Positions 1 to 64,000 of a DNA stretch of 64,000 nt are shown here, in pieces (within the stretch, counting starts at the first letter, position 1; every line of letters starts with the position of its first letter). The DNA is from Pedobacter sp. (lineage in GTDB: Bacteria > Desulfobacterota > Desulfuromonadia > Desulfuromonadales > Syntrophotaleaceae). A program made the position numbers and the translations under genes. Below the pieces are notes generated by a model, which was not told the origin of the DNA, did not search any database, and was given only the letters and a program-made list of their open reading frames with translations. The DNA is taken from the NCBI GenBank assembly GCA_050253415.1, contig JBFWJC010000002.1, positions 128,001-192,000 on the forward strand, given 5' to 3'.

Positions 1-622
1 GACGCGCCATCTCGTCGGCCGTGGCCAGCATATCGGCGCGGGTTTCTCCCGGTAATCCCAGGATCACATGCACGCATACCCGCAACCCGCGGGCTTTGGC
101 TGCCGTATAAGCTTCGAGAAAACAGGCGTAATCGTGTCCTCGGCGTAACAGGTCGAGGGTGTGGTCATGGCTGCTTTGCAGACCGAGCTCCAGCCAGAAA
201 TAGGTGCGCTTGTGATATTCTTCCAGCAGGTCCAGAACCTCTGGCGGCACGCAATCCGGGCGGGTGCCGACAGCCAGCCCCACCACGCCCTCAACGCCCA
301 GGGCCTCGTCGTACAGGGCGCGCAGCTGCGCGGGTGGCGCGAACGTATTGGAGAACGGCTGGAAATAGGCCAGAAAGTGCTTGGCCTTGTATTTGCGGAT
401 CATGATTTTCTTGCCGAGCTCAAGCTGTTCGGCCACCGGGAATCCGCGGTCGATGCCAACCGAACCGGATCCGTCCGGATCGCAGAACAGGCAGCCGGGC
501 CGATCGCGGGTGGCTCCGCGATTGGGGCAGGAAAAACCCGCATCGATGGATATCTTATGTACGCGTCCGCCGAAGCGTTGTTTCAGGTGCTGGGAAAATG
601 TAAGGTAAGGTTTCTCTTGCAT
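1..622 (-). CDS. TIGR01212/YhcC-family radical SAM protein (5' part; runs off window start)
   Basis: Manual minus-strand translation from 622: MQEKPYLTFSQHLKQRFGGRVHKISIDAGFSCPNRG...GCLFC, the N-terminus and Cys motif typical of this family; not in the ORF track because it is truncated. Confidence 0.85.
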   Translation of the reverse strand, partial: MQEKPYLTFSQHLKQRFGGRVHKISIDAGFSCPNRGATRDRPGCLFCDPDGSGSVGIDRGFPVAEQLELGKKIMIRKYKAKHFLAYFQPFSNTFAPPAQLRALYDEALGVEGVVGLAVGTRPDCVPPEVLDLLEEYHKRTYFWLELGLQSSHDHTLDLLRRGHDYACFLEAYTAAKARGLRVCVHVILGLPGETRADMLATADEMAR

Positions 623-814
623 GGGGGGACTATGCCACCAGTTTGCGCCGAGGGCAAGATGTTTGGTCCTCCCGCGGGGAATCTTCTGCTGCGATTGAAA
701 TCACCTCCTCGCCTGATATAATCCTGACGACTTTAGCGATGCTCTCTTCTTGCCTGTTGATTCCGGCGGGAAGGGCCGTTTTGGATAAGGATAGACGCCA
801 AGGGAGGTAGTATA

Positions 815-1201
815 GTGGCACGTTTGCTGGTGGTTGATGACGAACAGGATATTCGTTACCTGTTTCAATGTGAACTGGAGGAGGAGGGGTACCAGGTCGA
901 TGCGGCCGATTCGGCAGCCGAGGCCGAGCGCTTGTTGCAACAGGGAAGTTATGACCTGGTGGTACTCGATATTCAGATCGGCAGCGACAACGGTCTGGCG
1001 GTATTGCAGGATATCATCAGCCGGCAGAAGGACCTGCCGGTGATTCTGTGTACGGCCTTCAGTTGTTACAAGGAAGATTTTTCATCCTGGCTGGCCGATG
1101 GCTACGTGGTGAAAAGTTCGGATCTGACCGAGTTGAAAAAAGAGATCCAGCGTGTGTTGACCAAACGGGGTAAACTACCCAGCAGCGGGAGGCCGAACTG
1201 A
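815..1201 (+). CDS. Single-domain response regulator (CheY-like receiver)
   Basis: LLVVDDE, DLVVLD (phospho-Asp), PVILCTA, YVVKS motifs; GGGAGG RBS upstream. Confidence 0.9.
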   Translation: MARLLVVDDEQDIRYLFQCELEEEGYQVDAADSAAEAERLLQQGSYDLVVLDIQIGSDNGLAVLQDIISRQKDLPVILCTAFSCYKEDFSSWLADGYVVKSSDLTELKKEIQRVLTKRGKLPSSGRPN

Positions 1202-3720
1202 TGAAAGCCGTTATTATGGCGGGTGGATTCGGAACCCGCATGCAACCCTTGACGATTAACCTGCCCAAACCGATGATTCCGCTGGTCAATCAGCCTATCA
1301 TGAGCCACATCATCGATCTGTTGAAGCAACACGGTATCTCGGACGTGGTCATGCTGTTGTTTCACCAACCCGAGATCATCAAAAACTACTTCGGCGACGG
1401 TAGCGAGTTGGGGGTTCGCATCACCTACGTGACGCCCCTGGAGGATTTTGGCACCGCCGGCGCGGTCAAGGCGGCGGCTCCCTACCTCGACGAGCGGTTC
1501 CTTGTTATCAGCGGCGACCTGCTCACCGATTTCGATCTGACAGCGGTGTTGAAATTCCATGAGCAAAAAAAGGCTCTGGCCACCATTACTTTGACCTCCG
1601 TTGAGGACCCCTTGCAGTTTGGCGTGGTGATTACCGACCAGGAAGGTACGATTACCAAATTCCTGGAAAAACCGGGTTGGGGCGAAGTTTTTTCCGACAC
1701 CATCAATACCGGCATCTATGTTCTGGAGCCCGAAGTTCTGGACATGATTCCCGAGGAGACCAATCGCGACTGGTCCAAGGATATATTCCCGAAGATGATG
1801 GCCGAAGGCCGTCCGTTATACGGCTGCCAGCAGCAAGGTTATTGGGCGGATATAGGCAATACCGATGCGTATCTGGAGACCTGCCGGGATATTTTCCATG
1901 AACGGGCGGTGATCACGCTGCCTGAGCCGACTTTGGCCGATGCCACGCGTCGGATCTACCTCGGCACCGATACCCAGGTGGCGGAAACCGACCTGTCTTT
2001 GCTCGAAGGTATGGTGATGATCGGCGACAACAGTCAGGTGCTGGGTCGCGCGCAGCTCAAGAACTGCATCGTTGGCCGCAACTGCGTGATCGAAGACGAA
2101 GTCGAGTTGGAAAATACGATTCTGTGGGACAACGTCTATGTCAAACGGGGCTGCCGCCTGTCCGGCACCGTGGTCGGTCATCGCGTGCGTTTGGGGCGCG
2201 GGGTGGTGTCGGAAGAGGGCACCGTCATCGGTGACGAAACCGATGTCGGGGACGAGGTTTATTTGCGCAAGGACGTCAAAATCTGGCCGCGCAAGTCCAT
2301 CGAAAGCGGTTCCATCGTCAGCACCAATCTTATATGGGGCGACAAGTGGCGCAAGACCTTGTTCGACGGGGCGTCGGTCAGGGGGCTGAGCAACGTGGAA
2401 TTGTCGCCCGAATTCTGCGCCAAGCTCGGTGCGGCTTATGGCTCGGTATTGCCGCGCGACAGCTATGTGATTACCAGCCGCGATGGTCAGCGCTCGTCCC
2501 GCATGCTCAAGCGCGCCTTTCTGGGCGGGTTGCTGTCCACCGGCGTCAATGTGCGTGATATCAAACAGATTCCCCTGCCGGTCATGAGCTATAAACTTGG
2601 CACTTTCGGCGAGGTGGGCGGCGTGCATTTTCGCCAGTTTCGCGACGATCCGGCGGCTACCGAAATTCTTTTTTACGATGCCGAAGGTTTTGAAATCTCT
2701 TCGGGTACCGCCAAGTCGATCGAAAGGATCTTTTTCAAGGAAAATTTCCGGCGCGTGCACTATGCCGAACCCGGTGAAATTCGCGAACTTCCCCAGCTGA
2801 ACGATTTTTACCGAGAGGGATTCATGCGGGCCCTGGATGCCACAATGATCCGATCCTTTGCGCCCAAAGTGGTGATCGATCTGAATCATTCGCCGGCCGG
2901 CGAACTGCTCCCCGGGTTATTGACCGATCTTGGTTGCGAGGTGATCGAACTGAATTCCCACGTTGAAGCGGGGCGCAGTGCCCTTCAGCCGGAGCAGACT
3001 GCCCGCGCCATGGAGCAGTTGGCCCGCATCGTGGGTTCTCTGGAGGCCACGGCCGGATTCTGGCTCGATCCTTCCGGGGAACAGTTGCGCATGATCGACG
3101 AAGGTGGGGTGCTGCTGTCGGAGATCGAAGCTCTTGGTGTGGTGGTATCTCTGGTCAGCCGCTGTGAGCGCAACGGTACCATAGTGTTGCCGGTTTCGGC
3201 ACCGATGGCCATGGAGAGAGTTGCCCAGGAGGGGGGGCTGGTCTTTCGCTCGGTCAAGAATGATGCCCGAGCATTGCTCGAGGCGGTCTCCGAGCGTGGC
3301 GGGTTGATGACCGCGAGCATGGACGGACGATTTGCCCTGCCGTCTTTCCAGAATCATTTCGATGGCATGTTCGCGGCCGCTAAGATTGTCGAGATGCTTG
3401 GCCGCACCGGTATGACCCTCGGTAATTTGCGACGGACTTTGCCTTCCCGGGCCTATCGGCAGGTTCAGATTCCATGCAGCCGCCAGTTCAAAGGGGGCCT
3501 GATGCGTAAGATGAGTGAGCATTCGGTCAATCTGGATGCTTCGTTCATCGATGGCGTCAAGGTTCGGTTCGATGACGACTGGGTGTTGGTGTTACCCGAC
3601 CAGCACCGCCCGGTTCTGCATGTCATTGCCGATTCCCCTGATGCCCAGCGGGCCGAAAGTCTGCTCAACTGTTACAAGGACAAAGTTGAAACCTGGAAGA
3701 AGGAACTTTTACAATCCTGA
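1201..3720 (+). CDS. Sugar-phosphate nucleotidyltransferase (mannose-1-P guanylyltransferase-like) fused to left-handed beta-helix and phosphomutase-like domains
   Basis: MKAVIMAGGFGTRMQPLT..PKPM NTP-transferase signature, hexapeptide repeats, C-terminal PGM/PMM-like region (LFDGASVRG, DGVKVRF). Confidence 0.85.
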   Translation: MKAVIMAGGFGTRMQPLTINLPKPMIPLVNQPIMSHIIDLLKQHGISDVVMLLFHQPEIIKNYFGDGSELGVRITYVTPLEDFGTAGAVKAAAPYLDERFLVISGDLLTDFDLTAVLKFHEQKKALATITLTSVEDPLQFGVVITDQEGTITKFLEKPGWGEVFSDTINTGIYVLEPEVLDMIPEETNRDWSKDIFPKMMAEGRPLYGCQQQGYWADIGNTDAYLETCRDIFHERAVITLPEPTLADATRRIYLGTDTQVAETDLSLLEGMVMIGDNSQVLGRAQLKNCIVGRNCVIEDEVELENTILWDNVYVKRGCRLSGTVVGHRVRLGRGVVSEEGTVIGDETDVGDEVYLRKDVKIWPRKSIESGSIVSTNLIWGDKWRKTLFDGASVRGLSNVELSPEFCAKLGAAYGSVLPRDSYVITSRDGQRSSRMLKRAFLGGLLSTGVNVRDIKQIPLPVMSYKLGTFGEVGGVHFRQFRDDPAATEILFYDAEGFEISSGTAKSIERIFFKENFRRVHYAEPGEIRELPQLNDFYREGFMRALDATMIRSFAPKVVIDLNHSPAGELLPGLLTDLGCEVIELNSHVEAGRSALQPEQTARAMEQLARIVGSLEATAGFWLDPSGEQLRMIDEGGVLLSEIEALGVVVSLVSRCERNGTIVLPVSAPMAMERVAQEGGLVFRSVKNDARALLEAVSERGGLMTASMDGRFALPSFQNHFDGMFAAAKIVEMLGRTGMTLGNLRRTLPSRAYRQVQIPCSRQFKGGLMRKMSEHSVNLDASFIDGVKVRFDDDWVLVLPDQHRPVLHVIADSPDAQRAESLLNCYKDKVETWKKELLQS

Positions 3721-3742
3721 CAGGAATGCAAAAAGCTGCTCT

Positions 3743-3813
3743 TTCACCGCGGAGAACGCTAAACGTTTTAAGTCATTGGTTTTCTTTGCGATCTCAGCGG
3801 TCTCTGCGGTAAA
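3743..3813. repeat. Imperfect palindromic intergenic repeat
   Basis: TTCACCGCGGAGAACGCT ... AGCGGTCTCTGCGGTAAA arms are largely complementary. Confidence 0.55.
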
Positions 3814-3946
3814 TCGGTATTTTGTATTATTCATGGCCCGGATAAGGACGCGGGACTGGTCTTTCAGGGACGCAATGCTCACCATAACCCAGCTGTGATA
3901 CCTGCAAAGGCAAAAAGGAGGTTGAAAGCATCTGCTGAAAACGCCT

Positions 3947-6040
3947 GTGAAACCCTTGAACATTGCCGTGATATGGCATATGCATCAGCCCGACTACCGG
4001 GATCCCTTGCAGGATGAAGTGCTGCTTCCGTGGGCTTTTCTGCACGCGGTAAAGGATTACGGGGATATGCTGCAGGTCGCCCTTGATCATGGTGCCCGCG
4101 TGACCTTTAACCTGGTTCCTACTCTCGTGGAGCAGTTGCAGGGGTATGCCTCCGGTACCTTGCGTGATCGTTGGATCGACCTCGCAAGCCGGGATCCCGA
4201 GGCCTTCGGTGATGGGGAGCGGGCCTTTCTGGTGGAGGCGTTTTTTTCCGTTCACGCCGAGCGGCACATACAGCCTTATGCCCGCTATCGTGAGTTGGCG
4301 ACGCTGCGTGAGCTGGGGGACGGCTTTGCCTGGCAGCGGTTTTCAGTCCAGGACCTGCGCGATTTGCAGGTCTGGTTTTTACTGGCCTGGGCAGGGCATT
4401 ATCTGCGCCAGGAATCAGCGGTGGTGAAGGATCTCCTGGTTAAAGGCAGGCATTTCGACGAGCAGGATAAACAGCGCTTACTGCAAACCTATCAGCAGGT
4501 TGTGCAGGGGATTCTCACTCGTTACCGGCAGGCTGAAACCGCTGCGTCGGTCGAGTTATCCGTGACGCCGTACGCGCATCCCATTTTGCCTTTGCTATGC
4601 GATACCAGCGAAGCTTCCCAGGCCCGGCCCGGCGTTCATCTGCCCGATACGCCTTTCCGCTTTCCGGAAGATGCCCGGCGTCATACCCGCTTGGGTTTGC
4701 AATGCGCGCGTGATGTTTTTGGCCCTGGCCAGCGTGGCGTCTGGCCGGCTGAAGGCGGATTAAGCGACGCGGCAGTGCGCATTCTGATTGAAGAGGGGGC
4801 GCGCTGGGCGGCCAGTGACGAAGCGCTGTTGGATAAATCATTGCCTGGCGGCCTGGGCGATCGCAGTCGCCTCTACCGATCCTACAGTCTGGCCGGGTTG
4901 CCGCTGTTGTTCAGGGATCGGGAACTGTCGGATCGCATCGGATTTGTGTATGCTTCCTGGCCTGCACGGGATGCGGCGGCTGACCTGCTTGAGCGTCTGC
5001 GGGCGTTGGCAAAGCAGGCGCCGGGCGGTCTGGTGGCTTTGATTCTGGATGGGGAAAACTGCTGGGAACGTTACGAGGACAACGGCTATCCCTTTTTGAA
5101 GGCCTTTTATCAGGGGATTGCAGACGATCCGGTGTTGCAGACCGTTACTGTCAGCGAGGCGCTGGCAGAGCATAAACCCGAGCCCCTGCCACGTTTGGCG
5201 CCCGGCTCCTGGATTAATGGCGATTTTGATGTCTGGATCGGGCATCCGGAGGAAAACCGGGCCTGGGAATGGTTGGGAGAGGCGCGGCGTGCGCTACAGG
5301 AAGTGGATGACGATCTGCGGGCGACAGCCTTGCCGCACCTGTTGAGGGCCGAAGGCAGTGACTGGTTCTGGTGGTTTGGCGAACATCACCAGACCCAGCA
5401 GGCCGGTACCTTCGATCAGCTGTTCCGCCATCACTTGCAGGCTTTGTACCGCGCGGTGAAACGGCCGGTGCCGGGTTATCTCAGTTACCCTTTGCGGGCT
5501 CCGCAACGTCGCAGTCGCGTATGGGAGCCGACCAGCCTGGTGTGCCCGGTTATCGATGGTCAGGTTACCGATTATTTTGAGTGGCTGGGGGCAGGCAGTG
5601 TCGAGTTGGCTGCGGGCGGCGCCATGCACGATACCAGTTTCGATCTGGTGGGATTTTATTACGGGTATGATGAAAAATATTTTTATCTGCGGTTTGATTT
5701 TCGACAACCCATGGAGCGCTTGACCGGAGCGGGGGGGGAACTGTTTCTGCAGGTACAGACCGATTTCCCCTGGGTTGCCCGCCTGGTTGCAGGCTCTCAT
5801 CGCACGGTGGTTCGACGGGCCTCCGGGGAGGGTGGGGCCGTTTACGCTCCGGGAGCTTGTGCATCCGTTGCCGAACTGGCCCTGCCGTTGGACTTGCTGA
5901 AGCTTGCGCCAGGGGATCGCCTGATTCTGAGCTGGCAGTTGCTGTCCTCCGGCCGTGAATTGGCCCACTGGCCTTCTGACGGGCCGTTGACCTTGACCTA
6001 CTTTGGTACCGACCTGGATGTCCGGCAGTGGCCGCTCTGA
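3947..6040 (+). CDS. Glycoside hydrolase family 57 (amylopullulanase-like)
   Basis: WHMHQP, TPYAHPILPLL, GVWPAEG, LDGENCWE, AEGSDWFWW conserved GH57 regions. Confidence 0.9.
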   Translation: MKPLNIAVIWHMHQPDYRDPLQDEVLLPWAFLHAVKDYGDMLQVALDHGARVTFNLVPTLVEQLQGYASGTLRDRWIDLASRDPEAFGDGERAFLVEAFFSVHAERHIQPYARYRELATLRELGDGFAWQRFSVQDLRDLQVWFLLAWAGHYLRQESAVVKDLLVKGRHFDEQDKQRLLQTYQQVVQGILTRYRQAETAASVELSVTPYAHPILPLLCDTSEASQARPGVHLPDTPFRFPEDARRHTRLGLQCARDVFGPGQRGVWPAEGGLSDAAVRILIEEGARWAASDEALLDKSLPGGLGDRSRLYRSYSLAGLPLLFRDRELSDRIGFVYASWPARDAAADLLERLRALAKQAPGGLVALILDGENCWERYEDNGYPFLKAFYQGIADDPVLQTVTVSEALAEHKPEPLPRLAPGSWINGDFDVWIGHPEENRAWEWLGEARRALQEVDDDLRATALPHLLRAEGSDWFWWFGEHHQTQQAGTFDQLFRHHLQALYRAVKRPVPGYLSYPLRAPQRRSRVWEPTSLVCPVIDGQVTDYFEWLGAGSVELAAGGAMHDTSFDLVGFYYGYDEKYFYLRFDFRQPMERLTGAGGELFLQVQTDFPWVARLVAGSHRTVVRRASGEGGAVYAPGACASVAELALPLDLLKLAPGDRLILSWQLLSSGRELAHWPSDGPLTLTYFGTDLDVRQWPL

Positions 6041-6076
6041 GTCCGTGCATGGTTTTGCAGGAAAGGAGTTGTACCC

Positions 6077-7105
6077 TTGTCCGAATTACGTTGGGATCCA
6101 ATTATCGATAATTGGGTTGTGATTGCCAAAGCGCGCGGACGGCGTCCCGTCGATTTCATTACCGAGCGCAGGCACATCGAAAGCATTGCGTGTCCCTTTT
6201 GCTACGGAAACGAGGGAAAGACGCCGGCGGAGGTTTATGCCTTGCGTCCTGACGCAAGCCCGCCGAATCAGCCCGGCTGGCGGGTGCGGGTCATCCCGAA
6301 CAAGTACCCCATGTTGCGTATCGAAGGGCAGCTCGAGTTGCGCGGCGAAGGGTTGTACGATGTCATGAACGGCATCGGCGCGCATGAGGTGATTATCGAG
6401 ACCCCGGATCATGCACGGCATCCTGCCGACCTGCGTGCGGGGGAATTGGCCGACGTGTTTCGCGCTTTTCGCTCCCGCCTCATCGACCTGCGGCGGGACA
6501 AGCGTTTTCGGCACATTGTCATCTACAAGAACCATGGGGTGGAAGCCGGTGCGACCATTCCTCACAACCATAGCCAGTTGCTGGCCTTGCCTATCATTCC
6601 ATCGCAGATGCGCACCGCCCTGCGCTCCAGTCGTGACTACTTTCACCGCAAGGAACGTTGTCTGATGTGCGATCTCCTGGCGCAAGAACTGGCCGACGGC
6701 TCACGTTTGGTCCGGGTTGATAGCGAATTTGCGGTATTTGCCCCGTTTGCCTCGCGGCACCCGTTCAGCTTGCGCATCGTGCCCCGACGCCACAGTCACG
6801 ATTTTGCCTTGTTGACCGATCAGATGTTGCATGCATTGGGAGAGACCATGCACGATGTGATGGTCCGATTACGAACGGTACTTCGCGATCCGCCGTTTAA
6901 TCTGGTGCTGCATAATGCGCCGTCCGCTTTGCCGCGAGCGGGGCGGCCCGATTGCTGGAGCTCGCTCAGTTGCGACTATCACTGGTATTTTGAACTTGTT
7001 CCCAAAATCATGGAGCCGGCCGGATTCGAGTGGGGAACCGGGTTTTTCATCAACCCCACGCCACCTGAAGATGCGGCGCGTTATCTGCGGGAAGCGGTCG
7101 TTTGA
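6077..7105 (+). CDS. galT: GalT-family nucleotidyltransferase (galactose-1-P uridylyltransferase / ADP-glucose phosphorylase-like)
   Basis: SELRWDP, CPFC, RVIPNKYP, GAHEVIIE, HNHSQ (HxHxQ) motif. Confidence 0.85.
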   Translation: MSELRWDPIIDNWVVIAKARGRRPVDFITERRHIESIACPFCYGNEGKTPAEVYALRPDASPPNQPGWRVRVIPNKYPMLRIEGQLELRGEGLYDVMNGIGAHEVIIETPDHARHPADLRAGELADVFRAFRSRLIDLRRDKRFRHIVIYKNHGVEAGATIPHNHSQLLALPIIPSQMRTALRSSRDYFHRKERCLMCDLLAQELADGSRLVRVDSEFAVFAPFASRHPFSLRIVPRRHSHDFALLTDQMLHALGETMHDVMVRLRTVLRDPPFNLVLHNAPSALPRAGRPDCWSSLSCDYHWYFELVPKIMEPAGFEWGTGFFINPTPPEDAARYLREAVV

Positions 7106-7109
7106 TAAT

Positions 7110-7143
7110 CAAGCTATAAGCTTCAAGCTGTAAGCCGTAAGTT
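7110..7143. repeat. Degenerate heptamer tandem repeat (AAGCTNT-like)
   Basis: caagctataagcttcaagctgtaagccgtaagtt, period 7. Confidence 0.5.
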
Positions 7144-7194
7144 ACCAGGCAAGAGCCATTAGTTATCCAGAAAGGTAATTTTATTAATATCGCC

Positions 7195-10100
7195 ATGGCC
7201 GAATCCTACCATTACCTGTTATCGCCGGTCCCCGGTGCCGAGCCGTATTTTCCCCTTTCTTTTCAGATGAGCGCGCTTGCACGACAGCAACTGGAGCTGC
7301 CTCTTTTTCCGGTCGGTGCCTCGCGGCTCTATCGGTTGCGCACGGTGGCCGATCGTTTGCGGCAGCGCCGACCCGACCCATTGTGCAGCGCGGGGCGTCT
7401 TGAGCTGCTTGCGGTACTCAGCGGCGTACTGCGCTATCTGGCACACCGGCATTTGTTGGCGCGGAACTGTAACGCAGCAGTGGATGGGGTTGAAATTGCC
7501 GATCAAACCGTACAGCTTCCGGGGCTGCGGCGCAGTCAGGAGGAATTCGTCCGGCTGTTTCCGGCACAATCAGTTCTGGACGGTATGGAACCCCGGACTT
7601 TTCTATACGGACCTGCAGGCGCCAATGGCCGCCAGCAGACGCTGCTCGAATTGCTGGTGCTGTCGGTGCAGACGGCCAATCCTGCGGCGCAGGTATTCTG
7701 CGATCTGTTTGACGATGGCGAATTGTCGCAACGTGCCCCGTACCGAGCCACCCTTCATGCCCTGGATCGGTGCCTGCGTCAGGCGCCGGCTACCGGACCC
7801 CTGGACCAACCGCTGCTGGAGTTGCTGCTGGCGCCCATCAAGGCCGCACCCGACAGTCTCGAGGGACAAGTACGGTATGTGCGGGCGCATTGGCAGGGGC
7901 TGCTGCCTGCCGATCTGCTGGAAGCCATCGATCGGGGACTGGCAGTGCGCGCGGAAGAGGTGCAGATGCGTGGGGGCGGCCCCGGGGCATTCCGGCTGCC
8001 GGAGTATCCGGCGTCTGTGGCGATGGAGGAGGAACGGTTTTCTTCGGACAGCGACTGGATGTCCGACCTGGTGCTGCTGGCCAAGTCGGTGCACGTCTGG
8101 TTCGACCAGCTGTCCCGTCAGTACGGCCGCCCCGTGACCCGTCTATGCGAGATCCCCGATGAGGAGTTGAACCTTTTGGCGCGTCGCGGTTTTACCGGTC
8201 TGTGGTTGATCGGTATCTGGGAGCGCTCCCCGGCTTCCCGCCAGATCAAGCGTTTGCGTGGCAACCCGGAAGCAGAAGCCTCGGCCTATGCCTTGTTTGA
8301 CTACCGGGTGGCCGATGAGCTCGGCGGTCAGGCGGATCTGGACAATCTGGATTGGCGTTGCAAGCAACGCGGCATCCGCCTGGCTTGCGATGTGGTGCCG
8401 AATCACACCGGTATCGATTCGCGCTGGATGCATGAGCATCCCGACTGGTTTGTGCAGGTGCCGCATCCGCCCTATCCGAGCTACCGGTTCAGCGGTCCCG
8501 ATCTGTCCACCGGCGGATCTGTAAGTCTTTTTCTGGAAGACGGATACTGGGACCACAGCGATGCAGCGGTGGTGTTCAAACGGGTCGATCACCACACCGG
8601 CGAGGTACGCTACATCTACCATGGCAACGACGGTACCCATCTTCCGTGGAACGATACGGCTCAGCTGAATTTTCTGCTGCCTCAGGTGCGCGAAGCCATG
8701 ATCCGCACCATCATCGAGGTGGCGCGCACGTTTCGCGTGATCCGTTTCGATGCCGCCATGACCTTGGCCAAAAAGCATTTCCAGCGTCTCTGGTTCCCCT
8801 TGCCCGGCGGCGGCGCGGGGGTGCCCTCACGGGCGGAACACAGCATGAGCAGCGAGGACTTCGAGCGGCTGTTTCCGCTGGAGTTCTGGCGCGAGGTGGT
8901 CGATCGGGTTGCCGCCGAGGTGCCCGATACCCTGCTGCTGGCCGAGGCTTTCTGGTTGATGGAGAGCTATTTCGTACGCACCCTTGGTATGCACCGGGTG
9001 TATAACAGCGCCTTCATGCACATGATGAAACAGGAAGATAACGGCAAGTACCGCCAGTTGCTCAAAAAGACCCTGGCCTTCAACCCGGAGATCCTCAAAC
9101 GGTTCGTTAATTTCATGAACAACCCTGACGAAGCCACCGCCGTCGAGCAGTTCGGCAAGGGTGACAAATATTTCGGCGTGGCCGTGCTGTTGGCGACGCT
9201 GCCGGGCCTGCCCATGTTCGGGCACGGACAGGTGGAAGGCTTCCGGGAAAAATACGGCATGGAGTTTCGCCGTGCTTACCTGCAGGAAGAGGTGGACCAG
9301 GGATTTGTGGACCATCACGAGAGGTTGATTTGCCCGTTATTGCACAGGCGCGCGCTGTTCAGCGGCGCGGAACATTTTGCCCTGTACGATTTTATGACCG
9401 ACGGTGCGGTGAACGAAGATGTGCTGGCTTACAGCAATCGACGCGGCGACCAGCGGGCGCTGGTGGTGTATCACAACCGCTCCGGGCAAACCGGTGGTTG
9501 GCTGAGAGGTGCCTGCCCCAGTGCCGTCGCAGAGCATGATATTCCTGGCACGCTGGCCGGGGCCCTGGCCTTGCAGACCGGGGGCGGGGGCTTCTACCGT
9601 TTCCGCGATCATTGCAGCGGGCTGCACTATCTGCGTTCCGCCCGGGAATTGGCTGAACAGGGGTTGTTCGTAACCCTGGGTCCCTATGAGGCGCATGTTT
9701 TCCTCGATTTTGTCGAGCTGGTCGATGCTGATGGCAGCTGGCGACGTTTGTGGCAACGGCTCGACGGACGTCCGGTGGCCGATCTCGACGGGGAGTTCCT
9801 CCGGTTGCGTCATGCCGAGCTGTTGCAGTCCCTGGAACAACTGCTTGCTGCCGGTGCGGACTTCCCCCGAATGGATGCCGTGGGGCAGGCTATCGCTTTG
9901 CAGCGGTATGCCGCTTTTCTGCAGTGCTTGCAGCACGATCTCGGTCTGACCGGTGACAGCGAAACGTTGGAAAAGGTTCTACAGCGGCAACTGTTGCTGG
10001 CTGCCGATCTGCCGGATGCAGTAACCCCCTGTATCCGCGACGTATTGTGGTCCTGCCTGGTGCTGTATCCCCTGGCCGGGCCTCACCGTCCCGCCAGCAT

Positions 10101-10485
10101 GAATGACTGGTTGGAACATTCAATATTCGACGAGGTCGTGACCGCTCAGTGGCCTGATGCCAGCGCTGCCGAAAACCGGGCCCTTTTGCAGTTGTTGATT
10201 CAACACCGGGGTTGCGGCGCGGCGGACACCGAAGGCTGGCTGCGAGCATTGCTCGATGAGCGGGATGTCCGGGAGTTTCTGCTGGTGCATCGCTACCAGG
10301 ATTGCGACTGGTTCAATCGCGAGCGGCTGGTGCAGCTGGTAACCGGACTGGTTGTTACCGCGTTCCTGACCGGTGAGGAGCCTGCCGTAGATACGTTTGC
10401 AGGCGATGCACAGACCATCGCTGCTATTCTTGCCAAGGCCGAGCAGGCCGGCTACGATCTGGAAAAATTCCGCAACCTCGTTTAA
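7195..10485 (+). CDS. Alpha-amylase family (GH13) glycosyl hydrolase
   Basis: DVVPNHTG, IRFDAAM, LLAEAFW, FMNNPDE conserved GH13 regions. Confidence 0.85.
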   Translation: MAESYHYLLSPVPGAEPYFPLSFQMSALARQQLELPLFPVGASRLYRLRTVADRLRQRRPDPLCSAGRLELLAVLSGVLRYLAHRHLLARNCNAAVDGVEIADQTVQLPGLRRSQEEFVRLFPAQSVLDGMEPRTFLYGPAGANGRQQTLLELLVLSVQTANPAAQVFCDLFDDGELSQRAPYRATLHALDRCLRQAPATGPLDQPLLELLLAPIKAAPDSLEGQVRYVRAHWQGLLPADLLEAIDRGLAVRAEEVQMRGGGPGAFRLPEYPASVAMEEERFSSDSDWMSDLVLLAKSVHVWFDQLSRQYGRPVTRLCEIPDEELNLLARRGFTGLWLIGIWERSPASRQIKRLRGNPEAEASAYALFDYRVADELGGQADLDNLDWRCKQRGIRLACDVVPNHTGIDSRWMHEHPDWFVQVPHPPYPSYRFSGPDLSTGGSVSLFLEDGYWDHSDAAVVFKRVDHHTGEVRYIYHGNDGTHLPWNDTAQLNFLLPQVREAMIRTIIEVARTFRVIRFDAAMTLAKKHFQRLWFPLPGGGAGVPSRAEHSMSSEDFERLFPLEFWREVVDRVAAEVPDTLLLAEAFWLMESYFVRTLGMHRVYNSAFMHMMKQEDNGKYRQLLKKTLAFNPEILKRFVNFMNNPDEATAVEQFGKGDKYFGVAVLLATLPGLPMFGHGQVEGFREKYGMEFRRAYLQEEVDQGFVDHHERLICPLLHRRALFSGAEHFALYDFMTDGAVNEDVLAYSNRRGDQRALVVYHNRSGQTGGWLRGACPSAVAEHDIPGTLAGALALQTGGGGFYRFRDHCSGLHYLRSARELAEQGLFVTLGPYEAHVFLDFVELVDADGSWRRLWQRLDGRPVADLDGEFLRLRHAELLQSLEQLLAAGADFPRMDAVGQAIALQRYAAFLQCLQHDLGLTGDSETLEKVLQRQLLLAADLPDAVTPCIRDVLWSCLVLYPLAGPHRPASMNDWLEHSIFDEVVTAQWPDASAAENRALLQLLIQHRGCGAADTEGWLRALLDERDVREFLLVHRYQDCDWFNRERLVQLVTGLVVTAFLTGEEPAVDTFAGDAQTIAAILAKAEQAGYDLEKFRNLV

Positions 10486-10538
10486 AGTAGTTTTTTTGCC
10501 GGGTTTCCGGAACCCTTCCGAAACAAAGGAATTGCGTT

Positions 10539-11987
10539 ATGAATATTCTGCTGGCCGCTTCCGAAGTGGCCCCCTTTGCCAAGACCGGCGGGCTGGCCGA
10601 TGTGGCCGGAGCCCTGCCCCGTGAATTGCATCGGATGGGGCATGACGTGCGTATTTTCATGCCCCTGTACCGCAGCGTACGGGAAAAGGATTTTGGCCTC
10701 TGCCCTTTGGCCGAGCTGCCGACGGTGGAGGTCGGTGACGTTCATTATAAGGGCCGCCTGTGGCAGGGGGATTTGCAGGGCGTGCCGGTCTATTTTCTGG
10801 AACAGGATGATTTTTTTGATCGGGATGGCCTGTACGGCACTACGCAGCATGATTATGACGACAATGCGGAGCGGTTCGGGTTTTTTGCCAAGGCTCTGCT
10901 GACGGCACTGCCGCAGATCGGCTTCCAACCCGAGGTGCTGCATCTCAATGACTGGCAGACCGGGCTGGTGCCGGCGTTGCTGCGTTCGGAAGCGAATGCT
11001 TTCTATGCCGATACGGCGACGGTGATGACGATTCACAATCTCGGCTACCAGGGGTTGTTCCCCGAGCAGGCCGTCGCTTCCGTGGGGCTCGATCCTGCAC
11101 TGTTCAACATCGAAGGCCTGGAATACTACGGGCAGATGTCGTTTTTGAAAAGCGGCGTGGTGTATGCCGACCTGATTACCACCGTTTCCGAGACGTATTG
11201 CGCCGAGATTCAGACGCCTGAGATGGGGCATGGTTTTGACGGCATACTGCGCGCTCGCGCCGACCGGTTGTTCGGGGTGCTCAATGGCATCGATGACCAG
11301 CTGTGGGATCCGCAACAGGATCCGGCCTTGCCCTCCTGTTACAGTGCCGAAGACCTGGACGGCAAGGCGGAGAACAAGCGCCAGCTGCAAAAGGCTCTGG
11401 GATTGACGGTTGATGCTGATGTGCCGCTGCTGGCCATGGTTACCCGCCTCGCCAGCCAGAAAGGCCTCGACCTGGTGGAGCAGGCCTGGGATGATCTTCT
11501 GGAACGGGGTGTGCAACTGGTGATTCTCGGATCGGGGGATCAGGACACCATGGACCGATTTGAGAAACTCGGTGCGTTGAGTCCCAATCAGGTGGTGGTG
11601 CGCCTGGGGTTCGACGATCGACTGGCACGGCTGATTTACGCCGGCAGTGATATGTTCCTGATGCCCAGCCATTACGAGCCCTGCGGGCTGGGGCAGCTTA
11701 TTGCCCTGCGTTACGGCAGCGTGCCGGTGGTACGCAAGACCGGTGGTCTGGCCGATACGGTTTTCGACCCGCAGGACCAGGCACCGCAGGCTAACGGGTT
11801 TACCTTCAGCCCGGTTGCGGCTGCCGCCATGCTTGCGGCCATCGATCGGTCCCTGGCCCTGTATCGCATCCCGGAGAAATGGCAGCAGTTGGTGCGTTCG
11901 GGGATGCGGGGGGATTTTTCCTGGCGGCAATCGGCGTTGCGCTATGTCGACCTTTATCAAAAAGCTGTGGAGTTGCACCATGAGTGA
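10539..11987 (+). CDS. glgA: Glycogen synthase
   Basis: SEVAPFAKTGGLADV, HLNDWQ, TIHNLGYQG, MPSHYEPCGL, KTGGL. Confidence 0.95.
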   Translation: MNILLAASEVAPFAKTGGLADVAGALPRELHRMGHDVRIFMPLYRSVREKDFGLCPLAELPTVEVGDVHYKGRLWQGDLQGVPVYFLEQDDFFDRDGLYGTTQHDYDDNAERFGFFAKALLTALPQIGFQPEVLHLNDWQTGLVPALLRSEANAFYADTATVMTIHNLGYQGLFPEQAVASVGLDPALFNIEGLEYYGQMSFLKSGVVYADLITTVSETYCAEIQTPEMGHGFDGILRARADRLFGVLNGIDDQLWDPQQDPALPSCYSAEDLDGKAENKRQLQKALGLTVDADVPLLAMVTRLASQKGLDLVEQAWDDLLERGVQLVILGSGDQDTMDRFEKLGALSPNQVVVRLGFDDRLARLIYAGSDMFLMPSHYEPCGLGQLIALRYGSVPVVRKTGGLADTVFDPQDQAPQANGFTFSPVAAAAMLAAIDRSLALYRIPEKWQQLVRSGMRGDFSWRQSALRYVDLYQKAVELHHE

Positions 11988-12201
11988 CGTGCAGGATCAG
12001 GGCATCCGGGATGCCATGGATGAGCAGGAACCGACTGCCGACGGGCAGGCTGACATGTTCCCCGAGTTTGAAGAGTTGCGCCGGCAGGTTGCCCAGCGCA
12101 TTCGGGACAATCAACGGTTTCTGGATGGGATCTTTGACGAGGACTTCGTCGAGGATGAAGACTTTGACGAGGTAGAGGAAGAGTCTTTTGAGGAGTTGTA
12201 A
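11980..12201 (+). CDS. Small acidic hypothetical protein
   Basis: ATG overlaps the glgA end; MSDVQDQG... with an Asp/Glu-rich tail. Confidence 0.65.
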   Translation: MSDVQDQGIRDAMDEQEPTADGQADMFPEFEELRRQVAQRIRDNQRFLDGIFDEDFVEDEDFDEVEEESFEEL

Positions 12202-12221
12202 ATAGGCTCTATTTAAGTCAG

Positions 12222-12340
12222 AACCATTCTCTCGCTCGTTCGCTGCGCTCACTCAAGCCACAAAGTCCACAGAGGAAGGCAAAATCATTTTTCTTTGTGG
12301 CTTCGTGTCTTGAGCGACTGAAAGGAGCGAGCGCGAGATG
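12222..12340. repeat. Multicopy palindromic intergenic element, copy 1
   Basis: Homologous to 25605-25725 (CGCTCGTTCGCT..GCTCACT.AAGCC.CAAAG ... CGACTGAAAGGAG.GAGCG.GAGA); between convergent genes. Confidence 0.75.
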
Positions 12341-12396
12341 ATGTTAATGATCTTTGTGATGAAAAAGTACCCTTTCAGGTCCTGTCGAGTTCAGTA

Positions 12397-12687
12397 TTAA
12401 TCCTGCTTGAGCTTTTCCAGGTAAGCTTCCCATTCGATCGGCAACAGATGCTGTTTCTGGCTGTTGCACTCCTTGCAGGCCGCTACGCAGTTGCCCTTGG
12501 TGGAGCGTCCCCCTCGTACCAGCGGCACGATGTGGTCCAGGGTCAATTCCCGCGGTTCGACCCGGGCGCCGCAATAGTGGCAAATACCGCTGGCAATGCG
12601 GTTTTTCCACCACTGACTGCGACGCAGATCGCGGGCCTTCTGCCGTTCCTGCCGCATCTGTTCTTCCGATACATCCAACCAATCCAT
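12397..12687 (-). CDS. Small HNH endonuclease-domain protein
   Basis: CHYCG...LTLDHIVP..RGG..GNCVAACKECN. Confidence 0.9.
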   Translation of the reverse strand: MDWLDVSEEQMRQERQKARDLRRSQWWKNRIASGICHYCGARVEPRELTLDHIVPLVRGGRSTKGNCVAACKECNSQKQHLLPIEWEAYLEKLKQD

Positions 12688-12703
12688 TTTTTTCTCTTTT
12701 AAA

Positions 12704-12764
12704 TCAGTGATTAGTGAATAGTGATTAGTATTTGGGATTTTCCAGTCACCAGTTACTAATCACC
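12704..12764. repeat. Inverted heptamer repeat (TAGTGAN / NTCACTA type)
   Basis: cagtgattagtgaatagtgattagta ... cagtcaccagttactaatcacc. Confidence 0.6.
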
Positions 12765-12785
12765 GATTCCAAGCCTCTGTCCGTC

Positions 12786-13577
12786 TTACAGAATCATAAA
12801 CCCGAGCTGTCGGCCGGTCACACCCTGGTCGCGGCGGTAGGAAAAGAACATCTCACGATGACAGCAGGTGCACTCTTCCACTACGCCGATATTTGAAGAC
12901 TTAATGCCGACGTCTTCCAGTTGCAGCAGGCAACTGCGCTTGAGGTCGAGCTGCCATTTGCCCAGAGAGGTTTCCTCGGCAATCTGCGGCCAGCGGCCGC
13001 TTCCCTGGCGGAAGGCATCTCGCACGGTACGATCGACTTCGTAATGGTGGGCGCCGATGCCGGCGCCGATCGCGGCTTGCAGATTTTCGGCCTGACAGCC
13101 GAAGGTTGCATGCATGGCCTCGATGGTTTTGCCCAGCAGGCAATTGGCTGCGCCGCGCCAACCTACGTGGACCGCTGCACCGACTTTAAGTATCGGATCG
13201 TGCAGCAGCACCGGAAAACAATCTGCTACCAGTACGCCAAACATGAAGCCGGGCTGGTTGGTAATGATGGCATCGCTTGCCACTGTCAGAAAATGGGACA
13301 ATTCGTGGTTCGGTTGGTCGACGATCAGTATGTCGGTGCCGTGTACCTGCTTGACGGTCAACAGCTGGTGCGGATGCAGATCAAAAGCCCGAGTCAGGTT
13401 CGAGCGGTTGCCTTCCACATTGTGGCGTGGATCCTCGGTATTGTAGCCCAGGTTCAGTGAGTTGTATGGGGGCCGGCTAATGCCGCCGTTGCGGGTGGTA
13501 AACCCGGCCATAACCGATTCTCCGGTTACCCAGTCGGGTTGCATATAGCTGATCTTGCCTTTGCGTATCAGTTTCAT
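12786..13577 (-). CDS. pgeF: Peptidoglycan editing factor / purine nucleoside phosphorylase YfiH
   Basis: FTTRNGG, SLNLG, QVHG, VADCFPVL, HVGWRG, FFSYRR; adjacent to rluD. Confidence 0.9.
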   Translation of the reverse strand: MKLIRKGKISYMQPDWVTGESVMAGFTTRNGGISRPPYNSLNLGYNTEDPRHNVEGNRSNLTRAFDLHPHQLLTVKQVHGTDILIVDQPNHELSHFLTVASDAIITNQPGFMFGVLVADCFPVLLHDPILKVGAAVHVGWRGAANCLLGKTIEAMHATFGCQAENLQAAIGAGIGAHHYEVDRTVRDAFRQGSGRWPQIAEETSLGKWQLDLKRSCLLQLEDVGIKSSNIGVVEECTCCHREMFFSYRRDQGVTGRQLGFMIL

Positions 13578-13644
13578 AAACCGTGGAATCTCCTGTTTAA
13601 CGCTCCGCCAACGGCAGATGCGGATAATTTCGAATATGCTTCAT

Positions 13645-13756
13645 ACCACGAAGGACACGAAGAGCACGAAGAAAGACTTTAAAAACAAACCGTCATTTGT
13701 TTGGTTGTAACCTGAAACTCGGGTTCTTACTTCGTGTCCTTCGTGATCTTCGTGGT
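13645..13756. repeat. Palindromic element built from 9-bp CACGAAG units
   Basis: ACCACGAAGGACACGAAGAGCACGAAG ... CTTCGTGTCCTTCGTGATCTTCGTGGT. Confidence 0.75.
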
Positions 13757-13798
13757 GAGAAGCCTTAATCTGCTCTGGATAACTATTCGGCAGTGCCT

Positions 13799-14779
13799 TC
13801 ACGCGAAAGGCGGCTGCCCGTATTTTTCCGTAAGATAATCGATAACAGCCCGCATGTCAGGTGGCAGCGGGCTGCCGAATTCAATGTATTCCTGGGTTTC
13901 CGGATGGATAAAACCCAACAGACGGGCATGCAGAGCCTGTCTATTAAGCTCTTTTACCCTTTTGATCAGTTGCGGATCGCTCAGGCTCTTCATGCGTCCG
14001 CTGCCTCCGTAGGCAGGGTCGCCCACCAGGGGATGCTGCTGTTCGGAAAGATGCACCCGGATTTGGTGCGTGCGACCGGTTTCGAGGGTCAGTTCAACCA
14101 GTGTCAGCCGGTCAGCATCAAAGCGGCGCAGGACCCGCCAGTGGGTAACGGCATGTCGTCCGGTACGGCAGGTCGTACTCATCTTCTTGCGATGGGTAGG
14201 ATGCCGCCCGATGGGCTGGTCGATCATGCCCTTGTCTCCAACCATCAGGCCGTGAATCAGGGCAACGTAGCGTCGCGTGATGGAGTGAGCCTTAAACTGT
14301 GCGGCCAGGTTCTGGTGGGCGTTGTCATTTTTGGTGGCCACCATGACACCCGAGGTGTCTTTGTCAAGACGGTGCACAATCCCGGGGCGCAATTCGCCGC
14401 CGATGCCGGAAAGGTCATGGCAGTGATGCAAAAGAGCGTTGACCAGGGTTCCCTGATAATGACCGGGAGCCGGATGAACCACCATGCCGGGCGGTTTGTC
14501 GATGACGATCAGGTGCCGATCTTCGTACAGAACGGTCAACGGAATGTCTTCGGAAATGGCTTCGGCGGGGCTCGGATCCGGTATATTCACGATCAGGGTT
14601 TCGCCACCCTTGAGTTTGCCCCCGGCTTTGGCAGGGGAGCCATCGAGTAATACTTGTCCGTCGTCGATGAGCTTTTTCAGTTGGGAGCGGCTCAATTCCG
14701 GTAATTGCTCAGCCAGAAACCGGTCCAGTCGGTCCGGTTTACGCCCCCGGTCGAAACATAGGGTAAGTTGCTGCACCAT
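13799..14779 (-). CDS. rluD: RluA-family 23S rRNA pseudouridine synthase
   Basis: S4 domain (RLDRFLA..SRSQ), IVHRLDKDTSG, LETGRTHQIRVH. Confidence 0.92.
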   Translation of the reverse strand: MVQQLTLCFDRGRKPDRLDRFLAEQLPELSRSQLKKLIDDGQVLLDGSPAKAGGKLKGGETLIVNIPDPSPAEAISEDIPLTVLYEDRHLIVIDKPPGMVVHPAPGHYQGTLVNALLHHCHDLSGIGGELRPGIVHRLDKDTSGVMVATKNDNAHQNLAAQFKAHSITRRYVALIHGLMVGDKGMIDQPIGRHPTHRKKMSTTCRTGRHAVTHWRVLRRFDADRLTLVELTLETGRTHQIRVHLSEQQHPLVGDPAYGGSGRMKSLSDPQLIKRVKELNRQALHARLLGFIHPETQEYIEFGSPLPPDMRAVIDYLTEKYGQPPFA

Positions 14780-15049
14780 CTACCAGATCGTACTTTTGAT
14801 CCGCCCGGCCTGCTTGACCATGACGTCGACTACCGCCCTGTCGAACAGGTGATCGCGATTGGGGATGTCTTCGGAAATCCGCGCCAGAAAATGTTCACGT
14901 CCCTCCTGCAGCTCATCGCTGAGCAGGTCAAAAAGGGAATCCTTCTCTATGCCTTCCTGTACCTTATGCTGGTTATACAGGGCGATATCCGAAACGATGG
15001 CGCGTGCCAGCCGGAAGGCGAGTTTTGGATTGTCGACGATCCTTGCCAT
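14780..15049 (-). CDS. Conserved hypothetical protein
   Basis: Fills the gap between degQ and rluD; GGAGG RBS; ARAIVSDIALYN motif. Confidence 0.75.
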   Translation of the reverse strand: MARIVDNPKLAFRLARAIVSDIALYNQHKVQEGIEKDSLFDLLSDELQEGREHFLARISEDIPNRDHLFDRAVVDVMVKQAGRIKSTIW

Positions 15050-15139
15050 GGGTTCCTCCCACTAACTTGAGGGTGGCATGGGCGGCTTGTCCCGCCAGCG
15101 GCGGTAAAAAATGATGCGCCCGTGCAATGCATTGGATGG

Positions 15140-16579
15140 TTATTGTGGGGTTGACTCCGTATCCCACGCGGTGACGGGAAGAGCCAGATACAGAGTGGCG
15201 TCTCCTCGCTTGATCAGTAGTCGTACGATCCTGCCCTTGCGTGCCTCGTCCAGAGCCCGGTCAAAGGAGCGCAGATCGGTCAATTTGGTCTTGTTAAGCG
15301 CCAGCATGATGTCGCCGGTGCGAATACCCGCAGCGGCCCCCACGCCTTGGGGATCGACCTCTTTTACCTCAAGGCCGTTGTTCTGTTCCGTGTTGACCAG
15401 GGTCAGTCCCAGCGTTTGGCGTTCCCCGGTGGTGGCGCCGACCATGGCCTGGTTGCGTTGGCGGATGGTGACCTCAACAGTCAACCGCTGGCCATCACGC
15501 AGTAATTTAAGCGGCACGGTCTTGCCTGCGTGCATGCTGACGATCTGCAGTTGCAGATCACTGGCATTGCGGATATTGCGACCGTTAATTTCGAGCAGGA
15601 TGTCGCCACGGCGGATACCGGCCTGCTGTGCCGGGGAGTCCGGCTGCACCTGGTTGACCAATGCGCCCATGGCCCGGTCGAGGCCGAACGAATCCGCCAG
15701 ATCGGGCGACAGGTCCTGTATGCCTACCCCCAGCCAGCCGCGGACCACCTGGCCGGTCGCCATCAACTGATCGGCGATAGCGCGGGCCATGTTGATGGGG
15801 ATGGCGAAGCCGATACCCTGGCCGCTGGCCACGATGGCGGTGTTGATGCCGATCACTTCGCCATAGATATTGAGTAGCGGGCCGCCGGAATTGCCGGGGT
15901 TGATCGAAGCATCGGTCTGGATGAAGTCTTCATAGTCTTCGATGCCGATATCGGTGCGGCTGGTGGCCGACACGACACCCACCGTCAGGGTGCGATCGAG
16001 ACCGAAAGGGTTGCCGATAGCCAGTGCCCACTGTCCGACCTGCAGCGCATCGGAATCACCCAATACCGCGGTGGGAAGAGGCACGCTCGACACGATTTTG
16101 AGTACCGCGACATCGGTGCGCGGGTCGGAGCCGATCAGCTTGCCGTCGTAGACGCGATCATCCGACAATTTAACCTTGATTTCTTCGGCACCCTTGACAA
16201 CATGCTCGTTGGTCAGGATGTAGCCGTCTGAGCTGATGATCACGCCGGAACCGAGGCTGCGGGATTTTTGCTGAGGGAGGCTGCGGCCCTTGAACAGCTC
16301 GTTGAAAAAATCCTCGAACAACGGCCCCAGTTCGGGACCACGGCTTACCTGGGCGGCCTGGATATTGACCACCGAGGGGGTGACTTTTTCAGATACTTCG
16401 ATAAAAGCCGTCTGGGTAGCGAGCAGTTCCGGTGCCGGATTTGGCACCGGCGGTACCTGGGCGCCATGCTTCGTAGCCGGTGTTGGCGGCTCCAGCGTGT
16501 CTTTTTTGCAAGCAGGCAAAATTGCCACAACCAGGCTGCCGAGAAGCAGCGCTATAAAAATACGCCGAAAACGGATCAT
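15140..16579 (-). CDS. degQ: Do/DegQ-family periplasmic serine protease (lipoprotein signal, 2 PDZ)
   Basis: SLGSGVI, LTNEHV, DVAVLK, IQTDASINPGNSGGPL; start taken at MIRFRR. Confidence 0.92.
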   Translation of the reverse strand: MIRFRRIFIALLLGSLVVAILPACKKDTLEPPTPATKHGAQVPPVPNPAPELLATQTAFIEVSEKVTPSVVNIQAAQVSRGPELGPLFEDFFNELFKGRSLPQQKSRSLGSGVIISSDGYILTNEHVVKGAEEIKVKLSDDRVYDGKLIGSDPRTDVAVLKIVSSVPLPTAVLGDSDALQVGQWALAIGNPFGLDRTLTVGVVSATSRTDIGIEDYEDFIQTDASINPGNSGGPLLNIYGEVIGINTAIVASGQGIGFAIPINMARAIADQLMATGQVVRGWLGVGIQDLSPDLADSFGLDRAMGALVNQVQPDSPAQQAGIRRGDILLEINGRNIRNASDLQLQIVSMHAGKTVPLKLLRDGQRLTVEVTIRQRNQAMVGATTGERQTLGLTLVNTEQNNGLEVKEVDPQGVGAAAGIRTGDIMLALNKTKLTDLRSFDRALDEARKGRIVRLLIKRGDATLYLALPVTAWDTESTPQ

Positions 16580-16638
16580 TTTTCGTTCCTTTTCAGGTGG
16601 ATAAATCACCGGCAGCGTAGCGGAAAAACCTGAAACTG

Positions 16639-17382
16639 TCAATCGTTGCGGCATTCGGGGAGCTGTCTTATGAATTGCAGCAGATCGTCGTGGTTGCCAC
16701 GATAGGTAGCCTGGTCGGCAAGTTGGTCATGATCGATCAGGCGCGTATCGACAAGATAGGTGGCGATACCCGCATGATGGGCCGGCAGATCGTACTGGGT
16801 ATCGTTGCCGATCATGATCACCTGCTCCGGTTCGAGATCCAGTCTGGCGAGGATATCGAGAAAAAAATACCGATTCGGTTTACAATAATGGCTGTTTTCG
16901 TAGCTGCTGATATGATGATAGGGGAAATCTGACAATCCGGCGCTGCGCAGACGGGCGTCGATAGCCGGTCGGGGAAAAACCGGATTGGTTGCCAGCGCGA
17001 CCTTCAGATTTTTGTCGAAGCAGGTTTGCAGGATTGCGCGCGATTGAGGGAAGGGTTTCACCAGGTGTGCCAGGGCGGCCAACCCCTCTTTGTAGAAATG
17101 TTGCAGACGTTGATGGAGCTGATGCTTACCGATACCGAGTTGCCGGGCTACCATGGAGAGAAAAAATTGTTCGTTGGTCTGTTCGCCGTCGCGGTTGGAA
17201 AACAGGGCATAGGCTGAACTGATCAGTACCTCGGCAAATACCATGCGGTCGGTAAGATCCTCGAAACAACGCGCCAGGCCATCAACATAACCACTGATAT
17301 AGGGCTCCATTTCGATGTCCAGCAGGGTGCCGTCCAGATCGAACAGGATGCCGTGTATAGGTTCGCAAACCGCAGGTTTCAT
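16639..17382 (-). CDS. HAD-family hydrolase
   Basis: LFDLDGTLLD, LATNP, CKP, MIGND. Confidence 0.88.
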   Translation of the reverse strand: MKPAVCEPIHGILFDLDGTLLDIEMEPYISGYVDGLARCFEDLTDRMVFAEVLISSAYALFSNRDGEQTNEQFFLSMVARQLGIGKHQLHQRLQHFYKEGLAALAHLVKPFPQSRAILQTCFDKNLKVALATNPVFPRPAIDARLRSAGLSDFPYHHISSYENSHYCKPNRYFFLDILARLDLEPEQVIMIGNDTQYDLPAHHAGIATYLVDTRLIDHDQLADQATYRGNHDDLLQFIRQLPECRND

Positions 17383-17581
17383 GGATCACCATCATTGCCA
17401 GGGGGGGAGGTTGACTTATGTATGTTTGACCTTTCAGCCTTTAAATCACTAACATGTTTTTCAAGCATACCATACATGAGACGGTGTCTCGGCGAATCAG
17501 TCCATATCGTGACAAAGGCCTTGACTTGATACTGTACCCAAGGTAAAAAATCTAAGAAAAACAGTGAGGTAAACAAAATCG

Positions 17582-18175
17582 ATGTCCGATATACGTGAAG
17601 AAGTCAAAGACCTGCTCATCGGTCTTAAAATACGCCGTCTGCGCCAGGAACGGCGTATGACCCTGCAGAATCTGTCCGAAGCCACCGGTCTGTCCAAACC
17701 GCTGCTGTCACAAGTCGAAAACGAGCAGGTAATCCCCCCGCTGGCGACCCTGCTGCGCATCGCCAAGGCTCTCAAGGTCGGGTTGCATACCTTTTTCCAG
17801 GAGGAAGGCAGTGTCGAGAAGTGCCTGCTGGTGAGGGCCGGGGAGGGTGGCAGCCAGGATAGCCACAGCAGCCGCAGCCGGCGGCGGACCCCTTATGCCT
17901 ACCAGTCCCTCGGCTACGGCAAAAAACAGCGCAGCCTGGAGCCGTTTTTGATCGAATTCGATGTGCAGCCCTGGCGGGACGATCTGCTGGTCAGTCATGA
18001 AGGCGAGGAGTTTTTGTATATCCTCGAAGGCCAGGTGGAGTTTCACTACGGCGACGAGATTATGGCAGTGGGTCCGGGTGACTCGCTGTATTACGATTCC
18101 AACGAACCCCATGGGTATGTGGCGGTCGGGGACGTTCCGGCGCGGGCGGTGGCGGTCATCTATTCCCAGGAGTAA
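17582..18175 (+). CDS. XRE-family HTH + cupin transcriptional regulator
   Basis: N-terminal HTH (IRRLRQERRMTLQNLSEATGLS), C-terminal cupin (HEGEEF..LEG..GDSLYYDS..PH). Confidence 0.9.
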   Translation: MSDIREEVKDLLIGLKIRRLRQERRMTLQNLSEATGLSKPLLSQVENEQVIPPLATLLRIAKALKVGLHTFFQEEGSVEKCLLVRAGEGGSQDSHSSRSRRRTPYAYQSLGYGKKQRSLEPFLIEFDVQPWRDDLLVSHEGEEFLYILEGQVEFHYGDEIMAVGPGDSLYYDSNEPHGYVAVGDVPARAVAVIYSQE

Positions 18176-18338
18176 AGACCGCAGCTTGACAATCGCGATG
18201 CATTTTCTATGTTTGGATAAATATTCCAAATCCTAAATCGGGGTTGCTATCGGGTCCGAAAGTTTCCTTGGGCGATTTTGATAGCGATAGTGATGAAAGT
18301 AACCTGCAATACATCAGGTTCTGACAGGAGGTAACGGC

Positions 18339-18995
18339 ATGAAACGAATCGGCGTGATTCTATCCGGCTGCGGTGTCTATGACGGCAGCGAGATTCACGA
18401 GGCGGTCCTGGCGTTGCTGGCCATCGAGCGCGCCGGTGCCGAGGCCATATGCATGGCTCCCGATATACAGCAGATGCATGTCATCAACCATTTTAACGGT
18501 CAGACCGAAAGCGGCCAGCAGCGCAGCGTGCTGTCTGAATCGGCGCGTATCGCCCGTGGCAAGGTGGTCGATGTGGCCACCGTCAGTGTTCAGGATATCG
18601 ACGGTCTGGTGATCCCCGGCGGCTACGGCGCGGCCAAAAATCTTTGTGATTTTGCCGTCAAGGGTGCCGCATGCACGGTGCAGCCTGACGTTGAACAATT
18701 GATTAGGGATATGGTCGACAAGGGGAAGCCGGTGGCGGCCATCTGTATCGCCCCGGCCGTGCTGGCCAAGGCTCTGCAGGGCTATGCGCCGCGTTTGACC
18801 ATTGGCAATGATCCGGATACGGTGGCGGCGCTTACGGCCATGGGGGCGCAACACGTCGATTGTCCGGTCGACGATATCGTGGTGGATGAAAAGAACCGGT
18901 TGGTCAGTACGCCGGCCTATATGCTGGCCCAGGATATCGCCGAGGCGGCAACGGGCATCGAAAAAGCGGTGCAGCGGCTTCTGGCCATGATATGA
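18339..18995 (+). CDS. elbB: DJ-1/PfpI-family glyoxalase ElbB
   Basis: LSGCGVYDGSEIHE, ESARIARG, PGGYGAAKNL, ICIAP, TPAYM. Confidence 0.93.
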   Translation: MKRIGVILSGCGVYDGSEIHEAVLALLAIERAGAEAICMAPDIQQMHVINHFNGQTESGQQRSVLSESARIARGKVVDVATVSVQDIDGLVIPGGYGAAKNLCDFAVKGAACTVQPDVEQLIRDMVDKGKPVAAICIAPAVLAKALQGYAPRLTIGNDPDTVAALTAMGAQHVDCPVDDIVVDEKNRLVSTPAYMLAQDIAEAATGIEKAVQRLLAMI

Positions 18996-19020
18996 GCCGG
19001 CAGTGACGGATGAATGGAAT

Positions 19021-19059
19021 ACAACGGGGGCGGACATGATACATGTCCGCCCCCGTTGT
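19021..19059 (+). terminator. Strong hairpin after elbB (probable terminator)
   Basis: Perfect 18-bp inverted repeat ACAACGGGGGCGGACATG-ata-CATGTCCGCCCCCGTTGT. Confidence 0.7.
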
Positions 19060-19271
19060 TGTTGTGTCGTCTTTTTCATCGGGTATGCTTGATGAAACGG
19101 CAAGATGTTGCTCAACTACTGTGAGGGTTGCGTCGGTGACCCTATGCCGATCATGTTTGCCTCGGCAAACATGATATTTTTGGCAAGACCCGAAGAGCTT
19201 GGTGTTTTGCGCGACTATCCTGCCTGAAACCCGGAAACGGTTTTTATCTCATGTTGTGAGGAGTGTGCCCA

Positions 19272-22200
19272 ATGAACGCAGCCGGTTCTGAAAGTTTTCC
19301 GACCACCTTCGAGGAGCGCGATGCGTGCGCAATCATCGGATTTTTTAAAAAGCACGGCCAACCGACCCATGGAAATCTGCAACGGACCATCGAGGCCCTC
19401 ATAAAAATGGGTCATCGCGCCGGTGGTGTCGGCGGCGAGGGCGACGGTTGCGGGGTGTTGACCGATATCCCCAGGCTGTTGTGGCGAGAGGTGTTGGCGC
19501 AGGCCGATTATGCACAGGACCTGGCCGAGGCGCCCGAATTTGCCGTCGGCCACCTGATGCTGCCGCGCAACCTGCCGGCGGCGGAGCTGACGGCTCTGCA
19601 AACCAGGATCCTCGACCTGTTTACGGCACGCGGTTGCCGGGTGCTGATGCACCGTCCCGCCCCGGTGCGCAGCGAGATCCTGTCGGCCAGTGCCCGCGCC
19701 ACCGAGCCGCTGGTCTGGCAGTTGGCGCTGACGGTTCCCGATGCCGAAACCGGGCCGGCGCTGTTGTATGGCCTGCATGTCGCCCTCGAAGGCGAACTGC
19801 AGGTGCAGGTCGCGTCGCTGTCCCAGCGAACCGCCGCTTATAAGGTACATGGCGCTCCGGAGATGCTGGCGCGTTACTATCCCGATCTGAAGCGGCGTGA
19901 CTTTCTGTCTGCGGTGACCATCGGCCACAGCCGTTTTTCCACCAATACTCTGCCCACGGTGTTGCGGGCCCAACCGTTCAGCCTGCTGGGGCATAACGGT
20001 GAAATCAATACCATCGAACGCCTGCGGGAGGAAGCACGCCTGCTCGGCATCGCCCTGCCGGCCGGCGGCAGTGATTCCCAGGATCTCAACCGGCTCCTCG
20101 AAGGGCTCATGCATGGATATGGTTTGACCCTGTTCGAAGCGATGGAAATGGTTTTTCCGCCCATTTTCAGCGAGATGCCCCAGCTGTCGGAGGCGCAGCG
20201 TCAGTTGTTCGGGTTTTTCCGGCGGTTTTTCCCCGCCAGTGCCCAGGGGCCGGCCGCCGTCATCGCCCGAAGTGGCGAACAGGTGGTCTGCAGTGTGGAT
20301 GCCATGGGGCTGCGGCCGCTGTGGTTCGGTGAAACGGAACGGGAATATTTTGTGTCCTCTGAAGTCGGGGTGGTGCCCATGGAGGAAATCCTTTCCGACC
20401 CCAAACCGTTGGCGCCGGGAGAAAAAGTCGGCATGCGCATCCCCCTGCTCCAGGCGGTGGATGTATTAAACAATCAGCAGGTGCGCGATGAGGTGCTGCG
20501 CAGCTTCCAGCGACGCACCGCGTTGTCCTCCCAGGCGCGCATGGTGACGCCTGCCCGCAGTCTGAATGATCGTCGCCCCGCAGCAGCTTCGGTGTTTACC
20601 CGCAGTCGTCATCTGATGCGCGACAACCTGCTGTCGGCCTGCGCCTGGAAAAACAGCGATCTGCGCAGCCTCAAGGAGATGGCTTCCGCCGGCCGCGATC
20701 CGATTGCCTCGCTCGGCTATGATGGTCCGCTGGCTGCGCTGGCGGTCACCCGTCAGAATCTGGCCGATTATCTCAAGGAACAGGTGGCGGTGGTCACCAA
20801 CCCGGCCATCGATCGTGAACGCGAGGCGGAACATTTTAGCACCAGGGTGTTTATGGGGGGCTGTCCGACGCTGAAAGGCCGCCGGCGCAAGGCGGTGGAG
20901 CTTGCGGTTCCGTTGCTGCTCGGGGGCCGCCGCCTGGGACCGGAGAATCAGGACGATGAGGTTGCGGCGGATCACGGCACCACCAGCCTGGAACGTCTGC
21001 TCGGGCATTTCGGTGGCGGGCGGCATCGATTCCGTCGGCTGTCTTGTACCCTGCGGAGCCAGGAAACTGTGTCGGAAGCTCTGGAACGGCTCGGTAATGA
21101 GGCGGCCTCGGCTGTCGCGCAAGGTGCGGTATTGCTGTTGCTCGATGACAGTCAAGGCTTCAGCCCAGGGCATGGTTTTCTCGATCCGTTGCTGGTGGTA
21201 GCCTGGTTGCAGAGCCATCTTATCGACCAGTTGGATGAGCATGGCGAGTGCCTGCGCCGCAGTTGTTCACTGGTGCTGCGTTCAGGAGCCTTGCGCAACC
21301 TGCACGATCTGATCTGTGCCCTGGGTATGGGCGCCGACGCCGTTTGTCCCTATCTCATGTGGGAATTGGCCGACGAACATCTGGGCGGCCTGGCGCGGCT
21401 GGTCGATGTGCTGGGCAAAGGGCTGGAAAAAGTCATGTCGACCATGGGTATCCACGAGATCGGTGGCTACGGGCGGCATTTTGCGGCCATCGGGCTGGCA
21501 CCGGAAGTTGCCGATCTGCTGGGCATCCCCAATTACTGCGGCTCCGCTCAAGGCGGTCTGACCCTGGAGCGGATTGGCGTCGATGGTTGGGAGCGCGGTA
21601 ACGTCGCCCGCAGCCGGCGGCAACAGCCGGTGGCGGAACAGTTCCGGCTTTATCCGCGGATCTGGAAGACCGTCGCGGCGGTGGCCAAGATGGAGGAAAA
21701 TTACGACGAACTGTCGCGCTTGATCCGACGTTTCAAGGATGAACATCCCCTGGCGATCCGCCATCTGCTCGATTTTTCCATCCCCAGTGAGCTGACCGTC
21801 GATCCCCGTGAAGTCGACGCTTCGGTCGGCAGTCACGACCTGCCCATCATCATTTCAGCCATGAGTTTCGGCTCTCAGGGGGAGACGGCCTTTCGCATCT
21901 ACGCCGAAGCTGCCCAGCGGCTTAATATCGTCTGTATGAATGGCGAAGGGGGCGAGATCCCCGACATGCTGGGCAAGTACCGACGCAATCGCGGTCAACA
22001 GCTGGCTTCCGGTCGTTTCGGCGTGCACATGGACCTGCTCAATTCCGCCGATATTCTCGAGATCAAGGTCGGGCAGGGTGCCAAGCCGGGAGAAGGGGGG
22101 CATCTGCCCGGCTTCAAGGTGACCGATAAAATTGCGGAGGCCCGCAACGCAGCGCCGGGGGTGACGCTTATCTCGCCATCCAACAATCATGATATTTATT

Positions 22201-23813
22201 CCATCGAGGATCTGGCCCAGATTATCGAGGAACTGCGTACCGCCAATCCGCGCGCCCGCATCTCCATCAAGGTGCCGGCCGTGGCCGGAATCGGCACCAT
22301 CGCCATGGGCATCGCCAAGGCAGGGGCCGATATTATTACCATCAGCGGCTACGACGGCGGAACCGGCGCGGCTCGCCGGCATGCCATCAAGTTTGTCGGC
22401 ATGCCCGCCGAAATCGGGGTACGGGAGGCCCACCGCGCCCTGGCCGAGTCGGGATTGCGGCACAAGGTTGAAATCTGGGCCGACGGCGGCATGCACAGTG
22501 GTCGCGACGTGGTAAAGATGATTCTGCTGGGGGCCAACCGGGTCGGTTTCGGAACCTTGCCGATGGTGGTCATCGGCTGCACCGCCTGTCGCAGTTGTCA
22601 TCTCGGGACGTGCCATGTCGGCATCGCCACCCAGATCGAAACCGTTGAAGAGGCCCACGCCAAAGGGCTCAAGCGGTTTGTGCCGCGGGTGCTGGAAAAC
22701 GGCATCATATACGAAACAACCTTCTTCCGGGCGTTGGGCGAGGAAATCCGCAATCTGACCGCCCGCCTCGGCTTCCGGCGCACCCAGGACATGGTGGGCA
22801 AGGCCGATTTGCTGGTGCAGAAGCGCAGTCACGATCAACTCGATCTGAGCGGCCTGCTGGCGCCTGTGCCACTCGCGAAAATGCCGCGTTCGGCCGCCGA
22901 TGTACGCATCATCCGCAAACCTCTCAATTACCTCACCTCGCTGATTTCCAGCCTGGTGACCGAATCCTTCGACGGTCCGGAAAGTCGTATCCGCTACGAG
23001 GACCACAGCGCTTCCAGCAGTGACCGGGCCATAGGCACCTACCTGGCCGGGACCATGACCCGCGACCGGGCCGAGGGGCGGCCGGGGGAGGATAAACAGG
23101 TGCTGTTGCATTTCCGGCGCAATGCCATCCCCGGTAACGGACTGGCGGCGTTCAATATCCCGCGTATCAACCTGCGCATCGAAGGCAGCGCACAGGACGG
23201 CGTCGGCAAGGGGGCCCGAGGCGGCAAGATCGTGGTCCTCAAGGGGGAAAATCGCCATGGCCAAAGGGTCGGCGGCGCGGTTGGCAAAGGATTGGCATAC
23301 GGTGCCCAGGGTGGGCTGTTCCTGATCCAGGGGGATGCCGACAGCCGTGCGTGCGTGCGCCTGTCGGGCGCCGAGGTGGTCATCGGCGGCCGCCTGCGCG
23401 GGCCTCTCGACGATGCCTCCGGCAACCTGGCAGGGCAGGCCAATATCAAGGGCTTTGCCTTTGAATACATGACAGCCGGTCACGCCGTGGTGCTGGGCGA
23501 TCCGGGTCCCTGGCTGTGTTCCGGCATGACCGGCGGCAGTATCTATTGTCACCTGGATGAAAGCTTGGGGATGAACCGCGAAGCGCTCAAGCGGCGGTTG
23601 GCCAAAGGCGCACAGGTCGATCTGTACGATCTGGATGCGGACGATATCGAGGTCCTGCGCCGGTTGCTGAGCGCTTATCATCGCGAGTTGCTCTATTCCC
23701 ACCAGGACGAAGAGGCCGCCTGGGTGGCCCTTGCCAAGGAGGAGTGTCGTTCACGGTTTGTGCGCATATCGCCGGTCGGTATGGTGGTCGCAGTGCCGGT
23801 GTCGACGGAATAA
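19272..23813 (+). CDS. gltB: Glutamate synthase large subunit-like protein
   Basis: ERDAC (N-terminal nucleophile Cys), HSRFSTNT, GHNGEINT, EIKVGQGAKPGEGGHLPG, CRSCHLGTC Fe-S motif, FEYMTAG. Confidence 0.93.
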   Translation: MNAAGSESFPTTFEERDACAIIGFFKKHGQPTHGNLQRTIEALIKMGHRAGGVGGEGDGCGVLTDIPRLLWREVLAQADYAQDLAEAPEFAVGHLMLPRNLPAAELTALQTRILDLFTARGCRVLMHRPAPVRSEILSASARATEPLVWQLALTVPDAETGPALLYGLHVALEGELQVQVASLSQRTAAYKVHGAPEMLARYYPDLKRRDFLSAVTIGHSRFSTNTLPTVLRAQPFSLLGHNGEINTIERLREEARLLGIALPAGGSDSQDLNRLLEGLMHGYGLTLFEAMEMVFPPIFSEMPQLSEAQRQLFGFFRRFFPASAQGPAAVIARSGEQVVCSVDAMGLRPLWFGETEREYFVSSEVGVVPMEEILSDPKPLAPGEKVGMRIPLLQAVDVLNNQQVRDEVLRSFQRRTALSSQARMVTPARSLNDRRPAAASVFTRSRHLMRDNLLSACAWKNSDLRSLKEMASAGRDPIASLGYDGPLAALAVTRQNLADYLKEQVAVVTNPAIDREREAEHFSTRVFMGGCPTLKGRRRKAVELAVPLLLGGRRLGPENQDDEVAADHGTTSLERLLGHFGGGRHRFRRLSCTLRSQETVSEALERLGNEAASAVAQGAVLLLLDDSQGFSPGHGFLDPLLVVAWLQSHLIDQLDEHGECLRRSCSLVLRSGALRNLHDLICALGMGADAVCPYLMWELADEHLGGLARLVDVLGKGLEKVMSTMGIHEIGGYGRHFAAIGLAPEVADLLGIPNYCGSAQGGLTLERIGVDGWERGNVARSRRQQPVAEQFRLYPRIWKTVAAVAKMEENYDELSRLIRRFKDEHPLAIRHLLDFSIPSELTVDPREVDASVGSHDLPIIISAMSFGSQGETAFRIYAEAAQRLNIVCMNGEGGEIPDMLGKYRRNRGQQLASGRFGVHMDLLNSADILEIKVGQGAKPGEGGHLPGFKVTDKIAEARNAAPGVTLISPSNNHDIYSIEDLAQIIEELRTANPRARISIKVPAVAGIGTIAMGIAKAGADIITISGYDGGTGAARRHAIKFVGMPAEIGVREAHRALAESGLRHKVEIWADGGMHSGRDVVKMILLGANRVGFGTLPMVVIGCTACRSCHLGTCHVGIATQIETVEEAHAKGLKRFVPRVLENGIIYETTFFRALGEEIRNLTARLGFRRTQDMVGKADLLVQKRSHDQLDLSGLLAPVPLAKMPRSAADVRIIRKPLNYLTSLISSLVTESFDGPESRIRYEDHSASSSDRAIGTYLAGTMTRDRAEGRPGEDKQVLLHFRRNAIPGNGLAAFNIPRINLRIEGSAQDGVGKGARGGKIVVLKGENRHGQRVGGAVGKGLAYGAQGGLFLIQGDADSRACVRLSGAEVVIGGRLRGPLDDASGNLAGQANIKGFAFEYMTAGHAVVLGDPGPWLCSGMTGGSIYCHLDESLGMNREALKRRLAKGAQVDLYDLDADDIEVLRRLLSAYHRELLYSHQDEEAAWVALAKEECRSRFVRISPVGMVVAVPVSTE

Positions 23814-23821
23814 GGTTAAAA

Positions 23822-23983
23822 CAGTGACTGGTAATTAGTGACTGGTGACTGGTGAATGGTGAATGGTGAATGGTGAATGGTGAATGGTGAATGGTGAATG
23901 GTGAATGGTGAATGGTGAATGGTGAATGGTGAATGGTTCGGTTTTTGCTAATTACTAATCACTAATCACCTGTCACCCATCAC
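23822..23983. repeat. Heptamer tandem array (TGGTGAA)x12 with degenerate flanks and an inverted heptamer block
   Basis: 12 perfect units at 23850-23933; CTAATTACTAATCACTAATCACCTGTCACCCATCAC follows in the opposite orientation. Confidence 0.95.
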
Positions 23984-24024
23984 CGCCTTTATGCTTTTGC
24001 AGTAACGGATGGAGGAATGGTCCT

Positions 24025-25026
24025 ATGCCCGTACGCGAAGATATCCACGATCAGATTATCCTTGGTTCCGGACCGGCCGGTTATACGGCCGCCATCTATA
24101 CCGCGCGCAGCAATTGCTGTCCGCTGCTGATTTCCGGCCTGGAGCCGGGCGGCCAGCTGACCGGAACCACCCTGGTGGAGAACTTCCCCGGTTTTCCCGA
24201 TGGGGTTGATGGGCCGGAATTGATGGAAGCGATGCGCAAGCAGGCTGAAAGGTTCGGTACGGTCTTCGCTTCCGGTGAAGTGAGCCGTGTCGATCTGTCC
24301 GAGCACCCCTATAAAATCTGGGTGGGGGATGAACTGTACCGTTGCCGTTCCCTGATCGTCTGTACCGGTGCTTCGCCGCGCATGCTCGGGCTGCCCAACG
24401 AAAAGGCACTGTACGGGCGTGGCGTATCGGTTTGCGCCACCTGCGACGGGTTTTTCTACCGGGGCAAGGAGGTGGTGGTGGTCGGCGGTGGCGATACCGC
24501 TTTGGAGGATGCGCTGTTTCTGGCCCGCTTTGCCACCAAGGTCACGGTGGTGCATCGGCGCAATGCCCTGCGGGCGAGCCCGCCGTTGCAGCAGCGGGCC
24601 AAGGAACATGCCAAGATCTCCTTCGTCTGGGACACGGTGGTTACGGCCATCCTTGGGGACCAGGATAAAGGGGTACATGGTGTGACCCTGCAGCACCTGC
24701 CGACCGGTAAAGAAGAGGATTACGCTTGCGACGGGATTTTCATCGCCATCGGACATGTGCCCAATACCGCCTTGTTCAAAGGGCAGCTTGATCTGGACGA
24801 CTGGGGCTATATCCTGACCCGCAACGGTACCGAAACCAACCTCCCCGGCGTATTTGCCGCCGGTGACGTGCAGGATCCCTTTTTCCGCCAGGCTATCAGC
24901 GCCGCCGGCACCGGTTGCATGGCCGCCATGCAGTCGCAGCGTTTTCTGGAATGCCTTGAAGACGCCGATTGCAAGAAGTGTCAGGCGCTGCAAAAGCGCC
25001 ACCTGGCTGACGAGGAGCCGAGCTGA
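24025..25026 (+). CDS. trxB: Thioredoxin-disulfide reductase
   Basis: GSGPAGYTAAIY, GVSVCATCDG, VVGGGDTA, FAAGDV. Confidence 0.95.
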   Translation: MPVREDIHDQIILGSGPAGYTAAIYTARSNCCPLLISGLEPGGQLTGTTLVENFPGFPDGVDGPELMEAMRKQAERFGTVFASGEVSRVDLSEHPYKIWVGDELYRCRSLIVCTGASPRMLGLPNEKALYGRGVSVCATCDGFFYRGKEVVVVGGGDTALEDALFLARFATKVTVVHRRNALRASPPLQQRAKEHAKISFVWDTVVTAILGDQDKGVHGVTLQHLPTGKEEDYACDGIFIAIGHVPNTALFKGQLDLDDWGYILTRNGTETNLPGVFAAGDVQDPFFRQAISAAGTGCMAAMQSQRFLECLEDADCKKCQALQKRHLADEEPS

Positions 25027-25156
25027 ATCCATGCTGGACTTTCGTGGCGGGGAGATTTAAGCTCGGCTAGTCACTAGTCACTAGTGACTAGTCACGGGGT
25101 AAAAAATTGTGGGTGCAATGCGTAACTAAATATCATTTTATTCGGGAGGGAAGCAC

Positions 25157-25522
25157 ATGGATATCACCAAAACCATCGCCCAGTTGAAGCAGGAACCGGG
25201 TTTCGCTGAAAATGTCGGCATGTTGCTGGTGCACAACGGAGTGGTACGCGGCTGGTCGCGGGGCGATGGCAAGACGGTGTCGGCCGTAACGGTCAAAGTG
25301 GATCACGCCAGGGTAGAGGCATTGCGGCAGGAATATGAAAAGAAACCGGGCATCTTCCGGGTGCTCATCGAGGCATGTGAAGGTACCCTGAAGCCCGGTG
25401 ATGATCTGTTATTCATCGTTGTGGCCGGGGCCTTGCGCGAGGATGTCAAACCGGTGCTGGCTGAAGTTCTCGATCGGGTCAAAGACGAAGCCGTGAGCAA
25501 GTCGGAAGCCAAAGTCGACTAG
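25157..25522 (+). CDS. moaE: Molybdopterin synthase catalytic subunit MoaE-like
   Basis: HNGVVRG, G.LKPGDDLLFIVVAG..R; GGGAGG RBS. Confidence 0.8.
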   Translation: MDITKTIAQLKQEPGFAENVGMLLVHNGVVRGWSRGDGKTVSAVTVKVDHARVEALRQEYEKKPGIFRVLIEACEGTLKPGDDLLFIVVAGALREDVKPVLAEVLDRVKDEAVSKSEAKVD

Positions 25523-25604
25523 ACCTTTAAGTGCTGTGATGCAGCCACAGCGGCTCAACTGGCGCTGTTTGAATAGCTCACGCAAAGTATTTAAAATCAA
25601 TTAT

Positions 25605-25725
25605 AACCATTATCACGCTCGTTCGCTTTGCTCACTTAAGCCGCAAAGACCGCAAAGGAGGCCAAGCCGGTTTTCTTAGTGTCTTTGCGGCTTGAACGAC
25701 TGAAAGGAGTGAGCGTGAGATGGTT
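25605..25725. repeat. Multicopy palindromic intergenic element, copy 2
   Basis: Homologous to 12222-12340; between convergent moaE and sucB. Confidence 0.75.
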
Positions 25726-25842
25726 TTTATTGGGTGCGGCTATCCCGTGGTTTCAAGGTATTTGAAGTTGCAGCGGAGAAAAAGTATCTATCCCAGCAGC
25801 CGTTGTCAGGTATAAATTTTCTTCGGTTACTGCCTGCCGCCC

Positions 25843-27009
25843 CTACTCCAGCAATAATTCCTCCGGTTCTTCCACCAATTCCACCACCCGTTTTAAGAAG
25901 CTGACCGCTTCGTGTCCATCGATCAACCGGTGGTCGTAGCTCAACGCCAGGTACATCATCGGCCGGGCGACGATCTGATCCTCGCGTACCACCGCGCGTT
26001 GTTGGATGGCGTGCATGCCGAGGATAGCGCTTTGCGGCGGGTTTAACAGCGGGGTGCTGAGCAGGGAGCCGTATACCCCGCCGTTGCTGATGGAGAAGGT
26101 GCCACCCTGCAGGTCAGACAACGCCAGGCGATGCTTGCGGGCTTTGTCGGCCAGTTCGGCGATCCGTTTTTCTATATCGGCAAAGTGCAGCCGGTCGGCG
26201 TCCCGCAGCGGCGGAACCACCAGGCCCTGCTCGGTGGCCACGGCGATGCCGATATCGTAGAAATCCTGGTAGACGATAGCGTCTTCTTCCATCCGGGCGT
26301 TGATGATGGGGAATTCGCGTAAGGCCTCTACGCACGCTTTAACGAAGAACGACATCAGTCCCAGCTTGATCCCATGCCTCTCTAAAAACCGCTCCCCATG
26401 ATGAGTGCGTAATTCCATAACCCGAGACAGGTCCGCTTCGTTGAAGCTGGTGGCCATGGCGGTTTGCTGGCGAGCCTCAAGCAGTCGTCTGGCTATGGTC
26501 TGACGCAGGGGGGAAAGCGGTTCGCGCCTGCTCAGACGCTCTTCTGAGGCCTGTTGGGCATGGGTGTTCTCCGCGGGGGGGAACGGTGCGCCGGGCTGGG
26601 GCGGCGCACTATCGGCCGGCTGCGTCTCTTTGCGAGGGGGTGCTGTCGGCTTGGTATCCGATCCTTCGTCTTCAGGAGCCGGGGGCGCGGTCTGCATTTC
26701 GACCGGCTTGGTTTTGCCGGGTTCAGAAGTCTTTTGTGCAGGGACCTCCTCTGCGGGCGCGACTTCCTGCACATTGTCGGCGGTTTCCTCCAGGTTGGCG
26801 ATGATCGTTCCGACCGGTACGGTTTCGCCTTCCTCGATGAGGATGCTGATAGTTCCGTCTTTTTCAGCGAATAACTCCAGAGTGATCTTGTCCGTTTCCA
26901 GTTCGCATAAAAGATCGTCCTTGCTAACCGGTGCGCCGTTCTGGCAGTGCCATTTGGCCAGTTTGGCTTCGATGATCGATTCGCCGATTTCGGGGATACG
27001 GATTTCCAT
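25843..27009 (-). CDS. sucB: 2-oxoglutarate dehydrogenase E2 (dihydrolipoamide succinyltransferase)
   Basis: Lipoyl ETDK motif, [18 protein letters not shown]; start at MEIRIPE. Confidence 0.92.
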
Positions 27010-27031
27010 ACAGTTTTCCTCGCGTAGGTGT

Positions 27032-29752
27032 TCAGGCCGTCGTTTCGGATGCCGGTGTGGTTGCCAGGGCTGATTCGATAATGTGCTGCTGTTCCAGCTT
27101 GAATTGACGGTGGGAGCCGCCGGCCGGGGCTGATGCCTCCGGACGTCCACAATAATCCGGCCGTCGGTCCAGAATTCTGGCCAGGTGGGGTGCGATAAAA
27201 GACCAGGCGCCCATGTTGCGCGGTTCTTCCTGGACCCACACCAAACGGCGTGCCCCGGCAAGGGGCTGCATAATCTCTGTCAGCAGGTCCTCGCGCAACG
27301 GATAAAGTTGCTCGATACGGATGATCGCTACGTCGTCACGCTGCTGCTTTTGTCTCTCAGCCTGCAGTTCATGGTAGATCTTGCCGCTGCACAGCAGCAC
27401 GGTGTCGACCTGTCCCGAGGTTTGCGGGTCGGCTATGATTTCGTAAAAATGGCCACTGCTCAAGGCCTCCAGGGGGCTGCGGCAACTGGGGTGGCGCAGC
27501 AGGCTTTTCGGGGTGAAAATGACCAGGGGCTTACGGAAAGGCAACTTCAGTTGGCGGCGCAACAGGTGGAAATACTGGCCCGGGGTGGTCGGTTGCGCCA
27601 CCAGCAGGTTGTTGTCGGCACAGCTTTGTAAAAACCGCTCGATGCGGGCGCTCGAGTGCTCCGGACCCTGGCCTTCGTAGCCATGCGGTAACAGCATGAC
27701 CAGACCACTGACCCGGTTCCATTTGCGCTGGCCGCTGGTAATGAACTGGTCGATAATGACCTGCGCACCATTGGCAAAATCCCCGAATTGCGCTTCCCAC
27801 AGAGTCAGACCTTCGGGCCGCTCCAGCGAGTAGCCGTATTCAAATCCAAGGATGGCGGCTTCCGACAGGCTGCTGTCGTAGGCGTAGAAGTCGGCAGGCT
27901 GGTTGGCCAGGGCCTCCATCGGCACATAGCTTTCGCCGGTATGAATATCAATCTGCGTCAGGTGCCGCTGACTAAAGGTGCCGCGACGGCAATCCTGTCC
28001 GGTCAAACGCACGCTGTGTCCCTGATCGATCAGGCTGCCAAACGCCAGGGCTTCGGCGGTGGCCCAGTCCAGTTCGCCGTCATCTTCCAGCACCGAAGCC
28101 TTGCGTTTGTCGAGCAGTTTGCGGATACGTGGATCGGGAACAAAATGATCCGGCAGCCATGCCAGTTTTTCAGCCAACGCCTGCAGCTTTTCCCGGGATA
28201 CAGCCGTGTCGGGGGCGGTGGGTGAATAGTCGCGCTCGATGTTTTCCCATTTGCCGTGAAACCCCCGGTCCACCGGGTGTTGCCGGCGTTGCAGGGCGGC
28301 TTCCAGTTCTTCCTGCAGTTGCTCGGCCTGTTGCTGCATACGACTTTTATCCAGCCCCTCTTCCAGCAATTGGTCGCGGTAGATTTCATGCACCGGCGGG
28401 CGCTGCTTGATGGCCTCGTACATGAGCGGCTGGGTGAAATAGGGTTCATCTCCTTCGTTGTGACCATGCCTGCGGTAGCAGATGATTTCCAGCAGTACGT
28501 CGCGGCCGAACCGATGCCGATACTCGAGCGCCAATTCCACAGCATGAATGGCCGCTTCCGGATTCTCGCCATGCACATGGAAAATCGGCACCATGAGCAT
28601 TTTGGCAACGTCCGTGGCGTATCGGGTTGAACGGGCGTCGGCCGGTACTGTGGTAAAGCCGATCTGGTTGTTGAGCACGATATGCAGGGTTCCACCGGTG
28701 CTGAACCCTTCCAGCTGCGACAGGTTGAGGGTCTCGGGCACCATCCCCTGGCCGGAAAAAGCCGCGTCGCCATGGATCAGTATCGGTAACACGCGTTTGG
28801 TCCCGTCGTTGCCGAAGGTATCCTGGCGTGCCCGGGATTTACCCTCCACCACCGGGTTGACCGCTTCCAGGTGACTGGGGTTGGAGGCCATGGTCAGATG
28901 CACGATGCGGTCGTCAGGCAGGGTCAGGTCCGCGGAAAAGCCCTTGTGGTACTTGACGTCCCCCTCGCCGACAAAGCTGAACTCGGCGTTGTCGGCGAAC
29001 TCTGCGAAGATATTTTCCAGCGGTTTGGCAAAAATATTCGCCAGTACATTGAGGCGTCCCCGGTGCGGCATGCCGAGCAGCACATCCCGCGCACCCAATG
29101 CGGCCGCCCGGCGCACGGATCTTTCCAGGACCGGAATCAGTACCTCGCCGCCTTCCAGGGAAAAACGCTTCTGCCCGGGGAATTGGCGATGCAGAAAACG
29201 CTCGAACAGGGCGGCCTGTTGCAATTTACGCAGGATACTGTAGCGCTCCTCGCTTGACAGGTCAGGCCGGTTGTTGCCGCGTTCCAGTCGCTCCTGCAGC
29301 CATAGCCGTTCCGTCGGTTCGACGATGTGCATGTATTCGACGCCCGTGGCGTGACAGTAGGTTTCTTTAAGAGTAGCGAGGATGTCCCTGAGGGTTGCGG
29401 TGCCCTTATCGAATCCCTTCGCGTGAAAAGAGCGGTCCAGGTCGTCGTTGTCGAGGTCGAAGGTGGAAAGGGATAGCAGCGGATGATCGGTTTTGCAGGG
29501 GGATAGCGGGTCGGTGCAGGCCAGCAGATGACCAAGTTCGCGGTAACGGTTGATGAGGGCATCGACCGCAGACTGTTTGAAGCTGACTTCAGGCGTCAGG
29601 CATGCCAGGGGGGGCATCGGGGCCGATTGCCGCCCGGTGTCGAAACCGTCGAAAAAAGCTTGCCAGTCGGCAGGCAGTTGTTCGGGGTTTTCCTGCCACT
29701 GGCGGTACAGGGCTTCGATCCAGGTCGGACTGAGGTTGGCGATAAACGGCAT
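27032..29752 (-). CDS. sucA: 2-oxoglutarate dehydrogenase E1
   Basis: [45 protein letters not shown]. Confidence 0.95.
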
Positions 29753-29875
29753 ACTATCCCTCCTGTTATCACACCGAACCATCATGCCGCATCGTGGGCA
29801 GGGGCCGACATGTTGTCGATAACCCCGTCATTATAACAACCTGGGAATATTGAGCAATGTTTTCTCGACCAGGTC

Positions 29876-29910
29876 TTATCGGCGGCTCTCCCGAAGAGAG
29901 CCGCCGATAA
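29876..29910 (-). terminator. Hairpin downstream of carbonic anhydrase
   Basis: TTATCGGCGGCTCTC-ccgaa-GAGAGCCGCCGATAA, 15-bp stem. Confidence 0.65.
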
Positions 29911-29916
29911 CTGGAA

Positions 29917-30726
29917 TCAGTGTTTTTCGCCGTGTTTTTCGCCGGCCATGGCGTCGACAGCTTTGTTCGGAGCCGCCTCGACCTTGGTAAGAATCTTGCC
30001 GGTCTGGGCTTCGTCGAGCCATGCAACTTTGCCGGTGGCGACGTCGTAGATGGCGCCGACCACTTTGACCTTGCCGCTCTTGACCAGTTCGCGGGTGGCC
30101 GGGCTGGTCATGAAAAGATCTTCGATCCCTTGCCAGACGTTCTCCTCGATGGCGTAGGGAATGACCTTGTCGCCATGAGCTTCAGGGTGCGCGGCGATAG
30201 CTTTTTCGACCGCCGGCTGAATATTGTCCACCAAGGGCGGAATGTTGCGTTCCAGAGCGTGACCGGTGCCGTGAACAGCGTGGGTCACTGCGGTGACGGC
30301 GCCGCACTGGGTATGACCGAGCACCACCAGTACCGGGGTGTTGACGTGAGCCAGACCGTATTCGATGGAACCGGCTTCGTCGGTGTCGACCACGTTGCCC
30401 GCGACCCGGATCACAAAAATATCCATGACGCCGGCATCGAAGATGGCTTCGACCGGCACCCGCGAATCGGAACAGGTGATGACCGTGGCGTAGGCATAAT
30501 CTCCCTGGTTCTGGCTGCCTGCCAGGATCAAACGCTTTGCATCGCTATGGGGATGGATCGATTTGCCTGCTACGAAACGGGCATTGCCTTCCTTGAGCAT
30601 GACCACGGTTTCGTCGGGGCTGGGCTTGGCAGCTTTGCTGGAAGCCAGGGCCGGAGTCAGCATCAGGGCGGTGGCGAAAAGGGCCAGCACGCACAGGCGA
30701 AGGGTGAAACGGTTGGTGCGGTACAT
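29917..30726 (-). CDS. Beta-class carbonic anhydrase with signal peptide
   Basis: TCSDSRV, RVAGN, GHTQCGAV; hydrophobic N-terminus ending ALA. Confidence 0.92.
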   Translation of the reverse strand: MYRTNRFTLRLCVLALFATALMLTPALASSKAAKPSPDETVVMLKEGNARFVAGKSIHPHSDAKRLILAGSQNQGDYAYATVITCSDSRVPVEAIFDAGVMDIFVIRVAGNVVDTDEAGSIEYGLAHVNTPVLVVLGHTQCGAVTAVTHAVHGTGHALERNIPPLVDNIQPAVEKAIAAHPEAHGDKVIPYAIEENVWQGIEDLFMTSPATRELVKSGKVKVVGAIYDVATGKVAWLDEAQTGKILTKVEAAPNKAVDAMAGEKHGEKH

Positions 30727-30875
30727 ATACAATTCCTCCTATAAAAAGGTGTGAAAAATTGTTGCACAATTTAGCACCATTTGCGGCGGATGAAAATGGT
30801 CAAATGACCCGTAAACATCATGTTTGAGGTGGCGAAGGATATTATTTAATTCAGAATAGATCTGTTATACTAAGC

Positions 30876-31043
30876 CTAGGATCCTGTCGGACCAGCCATG
30901 AGCCGGCTGCAAATTCGACTGTTTGGCCCATATTTCAGCTCCTTTTCGGCCCATAGTTACAACTATGAACCTTCAAATGAGCTGAAATCTGTTCTCAAAC
31001 ATCCAAGTTTTGCTTCGGCCCGTATAGTCCGACAGGCACCTAG
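30876..31043. mobile_element. MITE-like element (about 168 bp) bounded by CTAG
   Basis: Terminal inverted repeats CTAGGATCCTGTCGGAC / GTCCGACAGGCACCTAG (15/17); internal hairpin ATTTCAGCTC...GAGCTGAAAT; no ORF. Confidence 0.65.
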
Positions 31044-31076
31044 TGCTTATAGCAGGTCGTAGCTCACTCTGGTGAT

Positions 31077-32333
31077 ATGGCCTCCAACTCATCGGTAACC
31101 TCCATGCCAAGAGGGTATATGAACCCTTCAGATTGTCTGCCGGAAAACAAATCCCTGGGTGACAAACAAGATCCGGGAATCGTCAATCAACCGGACGAGG
31201 CACATGCTGCCATCAACGAATTCCTTTCGCTGCTCAGTCATGAGTTGCGTACGCCGCTGGCCGGCACCATGGGAATGTTGGATCTTGTGTTGGCCGGAGA
31301 CCTGGCGGCCGACCAGCGCAGCGCACTGACTCTGGCGAATGCCTCGGCCCGGGCTATGTTGCGCATGGTTGAAGACATGCATGATCTTGCCCGCATTGAA
31401 ACGGGGCGATTTGCTTTGGAAAGCAGCCCTTTCGAAGTTCGACCCTGGGCTGACGAAATGGTCCAGGAGATTGCCAGCGCCGGCAGGGTCAATTTTTCGG
31501 TCGAGGTCGATGAGCAGGTGCCGGAGATTTTGGTTGGCGACGGGGATCGCATCGCCCACCTGGTCATGGGCCAGGTTGATTTGTTTCTCAAGCACAACAG
31601 AAGCCAGAATCTTTGTCTTACCCTCACTCTGGAAACTCAAGCGAGCGGTGATTACCTGCTGGTGACAATAGGCGAGACGGGCGCCATGCTTGCAGAGAGT
31701 GAGCGCGTGGATCTTCTGCAATGTTGCGGTAAGTTAACCCATGTTCCCCTGCTCACCTTTCGGCAAATTGGGCTCAAACAGGCGGTGGTAAGCAATCTGG
31801 CCGCTTCCCTGGGTGGTGCTTTATGGCCGGCACAAGAATCCGTTGATCGAAATATTCAGGCATTGGCCGTCCCCATTCAGCTTCCGGCGGGGTACGACAG
31901 GGTCGGGGTTGAGCCGCAGGTTGCAGAAGAACTTTTGTACAACGAAGGTGACGCCTCCCAGGCACATATTCTGCTGGTGGAAGATGATGATGCCATACGC
32001 AGATTGGTCGAACTGCTCCTGCAGCAGCGCGGTTGGCGCGTTACTGCCGTGGCGGATGGTCTCCATGCTCTGGAAGTATTGCAAAATAACCAATTTGATC
32101 TGGTACTGATGGATATCCGCATGCCGCGCCTCGATGGCCTTGAAACGACCCGTAGAATTCGCCGTCGAGAACAGAGCCTCGGCATGTCGCCGTTGCCGAT
32201 TGTCGGCATGACCGCCCATGCCGCCATGCAGGATCGCACCATGTGCCTGGAGGCAGGGATGGACGATCATCTCAGCAAGCCCATTGCTTCGAATCGTCTT
32301 TATGCCATGGTCGAAAAATATCTGGCTGGTTAG
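31077..32333 (+). CDS. Hybrid HisKA-receiver protein with degenerate ATPase domain (start uncertain, possibly 31119)
   Basis: LSHELRTPL H-box; receiver ILLVEDD/DLVLMDIRMP/MTAHA/SKP. Confidence 0.85.
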   Translation: MASNSSVTSMPRGYMNPSDCLPENKSLGDKQDPGIVNQPDEAHAAINEFLSLLSHELRTPLAGTMGMLDLVLAGDLAADQRSALTLANASARAMLRMVEDMHDLARIETGRFALESSPFEVRPWADEMVQEIASAGRVNFSVEVDEQVPEILVGDGDRIAHLVMGQVDLFLKHNRSQNLCLTLTLETQASGDYLLVTIGETGAMLAESERVDLLQCCGKLTHVPLLTFRQIGLKQAVVSNLAASLGGALWPAQESVDRNIQALAVPIQLPAGYDRVGVEPQVAEELLYNEGDASQAHILLVEDDDAIRRLVELLLQQRGWRVTAVADGLHALEVLQNNQFDLVLMDIRMPRLDGLETTRRIRRREQSLGMSPLPIVGMTAHAAMQDRTMCLEAGMDDHLSKPIASNRLYAMVEKYLAG

Positions 32334-32634
32334 TGCCCTGTGCGGCTGCCCCCCGTCTTATGATTCGGACGCGCATTAAAGCTATCAGCGGTGGGTCGAC
32401 TTTACTTAATGCGTGGCCAGGTTTGCCTTGCCTGTTTTGGTAGCGCCGGGAATGTCAACAAATGATGTGAGGCGACTGACCTTAAGGTATGGGTTTCTGG
32501 TCGTTTAGAAGACCCTGGTGCTTGGTCGGTATGTCTTTTTCTAACCGTTCGAGATCAGGAAAACGCCGTTTACGGCAATGATTTTTGCAGGCCGATTTTT
32601 TTCATAGTCTGAAAAAAATCGGCCGAAAAAAAAC

Positions 32635-32662
32635 TTGACATACACGCAAACGTCAGTATAAT
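32635..32662 (+). promoter_or_regulatory. Consensus sigma70 promoter of the tRNA gene
   Basis: TTGACA-16 bp-TATAAT with an A-tract upstream. Confidence 0.85.
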
Positions 32663-32724
32663 CCAGCCCATCGCTACACGAGATTCCTGGTTTCTTCAGG
32701 AAGCACGCTCGGGTGTGATAGTAT

Positions 32725-32755
32725 TCCCTGGTAGCTCAGTTGGTAGAGCGAGTGA
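32725..32755 (+). pseudogene. 5' half of a tRNA (probably tRNA-Asn) interrupted at the anticodon arm; left prophage junction
   Basis: TCCCTGG-TA-GCTC-AGTTGGTA-GAGC-G-AGTGA gives acceptor 5' strand, D arm and anticodon 5' strand; no T-arm or 3' acceptor follows. Asn is inferred from the U1-C2-C3 start only. Confidence 0.8.
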
Positions 32756-32770
32756 TCGCCTAAAAATAAT

Positions 32771-32806
32771 AAAAGCCCGCAGGTTGTTGAATCTGCGGGC
32801 TTTTTT
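32771..32806. terminator. Bidirectional intrinsic terminator at the prophage left end
   Basis: AAAAGCCCGCAG-gttgttgaat-CTGCGGGCTTTTTT, with A/T tracts on both sides. Confidence 0.85.
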
Positions 32807-32901
32807 GCGTCTTTTTGGCTACAAGGCAGTTTTTGTCTTTGCGGTTAAATCGTCTTTTCTGTTGTAAAAACAGTAAGTTACAATTTGTAGACCTGTGCCG
32901 T

Positions 32902-34380
32902 TTAGCTGCTTTTGGTGGGTGCTTTTGGGCCTTTTTTGGCTGCTGGCAAGTGGATCCTGGCGGTGTGTTCCCCGGCGGCGTTCCTCGGGAACGGGTAGGT
33001 TATGAGCGCGTAGCTGCTGTATAGGCTGACCTTGGTTATGGCGACGGACAGGACTTTGCGCTGCTCCGTTTCGCTGAGCAGGTCGAACTCTTCCCGGGTG
33101 ATGGACAGGGCATCCCAGTCGGGTTGATCCGGTCGGGTGGCTTCGATCTTGCGCCGACGCTCGCGCAGTGCGCCGATGGATGCTTCAATGTCCTGCATTT
33201 TTGCCCGGGCGTCTTCCATGCGCAGGATCCCGTCTGCGATGGCAGCGACCAGGTTATTCTTGCGCTGTTGTTCCTGGTGTTCTTCGCGGTCGATGGCTGC
33301 GAGCTGCTCTGAGGTGGTGTCCTGGCTCTGGGAGGCATGCCACCATGTTTTAAGTTTATCGGTGCTGCTCAGCGTACCGAAAAGGTTGGTGAGCACGCGC
33401 TCGTTGAGGGTGTGCTGTGGGATCATTCTGGACCGGTCGCATGCTCCTGCCGTGTTTTTGGAGCGGCAGCCATAGTAATCGATGCGCGTGCCGTCGTTGC
33501 GGGTGCGACTGTTGCGCCAGGTCTTGACGGTGAGATCGCAATAGCCGCAGCGCAGCAGGTCCAGGTTGGACAAGAGGGCCGCGGCTTCGCGTTTGACGCC
33601 GTTGGTCTTGCGGGTGCGTCGACTGGATCGGATGCGATCGGCTTGCTCGGCGTCCATGACGGGAGTCCAGGACCCTGCGACGATGTCGCCTGTCTCCGGG
33701 TCTTTACGCAGCGCTTGATAAAAGAGCAGTCTATCGTCGGATATGATGCGGCGGATGGAGATCTCCGCACGGCCGAGTTGTTCGGCGATGGCTTTGGCAC
33801 TGTTGGTTTCGGCCAGTTGCCAGATATGTTGACATTCGGCGAGTTGGTCGGTGTCAATCTCTACTTCGCCGGTGTTGCGATCGTAGCGGTATGGGGGTGG
33901 CGCTTTTCCGCCAAGCCATTTACCGGCGCGCAGTGCTTCGCGGCGGCCTTCTGCCATGCGGGCCTGCAGCACCTTCATTTCGACGGAGGAAAAACCGCCC
34001 TCCATCAGCAGGAGCATCCAGTCGCTGTGCTGCTTGGGGTCGAGGCTGCGTGATGGTGTTGCCAGTTTGACGCCGTGTTCGGCGCAGAGATTGAGCCAGC
34101 TGAGATAGTCGGCGAGGGTGTCGTCGCGGCTCAGGCGTGATAGTTCGATGACCAGGATCATGCCTATCTTGCCGGCACGTACGTCAGACTCAAGGCGTGC
34201 GCGTTCGCGCAGATCTTCGACCTTACCCTTGGCAGCACTGGCATGGCCGTCGTCATAGACTTCGACCTGCCATCCCTGCGATGAGGCGTAGGCCGGCAGC
34301 TGCTCGCGTTGGACGGTGAGCCGGTGGGATGGTTTGTTTTTGTCTTCGCGGGATTTGCGTATGTAGACTGCTGCGATCAT
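32902..34380 (-). CDS. Large serine recombinase (phage integrase)
   Basis: YIRKS catalytic Ser, ELSRLSR, GKWLGG..PPPY recombinase domain, LRCGYC...YYGC Zn ribbon, coiled coil. Confidence 0.92.
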   Translation of the reverse strand: MIAAVYIRKSREDKNKPSHRLTVQREQLPAYASSQGWQVEVYDDGHASAAKGKVEDLRERARLESDVRAGKIGMILVIELSRLSRDDTLADYLSWLNLCAEHGVKLATPSRSLDPKQHSDWMLLLMEGGFSSVEMKVLQARMAEGRREALRAGKWLGGKAPPPYRYDRNTGEVEIDTDQLAECQHIWQLAETNSAKAIAEQLGRAEISIRRIISDDRLLFYQALRKDPETGDIVAGSWTPVMDAEQADRIRSSRRTRKTNGVKREAAALLSNLDLLRCGYCDLTVKTWRNSRTRNDGTRIDYYGCRSKNTAGACDRSRMIPQHTLNERVLTNLFGTLSSTDKLKTWWHASQSQDTTSEQLAAIDREEHQEQQRKNNLVAAIADGILRMEDARAKMQDIEASIGALRERRRKIEATRPDQPDWDALSITREEFDLLSETEQRKVLSVAITKVSLYSSYALITYPFPRNAAGEHTARIHLPAAKKGPKAPTKSS

Positions 34381-34434
34381 GCGGGTAGAGTACCACCATA
34401 AAAAAACGAATTGATTAGGCTTGAAACAAAGGGC

Positions 34435-35175
34435 CTAACCAACATATATCTCATTTATTTCCCGGCAAAGTCCGTCAACATCAGGAAATAGAGTGTAATG
34501 GCTAACACCAAATTTTTTAAGGAACTTTCTAATGTTTTGGATTGAATCATCAGGTATTTCAATCTTTCTAACATATTCTGGAAACTCGACTTCTATCGGC
34601 AAGACAGAGGCACCATGTACAGTAAAAAGCCCTCTCTGCGCTACTATTCTTTCGTTTATTGATGGTGGATATATCACTACAGGTGAATCAATTGGACAAT
34701 TTTCTATATCGTCATTGTTTTGATTAACTATATCTATGTAGCTTGTTTTATTAAATTCTTTGCTCCATGTCGCTTCTATGTTTGGAACGCCAACAGAGAC
34801 ATCATTTAACATATATGGGTTTAAGATCCATACACATGGGGACTTAAACGTTTCTGCCGACGTTGCAAAAAATAAAGCTACTCCTAGGCTTTCTGTCCAA
34901 TCCAAAAGCCTTGTTGGTAAACCATGGTGCCTCATTGTGTAGGCGATATTCCAACAATATGAATCACTGTTGAATTTCCTATATTTGGACGCAAAATTTG
35001 CAAAAATACTTATTTCTTTATCCTTTTTTATTTCTTTTCTGAAAAGTGTTGGCTCAAGCTTCCAGCTTCCATTGCTATGTCCTCTGTAGATAAGAGAAGG
35101 GCCGGTTTCTTCCCATCCAAGTGACTTTTCTGCTTCTTCTATTTTCTCAAATATTTTTATGACAGAGGCATGCAT
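34435..35175 (-). CDS. FRG domain-containing protein (AT-rich moron)
   Basis: IYRGH, L.PTLFR, RHHGLPTRLLDWT, NERIVAQRGLF, TLFPDVDG. Confidence 0.88.
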   Translation of the reverse strand: MHASVIKIFEKIEEAEKSLGWEETGPSLIYRGHSNGSWKLEPTLFRKEIKKDKEISIFANFASKYRKFNSDSYCWNIAYTMRHHGLPTRLLDWTESLGVALFFATSAETFKSPCVWILNPYMLNDVSVGVPNIEATWSKEFNKTSYIDIVNQNNDDIENCPIDSPVVIYPPSINERIVAQRGLFTVHGASVLPIEVEFPEYVRKIEIPDDSIQNIRKFLKKFGVSHYTLFPDVDGLCREINEIYVG

Positions 35176-35223
35176 AAAGGCCCCTTCTCCTTGTTCAGAA
35201 AAAAATGTAACTGCAGGACTAAA

Positions 35224-35559
35224 TCAATTATCAATATAAACCCGCTCAACGGGGAATTTGGTCGCTGGAAACTCAACGGTCATTTTGACCCTGTCGCCTT
35301 GTTTCATGCGTCCGCCATTGACCTCTTTGCAGACTTTTTTGTTGTCGCCGGTCACTCCGCAGACATCGACATTAAGCAGGGAGGATTGCGCGCCCGCTCT
35401 GGCCAGGGTGATGGTGATGTTGGCGGCGCTGGCTCCGTAGCCGTTGCGGTACATCTTATTGACCTTGACGCGCCAGACGTCGTTGCGATGGGCGAGGGCC
35501 GTGGTGGCTATGAGCAACAGGCTTGCTATGAGTATCAGTTTTTTCAATGTACCCTCCAA
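35224..35559 (-). CDS. Small exported hypothetical protein
   Basis: Signal peptide (KKLILIASLLLIATTALA), two Cys. Confidence 0.7.
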   Translation of the reverse strand: MEGTLKKLILIASLLLIATTALAHRNDVWRVKVNKMYRNGYGASAANITITLARAGAQSSLLNVDVCGVTGDNKKVCKEVNGGRMKQGDRVKMTVEFPATKFPVERVYIDN

Positions 35560-35569
35560 ATTATGTCGG

Positions 35570-35902
35570 TTATTGGCATCTTGTCACGCCGAGGACCTTC
35601 CAGCTTTCTCCACGTACGACTGAGCCATAGTCGATTATTTCAACCCGGATGGGCTGACCGGATATCCCATGTTCCGCCAGGACAAGACAAAAGTAATCGG
35701 CGTAACCGTCACGTTGGGACCCATTGTCAAAAACCCCGATTTTCAGGATGGAATCTGTCGCCCAAAGGGCATCTTTTACCTGGGGCTCCTGGTCGCTTTT
35801 TAGGTAGCGCACGACCTCTTGTTGCTGTCTGCTTTGATCGGCATGAACAACTGCGGCCACGGTGAATAAAAGAGATGCTGCAATAAAAACAAGTCGATAC
35901 AT
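35570..35902 (-). CDS. Small exported hypothetical protein
   Basis: Signal peptide (MYRLVFIAASLLFTVAAVVHA), AAGGAG RBS, two Cys. Confidence 0.75.
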   Translation of the reverse strand: MYRLVFIAASLLFTVAAVVHADQSRQQQEVVRYLKSDQEPQVKDALWATDSILKIGVFDNGSQRDGYADYFCLVLAEHGISGQPIRVEIIDYGSVVRGESWKVLGVTRCQ

Positions 35903-36287
35903 TTGTCCGATCTCCTTTTTTTTACCCTTCGCGTAAACAGTGTAACCTATGAACTTCCAATGAGTTTTATTTTTAATGAATCGTTCGTTCAGGCATATTA
36001 GTATGGCCGATTACGGTGAAGCCCGTTTTTTGTTTACCATGGCTTTTGATGCCAGGTATCCGGCTTTGGCCGATGCCATGATTGCCGGTTTGAGTTGGTC
36101 CTGGGTGTGGAGATAGTAGTAGAGCAGTTGTTCTTCGTCCCCCGTTTTTTTTTGCATAAACCCCTCCAAACAATGTTTTATAAATATGTAATTAATCACA
36201 TTTGGAGAGGTTAACTTATTTGTTGCACTCCGGCAACAAATATACCTTTTGTGGTATATTTTCCGCTTTTTATACGGTTTTTTGTAT

Positions 36288-36701
36288 ATGTCAGAGCTCG
36301 GATTAACAATTAAGCGGGTGAGATTATCCCGAAAGATATCCCAATCTGCGCTGGCCATTGCGGTAGGGGTGGCTCAGCCGCACATCTCGGAGATCGAGAC
36401 GGGGGACTGGGCTCCTCCACGTGATGTTTTGATACGTATTGCCAGGGAGCTGCAGGCGCCGGAGATTCTACTCGAGGCACTGCGTCACTCGCCTATTTTG
36501 CATGAGGTTTTGTCGATGCTCGGCGTCGATCAGCGCGACCCGTCACCGCATGTGTTGATCGACCTGATCCGCAAGGAGTTGACGCTGCTTGAGGGTGATA
36601 TTGCTTCTCAGGGTGCCGATCCTCAGACGCGGTCCGCCGGGTTGATCGAGATGTGTCGTATGTTGACGCTGATTTTGGCGGCCCGGTCTCATTCTGGCTA
36701 G
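36288..36701 (+). CDS. XRE-family HTH regulator
   Basis: IKRVRLSRKISQSALAIAVGVAQPHISEIETG. Confidence 0.75.
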   Translation: MSELGLTIKRVRLSRKISQSALAIAVGVAQPHISEIETGDWAPPRDVLIRIARELQAPEILLEALRHSPILHEVLSMLGVDQRDPSPHVLIDLIRKELTLLEGDIASQGADPQTRSAGLIEMCRMLTLILAARSHSG

Positions 36702-36703
36702 TT

Positions 36704-37129
36704 TTACCCCTCTGTTTTGCTCATCTTTTGCGCGATGACACGCATGCTGGCCTGCACAAGCATGTCGCGCTGATCTTCTGCCGTCATCTGGTTATAGAGA
36801 TTGACCAGTAATGCGGCACCCTCCGATAGTTCCACTCCCTTTGCGTTGTATCCATCCAGGCTTTCTGCGACAAGTTCGGCGAGTTCTGGCGGCAGAAGGG
36901 GTTGTTTTTCCTCTTTTGGTCGCACCTCTCCTTCGCCGGTTTTTAGCCATGCATAATTTACCTTTGTCATAGCTGCTACTTGCGCAATGGCCCCATCGGG
37001 AACTTTCCCACGGTCACGCCATCGGCTAATCGTACTTTGATTTTTACCAAGGAAATCAGCTAGTTCCGTTGCTTTATCCACCCCGCAAGCCAGCATCATC
37101 CTTTTGATAATATCTTCAAAAATTGACAT
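36704..37129 (-). CDS. Phage CI-like repressor (HTH only, no S24 peptidase domain)
   Basis: ELADFLGKNQSTISRWRDRGKVP...VNYAWLKTGEG; divergent from the early operon. Confidence 0.85.
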   Translation of the reverse strand: MSIFEDIIKRMMLACGVDKATELADFLGKNQSTISRWRDRGKVPDGAIAQVAAMTKVNYAWLKTGEGEVRPKEEKQPLLPPELAELVAESLDGYNAKGVELSEGAALLVNLYNQMTAEDQRDMLVQASMRVIAQKMSKTEG

Positions 37130-37144
37130 AAGTAATTTTTCTTG

Positions 37145-37173
37145 TTGACAGTATTACAAAAGTCATTTATTGT
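37145..37173 (+). promoter_or_regulatory. Rightward early promoter (PR-like)
   Basis: TTGACA-17 bp-TATTGT in the repressor/cro intergenic region. Confidence 0.6.
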
Positions 37174-37323
37174 CATCACAGGCGTTAGGAGAAACCAAGC
37201 AAAACTAACGTGACAAAGGATTTCGGTGGACCTTTGCAGGTCAAACACAATCGTTTTTAGGGTTTTTGCAAAATCCCTAAAGATAGTCACTGCTGACATT
37301 AACAACAAGTAAGGAATTTCGCA

Positions 37324-37545
37324 ATGGAAAATTCGGGCACCGTACAGGTCGACACTGTCGCCACCGCTGATGCGGTCCGGGCCAGATACGGCTCGGTGTT
37401 GGAGTTCTGCCGGCAGGCAAGTATCCCCACGGACACGTTTTACAGGGCTGTTAAGGGGACTCGTGGTCATACGCGTAAAAAGAGTGCTCCGGCTTTGGTT
37501 GTGGAGCGTTTGAGGGCCGAGGGGCTGTTGGTTCTCAAGCATTGA
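37324..37545 (+). CDS. Cro/Ner-like small DNA-binding protein
   Basis: First gene divergent from the repressor; RYGSVLEFCRQASIPTDTFYRAVKG HTH-like. Confidence 0.65.
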   Translation: MENSGTVQVDTVATADAVRARYGSVLEFCRQASIPTDTFYRAVKGTRGHTRKKSAPALVVERLRAEGLLVLKH

Positions 37546-37598
37546 GCTTAGCAGGTTTTTTTGAAGTTTATTTTAGGGAGTTTTGACGGGGGCTAATC

Positions 37599-38084
37599 AT
37601 GGAAACAAGTCACAGGAGTCAACCGGAAGAGACGTTGAGGGAGTTTTTGTCCTCGTGGTGCAAGGACGGAGGTAAGGCTGCCGGGATAAATCTCAAGCGG
37701 CAGGCGGAACTTTTGGGGTTGCCGGAGAGTACGTTTGGTAACGCGATCAATCCGCACCTGAAGGCTATGGAGTACAAGCTTTCGTGGTTGATCCCTCATA
37801 TGTTGATCCTCAACAGTCTTGAGCCGATGAACTACCTGGCGTCTTGTGTCGGCATGGTGATGTTTAAGCTTCCGGATGCTCCTGGTGGGATCTCTGAGTT
37901 GCATAAGGAACTGGCTCTGTCGATCAAGGAGTTTGGCGATGTGGTGATGGAGACGGGCGAGGCGCTTAAGGATAACCGTCTGCAGCGTCACGAGGTGATC
38001 AAGATCGAGAAGGAGATAGACGAGGTTGTGCGTCAGTTGATGGGTTTTAGGCAAAAGCTCAAAGACAACATGGAGCGTTTGTGA
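37599..38084 (+). CDS. Phage regulatory CII-like protein
   Basis: Position after cro; AELLG..STFGNAINP HTH and KEFGDV...ALKDNRL...E..KI helical C-terminus. Confidence 0.7.
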   Translation: METSHRSQPEETLREFLSSWCKDGGKAAGINLKRQAELLGLPESTFGNAINPHLKAMEYKLSWLIPHMLILNSLEPMNYLASCVGMVMFKLPDAPGGISELHKELALSIKEFGDVVMETGEALKDNRLQRHEVIKIEKEIDEVVRQLMGFRQKLKDNMERL

Positions 38085-38233
38085 TGGCCCAGCGCCCGTA
38101 CCAGATCACGCGAGAGCAGCTGACGGACGAGGAGTGGCATCACATGTCTAAGGTGATGTTTCCGGTCCTGTTGGAGGCCAAGCGCAAGGCTCAGGCGATT
38201 ATGGCGCAGCGCAAGCGCGAGCAAGCGAACTAA
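38084..38233 (+). CDS. Small hypothetical phage protein (49 aa)
   Basis: MAQRPYQITREQLTDEEW...; start/stop overlaps with both neighbours. Confidence 0.6.
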   Translation: MAQRPYQITREQLTDEEWHHMSKVMFPVLLEAKRKAQAIMAQRKREQAN

Positions 38234-38547
38234 TGAAGCATGTCCGGGCGTATTTTAAGCCTTTTGTGGATGCTTTTAACCGTCTTGCAGACGCGGGTGA
38301 TGAAGAGTTTGAGGCCATGGCGACGGAGTTGGCGCTTGCGGGGTGTCCGTTTAAGCAGCTGACGATCGGGCAGGTCATGGCGTTGATGGAGCATGGCAGC
38401 CTTAAGTATTGGATTTCTACCAAAGGGGGTCAGGATGATCGGTTTCGGTTTGGTTCGGAAATTATTGGAGCGCCGCAAGGTAAAGAGTCGGTTGAACAAA
38501 CTGATGTTGATCCCGACGAATTCACGCCAGCCTTTAATTGTCCCTGA
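38233..38547 (+). CDS. Hypothetical phage protein
   Basis: TAATG coupling to the upstream ORF. Confidence 0.6.
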   Translation: MKHVRAYFKPFVDAFNRLADAGDEEFEAMATELALAGCPFKQLTIGQVMALMEHGSLKYWISTKGGQDDRFRFGSEIIGAPQGKESVEQTDVDPDEFTPAFNCP

Positions 38548-39372
38548 TTTTTGCCCTGTGTGTAGCCGGTCTATACAGGGCCCTGTGTACAGACACAGGG
38601 AGATCACGCCGCAGGGCTCGCGGATCATCCTTGTTTGTCACCTTTGTGAGAGCCTTGGATATACGGACAGTGTTATCACCGCCGCTGCGCAAAGACAGGC
38701 AGCGGGTCACCAAAGTCGCCCAGGACAAGCCCACCTGGTCGGCTCCCACCAAGCCCCGGGCTAGTTCCTCCTTGCTGCCAGGCGGGTCGCCAGCCCGCCG
38801 GGAATTTTTACCGACTATTTCCGGGCCTCCCCTCCCGGTCCTGCTTAAAAGGGGCAAACGAGCCCGGAGAATCTTACTCCGGATCTCCGGGCTCGGACAA
38901 CCATCGGAGGGTATGGTGGATGTCACATGAGCTCTTATATCTGTTCCTGGTGCGGGGCTTATATAGGCCGCGCCGATACTCCGGAGGACAGTCATGGTTG
39001 TTGTAAGTCGTGTTTTACAAAAATCTTGGCAGAGGATGATCTTATTGCTGTGCCGGCTGGTTTTCCCCTGTCCCCCCTCGGGATGGCGGTGGCCAATGCG
39101 TGTTGATCATGCTCTCCACAGGGTTACGGCTTGGGTTGTAGCGTTTACCGTGTTGATGGTCGTCGGCCAGATAATGAGGGGGTTGTGTGGCGCGTAGCAA
39201 ATTTATAGGGGATATGCATAAAGCTGAGGCCAAAGTCAGGGCGGCTTTGGCTGGAGAGGTTCGGACGTTGACTCGGGAAGAGATAGACGAGATCGCGCCG
39301 ACTCTGCAGCCGCCGATTGTCGAAAAGCGCTGCCTTGAATATGGATATGTCGATGAGTGAGAGGCTAACGCC

Positions 39373-39606
39373 ATGATCTACCGAGACTGTAAGACCTGTA
39401 AGCACAAAGGACGCTGTTCGTCTGAGTCGGACCATTGCCGCGAGTCTATGTTTGCCCATGGTAATCGTGTACCAGCTCCAGAATGTGGTGAGTATAGCCC
39501 GCGTTTTACTCGTGGTGTTGATGGCGTTATTGATCCTGCTCCCTCCCCGCGCCCCTCCCAATACGGGGACATCACCAGTATTAATCATGGAGGTTCGGCA
39601 TGTTGA
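39373..39606 (+). CDS. Small Cys-rich hypothetical protein
   Basis: CKTCKH..C; overlaps the next start. Confidence 0.45.
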   Translation: MIYRDCKTCKHKGRCSSESDHCRESMFAHGNRVPAPECGEYSPRFTRGVDGVIDPAPSPRPSQYGDITSINHGGSAC

Positions 39607-40205
39607 GTGTTCGTCTTGAGGGCCTTGATAAGGCTATGCGGATATTTGACGAACGAATCGTCAGTCGTGCAGCAAGCCAGACAATCAATGAGACGGTCCG
39701 TGGTGTTTGCACATCTACCAACAAAGAGATCCGCCAAGAGTGGAACGTCAAGTCTGCCGATCTCTCCAAAAAGTTACGGGCTATAAAGATGGCCCGAGCC
39801 ACAGACCTGGAAGGGATCGTCGAGGCACGCAGCACATCATTGAGCCTCAGTTATTTTGGTGCCAAGTCATATAGCGGCACCATGGTGCAGACAAGAACTG
39901 TTGGTAAGCGGTTGAAGCGGTCAAGCAGTCGAAGTGGTGTCTACGTGCAAATCAAGAGAGGCGAAGGCCAGACTCACAAGAAGAATGCCTTTATGACCGC
40001 AGTCAAGGCAGGCAAGGGGGGTGGCTATCACATCGGTGTGTTTGAGCGTGTGGGTAAATCACGTTTGCCCATCGTTGAACGTAAGGTCATCACCGTTGCC
40101 AGCATGTTCAACCAGGAGCCAGTGCAGCGCGTGGCAATCAAGACGATTGATGATGTCTTCCCCCGCAGGTTCAACCATCACATCGACAGGCTCATGTCAA
40201 AGTGA
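39600..40205 (+). CDS. Lambda gpZ-like minor tail/tail-completion protein
   Basis: Basic 201-aa protein with RAASQTIN, NAFM, GVFERVGKSRLPI motifs; GGAGG RBS. Confidence 0.7.
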   Translation: MLSVRLEGLDKAMRIFDERIVSRAASQTINETVRGVCTSTNKEIRQEWNVKSADLSKKLRAIKMARATDLEGIVEARSTSLSLSYFGAKSYSGTMVQTRTVGKRLKRSSSRSGVYVQIKRGEGQTHKKNAFMTAVKAGKGGGYHIGVFERVGKSRLPIVERKVITVASMFNQEPVQRVAIKTIDDVFPRRFNHHIDRLMSK

Positions 40206-40209
40206 TCAT

Positions 40210-40275
40210 GGGTCCTTCCAGGGGTCTGGCGCCATACGGGCAGCAAAGCCCCGGGCTTTGAGTCCATTTAAATTT
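40210..40275 (+). other. Candidate cos (packaging) site
   Basis: GGGTCCT (identical to lambda cosQ) ...TACG/GGCAGCAAAGCC followed by an AT-rich tract, spacing similar to lambda cosQ-cosN. Confidence 0.5.
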
Positions 40276-40313
40276 TTGGTTTTCGGTGAAATATTGAATA
40301 GGTTTGGGTAAAA

Positions 40314-40748
40314 ATGGCGAGTTTTCAGGAGGTTGCAAAAGTTGATACGGTGCGCGGTCGGGTTTCCTGGCTGCCGCCGGACGTGGTGGCCGAGTTGTCG
40401 GACCGGTTTTTCGATGCGCAAACCTGTACGGACTGGTTCCTTGCTCGCTGTTATCCGCAGGGGCCAGCATGTCCTCGCTGCGGGTCGGCGATCACCGGAG
40501 AGCGTGCTATCGACCGGTGGCGATCGCTGCAGCGCCTGACCTGCACGAGTTGCCAACGCAAAATCAAAGCGACCACCGGGACGCTGCTGCAGGAGGCGCA
40601 CCTCGATCCGCGCCAGCTGTTTGTGTTGCTGTCCATGCTCGGTCTCGGTGCTGATCCTGCTGCTGTCGCCCGTGTGATCGGTGTGACTGCGGCCACGGTT
40701 TTGGCATGGCGCGATAAAGTTGTCGCCCTGGCGGAGGTCGGCCTGTGA
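40314..40748 (+). CDS. IS1595-type Zn-ribbon + HTH protein without a DDE domain
   Basis: YPQGPACPRCGS...CTSCQRKIKATTGTLL, then VARVIGVTAATVLAWR. Confidence 0.7.
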   Translation: MASFQEVAKVDTVRGRVSWLPPDVVAELSDRFFDAQTCTDWFLARCYPQGPACPRCGSAITGERAIDRWRSLQRLTCTSCQRKIKATTGTLLQEAHLDPRQLFVLLSMLGLGADPAAVARVIGVTAATVLAWRDKVVALAEVGL

Positions 40749-42451
40749 GCGATACGCCCGACAAAGTTATTGACCTGGCCGCGCAAGTCGAGGCCAGGTT
40801 GCGACAAGAGGCCGCCGAGCTCGCCGCGGCAGAGGCGGAGCAAGTCGATCAAGACTCCACCGCCGGCGGTCCCGACGATCCGCGATTTGTCATGCAGTGC
40901 CTGGCCAACAACGAGCGTGGCGACGGGATTCTGTTCACCGCCCTGCAGCGTGGCCAGTTTGTCTACAACAAGACAAACGCTCTCTGGTATAGCTGGGCCG
41001 GTCATCACTGGGAAGTCGACAAGCTCAACCTGGCCACCACCGGCGTTGAATCCGTCGCGCTCAAGTATCTCGATCAGGCGGCCATGGTGCGGGCCGAACT
41101 CGATGAGTTGCGCAATGAGCTCGGCGCTCTGGAGACCCAAGCCGAAACCTGCCGCGCCGCCAAAGATCAGGCTGGTGCAGATGCCGCAACTGGTAAAGCC
41201 AAACGGCTCGCCAACCAGGTTGACGCGGCCGACCGAAAACTCAAAGGCCTTAACAAACGGGTCGAGCGCCTGCGCACCGTGCGCGGCGCATCCAACTGCC
41301 TCACCTGGGCCCACTGCGTCGAGCGGCCACTCGCCATCGTCGGCGATGAGATCGACAAAAAGCCCATGCTGCTCGCATGCAAAAACGGCGTCATCGACCT
41401 CGAGACAGGTCGCCTTCACCCAGGCAATCCATCCGACTACCTGGTGCGCGCCATCCCCGTCGAATATTACGGTATCGAACACGTCAACGAAGACTGGGAG
41501 AGGTTCCAGCGCGACATCCACCAGGACGACGAAGACTTTATCGGATTTGTGCGCCGTTACTTTGGCTACAGCATCACCGGCCTGACCAAAGAGCAGCACC
41601 TCGCCTGCTTTATCGGCGAAGGCGCCAACGGCAAAGGGACTATGTTCGAGACCCTCCACGAAGTCCTTGGAGAGCTCGCCTGGTCCATCGACCCAGAGAT
41701 GATCCTCGAGCAAAAAAACGCCAAAAGCTCCGCAGGCCCATCACCGGATATCGTCTCCCTATATGGCCGCCGCCTTGTCATCGCCTCCGAGACAGACCCA
41801 AACCGCCGCATCAGCGGAGCCAAAGTCAAACGCCTCACAGGATCCGACACACTTACCGGACGCGCCCCGCACGACAAGTACGAAATCAACTTTATCCCGA
41901 CCCATACCCTTGCCGCCATAACCAACCACGCGCCCAGGGGATTAGCCGCCGACTTTGCCCTTTTCCGGCGCCTGCTCTACCTCAACTACCCGCTGCGCTA
42001 CGTCGCAGACCCAGAACTCGAAGCCCGCAGCGACCCGCAAAACGCCGGCATCTATCGCCAACGCGACCCAGATCTGCCAGCCAAGCTGCTCGCCAATAAA
42101 CCCGGCATCCTCGCCTGGCTGGTTCGCGGATGCCTCGAATGGCAACGCGACGGACTCAAGCCACCGGAACAACTCCGCGCCGCCGCCGAAGAGATCCGCC
42201 GCAACGAAGACCACCTCGCCAGATTTATCGACGACAACTGCGAGCGCGTGGATGCAGACCGGCGCATCATGTTCAAAGCCCTGTACGCCAACTTTGACCA
42301 ATGGTTCGCCGACAACGTCGATGAAGACAAACGCTACCGCCCAGGCAAAAAAGCCATCGGCGATCAGCTGCGCCGCAAAGGCTACCGCGTCGAAAACAGC
42401 GGCGGGCAGGTCTACGTCTACGGCCTCACCATCGAAGGATGCTACGCATGA
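40745..42451 (+). CDS. P4/D5-family SF3 helicase (phage/plasmid primase C-terminal type)
   Basis: LACKNGVIDL, GEGANGKGT Walker A, GRRLVIASE, VKRLTGSD, TNHAP. Confidence 0.9.
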   Translation: MSDTPDKVIDLAAQVEARLRQEAAELAAAEAEQVDQDSTAGGPDDPRFVMQCLANNERGDGILFTALQRGQFVYNKTNALWYSWAGHHWEVDKLNLATTGVESVALKYLDQAAMVRAELDELRNELGALETQAETCRAAKDQAGADAATGKAKRLANQVDAADRKLKGLNKRVERLRTVRGASNCLTWAHCVERPLAIVGDEIDKKPMLLACKNGVIDLETGRLHPGNPSDYLVRAIPVEYYGIEHVNEDWERFQRDIHQDDEDFIGFVRRYFGYSITGLTKEQHLACFIGEGANGKGTMFETLHEVLGELAWSIDPEMILEQKNAKSSAGPSPDIVSLYGRRLVIASETDPNRRISGAKVKRLTGSDTLTGRAPHDKYEINFIPTHTLAAITNHAPRGLAADFALFRRLLYLNYPLRYVADPELEARSDPQNAGIYRQRDPDLPAKLLANKPGILAWLVRGCLEWQRDGLKPPEQLRAAAEEIRRNEDHLARFIDDNCERVDADRRIMFKALYANFDQWFADNVDEDKRYRPGKKAIGDQLRRKGYRVENSGGQVYVYGLTIEGCYA

Positions 42452-42496
42452 TGACCGTTTTCGCGCTGGACAGGTCCGAACAGGGGGCAAGGGGCC

Positions 42497-42798
42497 ATGA
42501 TCATATGATTATCGAAAAGACGTCAAATAATCATCATCATGGTTGTAACTATCCGGAAACACACAGGAATGATGCCGAATATGATCATATGATGATAATC
42601 CACAGAACTAGCTCTTCGCGTGCGCGTGCGCGCGCGTTAAGTATAAGCACTCCGTTATAGTCTGATTATTTTTTTATATTTCAAAGTTACTAGGAAAATA
42701 ATCATATCGTCATAATCGACCAAAAAAGAAAAGAAAAACAAACACTTAAAACCATGATGATGATTTTGAAGGAAAAAACACGATAATCATCATCATGG
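42497..42798. other. Probable phage replication origin
   Basis: AT-rich non-coding stretch between helicase and primase with repeated ATCATCATCATGG / TGATCATATGAT motifs in both orientations. Confidence 0.6.
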
Positions 42799-44250
42799 AT
42801 GGATAAAAAGATGACCGTCCTCGATCTCGCCCAAAACCGCATATCCGGACTCAAAAAGAAAACCGCCAAAGAATGGGCCGGGCCTTGCCCTGTTTGCGGA
42901 GGTACCGACCGGTTCCTTGTTTGGACCCACCGCGACGCCTGGCACTGCCGTGGCTGCGACAAAAGCGGCGACGCTATCGAGTTTTTGCGCATGGTCGATG
43001 GACTGTCCTGCCCCGACGCCCACGAAGCCCTTGGCAAGCCATGCGACTCGTCCAGCTGCGGTGCCCGTGACAAATGTCGCCTCGGTGATGGCAAAACCGG
43101 TGCCACTCGCCGCGATCCGCTGCGTGTGACACCCTCTGTCAAACCCGAGCGCACCGACGACTGGACCCCGTCCACCGCCACCGACCCCGCCGCACAGTGG
43201 GCCGAAAAAGCCGAAGCCCTCACCACCTGGGCCCATGAGCAACTACTCGCCAACGCCGACCAGCTTGCTTTCCTCGCCGCGCGCGGTCTGCCCATCGAAG
43301 CCGTCAAACAATTCCGCCTCGGCTGGGTGCCCAAAGACCTCTACCGCGAACGTGGCGCCTGGGGCCTGTCCACCGACGAGATCAGCGAGCGCACCGGAAA
43401 GCCCAAAAAACTGTGGATACCCCAAGGCATCCTGATCCCCTTTACCGCCGACGCCCAGCTACACCGCATCCGTATCCGCCGCCACAAAGTCGAAGGAGAC
43501 CAGCCCCGTTATTACTGGCTGCCCGGCAGCGGCAACGACGTCGTGCTCATCAACCCCACGGCCCGCGCCTTTGTCGTCGTCGAATCCGACCTCGACGGGC
43601 TCGCCGTGGTGCATGCCGCCAGCGACCTGGTCGGCAGCGTACCCCTTGGCACCTGCAGCGCAAAACCCAAAGAGCACGCCAACGAGATCCTAAGCCGCGC
43701 CCTCAGCATCCTCGTCGCCCTCGATTTTGACAGCCCCGACGCCAAAGGGCAGCGCCCGGGCTCAAAAGCCTGGCCATGGTGGCGCGAGCACTTCCCACGC
43801 GCCGATCGCTGGCCCGTCCCAGCCGGTAAAGACCCCGGCGACTACGTCAAAGACCACGGCGGCGATCTGCGCGCCTGGGTCGAAGCCGGCCTGCGCAAAT
43901 TCTGCCCGGCCCTCACCATCCAACCGCCACCGACCGCCACAAACCATGTGGAAAAACCGGAAGAGGCCGCGGCCGATCACCTGACCGACGATGAGCCAGT
44001 GACCCTTCCGACCCATCACAAAGGCATCAGCGCCGGCGGTCATGACTACATCATCGCACACCAGGCCGACCATGCCCCCATGCTGATGGACGCCTACCCC
44101 GGCGTTCCGGTTTTTACCCTGGCCGAGATCGAGCAGCTTAAAGGGATGACAAAACAACAGGCGGAAATAGTTTTGTTGGCCAAGAAGGCATTAGGCGCCG
44201 ACACCGAAGTGCTCGAGACACGGCCATTAAAAAAGACGGAACCTCAATAA
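42799..44250 (+). CDS. Primase (Zn-binding domain + Toprim)
   Basis: GPCPVCGGTDRF..WHCRGC, VVVESDLD, VALDFD, GKDPGD. Confidence 0.85.
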   Translation: MDKKMTVLDLAQNRISGLKKKTAKEWAGPCPVCGGTDRFLVWTHRDAWHCRGCDKSGDAIEFLRMVDGLSCPDAHEALGKPCDSSSCGARDKCRLGDGKTGATRRDPLRVTPSVKPERTDDWTPSTATDPAAQWAEKAEALTTWAHEQLLANADQLAFLAARGLPIEAVKQFRLGWVPKDLYRERGAWGLSTDEISERTGKPKKLWIPQGILIPFTADAQLHRIRIRRHKVEGDQPRYYWLPGSGNDVVLINPTARAFVVVESDLDGLAVVHAASDLVGSVPLGTCSAKPKEHANEILSRALSILVALDFDSPDAKGQRPGSKAWPWWREHFPRADRWPVPAGKDPGDYVKDHGGDLRAWVEAGLRKFCPALTIQPPPTATNHVEKPEEAAADHLTDDEPVTLPTHHKGISAGGHDYIIAHQADHAPMLMDAYPGVPVFTLAEIEQLKGMTKQQAEIVLLAKKALGADTEVLETRPLKKTEPQ

Positions 44251-44312
44251 GCGACACATCAGAGCCCGACATGTTATTGGGCCGATCAAAAGCAAGCCAA
44301 CGAACAAAGGAG

Positions 44313-44699
44313 ATGAGGATGGACGAACAACAAAACAGCAAAGTCCAGGTGGAAGTAGGGCGCATGTCCCTGGCCACCCTGGCAGGAGGGGCAGCCGTCG
44401 AGAAATTCGACGCCGAGCTCGAACGCGTACTGCAAAACATCGCCGACATCAATACCACTGGCGGAGACCGGAGTATCACACTTAAAGTCACGCTTAAACC
44501 GGACGCCGAAAGATCCTTCTGCCGGGTGAGCGTCCAGGTTAGCAGCCGCCTGCAGCCTGAAGAACCCTTCGGCACTCAGATGTTCCTCGGTCGCGAAGGA
44601 GGCCGCACCGTCGCTTTTGAGCACAACCCCGAACAGCTAAAACTTGGTTACCATCCCCACGAAGTCAAACCACAAGCCATTCGCCTCGGAGGCAAATAA
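44313..44699 (+). CDS. Conserved phage protein
   Basis: LAGGAAVEKFDAELERVLQNIADINT...RSITLKVTLKPD; AAGGAG RBS. Confidence 0.75.
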   Translation: MRMDEQQNSKVQVEVGRMSLATLAGGAAVEKFDAELERVLQNIADINTTGGDRSITLKVTLKPDAERSFCRVSVQVSSRLQPEEPFGTQMFLGREGGRTVAFEHNPEQLKLGYHPHEVKPQAIRLGGK

Positions 44700-44700
44700 C

Positions 44701-45414
44701 ATGTTGGAAAAATTTCTTAACCGACTCATAGAGCTTAAACGACCCGAAACCGTCGAGATCGATGGACGTCAATACACCACCGCCAAACTGTACCCCGTCG
44801 AAGATCCGACCCCGGCCGCGATCACGGTGCATACCTTGGCCAGTCTTGCCACCTACATCAAAGATCATCCCGCCGATCTTCCTCCGGTCGATCAGCTGAT
44901 CCTGTCCGTCGACTCGCCGGTGCGCGTTGATCTGCTCAGCCATGGTGCCGGATACTTCAACCAGCGCCGCCACTGCGCCGCCGCAACCGTGTTGCCCGAT
45001 GAATTCCCCTTCGGTTGCTACATGCCACAGGAAGAATTCGTCATCGCCATGATGACCCGCTTCGTCCGCGACAAAATGGTCGACGATATCATGGCCGTGG
45101 CCGGAAATCTGAGCGCCGACACCAATCTGGCCATCGAAGACGACGGCGTTTCCCAACGTCTCAACGTCAAGGCCGGTATCTCACGCAAAAGCGAAGTCGT
45201 CGTCGAAAACCCCGTCACTCTGCGCCCCTACCGCACATTCATCGAAGTCGAACAGCCCGAATGCCAGCTGGTGCTGCGCTTCAAAAAAGACCGCGAAGGT
45301 GTCCCCCAGTGCGCCCTGTTTGAAGCCGATGGAGGCCTGTGGAAGAACAAAGCCGCCGACAATATCGCAACCTGGCTGCGGCAAAACGTACCCGGAGTAA
45401 GCGTCCTGGCCTGA
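44701..45414 (+). CDS. Conserved phage protein (partner of the upstream ORF)
   Basis: DDGVSQ, NPVTLRPYRTF.EVEQP, ALFEADGG.WK; GGAGG RBS. Confidence 0.8.
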   Translation: MLEKFLNRLIELKRPETVEIDGRQYTTAKLYPVEDPTPAAITVHTLASLATYIKDHPADLPPVDQLILSVDSPVRVDLLSHGAGYFNQRRHCAAATVLPDEFPFGCYMPQEEFVIAMMTRFVRDKMVDDIMAVAGNLSADTNLAIEDDGVSQRLNVKAGISRKSEVVVENPVTLRPYRTFIEVEQPECQLVLRFKKDREGVPQCALFEADGGLWKNKAADNIATWLRQNVPGVSVLA

Positions 45415-45468
45415 CATTGCCCGATGCCCGGGGTCACTACGGCCCCGGGTAAAATCACGGAGAAAACC

Positions 45469-45939
45469 ATGAGACCACTCACCCGCACCGAATGCCAAGG
45501 CCCGTTTGTCCTGTCGCTGATCTGCGCCCTTGCCAATGGCCTGCAGCAAGCCGAACCCGTCAAGCACAGCGCCCGCGTAAACCGCCTGGCCAAAGTCGAA
45601 GAGACCGCCATGCGCGCCATCGACTTTTATCCGGATGCCGAACTGACGCCCCAGGTGCAGGAGTTGGCCGCCGAGTTTTTCGACCGGGTGGAAAAAATAT
45701 TCGTAGAGACTGTTGCGCCGCCTTTGGTCATGGATGAAAAACGCCAGAGCCAGATCGCCGCCCTGATCAGCACCAGCGTCGATGATTGCCGCAGCACCAT
45801 CGCCCTGATGGACGATGCAAGTTTACTGCAGGCTGTGCTGGACCATATGGATAAAAACAACATCGACGGAAAAACCCGCCGACAGGTCATCGCGCGAAGG
45901 ATCCGGGCGATCAATAAGCAGGCCAGCCAATGTGCATGA
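45469..45939 (+). CDS. Hypothetical phage protein
   Basis: GGAG RBS; phage-like codon usage. Confidence 0.65.
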   Translation: MRPLTRTECQGPFVLSLICALANGLQQAEPVKHSARVNRLAKVEETAMRAIDFYPDAELTPQVQELAAEFFDRVEKIFVETVAPPLVMDEKRQSQIAALISTSVDDCRSTIALMDDASLLQAVLDHMDKNNIDGKTRRQVIARRIRAINKQASQCA

Positions 45940-46058
45940 ACCGCCAGCCACTAAGCCCGAAAGTTTGCCCCATCTGCGGCGGATATCTCGCCACCATCGG
46001 CAACAAGACCCGCGAGTGCGAGCAATGCGGATACCGCCGCAAGGAGAAAACCAAATGA
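45936..46058 (+). CDS. Small Zn-ribbon protein (40 aa)
   Basis: MNRQPLSPKVCPICGG...ECEQCGY; ATGA overlaps at both ends. Confidence 0.6.
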   Translation: MNRQPLSPKVCPICGGYLATIGNKTRECEQCGYRRKEKTK

Positions 46059-46639
46059 CCAACCCAGCCGCCACCCCGCAACCCATGTCCCGCCAAGGTC
46101 GTCAAAACGTCCTGCCCGAAGTCATCAAAGACCTCGAAGCCCGCACCGCCGTCGGCATTACCAAATACGGCACCCAACTGCAAACCCACAACGGCCGTGA
46201 CGCCCTGATCGATGCCTACCAGGAATCCCTCGACCAGGTGCAATATCTCAAACAGGTACTCATGGAGCGCGACAACCCCGCACCCGAATACAACTGGCCC
46301 GAGACCATCTTTGTCCGGCAAAACACCACCGCCCAGCAACTCGACCATATCCTCAGCGAGGTCGACGAAATCAACCAGATCGGGCCCCATATCGATCCAG
46401 ACGGTAGCCCCAACGACCCGATCCTGCGACACCTGCACATGAAGGTCGCCGACCTGCACCACAGCATCGAGACCTACTGGCGCAAACTAGAGATTGAGCG
46501 CGGGCCCGAATACGTCTCCGCCGTGTTCCAAGCCGTCGAGGATGAAAGCAGGGTGCGCGGATATTACGACCTGGATCCCATCGAAGAACCGCTGCCATGC
46601 CTTGCCGGACCGTTTGGGTTGATGCCCCAGGGAGTTTGA
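46055..46639 (+). CDS. Hypothetical phage protein
   Basis: AAGGAG RBS; R..VGITKYGT.L...NGRDALIDAYQESLD motif. Confidence 0.7.
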   Translation: MTNPAATPQPMSRQGRQNVLPEVIKDLEARTAVGITKYGTQLQTHNGRDALIDAYQESLDQVQYLKQVLMERDNPAPEYNWPETIFVRQNTTAQQLDHILSEVDEINQIGPHIDPDGSPNDPILRHLHMKVADLHHSIETYWRKLEIERGPEYVSAVFQAVEDESRVRGYYDLDPIEEPLPCLAGPFGLMPQGV

Positions 46640-46644
46640 CAGGT

Positions 46645-46833
46645 ATGGCCACAGATCCGGCCCGCGCCAAAAAGCGCACCCTGGCCCAGTGGCGCCACGA
46701 GCAACGCCAATCCTGCCGAGCCAGACCATGCTCCGCCGTCGCCGAAATGCTCGCAACCGGCAAGACCGCCGGCCAGATCCGCTGCGTGATCTGCGTGTGG
46801 GAAGGCCAGATCAAAAAGATAGCGCCGCAGTAA
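46645..46833 (+). CDS. Small hypothetical protein
   Basis: GGAG RBS; last gene before the cassette array. Confidence 0.5.
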   Translation: MATDPARAKKRTLAQWRHEQRQSCRARPCSAVAEMLATGKTAGQIRCVICVWEGQIKKIAPQ

Positions 46834-46863
46834 AAGCGATTTGACTGTGAGATAGCTGCGGCA

Positions 46864-46888
46864 TCCCGCCGCCGTGGTGGCGGCGGGA
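46864..46888 (+). terminator. GC-rich hairpin immediately before the cassette array
   Basis: TCCCGCCGCC-gtggt-GGCGGCGGGA, weak U-tract. Confidence 0.45.
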
Positions 46889-46893
46889 AGATT

Positions 46894-46995
46894 TTGAAAC
46901 GCCAAGGTAAGACGCGCCGCACTTCCGACGGCGCACCACTAAATTTAACGCGAACCTGCCAGCTATTGCGCGTCGTCTTGACCGGCTGGTTGTGC
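46894..46995 (-). other. attC-like site 1
   Basis: + strand: TTGAAAC-GCCAA-GGTAAGAC ... GTCTTGACC-GGCTG-GTTGTGC; one extra base in the right inner box. Confidence 0.8.
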
Positions 46996-47013
46996 CCGCC
47001 TACGGAGGAGTGA

Positions 47014-47253
47014 ATGAAGATCTGGTTTGTAGGAAAGCCGATTGTTGTTGATGGAGAAGAACTTGGCTGGATGCCGGAAGGGGCTTTTGAGACAGAAGAG
47101 GAGGCGGCGAAGGTTGCCACAGATGCCGAATTTATCGTACTGGCCGAGGTTGGAGGAAGATTTCCAGAAAAAGCCACAGATGCCGAAAAGCTGTATTACC
47201 CGAAACTGGAGCGGTGGGAGGATAGCGCCCTTTACAAGATGCGGAATCAGTAA
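47014..47253 (+). CDS. Cassette 1 hypothetical protein
   Basis: GGAGGAG RBS; flanked by GTTGTGC / GAACAAC. Confidence 0.75.
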   Translation: MKIWFVGKPIVVDGEELGWMPEGAFETEEEAAKVATDAEFIVLAEVGGRFPEKATDAEKLYYPKLERWEDSALYKMRNQ

Positions 47254-47255
47254 GG

Positions 47256-47330
47256 GAACAACGCCTGCCGATCAGCGGTGAACGAAGGAGCGCAGCGGAT
47301 GAGTTATCCGCTGCATGGGCCTTGTTAAAC
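47256..47330 (-). other. attC-like site 2
   Basis: GAACAAC...GATCAGCGG...GCGCAGC...CCGCTGCATG...GTTAAAC. Confidence 0.78.
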
Positions 47331-47350
47331 AGCCATAAGGAAATGGTCAA

Positions 47351-47737
47351 ATGACACGATTTAAATTTAGAGCATGGGACTCCGTGAACAAGGAAATGCT
47401 TGACGCAAATACTGGATGTTTTTTCTACGAAGAAGACAACGGTTTCCATTGTGGATACCTGGCTGGTGTCAACGCTCCTGCTGATGTTGCGGGGGATTGG
47501 GTTGAATGCCCTGTGATGCAATGGACCGGGATCCGTGACAAAAACGGCATCGAGATTTACGAGGGTGACATTGTAAACCTTGACACTCTTTGCAAATACG
47601 AAGGCGGTGGGACTATTTGGAGAATTAAGCCGCACAAGGTTGTTTTTGAACGCCAGAGATGGCTCCCGGATAGACTGTCGGAGTCTGAAATTATTGGCAA
47701 CATCTACGAACACCCTGAGCTGGTCGGGGCAGTTTAA
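47351..47737 (+). CDS. Cassette 2: YopX-family protein
   Basis: KFRAWD, MQWTGIRDKNG.EIYEGDIV, EIIGNIYEHPEL. Confidence 0.88.
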   Translation: MTRFKFRAWDSVNKEMLDANTGCFFYEEDNGFHCGYLAGVNAPADVAGDWVECPVMQWTGIRDKNGIEIYEGDIVNLDTLCKYEGGGTIWRIKPHKVVFERQRWLPDRLSESEIIGNIYEHPELVGAV

Positions 47738-47865
47738 CGCTTGAGATCACGGGATTGCGGAGGAAACTATGACAATTGATATGGATATGCCATTTGGCGA
47801 GTTTGCACGGAAACACCTTGATACCGGCGCGGGTAGCAATTCCGCTGTGGATCGACTGGTTAAAT
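47732..47865 (-). other. attC-like site 3 (contains RBS and start of cassette 3 gene)
   Basis: GTTTAAC-GCTTGA-GATCACGGGATTGC ... GCAATTCCGCTGTGGATC-GACTG-GTTAAAT. Confidence 0.8.
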
Positions 47866-48164
47866 CGCCGCCGGTAGTCTGCCTGTGCGGATCTACTCGT
47901 TTTTTCGATGCGTTCAGAGACGCGAATCGCGCCGAAACGATGGAGGGAAAGATCGTGCTTGCTCCCGGAGTGTTTGGCCATTGCGGCGATCCATTGACTG
48001 ACGACGATAAGTTGCGGCTAGATATTTTGCACTATTGGAAAATTGACCTGGCCGACGAGGTGCTTGTGCTCAATGTTGGCGGGTACATTGGCAGCAGCAC
48101 CCAAAACGAAATCGAGTATGCCAAGCGAACCGGGAAACCTGTGCGCTTTCTTGAGGCGATTTAA
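47769..48164 (+). CDS. Cassette 3: nucleoside 2-deoxyribosyltransferase-like fold protein
   Basis: VCLCGSTRF, KIDLADEVLVLNVGGYIGSST..EIEYAK..GKPV. Confidence 0.7.
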   Translation: MTIDMDMPFGEFARKHLDTGAGSNSAVDRLVKSPPVVCLCGSTRFFDAFRDANRAETMEGKIVLAPGVFGHCGDPLTDDDKLRLDILHYWKIDLADEVLVLNVGGYIGSSTQNEIEYAKRTGKPVRFLEAI

Positions 48165-48218
48165 CGACTTAGTATGAGCGCGCCTGCGTAGCAGGTCCGC
48201 TCGATGCGCTGGTTCTAA
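48159..48218 (-). other. attC-like site 4
   Basis: ATTTAAC...TATGAGCG-CGCCTGCGTAGCAGGTC-CGCTCGATG-CGCTG-GTTCTAA. Confidence 0.82.
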
Positions 48219-48252
48219 AGGGTTTTCGCGCTCGGCGAAGCCGATAGGGGGT

Positions 48253-49110
48253 TTGATTGTGGGTTTATTTGAGACAACAGAAGAAGAACTGTACCAGATC
48301 GCCATAAGTCGGCCGCTTGAAGAGAAGATTGATCAGGCAATCTCTCTTATCCAGGCGACTGAAGGCCAAGCGTTGAAATTATCTGATGATGGCTTTTACG
48401 TCTGCTTTTCTGGGGGGAAAGACAGCATTGTCATGGCTCGGTTGTTTGAGATGGCCGGTGTTAAATTTGGCCTACATTACAACAATGTGACAATCGATCC
48501 TCCCGAACTGGTTCGGTTTATCAAGGAAGAATATCCCCATGCGGAATGGCATTCTGTCGGCAAGCACCTGATCAACTACATGGCCGAAGACAAGGTTTGC
48601 GGTCCCCCAACGCGGCTAATTCGCTGGTGTTGCGAGATTTACAAAGAGCAAGGTGGGGTTGATAAATTCCGGGCAATAGGGGTGAGGGCCGAAGAGTCCG
48701 CCAGGCGGAAGGGGTTGTGGAAGCAGATTACCACTGACAGGAAAACGAAGATGCCGATTTTATGCCCCATTTTGTATTGGACACATGCCGACATCTGGGC
48801 ATTCATCAAGCAGCATGACATGCCGTATTGCTGCTTGTATGACGAGGGTTTTGACCGCCTGGGCTGTGTCGGGTGCCCAATGGGAGGACCAAAAGGGCAA
48901 GCCCGCGATTTCGCCCGCTGGCCGAAATATGAAGCGATGTGGAAGCGTGGATTCAGGAAGTATTTTGACAAGTACAAGGGCGTTCCGAAGCGCAACGGGG
49001 AGCCTCGGGCAATCGAAAAATTCCCAACCGTAGACGACCTGTGGAATTGGTGGATAAGCGGCAAAGCCTATGAAGGCGACAATCCGGATTGCCAACTGTG
49101 GCTGTGGTAG
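48253..49110 (+). CDS. Cassette 4: PAPS-reductase-family (PP-loop) protein
   Basis: CFSGGKDS, RWCCEIYKE, GVRAEES..R, PILYWT..DIW, RLGCVGCP. Confidence 0.88.
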   Translation: MIVGLFETTEEELYQIAISRPLEEKIDQAISLIQATEGQALKLSDDGFYVCFSGGKDSIVMARLFEMAGVKFGLHYNNVTIDPPELVRFIKEEYPHAEWHSVGKHLINYMAEDKVCGPPTRLIRWCCEIYKEQGGVDKFRAIGVRAEESARRKGLWKQITTDRKTKMPILCPILYWTHADIWAFIKQHDMPYCCLYDEGFDRLGCVGCPMGGPKGQARDFARWPKYEAMWKRGFRKYFDKYKGVPKRNGEPRAIEKFPTVDDLWNWWISGKAYEGDNPDCQLWLW

Positions 49111-49128
49111 GTTTTGCGCGAAAAGACT

Positions 49129-49230
49129 TTAGAACGATCATGGTCAGCGACGGTGTGAGAACGGACGCGCCGCACCGACCTAAACGAGAATCGCCGCAGG
49201 TCTTCCGTTCGCTGGACCTGCTGGTTAGAT
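49129..49230 (-). other. attC-like site 5
   Basis: TTAGAAC-GATCAT-GGTCAGCGACGG ... CCGTTCGCTGGACC-TGCTG-GTTAGAT; two unpaired bases (T, G) on the right arm. Confidence 0.85.
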
Positions 49231-49250
49231 TTCTTTCTATAGAGGAACTT

Positions 49251-49451
49251 ATGAAACCTAAATGCCCACATTGCGATCACCAGTTTGATGACGACCAAGT
49301 TTGGCACGGAAGCAACAACTGCGAATTCCCAACCGAGCGCGACGGTGATACGGGGGAATTCGACTGCCCGATCTGCGGGAAGCCGCTGTATGTTCGTATT
49401 GAATTCACCCCCGCATGGTACTTCACCGACGATAACGGCATTGAAATCTAA
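49251..49451 (+). CDS. Cassette 5: small Zn-finger protein
   Basis: MKPKCPHC...DCPICG; GAGG RBS. Confidence 0.75.
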   Translation: MKPKCPHCDHQFDDDQVWHGSNNCEFPTERDGDTGEFDCPICGKPLYVRIEFTPAWYFTDDNGIEI

Positions 49452-49531
49452 TAACAAAGATCAGCGGCGAAGGAGGCCGTAGCCTATGAAACTGAAGCGT
49501 TTATTTCGTCCGCTGTATTGGCTGGTTATGC
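49446..49531 (-). other. attC-like site 6 (left box ATCTAAT is degenerate; contains RBS and start of cassette 6 gene)
   Basis: ATCTAAT-AACAAA-GATCAGCGGCGAA ... TTCGTCCGCTGTATT-GGCTG-GTTATGC. Confidence 0.78.
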
Positions 49532-49695
49532 GCTGCACTGGAACTATTTATTTGGAACCTGGCCTTAGAGTAACCACTTCTGGCTGGGTGATTATTTCTG
49601 ACGGGAAATCGAAAGATGCTTTGCCTATCAGCCTCGTCTCGCAAGAGATTGTGGATAAGGTGGAAGCCAGTTTGGCAAGTTGGGGTTACACATAA
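49486..49695 (+). CDS. Cassette 6 hypothetical protein
   Basis: AGGAGG RBS inside the attC; stop TAA lies in the ACATAAC box. Confidence 0.65.
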   Translation: MKLKRLFRPLYWLVMRCTGTIYLEPGLRVTTSGWVIISDGKSKDALPISLVSQEIVDKVEASLASWGYT

Positions 49696-49744
49696 CGACT
49701 AGCTGACCGAGAGCGCAGCGATTCGGTCGAGCGGCTTGTTGTAA
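49690..49744 (-). other. attC-like site 7 (55 bp)
   Basis: ACATAAC-GACTA-GCTGACCG-AGAGCGCAGCGATT-CGGTCGAGC-GGCTT-GTTGTAA. Confidence 0.88.
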
Positions 49745-49756
49745 TGCGAGGGACCT

Positions 49757-50020
49757 ATGAAAAAGAACCGATTGGCCGCAAAGGAGTGGCGCGAAGAAGA
49801 TCAACGGAAAAAGAAGCAAGCTGAAGACATTGAGTACGCCACAAGCAAAACATACGACGCAGAAAAGCGCATCCGTGGCTTGAGTGCAACAATCGAGTAT
49901 GCCGGGCATCCAGAAATCGCAGAAAAGGTAGAGTCTGCGAGGTTGCTATTAGCAGAATCTTACGAAAATCTGCAAGCAATACAACGACTAGCTGACCGAG
50001 AGCGCAGCGATTCGGTCTAG
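49757..50020 (+). CDS. Cassette 7 hypothetical coiled-coil protein
   Basis: GAGG RBS; reads into attC8. Confidence 0.7.
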   Translation: MKKNRLAAKEWREEDQRKKKQAEDIEYATSKTYDAEKRIRGLSATIEYAGHPEIAEKVESARLLLAESYENLQAIQRLADRERSDSV

Positions 50021-50033
50021 CGGCTTGTTAGAC
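49979..50033 (-). other. attC-like site 8 (55 bp, near-identical to site 7)
   Basis: ATACAAC-GACTA-GCTGACCG-AGAGCGCAGCGATT-CGGTCTAGC-GGCTT-GTTAGAC. Confidence 0.88.
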
Positions 50034-50048
50034 ATTAAATAAAGGAGC

Positions 50049-50243
50049 ATGAAAATGTTGATTACGTTTAAAGCAAGATGCCCTGAGTGCGGAGTGGATG
50101 GAAAACACACAGTGGAAATAGGACAAGACCTGCACCCGAAGAAGGTACTTCTTTGCGACACGGAAGTTGGAGGATGCGACTGTTATTTCGCAGCATTTAT
50201 AAACATAAGGGCCGAAGCTGAAACGGCAAAGATAGATGTCTAA
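50049..50243 (+). CDS. Cassette 8: small Cys-rich protein
   Basis: AAGGAG RBS; CPEC...LCD..GGC; stop lies in the GTCTAAC box. Confidence 0.75.
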   Translation: MKMLITFKARCPECGVDGKHTVEIGQDLHPKKVLLCDTEVGGCDCYFAAFINIRAEAETAKIDV

Positions 50244-50351
50244 CAGAGGTAACAATGGAAAATTTTCCACTTATCACCACGATTAAAGCCAAAAAGTGGA
50301 AAACAGCCGTCAACAAATGACAACAGCCAAATGACAAAGGACACCCCCTGA

Positions 50352-51101
50352 ATGTTCCAGCGCGCCCAACAACTCATCGACGTTGCCAGCCAGCACCAAA
50401 AAGCCGAACTGGTCACACTGCACAACGCCGTGCTCGAACGCATGGAAGCCTACAAGAAGGCCAGCACCGCCGCCAACAAGCGCGACTGGGCCGCCGCCAA
50501 AAAAGGCCTGCAGGAGTGCATCGACCAACTCTTGCCGGTGTACTTCCCCGAGCTGTCCGCCGCCGACCCGGAGGTGTTCGACACCCAAAAAGCCGCCCTC
50601 GCCTGGCTGCACAACCACTTCGGCAAACCGTACCCGTCCGCCGGCAAGTTCAGCCAGGATATCCGTGACGGGCTGTGCCTGCAGCAGCAGAACAAAACCA
50701 TCCTGCGCAAGGATCTCAAAAAATACGCCGAGGTCATCGGCCATGACAAGCAGGCCGCCGCCGCCTCGGCCAGCCAAGCCGAAAAACGCGAAAAGCTCGA
50801 AATCGAAAAGCTGGAGCTGGATGTCGAAAAACGCCGGATGGAAAACCGCAAGGAGGACAAAAACTGGATCGCCCGCGACACCGTCTTCGAACGCGAAGGC
50901 GCCCTTGTCGGTCAGATCATGGGCGAAGCCCGCCATCACCTCGGCCGCGCCGTACCCGCCGTGATCCATGCCGCCAAAGGCGACCCCGAGCGCACCCCGG
51001 AGATCAAAAAAATTATCGAAGAAGCCCTGTTCGACGCCTTCCGCTCCCTGTATGAATCCGGCGAAGTCGACATGACCTTTTTGCAAGAAGAAGAGGACTG
51101 A
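50352..51101 (+). CDS. Probable terminase small subunit
   Basis: Coupled (TGATG) to the large terminase; central coiled coil EKREKLEIEKLELDVEKRRME as in Nu1-like proteins. Confidence 0.6.
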   Translation: MFQRAQQLIDVASQHQKAELVTLHNAVLERMEAYKKASTAANKRDWAAAKKGLQECIDQLLPVYFPELSAADPEVFDTQKAALAWLHNHFGKPYPSAGKFSQDIRDGLCLQQQNKTILRKDLKKYAEVIGHDKQAAAASASQAEKREKLEIEKLELDVEKRRMENRKEDKNWIARDTVFEREGALVGQIMGEARHHLGRAVPAVIHAAKGDPERTPEIKKIIEEALFDAFRSLYESGEVDMTFLQEEED

Positions 51102-53077
51102 TGCAAACCGCCCTGGCCGCCGACATCTTTGCCCAGCCCCTGCCCGAGTTTTTCCCCGAGCAGCTGCGCCACGCCTGCAGCGGTAAACGCATCCGCTACA
51201 CGCTGCCGCGCTCCGTGCGCGAACGCATGCAAATACCCGAAGACATCACCGTCAGCCAATGGGCCGAAAAATACCGCCGCGTCACCGCCATCGACGCCGA
51301 GCCAGGCCGCTGGCGCATCGACCGCGTCCCCCACACCAAAAAACTCATGGACATGATCAGCCTGCCGTGGGTCAAGGAATTCTGGCTGTGCATGGTCGAG
51401 CGCGCCGCCAAAACCCAGATAGTGCTCAACGCCGCCTGCCGTCAGATCGACCGCGGCATAGACTCCGGCAACGTATTTTGGCTCATGCCAAGCGAAGCCG
51501 ACGCCAAAAAAGCCCTCAGCGAACGCATCATACCCGTACTCAAAGAGAGCCCCCGCATGGCTCGGCTGCTGTCGCGCTACGCCGACGACACCACCAGCAC
51601 CAAGATCCGCTTTAAACACGGACCGCGCCTGTTTCCCGCCTGGTCCAACAGCCCCGGCTCCATCGCCTCGTTTTACGGCAAGCTCAACATCGGCGATGAG
51701 ATCGACAAATACGGCGACCGCTCCGGCGGCGAAACCGACCCCATTACCCTGCTCAAAAAACGCGGCCGCGACAGCGACGAATCCAAATTCCTGTTTGCCA
51801 GCACCCCCGCCGGTAAATTTATATACAAAGGCACCATGGCCTGCCAGCAAGTCTGGACCTACAAAAACCGCTGCCCCCATTGCGGTGAATACATCCTGAT
51901 GGACGCCGATCATTTCATGCTACCCGAAGGCGCCACCCAGGAGACCATCAAACACGGCGAGCACCCCGTCACCTACGCCTGCAACGACTGCGGCGTAGAA
52001 TGGGACGAAACCGACCGCAAAACCGCCTACCAAAACGGCGACTGGTTCGCCATCAAAGGCGCCGATGTCGAGCGGCCCACCACCATCGGAGCCTGGTTGC
52101 CGGCCTTCCCGCTGCCCAACATCCCCATGGCCGAGATCGGCGCCGCCATCGCCCGCGCCAACACCGGAGATCTCGCCGGTAAGATGGACCTCGCCCACGG
52201 CTATAAAGCCGTCGACTACGAAGCCGAAAACAAAGACCGGCAAGAAGACGCCATCCTGCTGCTGCGCGACGACCGCCCGGCAGGCATGATCCCCACCGAA
52301 GCCAACGGCCTCGAAATATCCATCGACACCCAGGATAACGGCTTCTGGTATCGCATCCGCGCCTGGCGTTACGGCCTCGATCTCAAAAGCTGGCTTGTCA
52401 AAGCCGGATATGTGCCCAGTGCCAACGCCGCCGACTTTGCCGCCCTCGATGATCTCATCGCGGCCGAATACCCCGACACCAACGGCGAGCCCCACCGCAT
52501 TATGGCCGGCATCATCGACAGCGCCGGGCATCGCACCAGCGAAGTCTACGCCTGGTGCCGCCGCACCGGAATCATACCAGCCAAAGGTGCCCAAGGCCGC
52601 AAGACCCAGCCCGTCACCGTCAGCCGCATCGACCGTTTCCCCGGTGACAACAAACCGATCCCCGGCGGCCTCAACCTCTACCATATCGACACGCATTTTC
52701 ACAAAGACCAACTCGCCAACAAACTGCAGATCGACCCCTCCGATCCCGGCGCCCTGGTGCTGCACAGCGGCTATAGCCTTGACCAGCTCACAGCCCTGCA
52801 CCGCGATCCAAACGGTAAACAAGCCCACAACCTGGAGGAATACGCCCGCCAGATGTGCGTCGAATACCGCGACGAGCGCGGCCTGTGGCAATGCCCCGAC
52901 GGCAAAGCCAATCACCTGTGGGATTGTGAAAACAACGGCCTCGCCCTGGTCATGTACCTGGGTTGGCAGCACAAAGGCAGCGTAAAAAAGAAGCCCGCCA
53001 CCAACGGACTCAAACCCAAAGACACCGCACCAGCCGCCACCAGCCGCGACCTTCCGGCATGGTATCGCAACCGCTAA
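51101..53077 (+). CDS. Terminase large subunit, lambda GpA family
   Basis: TVSQWAEKYR, GDEIDKY, FASTP, CPHCG/CNDCG, IDTQ, IDSAG, NHLWDC. Confidence 0.9.
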   Translation: MQTALAADIFAQPLPEFFPEQLRHACSGKRIRYTLPRSVRERMQIPEDITVSQWAEKYRRVTAIDAEPGRWRIDRVPHTKKLMDMISLPWVKEFWLCMVERAAKTQIVLNAACRQIDRGIDSGNVFWLMPSEADAKKALSERIIPVLKESPRMARLLSRYADDTTSTKIRFKHGPRLFPAWSNSPGSIASFYGKLNIGDEIDKYGDRSGGETDPITLLKKRGRDSDESKFLFASTPAGKFIYKGTMACQQVWTYKNRCPHCGEYILMDADHFMLPEGATQETIKHGEHPVTYACNDCGVEWDETDRKTAYQNGDWFAIKGADVERPTTIGAWLPAFPLPNIPMAEIGAAIARANTGDLAGKMDLAHGYKAVDYEAENKDRQEDAILLLRDDRPAGMIPTEANGLEISIDTQDNGFWYRIRAWRYGLDLKSWLVKAGYVPSANAADFAALDDLIAAEYPDTNGEPHRIMAGIIDSAGHRTSEVYAWCRRTGIIPAKGAQGRKTQPVTVSRIDRFPGDNKPIPGGLNLYHIDTHFHKDQLANKLQIDPSDPGALVLHSGYSLDQLTALHRDPNGKQAHNLEEYARQMCVEYRDERGLWQCPDGKANHLWDCENNGLALVMYLGWQHKGSVKKKPATNGLKPKDTAPAATSRDLPAWYRNR

Positions 53078-53087
53078 GGAGACCACC

Positions 53088-53306
53088 ATGACACCACCGC
53101 AAATATACCGCCGCAAAGACATGCTCACCGTCGCCCAATTCGCCAAAGTCATCGGCATGAGCCGTAGTTTTGCCTATCAACTGGTCGAGCGCGGACCGCA
53201 AGAAGGCGGCGTTCTGGCGTTTCGTTATGGCAAGACAAAAGGGCTTAGGGTGCCGGCGGAAGAGGTGACGCGATATCAGCAGGAGAGAAAGGTTGTTGAG
53301 GTATAA
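53088..53306 (+). CDS. Small winged-HTH (excisionase/HTH_17-like) protein
   Basis: MLTVAQFAKVIGMSRSFAYQLVERG...LRVPAEEV; AAGGAG RBS. Confidence 0.8.
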   Translation: MTPPQIYRRKDMLTVAQFAKVIGMSRSFAYQLVERGPQEGGVLAFRYGKTKGLRVPAEEVTRYQQERKVVEV

Positions 53307-53360
53307 CGGATTTGAGGTGTGCGGCGAGCGTAGCGAGTCCACACCAGCGAAGGGTTATGA
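53301..53360 (-). other. attC-like site 9 (solo cassette)
   Basis: GTATAAC-GGATTT-GAGGTGTG...GAGCGTAGCGA...CACACCAGC-GAAGG-GTTATGA. Confidence 0.75.
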
Positions 53361-54187
53361 TGCCCATGCAGAAACAGCGAATCATACGGGTTTTTCCGAG
53401 ACGGACAGCGGCCACGCCAGATGATGATCTGGTGAGGATCGCCACAACGCCCGGCCTCTTTGACGAAGCCGATGAAGTGCATGTGTCGGTGACGTTTACT
53501 TGGGATTTACCCCTTGTCGAAAAACTGGCGAAAGCCTGGGAGCCGGTGGCTCCTGTGACGATCGGAGGCCCGGCGACGGGAGAAGCTGGGGGGGATTTTA
53601 CCCCTGGCTTGTACGTCAAAAAAGGCTACGTACTCACCTCTCGCGGCTGCCCGAACAACTGCTGGTTTTGTTCCGTGCCAAAACGTGAAGGCCCGTTGCG
53701 GGAATTGCCGATCACCGAAGGCTGGAACGTCCTCGATGACAACTTGTTGGCATGCTCTGACGATCATGTCCGGAGAGTGTTCGAGATGCTGTATGGCCAG
53801 AAGAAAAACGGACGGATTCAATTTACTGGCGGACTGGAAGCTGCCCGCCTCAAACCCTGGCACGTTGAAGCCCTGCGGGGATTGAGGCCGAAACAGATGT
53901 TCTTTGCGTACGACACGCCCGACGATCTGGAACCGCTGCAGGACGCTGGTAGGATGCTGTTGGATGCTGGCTTTACGATCACAAGTCACGCCCTTCGGGC
54001 CTATGTGTTGTGCGGCTGGCCGAAGGATAGTTTTGAGGCGGCAGGCCGCAGGATGCAACAAACGATAGACGCCGGTTTCATGCCGATGGCGATGCTTTAC
54101 CGTGGCGTAGCCGGCAAACGTGATACGGAGTGGATGCGCTGGCAACGGGAATGGGCGAGACCAGCCATAATTGCCAAGGCATCATAA
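53357..54187 (+). CDS. Cassette 9: radical SAM protein
   Basis: TSRGCPNNCWFC (CxxxCxxC), LDDNLLA; flanked by GTTATGA / TCATAAC. Confidence 0.85.
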   Translation: MMPMQKQRIIRVFPRRTAATPDDDLVRIATTPGLFDEADEVHVSVTFTWDLPLVEKLAKAWEPVAPVTIGGPATGEAGGDFTPGLYVKKGYVLTSRGCPNNCWFCSVPKREGPLRELPITEGWNVLDDNLLACSDDHVRRVFEMLYGQKKNGRIQFTGGLEAARLKPWHVEALRGLRPKQMFFAYDTPDDLEPLQDAGRMLLDAGFTITSHALRAYVLCGWPKDSFEAAGRRMQQTIDAGFMPMAMLYRGVAGKRDTEWMRWQREWARPAIIAKAS

Positions 54188-54262
54188 CATCCTTTAACCA
54201 GCCCACAATGACAGTTACCCATATAATTATTTTAGGCAAAACCGCAAAAACCTAAAAAAGTT

Positions 54263-54291
54263 GTCCACCACGTCCACCACGTCCACCACGT
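54263..54291 (+). repeat. (GTCCACCAC)x3 upstream of the head operon
   Basis: Three perfect 9-bp direct repeats about 40 bp before the gpW-like start. Confidence 0.85.
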
Positions 54292-54329
54292 ACATGACAA
54301 CCCCCACCCATGCGCCGTAATCTCGGCGC

Positions 54330-54575
54330 ATGGCTATTACCCCACTATACACATCCTCCGAGCTCGATGCCCTGATCGCCGCCTATAAGCAGGCCGAGAT
54401 GTCGCTCGCGTCCGGCGTCGCGGAATACACCATCGACGTAGGTGGTGGTCGCCGTACCGTGCGCCGCCGCGATCTGGCCGAGGTGCGCCAGGCCCTGCAA
54501 TACTACCAGGGGCAGCGCGTGCAACTCGCTACCGGCTCCGGCCCCCAAACCCTGGTGGGGAGACCGGTACGATGA
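54330..54575 (+). CDS. gpW-like head-tail joining protein
   Basis: 81 aa between terminase and portal; EYTID..GRRTVRRRDL. Confidence 0.75.
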   Translation: MAITPLYTSSELDALIAAYKQAEMSLASGVAEYTIDVGGGRRTVRRRDLAEVRQALQYYQGQRVQLATGSGPQTLVGRPVR

Positions 54576-56107
54576 GTGGTTGCCGCGTAGGGCGCAGCTA
54601 TCCCGCCGGCCGGTACCACGGCGGTCTTATCCCAAGCATCCAGGGCGCTTCCATTCGTCGCAGCTCCGGCGGCTACAGCGGAACTCTCTCCAACTGGTCG
54701 CCATCGCGCATGACCTGGCCCGAAGAAGGCCGCAACCGCGAAACCACCGTCGACCGCGCCAACGACCTCGCCGCCAACCATCCCCACGCCGCAAGCCTTG
54801 TCGACTCCATCACCGTCAACGCCGTCGGTCCCGGGCTGTGGCCGCAAAGCAAGCCACATTACGAGCGCCTTGGCTTGTCCGAGAGCTGGGCCACAGAGTT
54901 TGCCGGCGCCGCCGAGTGGGAATTGGAACAGTGGAACCGTGAAGCCGACGCCCGCGAAGTCACCGACTTTTACGGCAAACAGTTTCAAAACCTCTGGTCG
55001 ATGCTCGTCAACGGCGAATTTATCAACCTGCCTCTGATGCTCGATGATCCAGGACGCCGTTACCGACTCGCCCTGCAGGATATCGACCCCGTGCGCCTTC
55101 GTACCCCCATGGCCCTGTTCGGCGCCGCCGATATCCGCGACGGTATCCGACTCGGCGACCGTGGCCAGGCCAAAGGCTACTTCCTCGCAGATCCCGACGA
55201 CGGCCGCATTGTAAGCAGCCTCGACATGCGCCACTATCGCGAGCTACCCGCACGTATCGGCCACCGCCCGGTGGTCATGCACCGCTTCCACGCCAAAACC
55301 CCCGAGCAGGTGCGCGGCGTCAGCGTGCTGGCACCGGCCATGAAGTTCTTCCGCGATGTCTCCGACTACCTCGATTACGAGCTGGTCGGCGCCATCGTCG
55401 CCAGCAGCTTCCCGGTCTTCATCGAAAAAAACACCACTTACGATGCCACCCAATTGCCCGGTGTCGAGTCCGTACAAAACGCCACCGGCGATACCACCCA
55501 TTACCGCAACTACAGCCCCGGCCAGGTGCTGTACGGCAACGGCGCCGAAAAGCCCCATATCCTCAAAAGCGACCGCCCCGGCAACTCCTTCCCGGCGTTT
55601 ATCGAGACCATCCTGCGCGCCGTCGGTGCTGCCGCCGGCATGCCCTACGAGATCATCAGTAAAGACTTTTCCAAAACCAACTACTCCAGCGCCCGCGCCG
55701 CCCTGCAAGAAGCCTGGCGCGTGTTTGAGCTCTATCAGGATTGGCTGGTCGGCGGATTTTGTCAACCGGTGTGGGAGATGTTACTGGAAGAAGCCTTCCT
55801 GCGCGGTCGCCTGCCGATCCCCAAGGGCGCACCCGACTTTTACGCCGCCCGCGCCGAATATTGCGCCGCAACCTGGGTCGGCCCCGAGCGTACCAACGTC
55901 GATCCCGTCAAAGAGATGGTCGCCGACATCATGGGCCTTAACGCCAACGTGACCACCCAAGCCGATATCGCCGCCAAAAAAGGCAAAGACTGGGAGCAGC
56001 AGTTCAGACAGCGCTCCCGCGAGCGTCAGCTGGCAAGAGACCTAGACCTTAATCCGGATCCGCCGAGCACCAAAAAAGCCAAAGATCCGGCCACCGTATT
56101 GGAGTAG
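54572..56107 (+). CDS. Portal protein, lambda family
   Basis: EQVRGVSVLAP, GMPYE..SKDFS..NYSSARA, VDPVKE. Confidence 0.92.
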   Translation: MSGCRVGRSYPAGRYHGGLIPSIQGASIRRSSGGYSGTLSNWSPSRMTWPEEGRNRETTVDRANDLAANHPHAASLVDSITVNAVGPGLWPQSKPHYERLGLSESWATEFAGAAEWELEQWNREADAREVTDFYGKQFQNLWSMLVNGEFINLPLMLDDPGRRYRLALQDIDPVRLRTPMALFGAADIRDGIRLGDRGQAKGYFLADPDDGRIVSSLDMRHYRELPARIGHRPVVMHRFHAKTPEQVRGVSVLAPAMKFFRDVSDYLDYELVGAIVASSFPVFIEKNTTYDATQLPGVESVQNATGDTTHYRNYSPGQVLYGNGAEKPHILKSDRPGNSFPAFIETILRAVGAAAGMPYEIISKDFSKTNYSSARAALQEAWRVFELYQDWLVGGFCQPVWEMLLEEAFLRGRLPIPKGAPDFYAARAEYCAATWVGPERTNVDPVKEMVADIMGLNANVTTQADIAAKKGKDWEQQFRQRSRERQLARDLDLNPDPPSTKKAKDPATVLE

Positions 56108-56110
56108 CGC

Positions 56111-57427
56111 ATGCGCAACCTGCGAATCGCTGAAATGCTATTTAACCGTCCGCTGATGATCTCAGAGTCAAAGCTCAATGTGATTCTGCATATCCTCGGC
56201 CCCCGCCTCAATCTTGACCTTGGCGGCCTGCCGTCGCAACAACTGGCCGAGATCAGCGACCAGGACCGCGCCCGCGCAGGCTATCAGGTCAAAGGCAACA
56301 TCGGCATTGTCGGCATCCACGGCCCCCTCATGCACCGCCGTCTGGCCTCTCAATTCCCCAGCGGAGGCCCGACGACCTACGGCGAGATCCGCCGCGCCTT
56401 TGACATGGCCATGGCCGATGATGCCGTAGAGTCCATTATTTTGGATATCGACTCTCCCGGTGGTGAAGTCAGCGGCGTCTTTGACCTGGCGGATCACATC
56501 TATCAGGCCCGCAGCAGCAAGCCGAGCACCGCCATACTTAACGAGTCGGCCTTCTCCGCAGGTTATCTATTGGCCAGCAGCGCCGGACGCATTGTGATGC
56601 CCCGTACCGGCGGCGCCGGATCCATCGGGGTCATTGCCACCCATGCCGATTTTTCACGGGCGGAAGACGCCGCAGGAATCACCGTAACCCATGTTATCGC
56701 CGGCGCCAAAAAAGCCGATTTTTCCCCGCACCATCCTTTAAGCGAATCGGCTCTTGCCTCACTGCAAGCCATGGTAGACGACAGCTACGAAATGTTTGTC
56801 GATACCGTCGCCAGGAATCGAGGCATGACAACCAAGGCTGTGCGCGATACCGAAGCCGGTATTTTTGAAGGCAAAAAAGCCGTCGCAGCACGCCTTGCCG
56901 ACGAAATTTCCGCAGTAGATAAAGCCATCGCCCAGGCCGGTATGGCCAGAGGCAAAACCATGCTCCCCACTTCGGCCAGAGCCGTCGCGGGAAAGGAGAA
57001 CCGCGCCATGACACTTTTGGAACTCAGAGAAAAACACCCCGATCTGGTAGCCCAGATCGAAACCGAAGCCAGCGCCGGCATGATTACCCAGGCCGCCGCC
57101 GACACCGCCCGCGCCGAAGCCGTCACCGCTGAAAGCACCCGCGTTATGAGCCTGGTGCAAGCCGCCATCGGCGAAGAAGGTGCCGGGAAGATCCGCGCCG
57201 CCGCCGACAAAGGCCTCACCGCCGATGACCTGCAGGCCCTTGGCGTCAGCCTTGCCCCTGTCGCCACCGGCGATGCCGACCTTGCCACCCGTAATGCCAT
57301 GCTTGAAGGCATAACAGGCGCCGCTCCGGCCGCGTTGCGCACCGGCAACGCCGTCACCGGCGAAGCCGCCGAAGAGCAAGTCGTTACCAACGCTATCCTT
57401 GCCGGGGCCGCCGGTCGCCGCCAGTAA
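56111..57427 (+). CDS. S49-family prohead protease/scaffold (gpC/Nu3-like)
   Basis: LDIDSPGGEV, AFSAGYLLAS, GSIGV; Ala-rich C-terminus. Confidence 0.9.
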   Translation: MRNLRIAEMLFNRPLMISESKLNVILHILGPRLNLDLGGLPSQQLAEISDQDRARAGYQVKGNIGIVGIHGPLMHRRLASQFPSGGPTTYGEIRRAFDMAMADDAVESIILDIDSPGGEVSGVFDLADHIYQARSSKPSTAILNESAFSAGYLLASSAGRIVMPRTGGAGSIGVIATHADFSRAEDAAGITVTHVIAGAKKADFSPHHPLSESALASLQAMVDDSYEMFVDTVARNRGMTTKAVRDTEAGIFEGKKAVAARLADEISAVDKAIAQAGMARGKTMLPTSARAVAGKENRAMTLLELREKHPDLVAQIETEASAGMITQAAADTARAEAVTAESTRVMSLVQAAIGEEGAGKIRAAADKGLTADDLQALGVSLAPVATGDADLATRNAMLEGITGAAPAALRTGNAVTGEAAEEQVVTNAILAGAAGRRQ

Positions 57428-57453
57428 TCCAACCATACTAGAGGAGTACCGCC

Positions 57454-57804
57454 ATGGAAACCTACACCCCCGATAACCTGCTGGCCGGCGCCTATCCGGT
57501 GGTGACCGACGAAGTCACCGTCGTTACCGGCCAGACCCTGACCCGCGGCGCCGTACTCGGCAAGATCACCGCCAGCGGCAAATACGCCCTGTGCGACAGC
57601 GCCGCCGTTGATGGCAGCCAGTCCCCTGTCTGCATCCTCGCCGAAAACTGTGACGCATCCGCCGCCGATAAAACCAGCGTGCCCGTTTACCTCAGCGGAG
57701 AGTTTGCGGAGACCTCGCTGACCTTCGGTGGCACCGACACCGCCGACACCCACCGGGCCGCCCTGCGCGACCTCAACATTTATCTCAAGAAGACCGTGGC
57801 CTGA
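57454..57804 (+). CDS. Head decoration protein (gpD-like)
   Basis: RGAVLGKITASGKY...DGSQ.P..IL; position before capsid. Confidence 0.85.
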   Translation: METYTPDNLLAGAYPVVTDEVTVVTGQTLTRGAVLGKITASGKYALCDSAAVDGSQSPVCILAENCDASAADKTSVPVYLSGEFAETSLTFGGTDTADTHRAALRDLNIYLKKTVA

Positions 57805-57833
57805 CCCGGTCCGTCAATAAAGGAGACTGACTT

Positions 57834-58877
57834 ATGGCTATCGATCTTTTTGCCACGCGTACCATGCTGCCCGCCGTCGAACAGATGAAGCGGCCCAAAA
57901 CCTTCCTGCTCGACCTGTTCTTCCCCGGTGCGCGCACCTTCGGCACCGAAACCGTCGATGTCGATATCGTCAAAGGCAAGCGCCGCATGGCGCCGTTTGT
58001 CGCACCGGTTGTCGAAGGCAAGGTCGTCACCAAGCGCGGCTACACCACCAGCACTTTTAAGCCGCCCTACGTCAAGCCTAAATTCCCGACCACCGCCCAG
58101 CAGTTGCTCAACCGCGCGCCGGGCGAGTCACTGTATGCCGGGCAAAAGTCGCCCCAGCAGCGCGCCTCCGAGCAGCTTGGCAAAGATCTCGCCGAGCTCG
58201 ATGAAATGATCACCCGTCGCGAAGAGTGGATGGCCGCCCAGGCGCTGGACTCCGGCACCATCACCGTCAGCGGCGACGGCGTCGAAACCGCCGTCGATTT
58301 CGGCATGGCCGCCACCCATAAAATCACCCTCACCGGTGGAGATCTGTGGAGCGACACCGTCAACAGCAACCCCATCGCCGACCTCACCACCTTTGCGCTG
58401 TTGTGCGCCAAAGACGCCGGTGTGGTGCCCAACACCGTCGTGCTCGGCACCGATACCAGCCAGGCGTTTATGGCGCACCCCAAAGTGCAGGCGCTGCTCG
58501 ACCTTAAAGACGCCAACCTGATCCGCATCAACCCACGCGAGCTGCCCGAGGGCGCCAGCTACATCGGCACCATCACCGCGCCCAACCTCAACGTCGATGT
58601 GTTCACCTACGCCGAATGGTACGTCGACGACAACGATGTCGAGCAGCCCATGGTTCCTGTCGACAAATGCTGGATGGGATCCACCCGCACCGCCAACACC
58701 AAACTGTACGGTGCCATTCAGGATCTCGACGCCATCGAATCCGGTCTGATCGAAGCCGAGCGTTATCCTAAATCCTGGGTGACTCCTGACCCAAGCCAGC
58801 GCTTTTTGATGCTGCAGTCTGCGCCCCTGGTCGGATTTCTCCAACCCGACGCCTTCGTCAGCGCCAAGGTCATCTAA
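57834..58877 (+). CDS. Major capsid protein (gpE family)
   Basis: FLLDLFF, MAPFVAP, RREEWMAAQAL, QSAPL. Confidence 0.92.
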   Translation: MAIDLFATRTMLPAVEQMKRPKTFLLDLFFPGARTFGTETVDVDIVKGKRRMAPFVAPVVEGKVVTKRGYTTSTFKPPYVKPKFPTTAQQLLNRAPGESLYAGQKSPQQRASEQLGKDLAELDEMITRREEWMAAQALDSGTITVSGDGVETAVDFGMAATHKITLTGGDLWSDTVNSNPIADLTTFALLCAKDAGVVPNTVVLGTDTSQAFMAHPKVQALLDLKDANLIRINPRELPEGASYIGTITAPNLNVDVFTYAEWYVDDNDVEQPMVPVDKCWMGSTRTANTKLYGAIQDLDAIESGLIEAERYPKSWVTPDPSQRFLMLQSAPLVGFLQPDAFVSAKVI

Positions 58878-58956
58878 TCGCGATAGTTAACCGCTAAGCG
58901 CAATAAGGAAAACCTGTTCAGGGTTTTACCCTGGACCGGTTGCGAAAGGCCAAGAC

Positions 58957-59304
58957 ATGAAAATCACCGCAATAAACACCATCAAATACAAAGGGCAATA
59001 TATCGCCCCGGGCGAGACCTTCGACGCGGATAAAAAGATAGCCACCGACTTGCTCAAACAAGGTGTTGCCACTGCCTGCGCCGTGGATACCACCGCAGCC
59101 GCCGCCGAAAAATCCGCCGCCGCGCAAGAGGCCGCCATGATCGAAAAGATCAAAGCCGTCAAAAACCAAGGCGAATTGGCCGAGCTGATCCCTGACAACG
59201 AGACGCGTCCCGCCATCCTCGCTGCCGGTGAAGCTCGCTGGAAAGAGCTCGGCGAATCTCTTGGCGACACGGGAGAGGCCGGCGCAGAGACTGCCGGCGC
59301 TTAA
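58957..59304 (+). CDS. Hypothetical virion/packaging accessory protein (gpFI position)
   Basis: Position after capsid; PGETFDAD..A..LLKQG.A. Confidence 0.65.
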   Translation: MKITAINTIKYKGQYIAPGETFDADKKIATDLLKQGVATACAVDTTAAAAEKSAAAQEAAMIEKIKAVKNQGELAELIPDNETRPAILAAGEARWKELGESLGDTGEAGAETAGA

Positions 59305-59385
59305 TATCACCTAACCCCCAACAGCGCGGGGCCGCCATAGGCGGTCCTCATCTCCACGCCTGGCCCCGCGCGATTTAGTGACCCG

Positions 59386-59592
59386 ATGACACCAGAGATG
59401 CTGCAAATAGCCGTATTGGCCCTGATCGGGTTGCTGAGTATAGCCACCACGATTATCGGTTTTTTTGTCGCCCGCACCATGTCCAAGGTCGACGCTAACC
59501 AAACCATCCTGTTCGAGCGCCAAACGGCATTGGAGCGCCAGTTTTTTGAGCTGCTCGGGGAGCACAAGGCCAGGCATGAGGGGAATAAATGA
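59386..59592 (+). CDS. Small membrane protein (holin candidate)
   Basis: One N-terminal TM helix plus short coiled coil; overlaps the lysin start. Confidence 0.55.
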   Translation: MTPEMLQIAVLALIGLLSIATTIIGFFVARTMSKVDANQTILFERQTALERQFFELLGEHKARHEGNK

Positions 59593-60200
59593 CCACCAAC
59601 CGCGAAACCAAATACGACGACATCATCAAAGACGCCGTGCTGCGCCACTTTCCAGAACTGCTCACCGACTTTGGCCCGTTTGGCTGGCTGTGGATCTGCG
59701 CGCAGATCTGGCAGGAATCGCGGTTTGACCCCAACGCCGTCTCACCCGTCGGCGCCATGGGCCTGATGCAACTCATGCCCGCCACCGCCAAAGAGCTTGG
59801 CGTCACCGACCCCTTTGACCCGGAGCAAAACATCAACGGCGGCGTTTTTTACCTCGCCGACCAATACCGGCACATGGACGAGATACCGACCTACGCCGAG
59901 CGGATACGCTTTGCCCTGGCAAGCTACAACGGCGGCCGAGGCAATATCAATTTAACCCTGGTATTCGGTCGCGACGCCGAAGGCCTGCCGCCAAGCTTCA
60001 AGCGCTGGCGTCTCGGCGGCCGCCTGCCAGGGCGCTGGCAGACCTGGAGCTTTGCCTCCTCGTTTTTGTCCGATTCCCGCATGCCGCGCATCGACTACAA
60101 GCAGATCCGCGACTACGTCGCCAAGATCGAAACCCGGTATCTGCACTATCTGCATGAGGCGCTTGACGGCCAAGGGCAGGTGCTCCATGCCGGACACTGA
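59589..60200 (+). CDS. Lytic transglycosylase (SLT) endolysin
   Basis: WQESRFDPNAVSPVGAMGLMQLMP, ALASYNGG. Confidence 0.9.
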   Translation: MTTNRETKYDDIIKDAVLRHFPELLTDFGPFGWLWICAQIWQESRFDPNAVSPVGAMGLMQLMPATAKELGVTDPFDPEQNINGGVFYLADQYRHMDEIPTYAERIRFALASYNGGRGNINLTLVFGRDAEGLPPSFKRWRLGGRLPGRWQTWSFASSFLSDSRMPRIDYKQIRDYVAKIETRYLHYLHEALDGQGQVLHAGH

Positions 60201-60310
60201 CCCTGCAACCTGGGGCCGCTGCTCCAATAGCCTGACAGGCTCTTGCCCATCCGCAGGCAAGGGCGCCCTTAAATGCGCCGCCACCATTTGCCCGGGGAGA
60301 GAGATTGAGG

Positions 60311-60841
60311 ATGACCCAAGCCGACCTGACAAAACGCGCAAAGACCGGTGATGTACTGCTGGTCAAATCCGACGGCACCATCGGCAAACTCATCCGCTGC
60401 CTGACCGGCGAGAGTTATAGCCATGTGGCTGTGCTGGTGTGGGTGCCTGGTCAATACGGCTTTGAGTTGCTCGTCTATGAATTCGTCGAGGGCGTTGGAC
60501 ACCAGACCATGAGCCTGGCGGATTGGATGGACCGGCGTCAGGACCAGACCCTGTTTTATGGTGTGGCGCCCGATCCCGTGCATCAGTATCCGACCAAGGC
60601 CCGCGCCGCTGCCGAATACTATCGCACAGCTCCGCTGCTCAAACGCTCCTACGGTTATTTGAGCCTCGCCAAAGTGTGGCTTAGCCAGTTGTTTGAGTGC
60701 CGGATACCCGTGCGGCAAAAAGTCTGCTCCACCTTCGCACAAGAAGTCTGGCGGCTGGCCGGTTACGACGCCATTGGCCGCACCGCCGACCCCGGCGACA
60801 TCGCTCAACACTGTGATCCCCTTTACCCCCTGTGGAGGTAA
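60311..60841 (+). CDS. Permuted NlpC/P60 (YiiX/YaeF-like) papain-fold protein
   Basis: GDVLL, YSHVAV (His before Cys), C-terminal VCST. Confidence 0.7.
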   Translation: MTQADLTKRAKTGDVLLVKSDGTIGKLIRCLTGESYSHVAVLVWVPGQYGFELLVYEFVEGVGHQTMSLADWMDRRQDQTLFYGVAPDPVHQYPTKARAAAEYYRTAPLLKRSYGYLSLAKVWLSQLFECRIPVRQKVCSTFAQEVWRLAGYDAIGRTADPGDIAQHCDPLYPLWR

Positions 60842-60847
60842 TACCCC

Positions 60848-61363
60848 ATGAAATCGAGACTTCCTTTTTTGGCCCTGATTCTTCTGTTCGCTTTGACCAT
60901 GCTGGTGGTCGGTTGCTGCACGTCTCCGACCGCCGATCCCGTCGGTGCTGCGTTCGACCGTCATGAAACAGGCCTGCATCTCGCCGTCAATGTCGGTGTC
61001 GGCCAGCTACTCACCGCGCACCCCGAGTGGGCCCTCCCCGCGGCGCAGATCGCCGAGGCCGTCGCCGTCGAGCTGGAGACCGAAGGGCTGGTCAGCCTCG
61101 AGCGCCTGCAGCAAGAGGTCACCGACCGTATCGACTGGGAGGGGCTGCCGCCCGCCGAGCAGAGCCTGATACTCAGCGTGGTCGATACCGCCGCCGAGGC
61201 CATATCCAGGCGACTGGATGAATCCGGCCTGACCGATCCCAACGAGCGCAAGATCCGCGTCGCCAAAGTGCTGCGCTGGATCTCCGAAACAGCCCGCGCC
61301 CGATCAGGCACCGCCGCCGTCAAAAATGCCGCCCGTGGGAAGAGCTATCAGGTGCTCGCGTGA
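60848..61363 (+). CDS. Putative lipoprotein
   Basis: Signal peptide ending LVVG-C; GGAGG RBS. Confidence 0.7.
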   Translation: MKSRLPFLALILLFALTMLVVGCCTSPTADPVGAAFDRHETGLHLAVNVGVGQLLTAHPEWALPAAQIAEAVAVELETEGLVSLERLQQEVTDRIDWEGLPPAEQSLILSVVDTAAEAISRRLDESGLTDPNERKIRVAKVLRWISETARARSGTAAVKNAARGKSYQVLA

Positions 61364-61650
61364 TTGATACCGGTGAAGTCCTCGATTGCGCCATGGACGA
61401 CTGGGGCGAACTGCTGCCCGTCGGTGGCGTTGAAAAGATGGTTATTTTCGAAGAACCGGGAGAGACCATGTCCCCGCTTACCGGAGAGATCGTGACCACG
61501 GCCCCACAGATATCAGGGCCGACGGCTGATCTTGGGTCCGTCGAACGGGGTACCGAGGTCGTGCGCGGAGGGATCACCTACTATGTTGTGTCCCCGCCAC
61601 GTAATGACGGTATGGGTGACACAACTCTGATCTTAAGCAAGGATCCGTAA
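61360..61650 (+). CDS. Head-tail joining protein (gpFII-like)
   Basis: 96 aa ending YYVV...DGMGDTTLIL. Confidence 0.7.
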   Translation: MIDTGEVLDCAMDDWGELLPVGGVEKMVIFEEPGETMSPLTGEIVTTAPQISGPTADLGSVERGTEVVRGGITYYVVSPPRNDGMGDTTLILSKDP

Positions 61651-62109
61651 ATGGCCAAGTCAACCATCCGCCAGCAGCTTGTCGAAAAAGTTACGGCGCG
61701 GCTGCAAACCATTCTGCAAGCCAACGATTACAATACCGATCTTGGTTTGCGCGTCCGTGTGTCACCGACAGACCAGTTCAAGCCGCCGGAAACGGAGGGT
61801 AAATCGTATTGTCTCGATCTGTTTTTCCCGACGTCCGGCTCGGATATATCCGAGGTGACCAAACGCTGGGATCATTCTCTCGACGTTGACATCGATGTTT
61901 ATGGATTTGGTCCGGTAACGGAAGCAGACATTTCAAACATGATTGCCGATGTGTTCGCCGCCGTCGGCACAGACCCCGGGTGGGACGGTTTAGCGATAAA
62001 GTCACGCACCCCGCAGGTTAACCCCGAGCTTGCCCGGCGTGAGCGCCTGGTCGGCTGCGCCAATATTGCGTTCAAGATCGAATATATGACCCCCGAATGG
62101 CAAATCTAA
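61651..62109 (+). CDS. Tail terminator (gpU-like)
   Basis: Position before the tail tube; DPGWDGLA..., FKIEY. Confidence 0.65.
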   Translation: MAKSTIRQQLVEKVTARLQTILQANDYNTDLGLRVRVSPTDQFKPPETEGKSYCLDLFFPTSGSDISEVTKRWDHSLDVDIDVYGFGPVTEADISNMIADVFAAVGTDPGWDGLAIKSRTPQVNPELARRERLVGCANIAFKIEYMTPEWQI

Positions 62110-62128
62110 TCCAGGCTAGGAGCGAACT

Positions 62129-63244
62129 ATGGGTTATCAAAAGCAAGAAACCACCGTTTATGTCAAAGAACAGACCGCCAAAGGGGCAATCGCCGTTGTG
62201 GGTGACGCCGACGCCATCCAGATAACCGACAAAACAACCCTTGTGAAACCGCAGGCCGCCGAGGTTGAGTCGCCTGTGTTGCGGCCACGTGGATCGCGCC
62301 TGCCTCCTAAAAAATATGCCATAGGCAAATGGGGTATCGGTGATCACGGCGTGATTTGGCACGGCAGCGGAACCCCCGGCACGCCTCCGGAGTTCGGTGT
62401 ACTTCTTAAAAATCTCCTCGGTACCGAGGTGACAAACGCTGCAGGTACCGTCGAGGCCGGTAGTGGGGCCGTGGGTGGTTTCGACTCAGCCCTGGACCTG
62501 ACGGTCGGCCAGGCCGTGCGCGTAGCCATTGGTGCTGGTTACGAAATCCGCCTTATCTCCGGTAAATCCGGGTCAGGTACCTATACCTACACCGTTGATC
62601 GCGATTTTGCCCAGGCGCCTGCCGACAGTGCCGAGATCTGCGCCGGGGTCAGTTACATCATCGGCACCACAGACAAGTGGTTGACCGTCGACCAATACGA
62701 AGACAAAAACCGCTATCTGGCAAGCGATGTTCGCTGCCGGTCACTCAAGTGGAGCTTGGGAGCCAAGGATATTGTCGCCGGGGTTTTCGGACTTAAAGCT
62801 TTGACCTGCGAAGAGTCGGACGTTCCGGCGGGGGATCCCAACAACTTTGTCTGGGATGACCGCCTGCCCTTTGTCGGGGCAAGCTGCACCATGCTGATCG
62901 GTGGATCTTCCGTTAACGTCAAGTCCCTCGAATTCGACATTGAAGTGCCGAAAGAAGTCTCCTACGTCAACGACAACGGCTTATCCGATCTGCCCGGAGA
63001 CTCCAACATCAATGCCAGCGGCACGGTCGTCCGCGAAATGCTCGGTGTATCTCCATTGAGTGCGTTCTTTTCCGGGACCCTGGCCGATGTCGTATGGCAG
63101 CAGACCAGTTCAGACGGCGACATAGGGTTTGTTCAGTTTTCCGACGTGCAGAACGGCAGGGCGGATGCCCAGGATGAAGACGACGACCTGCAATGGTCTG
63201 TACCCTTCACGATCACCGGCGGGATCTGCATCGGGTTTTTCTGA
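62129..63244 (+). CDS. Tail tube (major tail) protein
   Basis: Position, size, beta-rich; GTPPEFGVLLK..LG. Confidence 0.7.
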   Translation: MGYQKQETTVYVKEQTAKGAIAVVGDADAIQITDKTTLVKPQAAEVESPVLRPRGSRLPPKKYAIGKWGIGDHGVIWHGSGTPGTPPEFGVLLKNLLGTEVTNAAGTVEAGSGAVGGFDSALDLTVGQAVRVAIGAGYEIRLISGKSGSGTYTYTVDRDFAQAPADSAEICAGVSYIIGTTDKWLTVDQYEDKNRYLASDVRCRSLKWSLGAKDIVAGVFGLKALTCEESDVPAGDPNNFVWDDRLPFVGASCTMLIGGSSVNVKSLEFDIEVPKEVSYVNDNGLSDLPGDSNINASGTVVREMLGVSPLSAFFSGTLADVVWQQTSSDGDIGFVQFSDVQNGRADAQDEDDDLQWSVPFTITGGICIGFF

Positions 63245-63576
63245 TGACCAAAGAAGAGTTCCTGTCATTGCTCCCGGGCATCCGCCGCGCCGCAAAAAAA
63301 CTCGGCTACGCGATCGGCTTGCACGGAAGCCTGGCGCGTGATTTCGACCTGATCGCAGCGCCTTGGACCGAAGACGCCGCCACGCCTGACGCATTGGCTG
63401 AAGCCGTTTTTGAGGCGGCCGGCGGCGTCCGTTGGCGAGTCTGGTGGAACCATGGCAAACCAAAGCCGCACGGCCGAAAGGCATACGCTTTTGATTGGGA
63501 CAAGAGCAACCACGAAAACCGGGACTACTGTGACCTAAGCGTAATGCCGAGGTACACCAGCCCAACCAAGGAATAA
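63244..63576 (+). CDS. Hypothetical protein with a minimal nucleotidyltransferase-like motif
   Basis: TGATG coupling; GYAIGLHGSLARDFDLIAAPW. Confidence 0.7.
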   Translation: MTKEEFLSLLPGIRRAAKKLGYAIGLHGSLARDFDLIAAPWTEDAATPDALAEAVFEAAGGVRWRVWWNHGKPKPHGRKAYAFDWDKSNHENRDYCDLSVMPRYTSPTKE

Positions 63577-63579
63577 ACC

Positions 63580-63690
63580 ATGCGCAAACTTTTTAAATAC
63601 ATCGGTTACCTGCTGCGCTACCCGCGCGGCTTTATCCGCGTCTGGCGCGAAAACTACCGCAAGCAAAAGGTCGCCGATGGCCAGAGATAA
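63580..63690 (+). CDS. Small basic ORF (36 aa)
   Basis: AAGGA RBS; MRKLFKYIGYLLRYPRGF... Confidence 0.4.
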   Translation: MRKLFKYIGYLLRYPRGFIRVWRENYRKQKVADGQR

Positions 63691-64000
63691 AAAAATATCG
63701 CTGATTATCAGCGCCAAAAACAAAGCCAAAGGTGTCTTTACCTCGGTCAAAAAAGGCCTGTCCGATATCGGTGGCCTGGCGAAAAAGATTTTTTCGCCGA
63801 CCGGCCTGATCCTCGGTGGTCTCGGTGCGCTTGGCCTGGGTAAGCTGGCAGGCTCGTTTATCGAAACCGCCAGCAGCTTCGAGGGTCTTGAGGCAAGCTT
63901 GACCACCACCCTCGGCAGCCTCGACAAGGCGCGACAGGCGATCGCCTACGCCAACAAAGAGGCGGCCGCCTCGCCCTATACCGTGCTGGAATACGGCGAA
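63677..64000 (+). CDS. Tape measure protein (5' part)
   Basis: Manual translation MARDKKISLIISAKNKAKGVF...FIETASSFEGLEASLTTTLGSLDKA...ASPYTV. Confidence 0.85.
   Translation, partial: MARDKKISLIISAKNKAKGVFTSVKKGLSDIGGLAKKIFSPTGLILGGLGALGLGKLAGSFIETASSFEGLEASLTTTLGSLDKARQAIAYANKEAAASPYTVLEYGE

Follow-up and report, generated by a model that had tools for sequence, protein, structure and literature searches.

The packaging module of the prophage in the window (the whole 64-kb stretch of DNA that was analysed) has the lambda gene order TerS, gpA TerL, gpW, portal, S49 protease, gpD, gpE, interrupted by an HTH gene and a radical SAM gene. An attC-like palindrome stands in front of the radical SAM gene and none follows it, which raises the question of whether the gene arrived as an integron cassette and, if so, how it came to face this way outside any integron. 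The segment 53307–54187 (+) is probably an 881-bp integron-type cassette, consisting of an attC site and the radical SAM open reading frame (ORF), at a non-integron site. A preliminary description of this DNA had proposed a separate cassette insertion in the packaging module. The segment does end at the points named there, and the unit is homologous to one that lies beside an integron integrase (IntI) in the viral contig L001. Coordinates are collected in Table 1.

Table 1. Features of the segment and its surroundings, in positions of the window; a bar marks a junction
Feature	Position	Strand	Remarks
Array of putative cassettes without integrase (CALIN type), upstream of TerS	47738..50243	+	polarity as in the radical SAM cassette
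attC site A	48159-48218
PAPS reductase ORF in array	48253-49110
attC site E	49129-49230
attC site B	49690-49744
attC site C	49979-50033
HTH_17 / excisionase-like gene, 72 aa	53088..53306	+	Pfam HTH_17 27.3 bits; ends GTA-TAA, then C53307
attC-type site, 60 nt, read as bottom strand	53301..53360	+	GTATAAC...GTTATGA; sequence, fold, L001 homologue
Inferred cassette	53307..54187	+	C53307 through A of radical SAM stop codon; both ends TAA|C
Radical SAM gene, 275 aa	53360..54187	+	CxxxCxxC; PHROG 9298; alternative in-frame starts ATG 53357, ATG 53366, TTG 53312
TCATAAC	54182..54188	+	last six cassette bases and first target base; overlaps TAA stop 54185-54187
C-rich spacer	54188..54230	+	no match in any relative, no fold; taken as native phage DNA
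Structured block upstream of gpW	54231..54329	+	three tandem GTCCACCAC units at 54263-54289

The segment and its ends

The HTH gene natively follows TerL, and homologues were found in this place in L040, L035, L033, L041, L136, L157, L222 and G040. It is intact in the window, the versions in relatives being 72–73 aa long (70% identity), as expected from the earlier claim that the segment sits at its stop codon (GTA-TAA-C) without disrupting it. This TAA stop (53304–53306) is the left edge of the insertion, and the DNA likeness to the relatives L040 and L035 ends at the same codon.

The composition of the DNA changes at both ends of the segment. The likeness to L001 is confined to the unit 53307–54187, and the switch in GC skew falls at both its ends. 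The segment has a GC skew of +0.12 and an AT skew of +0.04; the corresponding values are −0.13/+0.33 for TerS, −0.21/+0.26 for TerL and −0.15/+0.11 for the portal gene, and the GC skew is −0.48 in the 142-nt spacer that follows the segment. The GC skew of the segment is opposite to that of its neighbours, in agreement with the remark that it lacks their C/A bias. The 43 bp immediately to the right have a phage-like C-rich composition, unlike the cassette. Beyond these lies the structured block (fold z −4.66), which is outside the cassette and is kept in L217/L040, L219 and L218 and partly in L220, L228, L229 and L234. The first 48 nt after the segment form no fold, and nothing comparable to the front site lies behind the gene, as had been noted before.

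The ORF is bracketed by two exact reverse complements, GTTATGA (53354–53360), which overlaps two ATG codons (53357 and 53360), and TCATAAC (54182–54188). The perfect 7/7 brackets of the preliminary description were thus found again, to within one base of position. By chance, the start and stop windows of an ORF should share a 7-nt inverted repeat 0.027 times on average, and 2 of the 98 mechanical ORFs of at least 150 aa did have one, so that the bracket alone is only mildly unusual. It is the comparative evidence, rather than bracket frequency or the fold energy of the palindrome, that places the observation above chance.

The front site and its homologues

The attC-like site reported in front of the gene corresponds to a 60-nt imperfect palindrome (53301–53360). 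It is made up of a 5′ box GTATAA|C, 5-nt spacers (GGATT and GAAGG), a GGTGTG/CACACC stem and a 3′ box GTTATGA; a further three mismatched bases on each side leave 8 unpaired bases per side of the 6-bp stem. According to the available part of PMC5027507, canonical attC sites have paired AAC/GTT boxes, 5-nt unpaired spacers, cleavage between A and C and a length of 57–141. The site in the window has the length of an attC and an unpaired central spacer of ∼5–6 nt. Its R boxes, GTATAAC (53301–53307) and GTTATGA, contain the AAC and GTT triplets and are paired at 5/7 positions as integrated, whereas TCATAAC and GTTATGA would pair at 7/7 in the circular form.

The likeness to the canonical cassette, as it is described in the accessible text of PMC5027507, extends to the pairing AAC/GTT boxes, the 5-nt spacers, the stem, the terminal loop, the 60-nt length and the stop codon inside a box. 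The site differs from it in that the ORF is antisense, extrahelical bases are lacking and the boxes depart from RYYYAAC/GTTRRRY at two positions each (T for R and A for Y in GTTATGA, and likewise in TCATAAC). Neither of the extrahelical bases, a G and a T on the bottom strand near L″, is present in 53301–53360, where a single extra C lies on the opposite arm. When the site was folded, as the preliminary description had suggested, the DNA energy was no better than that of shuffled sequences (−6.6 kcal/mol, z 0.12; 105 of 200 shuffles at least as good). An Rfam search of 47000–55000 with E up to 10 gave two weak unrelated matches, and Rfam may hold no attC model. Two home-made attC scanners, which miss known sites, recover only some of the host sites and catch palindromes in coding sequence, were used only with controls. 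No copies of the five window elements were found elsewhere in the genome; they are therefore neither a genome-wide repeat nor of the attC type of the host array.

The only independent comparator sharing the front site is L001 (L052 is this contig again). Here the site and the radical SAM ORF occur as one unit (protein 84% identical) in an array beside IntI. The L001 integrase scores 327.4 bits on TIGR02249 (cut-off 265) and is a true integron integrase, with the radical SAM unit ∼850 bp away. This adjacency shows an integron origin of the unit. The left limit of the likeness between the window and L001 is at C|ATTTGAGG and the right limit at TCATAA|C. In the L001 upstream site the ends are conserved and the stem is different yet still pairs; extrahelical bases are present by direct reading, an unconstrained fold having missed the hairpin. 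The L001 unit is flanked on one side by a 103-nt attC, which has an extrahelical G, and on the other side by other DNA; the left junction of the unit reads GA|C, not AA|C. Radical SAM homologues in L003, L004, L104, L106 and L107 lie between GTTAGAC/GTTAGAT and GTCTAAC boxes. Downstream of the gene, the window, L001, L003 and L004 all diverge from TAA|C onward. Elsewhere in L001, the cargo between HTH and gpW was considered as a second cassette array and rejected, the genes being tightly packed without attC-like spacers.

These comparisons bear on the view that no integron element is present at all, the front region being either the start of the gene (from TTG 53312) or a hairpin in a regulatory 5′ leader, and the bracketing 7-mers a product of chance, at the frequency given above. 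The TTG is in frame, an equivalent in-frame TTG exists in L001 with a 6-nt difference in length, Shine-Dalgarno-like bases precede both, and the RNA fold of the front region is mildly better than that of shuffles (z −1.89). However, the translated extension is poorly conserved while the stem pairs with different bases, and most homologues are 266–290 aa long and start near MMP/MR; the Atlas record begins at residue 3 of the 275-aa form. In addition, the L001 unit has canonical attC sites around it, in an array next to a true IntI, and sites E, B and C of the window array have the layout of the front site. We consider it very improbable that the front region is a leader or gene start of this kind.

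The window array bears on the orientation of the cassette. The earlier observation of two loci with the same polarity was sound, the array 3 kb upstream facing the same way as the radical SAM cassette. Site E reads T, a 6-bp stem, G, a 5-nt spacer and then GTTAGAT, a layout that matches the attC bottom strand in the part of PMC5027507 that was available. Extrahelical bases are present in sites E, B and C, and the last ORF of the array ends GTCTAA|C (50238–50244). In window sites E, B and C, in the L001 site, in 3/3 sites of G040 and in 1/1 of L142, the 3′ arm, as read on the ORF strand, carries the bulged bases. In the ordinary integron of the host they are in the 5′ arm in 5/5 sites, and in Shewanella phage M16-3, whose ORFs have the usual orientation, they are in the 5′ arm in 3 sites, with 3 ties and 0 opposite. 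Where intI stands with respect to the arrays is likewise in agreement with bottom-strand polarity. The radical SAM ORF thus lies on the attC strand that recombines, the bottom strand, and is antisense to the ORF of an ordinary cassette. This would explain why an attC stands in front of the gene and none behind, the front site being the cassette's own; the 7/7 bracket would then arise because the R″ box and the first six cassette bases are perfectly paired in the excised circle.

Possible integrase source and proposed insertion at the HTH stop codon

No IntI was found in the 64-kb window. The radical SAM cassette has the composition of a SALIN, a single attC with no IntI or other attC nearby; the nearest other attC is site C, 3.3 kb off across TerS and TerL. 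The host chromosome encodes an IntI (447.6 bits, no internal stops), and phage relatives have their own. The IntI matches in IMG/VR numbered 181 in all; 80 loci were kept, and in 25 of these IntI is next to TerS. L142 (TerL 78% identical) has an IntI (415 bits) and an array at the position of the window array. IntI is next to TerS in L142, G040 and L001, and between TerL and gpW in L187. In relatives, IntI occupies the very place that the array has in the window.

The inferred target, ...GGTATAA|CATCC..., is G|TT on the minus strand and fits the GWT motif, the published consensus for insertions outside att sites in the available portion of bioRxiv 10.1101/2022.09.11.507474. By analogy with attG sites and SALIN elements, the insertion fits IntI recombination at a GTT secondary site. 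We propose that an integron integrase would have joined the folded attC of a circular cassette to the minus-strand GTT triplet (AA|C on the plus strand), which overlaps the TAA stop of the HTH gene within an accessory-gene hotspot between TerL–HTH and gpW. Such an insertion would spare the HTH gene, place the cassette's own attC in front of its gene and yield a hybrid R′ box, GTATAA|C, at the left junction and TCATAA|C at the right one. The 5′ box of the front site is indeed a hybrid of target and cassette. The anatomy of the segment, its homology to a cassette beside a true IntI, the common end points, the polarity and the lineage context are established by the comparisons; the joining itself would be the work of an IntI, that of the host chromosome or, more likely, that of the phage ancestor.

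The same hotspot offers another route. In the close relative L040 (TerL 82% identical in amino acids), the DNA is alike over 50389–53243 and 54229–56126, with other genes between, the right-hand stretch starting 41 bp past the breakpoint predicted at 54188. Cargo without cassette features was found at this site in several relatives: a SocA/Panacea pair in L040, an SNF2 helicase block in L136/L219, DNA methylases in L157 and L143 and another radical SAM gene in L144. Therefore, the TerL–HTH/gpW site gains genes by other routes too. The L040 cargo was itself tried as a cassette and rejected, its ends not being at TAA|C. In G040, a gpW-like gene lies 60 bp after the HTH gene.

It is thus conceivable, if unlikely, that the radical SAM gene and its hairpin were exchanged as a moron, by illegitimate or homologous phage recombination at a cargo hotspot with no IntI acting there and the donor perhaps a phage integron array. 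The unrelated cargo in L040, L136/L219, L157, L143, L144 and L033 would be in keeping with such an exchange, as would the absence of IntI from the window. So would features that count against the integron-cassette reading: the poor front site (no extrahelical bases, partial boxes, shuffle-level fold energy) and the restart of the L040 likeness at 54229 rather than 54188. The integron-cassette reading is also weakened by having one independent comparator, L001, for the front site, with a left junction that reads GA|C, and by the 67 of 77 non-redundant radical SAM homologue loci that lack the TAAC stop context; for the most part the homologues are ordinary phage genes. Against a moron exchange, both ends of the segment are exactly TAA|C, where the bottom strand of an attC is cleaved; the unit common to L001 ends at these points too, and the 43 bp to the right resemble phage DNA and not the cassette. 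A random breakpoint would rarely spare the HTH stop and also yield a 7/7 R-box pair on circularization.

A relative with the empty junction had been named as a check on the insertion, and differing breakpoints in relatives as evidence against it. On the second point, L040 has other cargo at the site and its likeness restarts at 54229. On the first, pattern scans and 30 portal loci gave no such relative. Neither the empty junction GGTATAA|CATCCTTTAAC nor the circle junction TCATAA|CGGATTTGAGG was found in public contigs at 53306/54188. A 16-kb public contig spans the insertion, and the listed joints, with sides of 21–52 nt, are in unrelated places. The public runs were covered as contigs; one, probably the sample of origin, contains the whole stretch, a second of the study contains a third of the sampled words and another next to none, and there was no RNA run containing the stretch among those listed. 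In viral contigs, a 22-nt exact pattern from the right flank gave 0 matches and an exact triple 9-mer pattern gave one, in an unrelated giant-virus bin. A TerL search of genome contigs returned no relative, and the portal-based search (30 loci) no alignable co-linear empty HTH–gpW junction.

What stands of the preliminary interpretation is a separate integron-type insertion with the same polarity as the array. The proposal of an active mechanism is not supported, given the absence of IntI from the window, the attC without extrahelical bases, the hybrid R′ box and the lack of junctions in public contigs. Because its attC is devoid of extrahelical bases, the cassette has probably become fixed.

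Relation to known elements and the radical SAM gene

Integrons are regarded as bacterial devices, with cassettes read from a promoter beside the integrase. To our knowledge, phage integron examples are few so far and mostly resemble captured host pieces. In the comparison set, by contrast with that promoter arrangement, the genes of the arrays face the wrong way for the classical promoter and the right way for phage transcription, and the set points to many environmental phages with a true IntI fixed by the terminase genes. We regard it as an evenly balanced question whether the prophage is one of a widespread, so far undescribed group of tailed phages with a gpA terminase in which an integron is a standing module. 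In such phages intI would lie immediately before TerS and point the same way (between TerL and gpW in at least one phage), and the ORFs would be on the attC bottom strand, antisense to Pc. The array, intI and packaging genes would be read together by phage transcription, accessory genes shuffled in lytic replication and single cassettes seeded elsewhere. If this is true, phages have their own cassette economy, with a direct cell-to-cell route for integron cassettes and a systematic exception to the rule by which genes in cassettes run along the attC top strand. The shuffled cargo would be DNA modification and probably anti-defence genes, shuffling would occur when single-stranded DNA is plentiful, and the radical SAM cassette would be a seeded example. 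Shewanella phage M16-3 was considered as a member of the same group and rejected, being P2-like with the usual ORF orientation.

Qi et al. 2023 (PMC9892861), in the part of the paper available, report 3 complete integrons and 17 CALINs in 10,705 phage genomes, some of these being captured pieces of host integrons. As described there, such elements have attC sites, arrays, sometimes IntI and DNA-modification cargo, as in the present group; unlike in that survey, again within its accessible text, IntI is here fixed by TerS (25/80 loci) and the ORFs are on the intI strand. In what could be obtained of the main text of PMC9892861, the word ‘terminase’ occurs once, for genes flanking the Shewanella CALIN, and Rctr41k and KX853513 do not occur.

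A close match in kind is with the SALIN elements and attC × attG insertions of bioRxiv 10.1101/2022.09.11.507474, whose available sections describe one attC and one ORF with no integrase near, a GWT target, insertion outside an essential gene and a neighbouring promoter that could express the cassette. The present case differs in that the cassette sits in the packaging module of a prophage, the gene comes after its attC (the ORF being on the bottom strand) and extrahelical bases are lacking, and it is known from sequence alone. The kind of element is thus known; what appears to be new, relative to the accessible parts of these sources, is the antisense polarity of the ORF and the linkage of phage integrons to terminase genes. 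The phage CALIN tables of PMC9892861 may list members. The window would provide a clean natural case of a cassette outside any integron, in an essential phage operon that is unharmed. The attC × attG work of Loot et al. reportedly also has a Nat Microbiol 2024 version.

Morons are defined by having their own promoter and terminator. Like a moron, the segment adds a gene of foreign composition to a run of conserved late genes, in a place that has other cargo in relatives. It differs in that its ends are those of a recombination site and that no promoter or terminator of its own was found by consensus scan: in 52900–54700 there are no promoter-like sites and one terminator-like site, on the minus strand inside TerL. 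The radical SAM gene is predicted to be expressed by read-through of the late operon.

The protein matches PHROG 9298 (‘radical SAM domain protein’, E 4e-17), and Pfam Radical_SAM at 23.5 bits, under the 29.5-bit cut-off; NCBIfam gave only a 17-bit partial match, to a B12/radical SAM lipid enzyme. All 42 aligned homologues have the cysteines of the CxxxCxxC motif (C97, C101 and C104). With this cluster motif and the partial TIM-barrel core of its structural model (pLDDT 89.7), the protein is predicted to be a member of the radical SAM superfamily. The family has more than 6,700 relatives, and its Atlas clusters are mostly viral; relatives in named phage genomes have 31% identity or less. This very large, uncharacterized family would be marked as mobile cargo by the cassette. 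We would guess, with low confidence, at a role in nucleic-acid modification that aids the phage against host restriction. In Foldseek, the model matched MgmA, RimO, AprD4, TsrM and MiaB (E 3e-8 to 1e-5), the closest folds being B12-type radical SAM methylases and the methylthiotransferases MiaB/RimO.

The interval between TerL and gpW

The right third of the window, which sits in an 806-kb contig of a metagenome bin, is taken up by a plus-strand head module of lambda-like type. Between the HTH gene and the gpW-like gene of this module lies a radical SAM gene, described preliminarily as a second cassette insertion, made by an active mechanism. The motifs on which that description was built (GTATAAC, GTTATGA and TCATAAC) are all present exactly, and the HTH stop codon is retained without damage. 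As had also been proposed, a site lies in front of the gene and none behind: the 60 nt at 53301–53360 form an imperfect palindrome and the 48 nt past TCATAAC do not fold. The palindrome is nevertheless a poor attC, with a folding energy no better than that of shuffled sequences and no extrahelical bases.

Features of the head module and of the array upstream of TerS (arrows here and in the text mark junctions)
Feature	Position	Strand	Remarks
Array of five units	47738–50243	+	GC skew +0.14
Array unit 1		+	131-aa ORF without known family
Array unit 2	48159–48218 (attC A)	+	attC A and PAPS reductase
Array unit 3	49129–49230 (attC E)	+	attC E and two small ORFs
Array unit 4	49690–49744 (attC B)	+	attC B and 87-aa ORF
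Array unit 5	49979–50033 (attC C)	+	attC C and 64-aa zinc-ribbon-like ORF; end GTCTAA↓C
TerS candidate	50352–51101	+	
TerL, gpA-type	51101–53077	+	
HTH_17/excisionase-like gene	53088–53306	+	
GTATAAC	53301–53307		Includes HTH stop TAA, 53304–53306
Candidate radical SAM cassette	53307–54187		881 bp
GTTATGA	53354–53360		Overlaps radical SAM start codons
Radical SAM gene	53360–54187	+	
TCATAAC	54182–54188		Includes radical SAM stop
gpW-like adaptor	54330–54575	+	
Portal (lambda-family), S49 protease, gpD-like decoration, gpE-like capsid		+	3′ of gpW-like gene

The radical SAM unit lacks the composition bias of its neighbours, as the preliminary description had it. Its GC skew is +0.12; the corresponding values are −0.13 (TerS), −0.21 (TerL), −0.15 (portal gene) and −0.48 (142-nt right-hand spacer). 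The HTH gene, which is conserved over its whole length in relatives, has halves that differ (5′ half −0.24; 3′ half, 53191–53306, +0.41); the switch in composition therefore seems to begin ∼115 bp ahead of the cassette end point.

The HTH gene immediately 3′ of TerL is native to the phage group, and is found in this place in the comparison loci L040, L035, L033, L041, L136, L157 and L222 and in the genome G040. In G040 a gpW-like gene starts 60 bp after the HTH gene and is followed by the portal. L040, the closest relative found (TerL 82% and portal 85% amino acid identity), matches window DNA at 50389–53243 and 54229–56126 with 79–81% identity. The stretch from the L040 HTH stop to the conserved block ahead of gpW is 1.8 kb of unlike DNA with two minus-strand ORFs, and the left-hand likeness of the window to both L040 and L035 stops at the HTH stop codon. 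In further relatives this place is taken by a C5 methylase (L157), an N6/N4 methylase (L143), another kind of radical SAM gene (L144) or an SNF2 helicase block (L136/L219). In L033 a ParB-like ORF sits here, and behind it a second ORF that is methyltransferase-like by eye only. With gpW only 60 bp from the HTH gene in G040 and the interval differently filled elsewhere, the proposed insertion into the packaging module stands, and the differing cargo identifies the site as a general accessory-gene hotspot. It also accepts cargo without cassette nature, which is a weak point for reading the radical SAM unit as a cassette.

The two-gene module of L040 (L040:7225–8818, minus strand), in which a 301-aa SocA/Panacea antitoxin-domain protein overlaps a 263-aa protein without known family, may be a toxin–antitoxin or defence pair. 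The block upstream of gpW (54231–54329) contains three hairpins, with a DNA fold z of −4.66, and three tandem GTCCACCAC units (54263–54289). A stretch of about 50 bp within it is 78–87% identical in L220, L228, L229 and L234, where the portals are 50–70% identical; being more conserved than the proteins, the block is a candidate DNA site for regulation or packaging. An ORF with a minor tail domain like that of lambda gpZ (39600–40205) lies upstream of primase/replication genes, apart from the tail genes expected past 59 kb; a rearrangement or a second phage remnant could account for it.

The radical SAM family and the probable cassette boundaries

The AlphaFold model of the 275-aa radical SAM protein (42-sequence alignment, pLDDT 89.7) predicts a Rossmann-like N-terminal domain and part of a TIM barrel. 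Among solved structures it is matched best by the B12-type methylases MgmA, TsrM, CysS and TokK, the methylthiotransferases RimO and MiaB, and AprD4 (E 3e-8 to 2e-3, TM 0.5–0.63 on the query), all of them far longer proteins. From the neighbours of the gene in other phages, a role in nucleic-acid modification might be guessed.

The family is very large (at least 6,745 of 8,000 scored candidates at E ≤ 0.001), its Atlas clusters are 67–100% viral, and the window's genome has a single copy. Most homologues are ordinary phage genes beside terminases, DNA methylases, polymerases and replication genes, and the TAAC stop context is absent in 67 of 77 non-redundant loci. By sequence comparison, the branch nearest to the window's gene departs from this pattern. 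In L001 (one contig with L052) the protein is 84% identical, and both ORF and front site are shared; ATTTGAGGT and AGCGAAGGGTTATGATGCC are kept in the site and the stem in between is changed yet still pairs. The likeness has its left limit one base ahead of ATTTGAGG, the L001 junction being GA↓C, and its right limit at TCATAA↓C. Downstream of its unit L001 has a 103-nt attC whose boxes pair, with 4-nt spacers and one extrahelical G, and ∼850 bp beyond this attC lies an integron integrase (IntI; 327.4 bits with TIGR02249, cut-off 265).

L001 is the only independent comparator sharing the front site. GTTAGAT or GTTAGAC precedes the homologues in L003, L004, L025, L104, L106 and L107, and TAAC boxes end those in L003, L004, L106 and L107, a count outside which L025 falls as its contig stops within the ORF. 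From TAA↓C onward, the downstream DNA of the window, L001, L003 and L004 (the last read from the listing) is different in every case. We consider it probable that the radical SAM unit is an integron-type cassette and that IntI inserted it at a GTT site in the hotspot. The earlier interpretation is largely right as to cassette insertion; the activity of the mechanism is still a proposal.

Polarity of attC sites and ORFs

The recombining bottom strand of attC is laid out in this order: 5′-RYYYAA↓C, a spacer, a stem with an extrahelical T in its 3′ arm, a stem of 6 bp, L″ with its extrahelical G, a 5–6-nt spacer and GTTRRRY (passages of PMC5027507). The plus strand of site E matches this layout exactly, and in sites B and C the 3′ arm has a single extrahelical base, G or T. 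Bulge side was scored by constrained folding with two controls, the host integron and Shewanella phage M16-3. On the ORF strand, bulges were in the 5′ arm at 5/5 host sites; in M16-3 three sites had them in the 5′ arm, three were ties and none was opposite. They were in the 3′ arm in G040 (3/3), L142 (1/1) and the true L001 site; two more L001 site calls, within the radical SAM ORF, were rejected as false. The direction of the ORFs is opposite too: host intI is divergent from its cassette ORFs, whereas in L001, G040 and L142 the array lies 5′ of intI as usual, yet the ORFs are co-directional with it.

Bulge side and intI position together indicate that the ORFs are antisense, with integrase and attC in their canonical geometry. 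A cassette on the ORF strand would then read C + attC + ORF...TAA, which sets the limits of the radical SAM cassette and explains why its site is in front. On circularization the R′ box would become G+TTATGA, the exact complement of the R″ box TCATAAC, and the 7/7 bracket noted previously matches this predicted pairing.

In the array upstream of TerS, the 87-aa ORF crosses the cassette boundary and runs into attC C. A 47-bp repeat (98% identity) is common to sites B and C, and public contigs break at it.

Source of the integrase

The cassette target would be ...GAGGTATAA↓CATCCTTT..., equivalent to G↓TT when read on the minus strand, and insertion there would preserve the HTH stop codon. Such a target is in keeping with the GWT consensus reported for insertions that IntI makes outside att sites, and with the SALIN class of isolated cassettes (passages of 10.1101/2022.09.11.507474). 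Public contigs, viral-contig pattern scans and portal-based relatives yielded no empty site or circle.

The host has an IntI of its own (447.6 bits), with a cassette array extending to the contig end. Its attC sites are of two sequence types, both unrelated to the prophage sites, and a search of the whole host genome gave no further copies of window elements. In L142 (TerS 74%, TerL 78% amino acid identity to the window) a 415-bit IntI ends 10 bp ahead of TerS, with a G-skewed array upstream in the interval that holds the window's IntI-less array. A phage-borne integrase seems the more likely source. The host integron (L051, G000:C1:1750302–1759659) is an ordinary chromosomal one with at least 8 kb of cassettes and a 300-bp exact duplication.

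An IMG/VR search with a profile from three IntI proteins gave 181 relatives, of which 80 were kept (the loci concerned are L136–L215, with G040:C3 (L135) and L142). In 25 of these loci, some of them near-duplicate contigs, a gpA-type TerS or TerL starts directly downstream of intI and runs in its direction. The gap is no more than about 330 bp in 24 of them; in L137, where TerS was undetected, it is 1.3 kb. All seven proteins tested, the 'xerD' of Virus Rctr41k among them, scored above the TIGR02249 cut-off (383–465 bits). In 36/46 loci the 3 kb ahead of intI hold more plus-strand than minus-strand coding (mechanical ORF calls), and in the 11 terminase-linked loci 16/42 plus-strand against 2/16 minus-strand ORFs end in TAAC. 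In L187 the hotspot that holds the radical SAM gene in the window, between TerL and the gpW-like gene, is occupied by IntI together with a G-skewed accessory region (L187:1650–7278).

Isolated cassettes, attG-type insertion and phage CALINs (attC arrays without integrase) are known kinds that are matched here. A phage survey counted 3 complete integrons and 17 CALINs in 10,705 genomes (Qi et al. 2023, PMC9892861); its main text has 'terminase' once, on genes flanking a Shewanella CALIN, and names neither Rctr41k nor KX853513. A phage–integron phrase search returned nothing else on the subject within the literature searched. The terminase-linked phage integron group and the antisense ORF polarity both appear new. 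In GenBank KX853513 (Virus Rctr41k, L134) the 'xerD' 'integrase-like protein' at 4680–5678 scores 383 bits as an integron integrase, with ten small same-strand ORFs upstream. The window (47735–47770) and the G040 array (L135:9205–9250) also have in common a ∼30-nt element, TAACGCTTGAG...GGATTGCGGAGG, which stands after a stop codon and before the next ORF and is too short for attC.
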